Below, piece by piece: positions 1 through 35,888 of a DNA stretch of 35,888 nt. Origin of the DNA: Paraphysomonas bandaiensis (Eukaryota > Protista > Chrysophyceae); contig CBFFRP010000450.1 of NCBI GenBank assembly GCA_965644295.1, forward strand, positions 1 through 35,888. Direction: 5' to 3'. The position numbers and the translations under genes were made by a program. The notes under the pieces are model-generated. The model ran no database searches. It saw only the letters and a program-made list of their open reading frames with translations, and was not told where the DNA came from. The stretch's first letter is position 1; each line of letters opens with the position of its first letter.

Positions 1-1678
1 ACAAATGCCTGGTTATCTTCGCCTTGGCACACCATTTACACAGGGGTTTCTTGCAACTCTTCTCCTTTGCCTTCGAAAGGTGATGTCGTTGTAGTCCTGA
101 TCCTCTGAATAACATGTGTCGGTGAGCTTCTAATAACTTCGATTTCGAGACATGTCCAGTACGCTCATGTAAGCGATCCAACGCATCTTGTCCTGTATTA
201 TCCGACAAATTTACCTCCTCCATCTGATTGCACATAGACACATTTGGCAGATTTAACACCTCCATCAAGTCCACATACGGCATTCCTCCATGCTCATCGT
301 ACTCTCCAGTCAACACCTCGTTTCCAGAGTCCAATTCCACGATTTTAGGCTTTCGAAGCAGTTGTAATCCGTATCCCATTGATCTCAGCATTCCTCCTGA
401 CACAATGTTCTTCACCGCTTCTTCACTAACTCTGATGTCTCTCCATTCCCCGAATGTACCAGTTCCCTGTGTCTCCAATTGAGAACCCTTTCTAGTTAGT
501 TGGATTGCCCCAAACTCAGGAGTAAATGACTCCAGTGCAATTTTATCCTTTACTATAAACAGTCTTTTACTTGCACAACTGTCCAGATATACACGAGGTT
601 CTTCCGACGTATCCACCGATAGCAAAACCTCTTCTCCAAACATATTCGCTTCATCATCCGACGACTCTCCGTCGTTGACGTATTTCTTCCATTCTGTCTC
701 GAATTTCCTGTTCGATTTTCGAGGATTCTCATTATCCGGGTTTTTTATGTTCTTCCGTTTTTTCGACTTGCACTGTCGGGCTTTATGACTAAAATCTCCA
801 CAGATATGACAACCAGTATAATCCTTTGATCCTGGCTGCTGCACACTCTTCGAAGCCTTTTCCTTTGTCTTCCCTTTTCTTTTGAACTTATCCATTTTTC
901 TTTGTCGTTCCTTAGCATAACAATTCGCTGCTACATGTCCCTTCTTCCGACAAAATGAACAAACCACTGGCTCCTTCGACGCCGTAAAATTGATCTCTTC
1001 AGATTTGTCTCCCTTTAGTTTCTTCAGCTGCGTCATAGCCTCGTCATACTCTTCACAAGCCTCTTTCACCGAATCAAATGTAGTTGTTGCTTTAGGCATC
1101 ATCGCTACCGACATCCATAAATCATGTAATTCCTCTATCTGCAGCGCTGCTTTTATCTTTGCTAATTTACTTGCCTCTGTCTGCGGTTGTCCCAATTTTA
1201 TGAGCTTCTGGATTATACCGTTCAGTCGATCTACCCCAACAGACACCTTTTCCCCCGGCCTTATTTTGAACGAATGGTATTCTGCCGTAGTCTTCTCCAA
1301 TACAGTCCCAATCTCGCCTCTGAACCTATCAACCAGTGTCTGAAGGAGCTCACTGGATAACACCTCCTTAGCAGGATCATCAGCAGGTAAAATTGCCTTC
1401 CCCTCCAAATATTGATTGGCTACCTCCAACACATCAGGGTCATGCTCGCAAGCCTCCCAAATAGTACTAACACAGGTATCATTACGCTCTCTCCATGACT
1501 CTAAATTCCTTCCTCCGGCTGGCGGGTCCTCCAAGCCAAGATGGTTTCGGTTTTTCTTCATTAGATGCATCTTGATTTTTCTCGCTGAATAGTCTGCTTG
1601 GTTCTTGTCAAACCGTAGCTTCTTGTCATCTTCCCCATCCCTACAACTAGCATTCGCTACCATAACAGAAGTTGACAT
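1..1678 (-). mobile_element. Ty1/copia LTR retrotransposon gag-pol ORF (5' part; runs off the window edge)
   Basis: ATG at 1678 (MSTSVMVANAS...). The same frame carries two CCHC knuckles (CSFCRKKGHVAANC ~920-961; CHICGDFSHKARQC ~770-811), an aspartic protease motif (RVYLDSCAS ~570-598) and the integrase Zn finger (LHERTGH...CKWC, ~28-170). Order gag-PR-IN is copia-type. Absent from the ORF track, consistent with no stop before position 1. Confidence 0.93.
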
Positions 1679-1751
1679 TATTTGCTAAGGTTTACTATTC
1701 TCAACTGATAAGATGAAATTATAAACATTACATGATAAAGAACCTAAGTTG

Positions 1752-1955
1752 TGTTCGATGTGTTCAACACCATTCATTTACTACTATAGTGTACAAACCA
1801 CACACTCAGTGATCGTATCCTGTATAGTCATCCACTTCTACTTCAGTTTCATACTACATAATATAATGTACTAATTACATATATATCTTTCGATCCTTGC
1901 ATCTCACATAATACTGCACTCAATTGCAAGTATATAGAATCTTCAGATCTCAACA
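1752..1955 (-). repeat. Candidate 5' LTR of the copia element
   Basis: On the minus strand it begins TGTTGAGAT (1955) and ends ATCGAACA (1752): TG...CA ends with an imperfect terminal inverted repeat, AT-rich interior, ~75 nt upstream of the gag ATG. The partner LTR is outside the window. Confidence 0.5.
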
Positions 1956-2004
1956 GAGAGGAGTGAACTATTCTAAAGGATGTACATATTTTGGGGCTGG
2001 GAAA

Positions 2005-2514
2005 TATAATAGCAATACGAGCCGTGTCAGTGATACGGCTCGTATTAGTACAAACTTCATTATCCTAATATTTAACGCTACGGAGGCTGCTTGTGCGTCG
2101 CCGCAAGCACCAAGGTGCAACCACCTCCGCTCTATCGCTCAAAGTAAGCGCCGTGGGCAAGCAGAATGTTGATATACCTAATATATATATTCAGGTTTTT
2201 TGAGTCGTTAAGGTGAACATCCCTGATGCTTGACTTCAGCAGGCAGCCCAAAACCCCTGTTACCCTTCAGGTGGGCCCTGTCCCGGATACCCTTGAGGTG
2301 GGCTCATTTCCGGATGCCTGTTTATTCGTCAAGGCCCAAAGACGACTACATAAGTGACACTTATTGATGTCCCTTGTACCACACAAGCCTTCGGCTATGA
2401 GTGGACAGAACAATATCTACTGATTATATATATGCGGCTCACGTTAGTTGCCCGGAGAAATATCTCTGGTACTTATCCCCCAGAACACCACGAAAAGGTG
2501 CGAGTCCGACTTTG
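2005..2514 (-). mobile_element. Non-autonomous (SINE-like or LINE-derived) repeat, copy 1
   Basis: 2061-2345 is homologous to 15562-15837, 2297-2502 to 15840-16031 (inverted), and 2401-2514 to 25781-25891. Internal ~27-nt tandem duplication at 2264-2317. No intact ORF. Confidence 0.7.
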
Positions 2515-2863
2515 TTGAGGGCGAAATCACTCTCTGGATAACTAAAGTTCTTTACTCAGTTCCAAATTCAGTTCTCACATGCAAATGAACTCTGGTCGAC
2601 TATGCCACACGAGTTACGCTACGCACACGGCTAAACAAATACATTGCTCAAACAAATAAACGACGAAGGTTTATTACATATCGTGTATGGCATAACCAGC
2701 GGGAATTAAGATATAGGAATAACAACGATAAAACATACACAGTCTTCAAACTCTATGCAATGGTGAATCAAAAATACAACGACTAGATACTGTAAAAGAG
2801 ACACACTTCGGGTGGTCATGGAGATGACGTACTCCACGTCGACGAAGTGAAAAAAGTACTTCA

Positions 2864-4965
2864 TTACATATATCCATGAATTTTCATTCCCAGTCTTGCA
2901 CGCTGTATATCAAAAATATTTACATATGATTCAGATTTATTCCCTCGCCCTATCTGCAGCTGGGTACAGCCCCATATCGTAAGTTTTTCTAATTTACACG
3001 CCGCACTTACCAGACAGTGCAGGGCAAGTGCAGATACGCATCGAACAAAGGAAATATTAAGCTCCCGCAGAGTGGTACTACAATGGTACTTGAGTGCCAT
3101 GATAGACTTGGACGAAACCTTTCCACAGCCCGATATACTGAGCACCTGAATACCCTTCCCTCCAGCTGAGGCGCTCAGTTTGCACGCTTGTATCACCACA
3201 TCGTCTGTTACTGCATCAGCAAGGTCGTCTAAGATTAAGGAATGTAAGGCAGGGGCCGCGGAGGAGCAAACAGAAACATCCTGACTACTCTTCTTCGATT
3301 GATCATTCAGGAATTCTGTAGGGGCGTAATACGATTCTTCCTATAAGCTTATTTTGAGCGCTACATGTGACAGGAATTGTGCGCACCATACAGATAAATT
3401 ACGTGCACTCACTTTATACGAGGACATGAATGTGTATCTATGCAAGTAACATTCCTCTTACCTCCACAAAAAGCCCCAGCATAGCAACTGAGGTGAACGA
3501 CCGGACACTGGACAAGTCAATGCTTTGTAGGGTTGAACAGTACGTGCGTATCGCTACTAACCCCTGATCCGTGAGATTATGACACTCACGAACAGAAAGA
3601 TGATGAAGCCTCTTTCCTATAGGAACCACACTGCTACTGACGACACTAGAAGATGCCTTTAATCCAGACAATAAGTCGGCAAGCAGATCATCTGATAGGG
3701 CTTCGAGACCAGCAAGTGATAGTTCTACAAGACATGGGATAGACATCTGATTGGCACTAAGAGTCTCAAGTGCTTCCCTTTCCAAGGCAGTATAGTCTAG
3801 CACAAGGCGGGTTAGTAGTGGTGCAGACTGGCAAAGTGAGGAAATAGTTGTGTCCCCTAAGTGGGAGGAGAAACTAAGGTCGAGGGCGCGAAGTGAAGAC
3901 GTTTTGACCGGTGAAACCTTGGATAGGTTTCGTTTCCCTCTTCTACCAGCAGCACTACCGTCACCACAGGAATGTGTAGAACAAATTCCATCAAGTAGTG
4001 CTTTGAAGTGACTATCTGTAAGGCGGTACGCTCCAGTAAGAGTGAGTACATGAATGTTGTTCAGAACACCACGGGAAACGAGAGTTGACACAGCCCAAGG
4101 GGTCAGTGCATGACCACAATGTCTCAGCTCCAACACTTCTAATGAACTCTCTGTACGCGCTATAGCTACATCTTTATCCAAAGAGGACGAGCGAGAGGCA
4201 GAACACAGTGATTCTACCAATGCATCCTCATCAATTATGGAGCAGTCTGGTAAAATTAATTCTGTGATTCCAGCACCTTCCGATTCATCGTCTGTGGTCT
4301 CTTGAGCGGTGAGTATACGAAGAGCTGCTGGTGTAAGTTTACAGTGCCTGGCCAACTCCAATGCCAACTCTTGACGAACCTCCACAGGCTGTGGGCCGAT
4401 GCTCTCTACGCGCTCAAAGTTCTCAGCAATCACACGAAGGCACAGACTGGAAAGCCGAGCAATTTTGCTGTTGACAATGCAGTTGGATGAGTTCAGAGCT
4501 GTACTCAGCGCAGGAGGGTTGGATTGGAGTTCATAAAGCATTCTTTCATAGTCATCCTCAAACTGAGGAAGCTTGCTGGGATCATCTTCAGACCTTTCAC
4601 GGTCAGATATCGCCTTCTCTCTAGCAGCCCGTGCAGCCTCTCGCTTCGACATCATGTCATGGGCAGTAGAAAACGGACCGGGCCAGGAGTACTCTGGCAT
4701 AACATCACAATGATGACATACAGTTAACATCTTACAGATAGCACGCACCAGATTCATTCTGTGTGTCATCAGGCAGATTCACTACACCAGTGGGAGTGCT
4801 GGAGGCGGCTGACCGCTTGCTTCTGTCAGATCGATCTGACCGATCAGCTCGAGCGAAGTGTGACGCTCGTTCAAAAGCAACTCGCTTTTGAGCATCACGG
4901 CGTGAGTTTCTTCCAGTTGAGCCGGAAACAGACTCTGATTCTGATCTGCGTCTCTTTGGAGGCAT
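2864..4965 (-). CDS. RAD7: RAD7/Rhp7-like leucine-rich-repeat DNA repair protein; exons 4965-4749, 4693-3462, 3340-2864 (~641 aa)
   Basis: Basic N-terminus MPPKRRR, WPGPFSTA motif typical of RAD7 homologues, SLCLRVIAEN BC-box-like segment, many AMN1-type LRRs. GT-AG introns at 4748-4694 and 3461-3341 join the ORFs in frame. Confidence 0.85.
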
Positions 4966-5411
4966 GTATATGTATGTATGTATGTATGTGATGATACTGA
5001 CTGCTACACTCAACAGAGAGAGTGAATGTATGGGCTGTGCGTGGGTTAACTATACCTACAGCCACTGCACTTCTGTTGATGAGAAGATCGATAGACTGGT
5101 ACAGCTGCAGTGTAAGATCTAGCTGTCTGGGGTTGGGTCTGCTCTCTTTGCAGTGTGTATGTACACAGCAGTGTATGTACTCTGTATGTATAGTGCTGTG
5201 CTGTATATGTATGTATAGGGCTGCTGTGTACACAGAAGAGGCAGCACATTTCTTTTTTGTCACGTGCGTCTCCATGACACACCAGAATATCATAGAGCAC
5301 ATCATATACAGCAGTATACGGTAAAATACATGATCATATTGGAGGGATGTACCTGTACACACGACGGGCAGCAGCAGTGCAGTACAGTCCATACACTTTA
5401 CAGTGCGTATC

Positions 5412-5551
5412 GGCAGTCAGCATCTTATTTTTTCGGAAATAAATTGAAGCAAATATTGTCTACATTACTCTACTATAACTACGGATGAAATACAGATAAT
5501 TGTTGTCTCAATATATCAGGCATCTTTGAAAACAAATATACAAAGCATGCC
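5412..5551. repeat. ~140-bp dispersed repeat, copy A (upstream of the RAD7-like gene)
   Basis: Directly homologous to 10362-10500 (shared GCATCTTATTTTTCGGAAATA, ATTGAAGCAAATATTGTC, TGAAATACAGATAATTGTTGTCTCAATAT, GGCATCTTTGAA). Confidence 0.85.
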
Positions 5552-6629
5552 GTGTACGTCCACTGGCCCACTGGGAGTATCTACCCAGATAGCTAAACAC
5601 ACTCCTGCATGGTTAGAGAGCCCCTTTGTTCCTGCCGAAGAACTTCACTCTTATAGATTAATGCCTGTGTATGGAGTTGTTAGTTGTGGAGCATGCTGGC
5701 TCTTACGTGTCATGAGTGTGGGGTGTGAGTGAGATCAGCCCACTGTCACAGTGTGGAGTTGGTTGTGGGCATTATGATGAATGTATTCCGGCTCGTAGTT
5801 TTGATACAGAAGTGTAGGCTACAGTTATACTTGTGGAGCTGTGAGGCCCCGTATACGTGTACCGGTCACTGCACTCAACAGCAGCCGATCTTTTTATTAA
5901 GCGACATCATCAATACACTTTTATTGCTGCAACTCGTCCGCTATACTATCGATGAGCATGGTTTCACTGTCAATGAGTAGGGTTAAAGTTTAATCAGCAG
6001 CGACTGTCGTTTTTCTCTTTGTCATACTAATATAATAAGCAGACTCAGGATCTGAGAGAAATTCTATTCAACATCAACAAATTATTGACCCGTCTTATCC
6101 TTATCACAACGCTTTTAGTGTAACTCCCTCTTAAATTGACTGAGAAGCCTCGCTATATTTTATGACTATGCTGACAACTAAAAATATGTCAAGTTTGAAT
6201 CATTTTACGGTGATCGAATAGTGGATTGACATGTATGAAAACACGTTGCGCTCAAAGGGATCTACTATTCAACGTAGTCAAAACGGCGCTTTTAAGGAAC
6301 TTGGAAGATCCGAAGATGTTTCTGGAGTTCTGTCAGCAACTTCATTGGCCAACTATTCTTCCTCAGTAAACTGATTACATATAAGTTATATATATAACTA
6401 TATATTTCGTCAAGTATATAATATATATTGATTGATGTTGAAGTGCTTGTTTAGATACCTTCCAAGTCAGTAACATTATTGTGTTGTGCAAGTAGCTTGG
6501 GCAGTCAAAATGTTACAGTTGTGATGTATCGTACGAACTGCATCTCCTTTCAACCAACCGTTTTCAGTATAAAACCCCAGGCAGTAAGACATTATGATGT
6601 TTTCAAATGAAACCGAAAGACAGTTCTGA

Positions 6630-7560
6630 AAGTTGTGTTGAGAGAACGCAGGGTCTACATAGTACGCACCTACTTGAGCGGTGGAGTCCTGCCCGTGTTG
6701 CTATGTCTCTTTTTCTTCACTTTCACCTCATTTTGACCTGATCTGTGCTGCATTTACTTTATCTGCAGTGTGGTCTCATGGTTCTGAAATGCGCAGCTAC
6801 AGGCTTGCGTAGCGATTTATTGGTGAGAGGTATTCAACTATAATATTCCAGGTATAAGAGGGGACAACTTTCGGATGACAGAGTTACCATCTAGAGGATC
6901 ACTTCCAGTTAATGCAGCTTGGATCTTCTTGCCCCTCCAGTCCGCATGGGACTTGGCATGGTTTGAGAATTGTTTCCACCCTGATCCATAATGTCACGAG
7001 TTGTAAGTGCGTGGACACACTCAGACCCGGACATTATATGGAGTGACTTATCGATGTGGTTGTCTCTTTCGGAATTGGTAGATTATGATATTATTACATT
7101 GTGTAAGATTGCAGACGCCAACAGATTGTTTATTCGAGAGGGCAATTCGCATTGCATCAGAATCGGGACTCACTGAACTGGCTGTGGACTGATTTGAGCC
7201 ACATGCAAGGGGATAATGTTATTAGTATGATGACTACTACTTAGATGGCCATGGAACGGGGAATTCCCAACTCTACACTTGGTGCACTCACCAAATATTT
7301 GGCGTGCGAGTCGCAGGTCGCTGGAGGTCCAAGGACAACCGATGATGCCGCCATTGTCCAGGAGTTTGGACAAAGCGTCGTCCCCTGGGTGGTTGAGTCC
7401 AGCATGCAACTCAAGGACTCCGCGGGCTCGATTGATCTCTTCCTGCGTCCTGGGCTGGCTCGGATCTCATCGGCTGTCCCTGGACCTCCAGCAACAATAT
7501 GATGGAATTGAAATAGTTTGATAGCAATATTACTTATTATTATAGACATACATCAAGTGG
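6630..7560 (-). mobile_element. Degenerate, internally deleted copia remnant (pre-integrase / integrase Zn-finger fragment)
   Basis: Minus-strand translation ~7445-7260: EEINRARGVLELHAGLNHPGDDALSKLLDNGGIIGCPWTSSDLRLARQIFGECTKCRVG (HHCC). No integrase core follows. Boundaries approximate. Confidence 0.7.
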
Positions 7561-8097
7561 TTCATGTGAGCAAATTTCAGGAGTATATTTCTAACTAAAG
7601 GAGGAACTACCAAACGTGTTTTGTAATAGAGAATGCTTAGTTGGGAAAGGCATATTGAAGTGATTATTGCTAATAAATTGAAAACAAATTAATGGTTACG
7701 CAAGTCTGCGCAGCTGTAGGGGAGAGAAATATATGGCTATGTTTATAACTAAAATTTGCTGGGTTGAATGATTTAAAACTTTCGCTATTTCTTTACACCG
7801 AAATTAGTGTGACTAGGTTAGTTGATATTCCCCAGACTCTAATAGCGATGCTAAATTTATGCGAGCATTCAACACTACACACCGAAAATTGCTAGTTACA
7901 CAATTATATCGGTTATGTAGGTTTAATTGCTTTGCGTGCTGCAATACCGGAAATTAATTAGATATAATACAGCGTCAAAAGTAAAAAGTAGACATTTTCA
8001 TATTGCACTGACAGCATATCGCACTTAATGTAGCTAAAACTCCTCAAACAGGCAGGCACAGGTATAAACATTCTCAGATGAAATCAACACAAATATT

Positions 8098-10101
8098 TTA
8101 TACTTCGTACGTGAGCGCCCCCCTAATAATGGCGGCAGCTACCTTACGCCTATACTGTGGAATGTCTGATTGCCGAAACGAATCCAGAGGAAGGTCGTCC
8201 GACAAAATGTCCGCGTACATGGTAGAAAACATCCCACAGTCAACACCATTGGACTGTTGCGGCAGCTTTACATGTTTAAAGTCAACCCCAGCTTCAGTGG
8301 TCCACTCTCCCGGGTCCATCTTTATCTTTTTCTTGTCCATCGCCTCATCTACAAAGTACCGCACCATTGTAGATAGGTACCTACAAATACTATTACCTCA
8401 TATACTGTAACACTACTCTTAAGTTCACCTGTTTCCTCTTCCCCCAAATGAATCCAGATACACAATATGCCGTTTTTGCACATATGCAACCATCATAGTC
8501 CAGTGTGTATTAGATATGTTCACAGGAATAAAAACTTTCTCTTTCTCGAATATATCAAACTTTTTGGTCCACCTTTGTATACAACGATAATCAGTGCACA
8601 ACATGGAAATGGCTTACGTATATCGACCTGCGGACGAGGTTATAAGAATATCCTCCATTCTCCATAAGTCTGTCGATAAAGAAAGAGTTGAAGTAGTGGG
8701 ATGATCTCATATTCGGATTCTTAGCACATTGACTAGAGTTTCGCTCCATAAGAAGTTGCATATAGAAGTTAATTACCTCATCATTCAGCCAAGTATCTGT
8801 TAGACAGCAAACCCGAATTAGCACCACCACGAAATATGAACACCAAGAAAGACACTAGCGTGGGTGAAATCATACCAAAGTACAGAGAACTTATGTCAGG
8901 TAAATAACATATACTGGATCGTACTTGGCAATAGACAAGACAGTTTCAGCCTTGTAATAGGTATCTTGAACTTCTCGATGATCACGGTATCATCATGGGG
9001 GGAAGAAAGGGCATTATCCACTGCGATTTCGTCTTCATTACTCAGGGGAGCTCGACGCTGCTGAACCAAACGATGAATACGGTCTACATCCGCACCTATT
9101 GTGGTCTGGTCAATGTCATCATCAACCTCCATGCTGGACTCTGACGAGCTGCGTTGCAGAGAGCTTTGCTCCATCATGTCGTCCACTCGGTCGACGACCG
9201 ACTCGTCCAGAGGAACCGTGGCGCTTGTGTGAGGGGAGTATGCTTGATATGACCTAGCCATAGGTTCGGTTAATTGAGACAAAGTACTCGCTAAATTTGT
9301 CAGACGAGAGTCTAAAGTGGCATCCACTGTGAATGAGGTGTTCTTATCTCGTGAAGTAGCAGAGTACTTCGAAGTCATTGATGTTCTTCCAGTGGCTGCG
9401 ACTCGCTTATGTGCTATGTAGTCTTGTCTGTCCTCCCTCGAAAGCTGAGAAAGCAAAAGACGTAGATATGCCTCTTTATCTCTAACTTGCCTCTGCGAGT
9501 CCTCCAGGGATTTCGCACTAGATCGCTCCTGATCACATATATGTCGCCATTTTCTCTCTCTACCGGACTGTTGCAAACGCTCCATGAATTCATCCCATGT
9601 GACCCAATCGTCGTGCGAATAAGAATGATTAAGAGATTTAATTGTCTTGATCAACTGCATACGTTCAAATGGTTTAAATAATATATAGAGAGACTCCTTA
9701 TCACACAGGTGACCGATGAGATGGGAAAGACAGCACACTCTTCCTTGACTAACCTCGTCGAAACCGATACGCAGGAACTCCCTGACAGGATTGGAAATAT
9801 ACAGAGCCTGTCCCTCAGTGTTGTCAGACAAAGAAAACGGACGGTCGTTAGTTCGAACAACAGCCCCTCCATGAGCACGAGATGGGGGCGCCATGACATA
9901 TGTTTGAGGAGATGGATAGGCTCTCCCGTAGCTGTGATTATGATTGTAACGATGGTGGGAAGATACACTACTGCGCTGCATATGAGCACTACTCGATATT
10001 GGGGAGATACTATACGTATACGAGCGAGCGCTGGATGCAGAGGGAAGACTCAACCGCCTCTGCTGTATGGGAGACATGTCGTGTGAATACACACGCTGCA
10101 T
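8098..10101 (-). CDS. Ulp1/SENP-family SUMO protease (peptidase C48); exons 10101-8925, 8796-8628, 8572-8429, 8380-8098
   Basis: Spliced domain: WLNDEVINFYM...YFNSFF...RWTKKFDIFEKEKVFIPVNISNTHW...YLDS...PQQSNGVDCGMF, with the His/Asp/Cys triad intact. Start codon uncertain. Confidence 0.92.
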
Positions 10102-10361
10102 GCTCTCTGTAATGAATATAGAGGCTCTTGTTTATGTATAAACCACACTCAGCTAATGCATCCTGAAGAGACACACTTCGCTCTCATAACATAACTCTGA
10201 TTGGTTCCTCATTGAGCTTCATGCTTCATGCCTCCACCGCATTGCTGCACTGTATGTGCACGATACGTACTTATGCTATGGGGAGTTTTTTTGGATGTAC
10301 ACCAGTGTATGCCTGGTATATGGGACACGGTATACTACAATACTACGATGTAGTACTAAGT

Positions 10362-10500
10362 GGCAGTCCGCATCTTATTTTTCGGAAATATATTGAAGCA
10401 AATATTGTCGATATTACTGCAATACAGTACGTCTGAAATACAGATAATTGTTGTCTCAATATTAGAGGCATCTTTGAACAAAAATATACCAACGATGCCC
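10362..10500. repeat. ~140-bp dispersed repeat, copy B (upstream of the SENP gene)
   Basis: Homologous to 5412-5551 in the same orientation. Confidence 0.85.
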
Positions 10501-10900
10501 ATACGGACCATGAAACTAACATATAGAAATTGACGTTAAGATGCACTCAGTGGTGATACTTCTATATATAGTTCACAGAGTCCATCATATGCCGTATGGT
10601 CGATATGAGCGGATGATGGATTTATTCAATGAGCTGGAAAAGGGAAAGTAGAGAGACAACGACAGTAGATGAGGCAACACATTGATGGATTAATTGTTAA
10701 TAAAGCATCACATCGCTGCGTTGCGAGTGTGTCTGGGATTCCTTGCGGTCATGATGGAGCCTTACAGGACGATTATGCCCTACACCTTCATCCGATCATG
10801 TATAGCTCGTGAGCAGGAGCAGTAGCTGCCATTATCCCAACACCGCAAACACTTCACAGCAAAGATCTCATTAATTTCAGGAATGGAAGTCGTAACCACG

Positions 10901-10955
10901 AAGATTGTGTTGCGAGCTGGAAGGGTCTATAGGCTTACTTGGATGGTGGAGTCTT
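10901..10955. repeat. Short relic related to 6630-6690 (possible LTR end)
   Basis: TTGTGTTG(A/C)GAG...AGGGTCTA...TACTTG...GGTGGAGTC is shared between the two sites. Confidence 0.5.
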
Positions 10956-12621
10956 TTTTCTATCCCTCTTTTCATAGATGCTGAATGTTTCATTGGTTTA
11001 GCTTGAGTCATTACTATAGTAACGAGTCGTATTAAGTATCAAGCACATTGACTAGACGGGTCTAGCGATATATATCAACAATCACTGTACCCAGTTAATT
11101 AAATTTATGGCAACCTTTGTCGATCTTTCATCATTACTTTGTTACATTGAGGTATACTTTAGCCAATAATTGATAAACTTAGACGAATACGATCATATAC
11201 AATCACGACTGTGTTTCAGTTATTGTTTATTTTGCTGTGAGAAGTACAGTATTGGTCTACTTTATTACACCTATAATAACCGTAAGCTATTCTATTTTAC
11301 GAATTCATTCTTGCACATGCTAATGCTTGCACGTGATATACGTGCGAGTCATTGCGGACCTGATACTAAATCCAAACCTTGCAAACTTGGATGACAAACA
11401 TACTCTGCTGGATATATATATTGAGTGAAGAAAATATGACGACAAAGGGTGATGTTTATTGACTGCTTTCCAGGCAAACATACATAACAGTTAGTATTAG
11501 TAATCGTGCAGATTCCTTTGCATACTAGACTAGGTTTCCCAGAGAACTCTTTTTAATATGAGTCGGCTCAGTTTATTAAAGTGAGGTCTACAACATGGAT
11601 AACATACTACAGGTAAATGAAGTGGGTTAAATAGAAAAATATTCTAATTATAAGCTGAACAGCCACTGAAGAATATAGAAAGATTTAGTGAAATATATAA
11701 ATACATGATTTGCACAGGTAGAGTAGAAAACGACAGACTCAGCTACAATTAAAATAATTTGTGTTGAATAAAATCGAACAAAAGGTTGGCTGACGGGGTA
11801 AATTATTTATACTCGCACTAGTATTGCGGTGTCTTTTGAGTCTTCTTCACCAAAGAAATACCTACTCGACGACCTCTCCAGAGTTTGGACAAACAGCGAC
11901 GAGGCTTCTCCGCTCTTGTTGTGTTGTAATCTCGCAGATCTGGTCACGCATGGAAAGTGCAGGAGAGCGTCATAGCCTCGGACCAGGTAGATGCTCGTCC
12001 TGGTATATGTTGATTAATTCGGTAGCGAAATAAGCGATACACTACATACATATATTATCTTAGCATGTTTTGGTTAGGTTCCGTGTTGCTCATTCTTCAT
12101 AGCCTCCACAGCCTGCAGTAGCATCTCGATATCTGCATTCGACGGCTTCTTCTTGAGGCATAGGCTACATATATACATATATATATGGGGTGGATCTATG
12201 AGGATATCTAGATGGGTGTGGAAGGGTCACGCAGGTCTAGATATGCTGTATATATACAGTAGGTATACATCTCATAATACAATAGTTATATACATACTTG
12301 TATATTAGCCGTATTTTTCGGCACACTGCCGGAATCCGGAATCCCTAAAATCTAGAAATCAGGGGTTTAGGGATCACGGATCACCAAAATGTCCCCACGG
12401 CCTCTGGAGTTCTATAGACAAGCCAAAACTGTCCAGGTTTCGGTGTGCAGGCACCACCCTGCAGGTTTCCATATATAGACATGTATGTATGTACTGCACT
12501 GTGCTGCATGTACGTGTATGATACTGTTCTTGTGAGCGCGACATACATACATACTTATCTATTGACACAACCCACCATAGTACCTGCCTGACGGAAGAGA
12601 TTAGCTGACTACTCGACTATC

Positions 12622-14862
12622 ATGAGCGAGGTGATGGATATGGATATGGAGGATATACGTGAATTGTTGAGGTACGTCCAGTGACATGATCTGACTGCCT
12701 GTTGGCTAACATCACTCTGAAGCGGCATTAGTGACATTGATGGTGATGATGACTGTATTGATGATATCGACATCAAGGAGTTTGATTTTAATGATGTGGT
12801 AATGAACGACATTCCGCCCGCTGGTGCGCTCATGGGCTCTACTCTGTCTCCTGATTCCGTTGCTGGTCATCCCATGTCAGGTGAAGATGAAGAGCGTTGT
12901 GACGATGCTTACAGTGACACCGATGCGAGTGATCTTGATATTGCTGTAAAAATTCCTTCATTGAGTGGCACACAGACAGTTAAGGGAGAAAACAACACCC
13001 AGTCTGATACTATCATAGAAATGGCAATGCAACAGGCAATTGAGGCACTCAAAGCGCGAAAGGACGCTCCGTGTTATAAGATGTTCATGGACTGCACTGA
13101 CCCTAACGAACTAGTGTCAGTTCTTTTTACCCTTCCTGGTGCAAAGGATAAGCGCTACACAGTTAAAAAAACTTATATTAAGTGCTTCGAAATATTTCCA
13201 TGGTTTCATTTGCCTTCAGACACTAAGCGTTTCAGACAGAACATCTCACAGAGTGGTGATATGGCGAATATTATGCAGGCACTGAAGTATTTTTGGACTG
13301 AAGATTTTTCAGACGAAAATTTCAATGACTTGAATAGGTGCTTCCGAAACATTATGAAGAAAGGAGAAAAAGTAAAATTCTTAACTTCAATTAGAGATGC
13401 TAGGGTCGTAATGGTGAGCTGCATGTCATCGAGTAAGTGTGTAGTATAGGTTTCTGGATATGTTGATAATATGCCGTAGATACTACGAATCAATCTTTGG
13501 AAAGTGTTCAAGAAGTGGTTGCTGATCATGGACGACGATTGGATAGTGTTGAGGGTAGACTGAATGATATCGAAGACGGTGCCTCTGCATTTGAAAATTC
13601 AAGTAAACGACCTCGTCGTGGTGGTGATCGAGCACAATTCATGAGAGTCCGTCCGAGATGTAGAGAAAATATGCAGTGTTGGTGTACACCAGGTATGAAT
13701 TTAATATATGTATTGAACACATTCTTTCTCTATGCTACGTGGAAAACAACATCATGGACACTATAATTCGATATAAGATATACTCGTTTTATTTATTTTA
13801 CAGGGAGGGTTTTTGGCATTTATACTGATGGAATAGGACCTCTACTTCCGTCCAGCACTACTTTCAGACGACACCAGCTATCAGGCGTTGTTGTGTATTC
13901 AACTTGCCCCGATATCATTGAGGATCACGTGGATCCGAATATTTCTGACGACTATGTCCCAGTAGTCATGGTAGGCAAAAAAAATTGAAAACCCTCTGAA
14001 TGTGAATTCTTTTTGTTTTTTCCTGCATCAGGTTGGAAAAGCATCAGTTGTGTTGGATAACCCAAAAGACTACGTAACACTTCTACAGAATTGTGATTCG
14101 GCATTTGATGTGTACGTAAATGAAAGAGGAAAGGTGAGACTAAAGCGGCTTAATTCGCAATGGAAATGCGGCGAGGTGCGATTTGGCCGGGTAGAAGCTG
14201 ATAGCAATACTTGTTTTGATGAAAATGGATTGCCATGGTTTCAGGGCGTTAAAGGTGGTGTGAGTGTTACTGTTGAGTCGTCAGGTATTCTGCCATACAA
14301 ATTACATGATTTCTTGGTTTAATTTTAATTAGGCTCCGAAATGGATATTCAGCGAAGATGTAATGGAAAAATTCCACTGTTTCTTAAGACAGTGATGTCG
14401 ACTGTAATTGGAAAGAAAGCTGTGCATCGATTGGAAGGGAAGCCTTCGTCGAAATCTAAAAGACGGTCCGCGAATGCGGACATGCCTCGGAGCCTGCTAT
14501 CAATCTCTGGCAATACTGATGCTGAAATGGACTTGTTGAAGTCAGAATTAGATAATATCTATTTGTCGGTTAATGAGGACGGTACTCGTAGTGTTTCTTT
14601 TGTCCCGGGACATTTAGGAATGACTTTCCGGTACGATGTGGATTCGAAATGTATCCATGTGGGAAAGGTATTGCCCGATATGCAGGCGGAAGTTGGTGGT
14701 GTAAGAGCTGGCGACATAGTTCTTGCCATTGGATCTAAGAAAGGTCTAAAGGGTAATATATCAGACAGAGCTGAGTTTCAAGAGTACTTAAACGTTATGA
14801 AGAGCGAGGATCGCCCATTAAAAATGACGTTTCAAATGCCAGCTGAAGTATTGGTATCTTAA
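12622..14862 (+). CDS. Uncharacterised ~640-aa protein: acidic N-terminus, helical region, coiled coil, Peptidase G2-like domain, C-terminal PDZ; exons 12622-12671, 12723-13432, 13480-13692, 13804-13970, 14032-14284, 14333-14862
   Basis: Five GT-AG introns join four listed ORFs plus two unlisted exons into one frame. PDZ signature: SVSFVPGHLGMTF...VGKVLPDMQAEVGGVRAGDIVLAIG...RPLKMTF. G2-like motifs: GDRAQF, PGRVFGI, VYSTCP, YVPVVMVGKASV. Confidence 0.8.
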
Positions 14863-15488
14863 TTAGAGTTTGAATCATACTCTATTACTTTGCCGGATTT
14901 GAACACCACCGCGACAGTATCTCCTGTTGTGAAAATGTTTTGCAGTTTGGCACTGTTGTCGAAAATAGTTCTGTATTTTCGTTATTGTTTTTTCTGCGCT
15001 CGCACTGTGTGTGTGACGTCGCGTCGTTTCCAAGAAGCTGTCGTTGACTGCTGTGTTGTACTGTATTTGCTATTCTTGGATTTAATCTGTTGATGCGAAC
15101 TCAATGCATGCAAAATCATCCACTGTCAATACTTTATTCGTTGTATCCTACAATCCTTACACTGTACCTTATATATGCCTATAAAGGCTCCTATTATGTT
15201 TGCACCGTTTTAATTTTCTCATCTATCTCATATCTCATTCTGCTGATTAATTAATCCCCAAACCAAATTCGGAAATATTTTGAATTTAGTTCCAGTTCCC
15301 TTTCGTATGTCCTTTGATCATAAACCAAATTATGTAGCTTATTTAGCCCTATCTATATGAAGTGGACCCCGACCGGCTAGTGGTTAAACACGGGTAACCT
15401 TGCTATATTGGCTTTTAAACGTTTAAGTTGGTTTAGATGTTTAGATCGTTAAAGAAAAGTCATGTCGTAGATAGTAGTGTATGTCTAA

Positions 15489-16031
15489 TTATTAGCAATA
15501 GGCGTTTAAGAGTCAATACTATTTTAGCATTGAAATTTAACTAACTATTGCTCAACTCTGATATCCTACTATACGCATTTAACGCTACGAGAGCTGCTTG
15601 TGCGTCACCGCAAACACCAACCCATCCACCAACCCATCTACATAACTCAGACCCTCCCTTAAACGTCGCGGACCCCTACCTGATATATTTGACATCTGCT
15701 GACTTCAGGATCATTGAGTCCGAAAGATGAACAGCCCGGATGCTTGACTTCAGGAGGCATCTTAATACCCCAGATGATGTCCTCCAGGTGGGCCCATTCC
15801 CGGATGCCTCTATATTCGTCAAGCCCAAAGACGTCTATACGCATCTTTTTGTGGTGTTCTGGGGGATAAGTACCGGAGAGATTTTTCCAGGAAAATAATC
15901 AGTAGATATTGTTCTACCCACTCATAGCCAAATGATTGTGTCGTACAAGAGACACTAATTAGTGTCACTTCTTGTGTACAGACATCTTTGGGCCTTGACG
16001 AATAAACGGGCATCCGGGAATGATCCCACCT
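15489..16031 (-). mobile_element. Non-autonomous repeat, copy 2, with inverted 5' segment
   Basis: 15562-15837 is colinear with copy 1; 15840-16031 is the reverse complement of copy 1 at 2297-2502. Terminus TTATTAGCAATAGGCG is identical to 24871-24886. Confidence 0.75.
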
Positions 16032-16696
16032 TATATACACTTATGGAAAAACTGAAATATAGTTTTTACAGTATACTGTGTATATTATACTATCTATCGT
16101 GTATAAGTAGGTACTAATACTACACTGTAAGTAGTAGTGGTGTTATTGCATAGCGTAGTGGTGAATGCACAGAATAGACACATCATTACTGATAAGCTAA
16201 GTTATATGTACGTTATCAAGGAAACTACAGTTTTAGTTAAAATAAACAAATTTTGACAAGAGTGGTCTATTAGTCCATGTTTATCACAACGTATTTCCTA
16301 GATCTTAAACACTACATACCGAAAACTTCGTATGCAAGTACTTGTATAGCAAATAGAGCAACTTTCTAGTGAAGGGTCTGGTAGCTGGATATAATGCATG
16401 TAATGGTAGGGCACCTGTCTCCCACACTGTGAAGCAATAACAATCTCGCACGCGATTTACTTGGATTCCTCTGCAATACACACCTTAACATACTATGGGG
16501 CACTACTTTTATGTACGTTGAACACAGAGTATGATTCAGTTTGATTATCAAATGTAGCATTTCAGCAAGTCATATATATAATACACAAAGTTGCATCACT
16601 GCAGTGAATTCCTGGGAAATCCGACGACCACTAGGTTACTTCCAAGCTGCTACCATAACTAATAAGTGAATACAACCGCTAGTTTCTGTAGACCTG

Positions 16697-17760
16697 CTAC
16701 GCGCAGCCATGGTTCTGAGAATTTTTGCGCTGTGCCCTCCTTCTCCTCAATTCATTGGCCCACGAAGAAACTTCGGGGTGCAAAAAACAGTCAGAAGTCG
16801 AAGTAAAAAACTCTTCCAGGTCTACTGCGGCTGAAGTGTCCGCGGAAATGTTTGAATTATCTGCTTTATGCGCAGTCGAAGAGCTGTGGGGTTCTAAAAA
16901 ATCTATAGGTGTTACACCAGTTGGCATGCTTTTCTGAGGATTCGATGCAGCAGCTTGCTCAATAGAAGCCTGCTCATATTCATCTGCTTGAATAATCATC
17001 TCAAGTTTATCTAACTGGTGAGCAATTTCCGCCTCTATACTAGCGCAGTCTTCATACTCGAGCCACAGTGAAAGAATTTCCCGAGAAACAGGGTTATCTC
17101 CTATATTAGCGGTTATACTGCGCATTGCTTCCTACAAAAAGAGTATGAGCGGGGTATAGTGCAAGACACAAAAGACAGGATACGATTATACAGTGGTAGG
17201 CACATATCACTCATTGCCTATGAAACTTACCTCCTCCATTCTTCTCTTCTCATCTTTAGTTATCTTGCAGTGAGGAGTGAAGTCACCGATCAATGATTCA
17301 GCTAGATCATGGACCATACACACTGCGCACAAGTCAGTCACAACAATAAGTGCTTATATTCACACATGATACATGAGGAGCATGAGGATAACTGTAACTA
17401 TAAACCGTTTCGTAACTGTATGTAACTAGTGTAGCATGGCTTACTTTTCATTAGCTTATCTTTGTCCACACGACTGTCAGTGATCATGAGGGCCATCATT
17501 GACATCCTAGTAACAGATATTCAGATATGTTATCGCTATCAATGAAATACAACACACACACACACAGCACCTGTACATATGATCCGCTATGCTCTCTGGT
17601 TGAGGGATGTTGTTGCGCACCCATCCGGCCCTCTTCGTCGTCTTTAACTGAAAGAAACAAACATAACAATCGAAACATACTTCAGATGAATGCACACCTT
17701 CCCTACAACCTCCAAAAAACCAAGAACATTAGACGGGAAAATACATGATGAAGAAGCCAT
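16697..17760 (-). CDS. HDDC2: HD-domain 5'-deoxynucleotidase (HDDC2/YBR242W family); exons 17760-17698, 17647-17571, 17506-17445, 17322-17231, 17131-16697
   Basis: Spliced: [10 protein letters not shown]...[11 protein letters not shown]...[17 protein letters not shown]...EYE...[15 protein letters not shown]. All four introns are GT-AG and in frame. Confidence 0.92.
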
Positions 17761-17823
17761 TATGATATGCTGCCACTCTCAAGGACCTTCCACTGCTATT
17801 AACCACAGCCCTCCACATATATA

Positions 17824-18095
17824 TACATACATACATACATACATACATACATACATACATACATACATACATACATACATACATACATACATACATACAT
17901 ACATACATACATACATACATACATACATACATACATACATACATACATACATACATACATACATACATACATACATACATACATACATACATACATACAT
18001 ACATACATACATACATACATACATACATACATACATACATACATACATACATACATACATACATACATACATACATACATACATACATACATACA

Positions 18096-18131
<36 letters not shown>

Positions 18132-18150
18132 TACATACATACATACATAC
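17824..18150. repeat. (ACAT)n microsatellite, ~80 units
   Basis: Near-perfect TACA array with one (AT) interruption near 18125. Confidence 0.99.
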
Positions 18151-18337
18151 TGTACACAGGTACGCAGGTACAGCAGTACATATAGTGTTTCTGGATGATT
18201 GGGTGTATTCCATGTTCACTTGGTAGGAATTGTACTACTGGTATGTACTGTATGCCTATACTCGTATGTGCGTATGTTAGAGGAGTCGTCCAGTGTATCA
18301 CTATTAAGCCACCAAACCACATATGTACTAGCCCCCC

Positions 18338-21300
18338 ATGGAAGAAAAGGAGTGTCGGGTGTGTCGCGAGGGTCCCGAAGACGGTCATCCCCTCTACGCC
18401 CCGTGTCTGTGTAACGGCAGCATCCTGTATTGCCATCAAGACTGTCTCGAGGGATGGCTACAGCACAGTCAGAAGGACTCCTGTGAGTTATGCGGTGCAA
18501 AGTATATATTCCGACCGAAGTATGCGGACGATATGCCGGATGTTATCCCACTCACGTGTTTCGTGTCGGGCACAGTGTCGTATGTGCTCAATAAGGTGTG
18601 TCCTTTTGTGGGCAGAGTGCTCCTTGCTGCGGTATGTTGGCTAGCGTTGATGCCGATGGCGACAAGTGTGATGTATCGTTGGTTCATGTTTCCAAGTTTC
18701 ACTGTTATGATTGATTTCAGTTTCTCGAATTGGAAATTTGATGTGGCTTTTTTATGGAATGATATTGTAACTGGAATTCTGTTAACTGGTCTTGTCGGAC
18801 TCTCATTCATTATTCTGGTATGCGTTACCATTTACACGTAATGTTATGGGGTCTAATTTTTGCAGTAGATGTCATTTGCAGATTTTTTGAGAAGCTATTG
18901 GTTGATCAATCAACGTAGACGTAACCGGCGTGCCCGTGTGCGAAATGCAAACAGGCAGGTTCCCGCCCAATTCGCTGCCCAAGTAGACGAACTGGATCAA
19001 AGACAGCAGGAATTCGCAGCGCGTAATCTCAACCCTGACCTGGATGCTCCCCTTCCAATGGCGAGAAGAGTTGACGAAGCGGATGGTGATGTACGCGAGC
19101 CTCAACAAGATGCTACTAATGGACATTTGAACCAGCAAATACCTGCCGACACACATGGTGCTGTTGGAAATGATCAAGGTAATGACGAGAACGTTGGTGG
19201 ACTGGAGGAGAGACGAGATGATGATGAAGATGCTGATTCTGATGTAGAAGGTGCCATACAGGATGAATTAGTTGATTTGAACGATGAAGAATTAGCAGCA
19301 ATCCTCAACTTGTTGCCTGACGACGTAGACGACAATATGAACGCAGAAGAGAATAATGCACCTGCTAATGATGAAAACCGACGTGCTCAAGCGGATATCG
19401 AAGTTCACATAAATATATATGAGGTGCTTGGGCTGCGAGGTCCACAATTCGCTGTCGTGCGATATACTCTCTGGGTTATTGCGTTCAATGTGTGCTGCAT
19501 GCTGGTGGGCATGTTTATTCCATCTTGTCTGGGAGATGTGTTCATATTGCTTATCAAGCCGTATTGTATGCTATTCATAAAATTTGTGGGATCAATATTG
19601 CCTCCACATGTCGTTGAATCGCTCTTGCATACATGGAGTTTATTGGTAACTCCATCTGCCCCTGGTACGATAATTCGGTTGTGTGACCTTTTAGTTGCTC
19701 TCATTGGGTATTCTGGTGGAGCTGTCGTAGTTTACCTGCTCAGTCACATAGGCAATGGCATGAAGTATTTTATGTCAAACCGACTTACGCATACGACGTC
19801 AATATTTTTTTCCACAGTTTCCGCACTCAAGGACATCATCAAGATCGGGGTTTTACTGGGAGTCCGTATATTCGTAGTCCCTTGCGTTATCGGTAAGCAA
19901 TATAACTACTTTAAGATGTTGACAAGGCTTTTCGCTTATTATTGCAGCTATATTTACGTTCGTTATATAATATAAATTTTATATAGGTTGTATGGTGTTA
20001 TGGTGCGCCAACATCATCATTCAGTTCCCAATTGACAGCGCCCTTGTGTTGGCAGGCAATTACATAGTCAGTGCTATTGCAGTCTCTTGGGGTGTTGGTA
20101 TTGCCCATATGCTCTGTGCTACAATTGCCATATTGCAGCTGAGAGAAGTATTACATCCAGAGCTTTTGGCCCCATACATTCGCCCTCAGGAGTCTCAGGC
20201 AGACATGCTGACATCATTGCTAATGGATTCGCTGTCAGTTCAGTTCCGTCGACTGGTAGTCTCATTTCTGGTGTATGCGATACTGATTATGGTGTTTGTT
20301 TGGACTCCTGTTGTTGGGCTTAAAGTATTACTCGATCTTGGAAATCCGGTTAACTTGCATGTCTGGTATATTGTTCCAGAAATACAAGTACCACTGGAGG
20401 TGGCTGTACTACATACCGTATTCCTAATGATGCTAGAGAAGCATAAGGATACCATTGGACATGTGGAGCACTACGGACTGCTTTATTTAGCAACAAAGCT
20501 CGGGATGAATCGATATCTTCTTCCCTATACTGCTAAGCGGATTGAAGTAAGTATATATATGTCCGGCTGGGTTGGGTGTGAACTCTTGTAATACATTTCA
20601 TTTAGTCGGATGACGAGCGGGATCGTGCTCTTCGCGAGAAAAAAGAAATTGTGAAGATACAGGGGGAAGTAGAAGCAATTGTAGGTCAGCCCATGTTCCG
20701 CCCTCCAGCAGGATGGGATGCACGCACAAGGGTATCTCCGGTAATGACCCGTGTGATTTTCGTAGTGCTGAACATGATATGTGGTGTCATTACTTAAATT
20801 AGCTTATGAGTATTTTTTTGTAGACGCGTTGGTCGTGGAATGCTTCTCATGCTACAGAACTCGAGTTGTCTGTTGCTCCGCGCACGTATCCGAGTTTTTG
20901 GATCCTGCGATTATTTCTTATGTTAATCGTATGCTGGCTGGTGGTTGTCGTTGCTTCTTTCACGATAGCTGTCTTGCCCCTAAGTGTTGGGCGTTTGGTT
21001 GCCTATCTACTTCTTGTTCCGCATTCCTACATACATGACCCAGTTTGTATTTTGGTGGGCTATGCCGCAATCTCGACATCGAGACGGTATCTTCAGTCAG
21101 TGCACTCCTGTGTAGGCGTTTTGAACATGCCGCTTCTGTCGTTGGATTTGTCTACATTGGCATCTGGTACTGGATTTTATTGCTTTATTAATAACGTACT
21201 GACTTTGTATGCAGGGGCTTTTGGCTTGTTGGTATGGGTAGTTGCTTTCCCATACTGTGTTGGGCTTGCTTATTTCATGATAGTTTACCCATATACATGT

Positions 21301-22020
21301 AACCCAGCGGATGAAATACTATATTTTTCCGTGGGAATGTCTCTCGCTGATCATTTGCGATGTTTGTTTCTCGGGTCAATGTTAGTGAACTGGATATCGA
21401 TTCTTATCTGTAGTGGAGCGATTGACCGCATTCTCACGAAACTGGGCTACTTGCCTCTGTTCGACAACTGGACGTATGCGGTAAACACCTCGTGGAGCTC
21501 TATTGTTGATCCTACTGCATCCAACGATAGTCGAATTTCTGCCGTGCGATCTGCGATTTGTAGTTTTGACAGATTAGTGGTGTCTCCTATTGCCCTACCC
21601 CATATATACTCCATGTTAACTATCATGTTGCTGGAACGAGGAAAGTTATACTTGACGCCAGTAGATCCTACCCAGTACACAGGAGTATTTCAGCTAATTG
21701 CAGACACCATAGTACACGCACGTAGTCCTGTCGGGAAGTATCTAATGTGGGCATATGCTCTGTATTTATTTGGGACATTCGTTTCGAAGCCGGTCTTATA
21801 CTGGTGCCAATGGTACTACAATTCTATCAAGGACGAAAACTATTTAGTAGGAATGGAGTTGCAGAACTCCAATCAGGTAAGCAATGTTGCCGACTACATT
21901 TTCCCGGAATTTATAATTTTGTTTTAGGGTGCCAAGGCTATGGAACATGCAGACGAAGTACTACGAGCGTCAGCGGGTGGCTCTGCAGATGAAGCAGTAC
22001 AAACGCCAACGGGAGATTAA
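18338..22020 (+). CDS. MARCHF6: RING-CH E3 ubiquitin ligase MARCH6/DOA10; exons 18338-18817, 18869-19892, 19987-20546, 20606-20740, 20824-21876 (probable 48-nt intron at 21167-21214), 21928-22020
   Basis: N-terminal RINGv CRVCR...PCLCNGSILYCHQDCLEGWL...CELC, many TM segments, TD-domain motifs (SFADFLR, LREVLHP) and C-terminal IKDENYLVGMELQN. Confidence 0.92.
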
Positions 22021-23440
22021 GTACATGTACATGTAGTTTGTAATTATCAGCGGGCTCTCGTCGCTGCATAATAATATAGGAGATTTAATATTTGTTGTCT
22101 CAAGATATATTATGTAAACGAGAAGAGAGAAGAAGTATGCCTTTTTCACTCTCTAAACTTTGCTGGGGGACGTTTTCTCCTTAATAATTTACTTTGATTA
22201 GTTTAAAATTGTTTGCAGTCCCGAAGTACAACATGTTATTTGTAAGGTGTAAGGAAATATACAATATACTAGGCTACGTTCCATGGTGTGCGCTGATGAG
22301 TGCTATAACAAGTAAATGAAGAAGTGATGGTTATGAAGTCTACTATTTACTATTCGACCTAGTCGAAGTAGAATGTAGAGTTACTTAGCCACACCATTTT
22401 CGGTGTATATCCCAGTCAAGTAGTTGAAAACCGAAGCCATTAATTAATTACGAATTCAAGTTAAAGAACTACAGAGTTGACTTTGTGTTTACAGTATTTA
22501 CCTTGACAGGAGTAAAAAAATCACTCCAACTTGGTAACATATATACATATATTACTCATCATGTAATGAGTACAGACGTACAGACATACAAACATTGCAT
22601 ACATGCAATACATCACATTCCCGCTTCGTAATCAAATGAGAATTGGGAATTTCTCATGACCAGCCAAATTTCACAACCGCAGCTTGCAGACAAGAGCAAT
22701 ATAGGGTCTTACGCTTGATTTCTAGGGGACCTCCTGAACAACATACATACCTGCAGTAATATACAGTTATTAGTACTCTACTAGTATGCATAAGTACAAT
22801 ATAACGCCTATCATGCGCTGCAGTTCTGAGGGCCTGGATGCACAACAGCACAGGCGATACAGGTCACAACCACTGCAGTGGAGAGGCCTCAGAGGTCCAC
22901 TGGAACATCAGCAGACTGTAGAGAGACTGTCAGTGTTCCATCTAGTGACAGAGATATAGCATTGGGGTCCTATCCTTCAACACGACACACTCCTCATGCA
23001 TGATACTGCATGACTAACGGTCTCCACTGCACGACACACCTGCACACTTTAATGATGGTGTTTTCACGAATATGTCATTTTTTTGCCCTGAAAACCCCCT
23101 TTTTTTAGAAAAAACGCTCTGCGTTGCGGTGTATTCGATGTATGGTAAACTCCAGCATGAATTCCAGCCAAGTCTACTACACTTCCTACTGGATGTACTC
23201 TGTGCTATGGAGGATGTATGCGAGTGTGTGGGTGTATATTACGACTACGACAGTAGTCTATGATTATGTGCAGCAGTGTGCCAGTGCTTGTATGTATACG
23301 TATATATATATGTGTGTGTATATATGGATCTGTGTGCCCTGAGAGTATCGGACCGCATCAGCTCAGATCACATCAGCTCAGTGTCCAGTCAACTCTCTAC
23401 CTGTCAGCTCATATAACTCGAACATAAATCTACATAAAAC

Positions 23441-24672
23441 ATGCCACAAAAAAATAGATGTGGTGTGTTAAAGTCTCTGCTCGGTGTGAGTGTGTTGGGT
23501 GCGCTTATGTCCATAGCTCTTAATGTTGATTCCACTGTAACAGTTGTCACATTTTTTCTAGCTACATACACATCATGGAGCTACAATTCCTCCCCTCTTT
23601 ATCTTAATTACTTGAAGAGAAAGATGGAGAAGCTCCCTGAAGTTGAACCGATGCCTCTGCCTGAGTTATCTGTGTCTAATTTCTCACGAGAAGAGCTCAT
23701 GCGTGTCTCCAATGGGCTCAGAATACCTGTAGTTATCCGTGGAGCTCTGAAAGATAGTGCTGCGGTAACTAAATGGAGCCGAGAATATTTTCTAGAAAAC
23801 TATGCGACGGAAAGTGTTGTCGTTCGTGAAGTGATTGCTGGTGGTGATGGTAGTGATGAGAGTACCATGGTTGTTCGTGTACAAGGGCGGACCATTGAGG
23901 AATACTACAAGATGATGGATAAAGGGCGCAACGTCTCAATGATTGCGTCATCCAGTATATTTCATCGGAGGCCTGAATTTCGCGGAGATATGCGGGCTGT
24001 TATGGAGGACGACTTGGTTGGCCCCAATGGTGAAGAAATTATTGCACTGCAGTTTTTCGCTACCCCAGGAGGTAGAACGTATTATCATTCGGAGATAGGC
24101 AACAATGTATTTCGTCAAATCGTTGGGCAGAAGCGATGGACAGTGATCAGCCCGGAGTACAATTATTTGCTTTGCCCAAAACCAGTGATATCGGGGACCT
24201 CTGTGAATCCAGATTGTTTGATGCAAAACACCACTCACCATCAGCGAGATGAGCACATGAAGCATATTCCCCGTTATACCGCTCTATTGAACCCAGGGGA
24301 TATATTTATCAATGCTCCTTGGTGGTGGCACGATGTGCTGTCTATTGGAGATCTCTCAGCTCCTCAGATCTCCGTTGCGGGCCGTATGAAGAATTTGAAA
24401 GCCACTTTCCTTAACTCCCCGATGAATACTTTCGTTGCAGGTGTCTAGATATGTTTCTGCAGATGTATATATGCTTATCCCGCTGTTGATAAATTGTATA
24501 TATGTTGTCTGCTGTATTCTCACATATTGTTGCTCTAGTTTTAACCAAGGTTCTCTCTGGCGAAAAACACAACGACGAAACGTTTGAGCTTGATTTAGAG
24601 GTTAACATTATTGACTCATGGAGAAGATGGTGCGAAGCCCAGGGTAGATTAGACTGTATCACACCAGTTTGA
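23441..24672 (+). CDS. JmjC (cupin-like) 2OG/Fe oxygenase with N-terminal hydrophobic anchor; exons 23441-24440, 24539-24672 (~377 aa)
   Basis: PVVIRG...KWS..YF, TYYHSE, QIVGQKRW, LNPGDIFINAPWWWHDV. Hydrophobic residues ~9-45. Confidence 0.88.
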
Positions 24673-24867
24673 AGCTTCATTTTGGGCTTGATTTTGACAG
24701 GAAGAATACTTTACGTCTATTGTAGATGAATAGCATGGCGTTTGAATTGCCTTAATGCTGATGTTACAAGCAATATATACGCAGTAACACAAATATATGA
24801 CATCTACTGTACCTGCACTTTCAGTGCGTATTTGTTCTGGCTTACTTTGAATACTATATTGAAAGTC

Positions 24868-25891
24868 TTATTATTAGCAATAGGCGCTAAAAACCTGCAC
24901 CAACTTAGAAGCATTCATAAAATATTCCCTCTCGGGCTTTGTTCCGAGGGCACGCCGTCTATGTGATAGGCCTCTTTAGTCCGCATCTGCACCGCCTGAC
25001 ATTCTAGATAGGCACGGAAGAGTGCAGTACAGTGGAGAATGACAGTGCTGCTGACATTGCAAGAGTTTCGTATGTATAGGCGTTGAGGCCACAGGTGTAC
25101 TGCGAGCTGTGGTGCCGTGAGGTGTAGGATTTTGGTTTGTCTGTGACCCCAATTGTCCTTGGGTGGGAGCCATACAATTGCGGCTCCTCCGTTGTGGGAA
25201 TTGGCTGTGTGTGGGTGTCGCCGAGCAGATGAGCAGGGGTTAGGTGTGTACGTGTGAAGGAGCCATCCGTGAATATGTTTTTTTGTAGGCGTACTTGTGA
25301 TCGTTGAACATTGGAGCTGTGATTGGACTTTGTCAATAGTAGCTCGGAAGTGTGGCGTGGCTGGGGAGGGAGAGGCTGTAGTCTGATGCCTACTTTTTGC
25401 CCCCATTGTACCAGGCTGGTGATATACATGTCGACGTCTTGGGGGGGGGGTGCTCATAGCGTTGTAAGAGCGATGTGGCCGCACTCTTGGGCTGTCCTCC
25501 GAGTGCGAGGGCTCATTGAAGAGTATATGCCATTTCTGAGTGTGGGCGTGGGTTGAAAATTTGCGCAGTCCAAGCCCTTTATATTTTGTGGGAAGGTGGA
25601 TAAGATTCGTGGGATATCCATGGGGGAGACGGAGTATGTCCCTAGCGGCCTTCGCGAGTAGTTTGTCTATGTCGATGTATATGGCATGTGTCCAGGATGC
25701 TTTGTTTGTGGTGGCCTTGTACAGTAGGGTCAGGAGTATTTGTGTGTTGAGGACGAGTAGCTTGCAATCAGGTGTCGCGCTGGGCAGAACAATATCTGCT
25801 GACTATATATGCGGCTCACGTTAGTTTCTCGGAGAAATATCTCCGGTACTTATCCCCCAGAACACCACGAAAAGGTGCAAGTCTGACTTTG
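24868..25891 (-). mobile_element. Degenerate non-LTR retrotransposon derivative (RT thumb + RNase H remnants) fused to repeat copy 3
   Basis: Minus strand 25769-25540: CKLLVLNTQIL...LY...IDKLLAKAARDILRLPHGYPTNLIHLPTKYKGLGL (LINE RT thumb). Frameshifted RNase H: IFTDGSF / NGGAAIV / NAYTYETLAMSAAL / ECQAV. Ends in a (TAA)-like tail. 25781-25891 matches 2401-2514. Confidence 0.8.
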
Positions 25892-26276
25892 AATACTATA
25901 GCTTCACTCAATATTACACTGCGCTTGCTTGCTCTACCCCATGGTTTAATCTCTTGTATCTCGAGAAAGGGTGTCCAACAAGCGAAGTATAAATGAATAG
26001 TCATATTCTGATGCTGAAACCTTATGCTGATATGCTGATGTACTGTATGATACAACCCTGTACTGTAGCAAATTTGGAGGCCCCAGGGTGCGTGGGCACG
26101 AAAGAAATACCGTGCTAAGGTTCATACTACTGTTACATATTGTTGTCTAATTTTGTTTAGAGTTTCTTCGTCGGAGTATAGAGGAGATACTATATTCTAT
26201 ATTATCTTAGAAACACTCAGTTCTACATATAGAAGAACAGGTCATTAATGATGGTAGTCCGGTTCCCGGCAATTAT

Positions 26277-26341
26277 AATGGCATTACCATTAATGGCCAT
26301 TAATGCCATTACCATTAACCATTAACGGTTACCAGGCCCTG
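26277..26341 (-). repeat. Palindromic CCATTA/TAATGG repeat cluster ending in CAGGGCCTGG; possible hAT/MITE terminus
   Basis: TAATGGCATTACCATTAATGGCCATTAATGCCATTACCATTAACCATTAACGGTTACCAGGCCCTG. Confidence 0.4.
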
Positions 26342-26763
26342 GGTTACAGTACAATACAGAGTGCAATAATGAAGGTGTAGTCATATATTTTACTCGGTAC
26401 ACAGTACACTCTGTTTATGTGGGTATCCTTCTTGTGTCTCAAGAGATCTATAAGCCTGAGAGTGGCCGTTTATAAAGAAACAATACTATTAGATGGTAAT
26501 AAGTATATTAATATCGAGAAATAGAATATCTCGTCATCGATAAAACATGGATAATAAAATAGAAGGAAAATAATAGGTCACAACTTAAACAGCACATATC
26601 GACTGGTAAGCTGCAAGCCTATTCATAGTGACTATATACTGTGCAATACAGCATATAATTCGCATCATTTTATTCAAAATGCTACTCCTAACCTTATCAA
26701 TAAATCATCATAGGTACAATGCAGGATGTCTGCAATAAAAAAAACAAAGGATATATCCGAGAA

Positions 26764-27804
26764 CTATTCCTCGTAAACGTGTACTGCCGCTTGCTTTGTT
26801 CTACCCCCACAATGCATGCGATATGTATGACCACTCTCTTGTCTCATGAAAAGTCGAATATTCCTCGATGATTCATCTGATTCTCTCGCGCTGGAGTCTG
26901 TACTCGGCTGTCGCCCCCACACGCGTCGTATTGACGAGCTTGCCGATCTGCCATATCCTCTGCGCGAAGAAACATCACTACTCTGCTTTCTGTAAATAGT
27001 TTGAGGCTTCATCTGAATAGGTATGACGCTGAACTTCTGTTCTGCCCTGTTTATACTACTGATTCGTATATTTCCTGTCCTCGGCTGCCGAAAGGAGTCT
27101 TCATCAGTGTTCCTCTCATCCTCTGAATAGGTCATTCCTACAGCTGTAGTAGAAGAGGTTTGGGGTGTATGTCGATTTTTCGTCTTGGAACTCACTGCTA
27201 TTACATGCAAAGCGGTGTTTTTGTATTCCACCAACCCACGATCTGCTACCTCCTTGATATAGTACGTAATTCTATTACGAACATGCATTTCTCTGCTATG
27301 TCTCGCTTTCAAAATATCACTCCATGACATTGACGTCGATCCTCGAGGACATATGTTTCTGGCGAACACAAGTGCTTCTTCTTCCCCTCTGAAAATGCCA
27401 TACTGCAATAAGCTTTTTGCAACAGTTTTAAAATGCACCGTTGAATCCGTATGCTTGTCTTTTAACGACATGAACATGCGGCGAAATGCCACGAGGTCTA
27501 ATTCTGTTATTTCAAAATTACTACCGACATATATGCCGTTATATTTACACCACGTTTCCCATTCTTGTTTCTGCAGTAACGCCTCAGCAGTTTGAAGCGC
27601 AGTTCCATCCTCATTGTTCTTCGATTTTAGCCGTACTTGTGGAACAGTTTGAGGATGATTAGCGGATGTTTTCTTGCTGAATATGGCGGAGAATCTTCTT
27701 GAGGCCGGAAAGAGTCTGTCTGCGACCTCTCTGTGCGAACAGAGCACTGATTTAACTTTAGAATGTCTGGTGTGAGGCCGTGTGACAGGAGGAAGGATGG
27801 GCAT
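26764..27804 (-). CDS. Hypothetical protein with a degenerate EF-hand-like pair and basic disordered tails
   Basis: 346-aa ORF. DLVAFRRMFMSLKDKHTDSTVHFKTVAKSL...EEALVFARNICPRGSTSMSWSDIL has EF-hand-pair spacing. True start uncertain. Confidence 0.65.
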   Translation of the reverse strand: MPILPPVTRPHTRHSKVKSVLCSHREVADRLFPASRRFSAIFSKKTSANHPQTVPQVRLKSKNNEDGTALQTAEALLQKQEWETWCKYNGIYVGSNFEITELDLVAFRRMFMSLKDKHTDSTVHFKTVAKSLLQYGIFRGEEEALVFARNICPRGSTSMSWSDILKARHSREMHVRNRITYYIKEVADRGLVEYKNTALHVIAVSSKTKNRHTPQTSSTTAVGMTYSEDERNTDEDSFRQPRTGNIRISSINRAEQKFSVIPIQMKPQTIYRKQSSDVSSRRGYGRSASSSIRRVWGRQPSTDSSARESDESSRNIRLFMRQESGHTYRMHCGGRTKQAAVHVYEE

Positions 27805-28571
27805 GCCTCTATCGATGTTGATACAGTTGAATTCGTTCGTTTTATGTGTGTGTGGCTCGAGTGTTATGGTTATCTGCTCTCAGCTTCAGTGGTAACTACA
27901 GAGAAGAACCACAAACAAAGAGAGAAGATTAACGGGTTGTGTGTGTGTTATTCTGATGAGTGATATGAGCAGATCTTCATGTGTTCCTCTATATGATGAA
28001 ACACTCTACTGTACTGTGCTGTACTTTACAATGAGCGATAGTGTCACTTATTTTACACTTCTATCCATGACGAGATCCTACAGGCCTGTACGTGTACTTA
28101 TAGAGAGAGGCGGTTATTGCTGCCGGGCCGTCACTTCATCTTCAGTCTCTACGTCAGCGAATTTACTACTTCAACATGAGGATACATACGTACGCTATAT
28201 TCCATAGGCCACGTATCGCCCTTCCCTCTACCCTTCTGTTGGGCTTGTACGGACCGGTAAACCCCGTTCCCATGATGGGCATACGGGCGAAAATGGGGGC
28301 TACCAGCAACTCTGTACGGGAAGTTACTTACCAGATCAAGAACACTGTAGTCTGATGACATACAGAGTATTCCGTATTCCGACACACGCCCTTGCATCCC
28401 CGTCATCCTCCTGTGTATATACGTGTATATATGAGGCAGGGAGAAAGATCGTCCACACCTCCACAGCACAGCAGCAGCAGTCACCACAACAAACACAACA
28501 CAAGTCGAAGAAACGAGCGAACTGATAATTGTCCATAACTATCACGCCCAGTTGAATACATCTCGTGAGAT

Positions 28572-29776
28572 ATGGCAATAGTCCTTACAGTATCTGTATC
28601 TATGATGCTCCTCGCAACTCTTTCTCATGCAAGTCGGTTGTATTTTACTAACGACACTGCTGCGCTTGAGTCGGCATGGGCGCAGTATAAACACGACTAT
28701 AAGAAGAGTTATCAGAGCACAGAAGAAGACCGAATGCGTTTCAAAATATTCACTCAGAACCTCCAGATTATTGATGGTAGGTGGATTCGTGTTTAATTGA
28801 CCAGCGCTTATGTATATATATTCGACTCAGCTCGCAACGAAGCAGAGACCGGAACAGCGACTTATGGAATAAATAAATTTGCTGATTTAAGTCCTGAGGA
28901 AATTCAGAAGTACTATATGAATGCTGTTCCCGCTTCTAATGTCTCGGAAACGAAGGATACAGTACATTATGTGGAACCATATTCTGGTGCTGAAAGTTTT
29001 GTGGATTGGACGGGTGAGTATTGTCAGTTGCGTCGGCCGTAGAATATATAAACAAAAAATTCTTCTCAGGCATATACACTACTCCTGTTAAAGATCAGGG
29101 ATATTGTGGGTAAGTTACGCTAATATTCCCTGTATGTTTTTAGTTGTAGCTATGCACCGTCGTTCACCTCTCAATGTTATGTCTTTATGCTCTTTATAAC
29201 AGGTCATGTTGGGCATTTTCTGCTACCGAGCAGATTGAATCGGACGCTATGCGCCAATTGGGCTCTTCCTACATTCTGTCAGTGAACCAAATGCTTCAGT
29301 GCGCGCTCAAGGGTGGTGCACCGTGTCGTGGCGGTTGGACGGAGGTCGGGTATGAGTATGTCCGTCGAGAAGGTGGACTCGAAACAGAGGAGGACTACCC
29401 CTATCAGGACCCACACATGAATACATGTGAATCGAATGCCCGCAAAGAGGTTATTGGGGTACGGAAATATACTACAATTTACGGTGAAGAGAACATGGCG
29501 GCTTACGTCAAGTCCACAGGACCGCTCTCAGTCTGTCTATCTGCCACTGGATGGGAGTTCTATCATGGTGGGATAGTGGAGACTTGCCCTAAATATGTGA
29601 ACCATTGTGTACAAGCTGTCGGAGTCGATGACAGTAAAGTTGGAGGGTTCTGGAAGGTTCGCAACAGTTACGGGCCTGATTGGGGAGAATCGGGCTACAT
29701 CAGACTTGCGTACGGTCAGAATACTTGTTTCATTACTCGTGACCCAACCTATACTGAAACGTTTTTCGTAGAATAA
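28572..29776 (+). CDS. Papain-family (C1A) cathepsin L-like preproprotease; exons 28572-28776, 28831-29013, 29070-29109, 29203-29776
   Basis: Signal peptide, I29 prodomain with ERFNIN-like (EDRMRFKIFTQNLQIIDARN) and GINKFAD motifs, spliced TPVKDQGYCGSCWAF, NHCV, VRNSYG. Confidence 0.95.
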
Positions 29777-29947
29777 ATGAAAACTTGCTTGAATATTGTG
29801 ATGGTGTAGCTATCAAAATATAGTAAGCTTGCTATTGTGTGATGTATCTTGCTGTGCTGTTGCTCGTGGGCAACGAAATTCTCGAATTTCTTACTATATC
29901 TGGTAGTTGCTTGTTTAATATTTTATATTTTCATGCACTGAGTGTTA

Positions 29948-30352
29948 TTAATAATATATTTTACACTGACAGTGACGTGACCTGGCTAAAATATGGCTAT
30001 AAGGGTTTGCAAACTGCAGTTGTACAGTTTCCTTTGAAGAGCTTCTGAAGGATTCATGTGCATCGCTGCGCTTTTTAATGCATGTGCAGAGTTGACTGCA
30101 GCAGTACTGCTCTATGTAGGACAAGTAATCGTCCAGTATTGATAGCATATAGGCTGGGTCTTGGTAATGTGCATATAGTCTACGTGCACTTAGCCAATCT
30201 GCTTTTTGGCCTCCCATATCTATGATTTCAGCATATTCTTCAAAGTGATGCTTATTGTCCTGATAGACTGATAAAGAAATATCTAGATATATCGCCACAC
30301 GACCATATCTTTGGAGGTGTCTAGATGGAGTACTGCTGTACTCTGTGTACGA
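29948..30352 (-). CDS. Possible orphan exon or gene fragment
   Basis: Open frame with protein-like composition that extends past the listed ORF to a CTGTAG acceptor-like site near 30353. No recognisable motif. Confidence 0.25.
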   Translation of the reverse strand, partial: SYTEYSSTPSRHLQRYGRVAIYLDISLSVYQDNKHHFEEYAEIIDMGGQKADWLSARRLYAHYQDPAYMLSILDDYLSYIEQYCCSQLCTCIKKRSDAHESFRSSSKETVQLQFANPYSHILARSRHCQCKIYY

Positions 30353-30604
30353 CCTACAGAGTACATACGAGTGTATTTGATTTCCTATTCAAAACATGAA
30401 AACCATGGATTTCGGGTGTGAGAATATAATGGATATTGTCTGTTTTTTCAACCAATGTGCTATTCTAGATTTTTTTTTACAAAGCAAGAGATGGCTGTGT
30501 GGATAGGCATGCAGTGCAATGTGTGTATGTAGACAGCAGCATCTCTGAGATCTACTTGAGCAGCTGCGCACATTCTATGCATTAGCCACCACCCACCTCT
30601 CAGT

Positions 30605-33600
30605 ATGCGAGATAGCCCTGATTTAGACACCTTCTCCCCCCCAACAAGAGCATTCTATGAGCGAGTTAAAGCGAAGCTCGCTCTGTCTGTCTGCTTCTCT
30701 GTGTGTGCGTTGGCATTAATCGGATTCACATCATCAGATTCAGGACGATCAAACTATTACGATATACTGAAATCTCATCAGGTGAACGATGACATGGAGG
30801 ACGCCTACAACGCACTCTCATCTGGTTATGGATTCTCTGGTTTTTGTAATTTTGTAGGGTTTTGTTTGTTGTTGATTGCTGCTGTGTATTACTCTCCTTT
30901 ACTGTTCGGGTATATCGGCACTGTATAATATACGCATGCGCTCATTAACAGATTTATGTTTTAACAGATCACATCGCGAGAGTGATATCATTATTCACCC
31001 TCGAGACATATCTATTGCTAATGAAGAAGCGGAGGATGTGGAGGGATATGCGGCGTCTGCTATGGATAACATTTTCGGATATGTTAACGACACTTTCGGA
31101 GAGAAACTTTCAGCTATATTTATAAATGAAGATGCCGAAGAAGATACTGATGCACTTCTTCTACTTGCTACACTTGCACTATCAAAGTTGGGTATAACCT
31201 TGGCTGTTGACATTAACTGGAGCGCATTCGAAACAGTATTCGGATGGACGAGCAACATTAGTCTGGTTATAGCTGATGTACCGGATGTCAGTCCATTTGT
31301 AGTGAAAACGGTGGTATTTTCCGGATTGCTGCTGCTTCAACCAGCGTGTTACGCACGAATGTGGTGGTTGTCTAAAGAGCATCAAAAGTTAATTGTCGAC
31401 CATTTCTCGTCCATGTTTGTCCGTGTGGAATTGAAACCATACGATGCCTGTTTTACGCCTCTTATTTGCATACTATTGGCATTGTTTTTCATTATTTTCA
31501 TCCCTTCTTATTCTGTGGGCAAACACATGGCATCTGGATTTGCCTTTATTCTATTTGGATTGCCTGGGGCATATCTTTTGGTTGTGAATCTTGCTCGGAA
31601 GAGTGTGTGGCAGTATGTTGACCTACGTTATGCAGATGTTGTGAAGCGGCGACAATATGAGGATCTATCGCTACGTGAAGGCTCCTATTTGTTGTTTATA
31701 TTTGTGGCCTCATACAGTTTTATTATGAATTTCTTTATTGAATATATGGCCACTTGGGATACGCTATCCGGTGCACAGAGGGCGTTTCTTGTGATTGGTT
31801 TCATGGTTTATTCCACGATTCCTTTGGGTTTCATTGCACACGTTATTACTGCAGTGAATGCTGACCGTACATTTAGGATGTTTCGCGCGCAGTTAGTCAC
31901 CCCGTTTAACGACAAGAATCTTTACATGAAGATCGTTCTTCTGATCGAGTCATTGTTTTTCAGCTTATGTATGATAGCATTTAGTCCTGGTCCATTGGGT
32001 CAGCTAACTGGTGGATTTATCATTGCTGTTATATTTTTGGTCTATACGATGTACGCCCGCCCTTTCGACGACCCAATGGAAGATGTATCTGACATAATAT
32101 CTCGCGGTTCTGCTTGTTTTACTGTTATGTTGGGGCTGATTGCTGCGTCTTCATCCTCTGTGTCATCAGATGCGATGTCAGTATTTCTTATCATTAATTC
32201 TCTGCTGTGCTGGGCATGGTTTTTGTATGCTCTTGATCTTAGAGATATGGTTCTAAACAGGTTCTTTTTACTACTTCAGATGTACGCGCAGAGCAAGGCA
32301 GTTCATTACACGAAAGACACAATTCCCCTATTGAGCGAGTCTCGTATCAAGAAACTAACGTCGTCACCGATTGAGTTTCATGTATTATCGGCGGTTCAGC
32401 GGATTTATTTCGCAACCCTGCGCAAAGACGTGTTTTTTTCGGGTTCTCGTATAAAAGAGCTGTCCGATATTGGTGTTACATGGCTAGATCTTTACCAGAC
32501 TGGGTTCGATGTAACATCACTTTTGGCACTGGGGTTCACAGTGGAGGAACTTATGGCAGTTGATGCCCAACTGGATGATATGGGAGACAGATCGGATATT
32601 CAGGGACTTTACGAGAGAGCTTATGCTGATAAAATTGCAGCATGTGGAAAAAATCATGGCGAAAGTTTGAAGCTTTTGTATACCTTGGGCATGTTTTACA
32701 AGGATATTGGAGAACACAACCGTGCAATGGAACATCTCACGGACTGCCTTGAGTCCCAAAATAAAGAAATTGGAGAATTTGAAGATGATACGCTACGGAC
32801 AAGACAGAGTATTGGGGAGTACTATACTTTTCTCCGTCGGCCTGGTGATGGTGTTCCTCTTCTTCAAGCTGTGTATGAAGCACGTAAAAAAGTATCTGTT
32901 GACGCCCCTGAAACTTTGGATAGTATGCGAGCACTAGCCAAGGCACTATCAGCTGATGGTCGCGTTGTTGAAGCTCGTGAACTTCTTGAAGAACGACTGA
33001 GAATTACCGTGCAAACCGCCATAGGAGAGAAACTTCGCGTTGATCACCCGAATACGCTCCAGTCAAGACTGGATCTTGCACTCTGCTTAGTCGAGTGTGG
33101 GAAATACCGTGCAGTTGAAGAGCTGAATCTGCATACGGTGATGAACCGTCAGAAAACAATGCATGGATCTCATAACAAGAACACATTGGATTTAATGAGT
33201 CAGTATGCTACTCTTCTTTCGAAGATGGGACATCATAAGGAGGCTTCGCGTCTACAAGCAGAGATTGTGTATGAGCGGGAGTGTACTCTGGGCCCAGAAC
33301 ACACAACCACATTCACCAGCTGTTTTGCCCTCGCTGAGACCTATATCGAGCTCGGAATGACGAAAGAGCTAACTGCACTTGACATTGAGTCACGACTTGT
33401 TCGTCAGGAACAGACGCTGGGTAAGACCCATCCTACCACACTCTCATCGACACTAAAAGTGGCTGGTTTGTATTACACTATGAGCAAGTACGACGATGCT
33501 TTATCGCTATTCAGAAAGTGCCATGCAGTGCGAAAAGATAAATTAGGGGAACGACACGAGCTTGTACTCAATGTCTCCAACAATATTGCGGCAACGTTAG

Positions 33601-35015
33601 ATTCGATGGGATTGACGGATGAATCCAAGACTATGTATGAAGAAACTCTTGAGATACTGAGAAGCACTGTAGGAGAACATCATGTGACCACAGCTGGCGT
33701 GATGTTAAATCTTGGTCAACAGAGACAACGCACTGGCGATTTCAAGGATGCCAAGCGGTTGTACGAGTATGTCTATCAAGTTGGTATGGAGTCTTTCGGC
33801 GAAACCCATCCGCGTACTCTGCTTGCACAAGATTTCCTTGGATGCTTAGAACTTGTTCAAGAAAATTACCAAAAAGCATGTGATATACTTGAAAGCTGTT
33901 ACGCTCTCCGGATAAAAGTTTATGACGAATGTTACCCTGCCTGCCTTTCCTGCATGGAAAATATTGCAAGCTGTAAACGACAATTAGGAAAGCTGGACGA
34001 AGCATCCAATCTATTTACCCGTATATGCCAACTGTATCTTGAAAATTATGGTGAGCGACACTTGGATACAATTCGAGCTCATGCAGGCTATGCAATTCTA
34101 TTGGCGGACATGGGCCGGGCTGGTGCAGGGCTGCCCATTATGAAAAAGTGTATCTGGGATATGCAAGCCATTGCTGGAAAGAAGCATTACCTTGTTTTTG
34201 AGTACATGGGTAGTGCAGGGTATATCCTTGCACATATGCGAAGAAACGAAGAAGGTTTGGTTTATACTAACCAGGCGCTGGATGGAATGAGAGAACTTTA
34301 CGGAGATGACCATTTTCAGACCAAATCACTATACGCGCGCAAGGCGTATTTACTACAACAGCTCGGCCGTCATGTGGAAGCACAGCAAGCCAGTGCCCTT
34401 TCAGGGTCGCAGGCTCAACCCACTACTGCACCAGATGTGGAGTCAGGTCATGCAAGTTCGAGTAACCCTATGCACACCACATCTGTGACAGGTGGGGGAG
34501 AGCTTGCTCAAGCAGCTGAGATGATGAGAGGACTAGGGCAGGTTTTATCAGCCATACAGCATCCACATACTACTTCCGCAGGAAGTATGTCGAATGCTGT
34601 GCAAGATCCTGTAGATATTGCCAAGCAGTGCTGGGCGCAAGGGCAATATCAACAAGCTATATCAATGATGGATCGGGCTTTTGAATTAAGGTCATCCCAA
34701 TATGGGGAGGTTTCTGAACCTGCGATTGCGGTATTGGCGGACAAAGCAATGTACTTGTACTCTCTTGGTATGCTCAATGAATCACACTCTGAGCATGTGC
34801 GCGTGATCCAGCTGATGGTGCTGCTACAAGGATCCGATCACGAGGGGACTATGCAAACATTAAAGGCCATTCAGGAATTGTACACCGCGAAAGGAATGGT
34901 GTTTGATGATCCTACGATGCAGACAGTGGACGGAATGGTTGTGGCGGTAGAAGAGGAAGACAAAAGCGCAGAAAAAGAAGATGAGGCAAGTGGAACGACG
35001 AAAAACGAAGAATAA
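30605..35015 (+). CDS. ~1450-aa polytopic membrane protein (TRP/FLC-like TM bundle) with a large C-terminal TPR array; exons 30605-30909, 30968-35015
   Basis: A GT-AG intron at 30910-30967 joins the 107-aa and 1379-aa ORFs in frame. About 12 hydrophobic segments, including LVTPFNDK..YMK and ARPFDDPMED. About 42-aa TPRs with G..HP.TL motifs (kinesin-light-chain/NPHP3 type). Confidence 0.88.
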
Positions 35016-35888
35016 ATGCTAATGATCGAAGTTTCCTCACTGTTATTAAACAACGTCATGATGTAGCTCGCAATATTGTATACTTCTCGTAGCTTTTACC
35101 TGCTTCTCTTTCAGTTGTATGTTAGGCGAAAGATTTGTAGAGAATATTACATTTACGCCAAGTGCTACCATATATACCATTTAAAAGATTTAAATTTAAA
35201 TATTTAGTGATGAAAACTAAAAGTATTGTAGTATATCTCAGCATTGTTGTGGAAAGTCAACACCTAGCGATCATTATACGATATAAGTACAACAGCTTAA
35301 TTTTACTGTGTGTACTGTTCCATACTCCATACATGGCTTTTAAATATAAATAAACATGATAACTGTACCCTGAATCTGGTTCATAGTCAAAAACTATATT
35401 TCCAACAATGACACGTATACCGTACACATCCGAATCAGAACGCTCAGTTCGAATTACATGTCGTTAAGTTCGGTACATAACATACAGCTGTCCATTGCGC
35501 AACGAATCACTACTTGCATGTCTACAGCTATACATAAGACACCTTGTAGAATAATAGAGTTTTCATCGGTGTGTATTTGCGCGTTTGGCGATGCCCATTG
35601 GGTTGCGAAGTTGTTCGAAATGACAAGACATATATAGTATGTAGGCTGTGTATTGTTGATGGGTATATCAAAGGAGTATATTGATACAGTGCATTTTTTT
35701 TATTACAAAATAATAATACATTCCTCACTACCGGTATTGATCAGGCTGGTCGTTTTTACGTTAACTAATTTTTTAAGTGAGCATTTCTCTCAGCATCTAA
35801 ATAAGTGATTTCGAATATTCCATCCTTTAATACACACAACAGATAATTGGATATTCTGTCTCCCAATACGTGTATACAACATTAAAGT

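Follow-up and report, generated by a model that had tools for sequence, protein, structure and literature searches.

A possible family of trimeric nuclear regulators in protists, with a Peptidase G2-like domain lacking the phage glutamate

The window analysed here, that is, the whole stretch of 35,888 nt of Paraphysomonas bandaiensis DNA, carries at 12622..14862 of the + strand a six-exon gene, which is spliced and transcribed and encodes a protein of 640 aa. Fold prediction and profile comparison indicate that the middle domain of this protein is very probably a remote relative of Peptidase G2 by common descent. To judge from sequences and models, the gene is likely a member of a hitherto undescribed family, whose proteins would act as trimeric nuclear regulators. 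Our proposal for the protein itself, a homotrimeric nuclear regulator with a phage-derived, non-cleaving Peptidase G2-type domain, is tentative and comes close to an even chance.

Results

Structure and transcription of the gene

The exons (12622-12671, 12723-13432, 13480-13692, 13804-13970, 14032-14284 and 14333-14862) are separated by five GT-AG introns of 51, 47, 111, 61 and 48 nt, and they join into one open frame. Four of the 24 listed sequencing runs were compared with the gene, three of them being RNA or likely RNA (X9, X13 and X17). Introns 1 and 2 are skipped exactly in X9 and X13, intron 4 in X17, and intron 5 in all three runs. Intron 3 has no listed joint and is marked solely by loose ends in X9 and X13, where exon-4 letters stand behind 13693 and exon-3 letters before 13801. 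Thus, the six-exon splicing proposed in the sequence-only reading is confirmed by exact joints for four introns and supported by loose ends for the remaining one; this covers the junctions of exons 3-5, for which comparison with RNA-seq had been advised. In run X3, whose kind is not on record, there are no joints, and one contig reads through introns 2-5. A transcript-derived protein (P0007; source label taxon 36769, Paraphysomonas) is identical to the gene model at 160/160 positions of the middle domain, 86/86 of the linker and 92/92 of the PDZ-like region.

RNA contigs differ from the window at 12994 (A>T, resulting in N108Y) and at 14409 (T>C), most likely as strain alleles. Outside the window there is a close paralogue (P0009 and P0006), which likewise has a PDZ, and a loose end at 13270, present in three runs, falls in sequence common to both genes. 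The proteins concerned are P0001, P0003-P0006 and P0009; four transcript proteins are mosaics of the gene and the paralogue, being either assembly chimeras or products of gene conversion.

Within the window, the family HMM found no second copy. An open frame at 2-1684 (-), which extends past the window edge, contains two CCHC knuckles as well as protease- and pre-integrase-like motifs, and resembles the start of a Ty1/copia gag-pol. Fragments at 24915-25802 (-) resemble the reverse transcriptase end and RNase H of a non-LTR retroelement, and a long four-base microsatellite at 17690-18226 opens several spurious frames. Ordinary-looking eukaryotic genes, to judge by their motifs, encode a Ulp1-like protease (8896-10131, -), a MARCH6-like RING-CH ligase (18332-21927, -), a JmjC protein (23438-24448, -), a papain-like protease (29150-29776, +) and a multi-pass, TPR-containing membrane protein (30876-35015, +).

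Domain layout and relatives

When the middle domain was searched by phmmer against 1.84 billion representatives, 49 hits at E <= 0.001 were obtained. The family set of 48 rows consists of 44 of these and four sequences from other searches; most are unnamed metagenomic frames, and the rows are related to each other, hence counts among them do not represent independent events. Five hits (P0048, P0051 and P0055-P0057), all of them long and matching weakly and repeatedly, were excluded as chance on the reading of P0048. Also rejected as relatives were matches in metagenome contigs (L043-L045, false positives), one in viral contigs (L057), which is an unrelated protein with a chance GGDRACYF, and one phage match with E 1. 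Most family frames stop at, or read through, the V-M-V that marks intron 4 of the gene, and this intron-like read-through suggests that the family is eukaryotic.

The family-wide order is acidic N-terminus, conserved domain, RhxxhE coil, basic patch, GG-D, G2-like domain and variable tail. In the gene, all features lying on the + strand, the acidic N-terminus covers aa 1-93 (12622..12951), and among the first 80 aa of P0001 it has 25 D/E against 3 K/R. Of the 12 family rows examined, 10 show no fewer than 13 D/E and no more than 5 K/R in the same stretch. This segment is likely disordered and activation-domain-like. It is followed by a conserved, mostly helical domain of about 145 aa (the N-domain, aa ~108-252, 12994..13428), which is doubled in some relatives (P0010, P0017 and P0047), and by a coiled coil at aa 260-287 (13497..13580). 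Next come the NLS-like basic patch KRPRR (13605..13619), directly before GG-D, and the G2-like domain at aa 303-462 (13626..14277), interrupted by introns 3 and 4. A basic, Ser-rich linker (aa 463-548, 14278..14583, with intron 5 inside) leads to a PDZ-like domain at aa ~549-634 (14584..14841). The acidic N-terminus, the heptad stretch, GGDRAQF at 13620-13640, the division of the middle domain over exons 3-5 and the basic linker had all been recognised from the bare sequence, and each was recovered in the spliced protein.

Three PDZ models match the same stretch, and the PDZ match is weak, lying below the curated cut-offs (PF00595, 21.4 vs 23.2 bits; PF17820, 20.9 vs 27 bits; E ~3e-4). Tails behind the G2-like domain vary among relatives and often consist of a coiled coil or PDZ, PDZ being seen only in the gene and one paralogue (P0006). 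As far as the sequences tell, the core of the family is the acidic N-terminus, the N-domain, the RhxxhE coil, the NLS-like patch and the G2-like domain, and the PDZ is a local add-on. The earlier view that the G2-like domain is partnered by a PDZ holds for the PDZ-like match in this protein; the partner in the family core is instead the helical N-domain with the NLS-like patch.

The existence of many paralogue-like copies would agree with a quite different origin, in which the family would stem from a mobile element or an endogenous virus, for example as an ORF1-like trimer that chaperones nucleic acid or as a remnant of a polinton-like-virus fibre, and would not be a host regulator. L1 ORF1p also trimerises via tandem RhxxhE motifs (accessible text of PMC5940361), and polinton-like viruses carry phage chaperones, though of the S74 type and not in ochrophytes, according to the available part of PMC12220804. 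This origin is opposed by the five spliced introns, one at a position apparently common to the family (the shared V-M-V), by the absence of an element-like long frame within ~2.5 kb on either side of the gene, and by the absence of true relatives from the viral contigs and phages searched. We regard it as highly improbable, the last in our ranking.

Relationship of the middle domain to Peptidase G2

The AlphaFold2 model of the middle domain has a pLDDT of 66 and a pTM of 0.52, with only ~10 rows covering the second half. Its best fold match among 48,161 chains is 3gqh_A, the D4 domain of phi29 gp12 (Z 6.6, below the tool's own threshold of Z 8; rmsd 3.7; 11% identity over 98 aligned residues), the next row having Z 4.2. 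Model positions 8..167 align with 692..852 of 3gqh_A, which places D303 on D692, where the released fragment 3GQH begins. Foldseek on PDB and a second-pass look gave no G2 match for this model; of the model and structure search suggested earlier, the fold ranking returned gp12 D4 and the Foldseek part none on PDB. BFVD yielded rows annotated as preneck appendage or tail fibre, all of them weak (best E 0.013).

A sequence bridge is provided by bacterial proteins. When 401 genomes from a single bacterial phylum were searched with PF11962, four gave matches, which led to a short-G2 subfamily with 2241 homologues; the best 120 of these, chosen by similarity to four Glu-bearing seeds, were used, and 57 of them are labelled PF11962. 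In hhalign, the family profile matched this set with a score of 31.0 (E 2.1e-4, probability 45.6%) over 77 columns starting with Asp on Asp, compared with 13.1 +/- 2.7 (maximum 22.0) for 60 column shuffles and 15.1 for the reversed profile. The bacterial set itself matches phi29-type G2 at 97%. In the reciprocal direction, 120 bacterial proteins were searched with the family HMM, and the best domain lay inside G2 in 115 of the 118 that yielded one, although G2 makes up ~19% of the protein length; the maximum was 18.6 bits vs -1.7 for reversed decoys. The divergent member P0058 scored 22.6 bits on the bacterial G2 HMM.

On the other hand, the Pfam comparison proposed for exons 3-5 came out negative: Peptidase_G2 (PF11962) was absent for the exons, P0001 and P0058, and for the 48 family rows it was absent among the matches listed (25 of 43 families). 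Direct hhalign comparison with phi29-type G2 (single gp12, and 31 phi29-type sequences) gave no match, nor were G2 matches present in the PHROGs, NCBIfam, PDB-sequence and ESM Atlas searches. The missing Pfam match, together with the Z value below 8 and the hhalign probability, could be explained by an analogous small beta fold, for example that of capsid decoration proteins, instead of common descent; capsid cement and herpesvirus triplex chains indeed fill many of rows 3 to 20 of the fold search (Z 2.8-4.1). Analogy would hardly account for the agreement of structure and sequence tests on one family and on where the domain starts, for the reciprocal localisation or for the score of P0058, and we find it very improbable. 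Homology is favoured since the fold and sequence tests, each of them modest, agree on both family and register. The G2-like fold and register proposed earlier are therefore upheld, gp12 D4 heading the fold ranking and the short-G2 bridge exceeding all 60 shuffles, and aa 303-462 are predicted to adopt the G2 fold. By its sequences and models, the family fails as a member of the peptidase group, having neither a Pfam match nor the Glu discussed below, though it has the predicted gp12 D4 fold.

Several observations concern G2 domains elsewhere. The bacterial short-G2 subfamily is large (its homologues include L053-L056 and P0067-P0186). A contig titled Streptomyces sp. (L046) encodes a G2 domain 55% identical to that of phi29 gp12, with identity and length as in Bacillus SPbeta-like matches, and is possibly a contamination. 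PDB chain 8h2i_cU, a 1343-aa chain named P22, matches part of gp12 D4 close to the C-terminal end (E 6e-6). We take 8H2I to be a chlorovirus capsid; if it is, giant viruses would offer a possible route of G2 into protists.

Absence of the glutamate

By alignment, fold and profile, DRAQ (13626..13637) is equivalent to D692-F-A-E695 of gp12, with the Glu absent. E695 is reportedly the catalytic residue, as described by Xiang et al. in 2009. The accessible portions of PMC9863714, PMC11476376 and PMC4756867 do not give the catalytic residues of G2. At this position the 48 rows contain C20 G8 Q6 R4 A3 T2 Y2 N1 H1 S1 and E in none (2.61 bits), whereas Glu is found in 120/120 bacterial short G2 sequences, a set biased by its Glu-bearing seeds. 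The absence of Glu, noticed earlier in the gene, is thus a property of the whole family. A specific E-to-Q switch is not: the position drifts through ten residues, and Q accounts for 6 of the 48 rows and for 3 changes on a poorly resolved tree (75 columns, 47 rows).

Uncleaved gp12 (3SUC) reads SDFAQY at the site and the released fragment 3GQH starts with DFAEY; Q therefore fits a non-cleaving state. The prediction of a non-cleaving domain agrees with this in the gene, while its supposed marker, Q, is not the rule of the family, in which C is commonest. Loss of cleavage is the simplest reading of the sequences. The near-invariant D-R-A (43, 46 and 45 of 48 rows) and an acidic/His loop, P-D-x-x-E-x-H-P, conserved together with a W-C, would nevertheless be compatible with altered cleavage chemistry; besides the missing Glu, the possible catalytic residues kept in the family are C, D, S, D, E and H.

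If such chemistry operated, the domain would cut itself at G302/D303 and free an N-terminal trimer, ending in the NLS, from a PDZ-held C-terminal part, as a soluble MYRF-like switch. The nearly invariant GG-D-R-A stretch agrees with the small residue followed by Asp in bacterial G2 (G97 and A22 of 120), the NLS-like patch would form the new C-terminus, and new catalytic groups might come from the loop and the W-C. One relative, P0015, has a membrane-like segment behind the G2-like domain (residues 552-570, hydropathy 2.1), giving it a MYRF-like topology; a clear membrane anchor is absent in 7 of the 8 proteins checked. Given also the drift at the Glu position and the Q in the uncleaved gp12 structure, we consider self-cleavage rather improbable.

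Coiled coil and self-association

In the coil of the gene, RhxxhE occurs twice in tandem, at aa 273-278 and 280-285. Among the 40 family rows with enough upstream sequence (7 shorter rows were excluded), 26 contain RhxxhE at most 40 aa upstream of the domain; the background count is 2 of 265 windows. In the accessible text of PMC5940361, RhxxhE is described as a trimerisation motif. A three-copy model scored 0.53, compared with 0.00 for the best of three controls, with a run agreement of at least 24% and partner pLDDT of at least 32 (32-34); the copy number was imposed and the family alignment was not an input. At the 0.53 mark, calibration gave 21/30 microbial and 17/29 eukaryotic solved self-pairs, 0/23 and 0/30 single chains, and only 1/7 eukaryotic pairs without an older solved relative; the score may reflect a resemblance to coils already solved. 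Contacts are confident in the coil only, and the G2 part was folded without confidence. The model speaks for the coil associating with itself and does not extend this to the G2 domain; since three copies were imposed, it does not separate dimer from trimer. Motif and model taken together, trimer formation is likely. The notion of a trimerisation module thus gains support from the RhxxhE coil, where the confident contacts lie, and not from the G2-like domain.

N-domain and nuclear localisation

The N-domain model is mostly helical and well defined (pLDDT 90.6, pTM 0.83). It has no Foldseek match, its best Z in the fold search is 3.9, and neither search matched it to a known DNA-binding fold; such a missing match does not show a new fold. 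The domain contains IFPWF at 174-178 and conserved R161, K165, R186 and R188, the outer two being located on or beside two short strands. These Arg and Lys residues, taken with the KRPRR patch and the acidic character of the N-terminus, suggest a candidate nucleic-acid-binding domain. The patch KRPRR is likely a nuclear import signal: K[KR]x[KR] is present in the 12 residues before Asp in 27 of 44 family rows (2 left out), vs 3.4% of background windows and 0/120 bacterial G2.

It may be asked whether the non-cleaving G2-like trimer is rather a cytoplasmic or structural scaffold, in line with the scaffold predicted in the sequence-only reading, whose N-domain binds protein or ligand and whose basic patch is not an import signal. 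The lack of a nucleic-acid-binding fold match for the N-domain would suit this, as would the frequent coiled-coil or PDZ tails and the usual service of G2 domains in structural fibres (PMC13317679, in its accessible part). The patch, however, is fixed just before the domain, acidic N-termini accompany conserved Arg in the N-domain, and the maximum 19-residue hydropathy of 0.94 in P0001/P0002 leaves no signal-like or membrane segment. A scaffold is an unlikely alternative in our estimate, to be kept in mind nonetheless.

Discussion

If the protein is a trimeric nuclear regulator, its G2-like domain would nucleate or register the trimer, as D4 does for gp12, and would stay attached for want of the Glu. 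KRPRR would then bring the trimer into the nucleus, where the N-domain may bind nucleic acid through its conserved Arg/Lys and the acidic N-terminus may recruit co-activators. The PDZ, gained in the lineage of the gene, would bind C-termini of partners.

The closest known structure is phi29 gp12 D4 (PF11962; PDB 3GQH and 3SUC; also Dpo31 D4, 28NB), with which the domain shares the predicted fold, strand order and N-terminal register (D303 = D692), as well as placement C-terminal to the region to be trimerised. For D4, a chaperone and trimer role is described in the available part of PMC13317679, as is an ATP-binding pocket, for which that paper cites Xiang et al. 2009. In contrast to the family, gp12 D4 keeps Glu at +3, phi29-type G2 has a long central insertion, and D4 follows a tail spike instead of a coil and basic patch. 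Bacterial short G2 (Bacteroidota and others) is the closest bridge in sequence, with a small residue before Asp and an RhxxhE coil as companion; unlike the family, it retains Glu, lacks the basic patch, and has the coil after the domain (105/120) and never before it (0/120). If dozens of diverged sequences have retained a G2-type domain once the Glu was gone, chaperoning and cutting would be uncoupled in it.

LINE-1 ORF1p is similar in its trimeric coil with two consecutive RhxxhE motifs (PMC5940361, as far as accessible). It differs in that the family protein has no RRM or CTD match, is encoded by an intron-containing host gene and bears a G2-like domain.

The phage chaperones that the accessible literature reports from eukaryotic cells belong to the S74 type, as in MYRF, MrfA, alveolate glycofibrils and polinton-like virus fibres (PMC12220804, bioRxiv 10.1101/2025.09.30.679562). 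No eukaryotic G2 domain was found in the open literature searched. MYRF is a transcription factor that a phage chaperone assembles into trimers, and it carries NLSs as well as an activation region that is disordered (PMC3742443); the likeness of our protein to MYRF and Dictyostelium MrfA is one of logic: disordered N-terminus, regulator domain, NLS and trimerising phage chaperone (accessible parts of PMC3742443 and PMC3828593). The MYRF-like concept put forward earlier stands in this respect, whereas the parts differ. MYRF is self-cleaving and combines an S74 ICA, which bears a Ser-Lys dyad, with an Ndt80 DNA-binding domain and a membrane anchor; no such feature was found in the family protein. 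S74 ICA (PF13884) has no Pfam match in it, the domain mapping to gp12 D4 instead; an Ndt80-type domain has no Pfam match and is absent from the fold-search listings; and P0001/P0002 contain no transmembrane anchor after the G2-like domain. If the N-domain binds DNA, a new class of regulators would exist in abundant bacterivorous flagellates. It is plausible, somewhat short of an even chance, that these proteins form an undescribed family of protist transcription regulators, in which a G2 chaperone domesticated from phage, be it a pseudo-protease trimeriser or a rewired self-cleaving switch, is joined to a novel fold for binding nucleic acids; phage tail-spike assembly machinery would then have been reused independently in nuclear regulation, from parts unrelated to those of MYRF.
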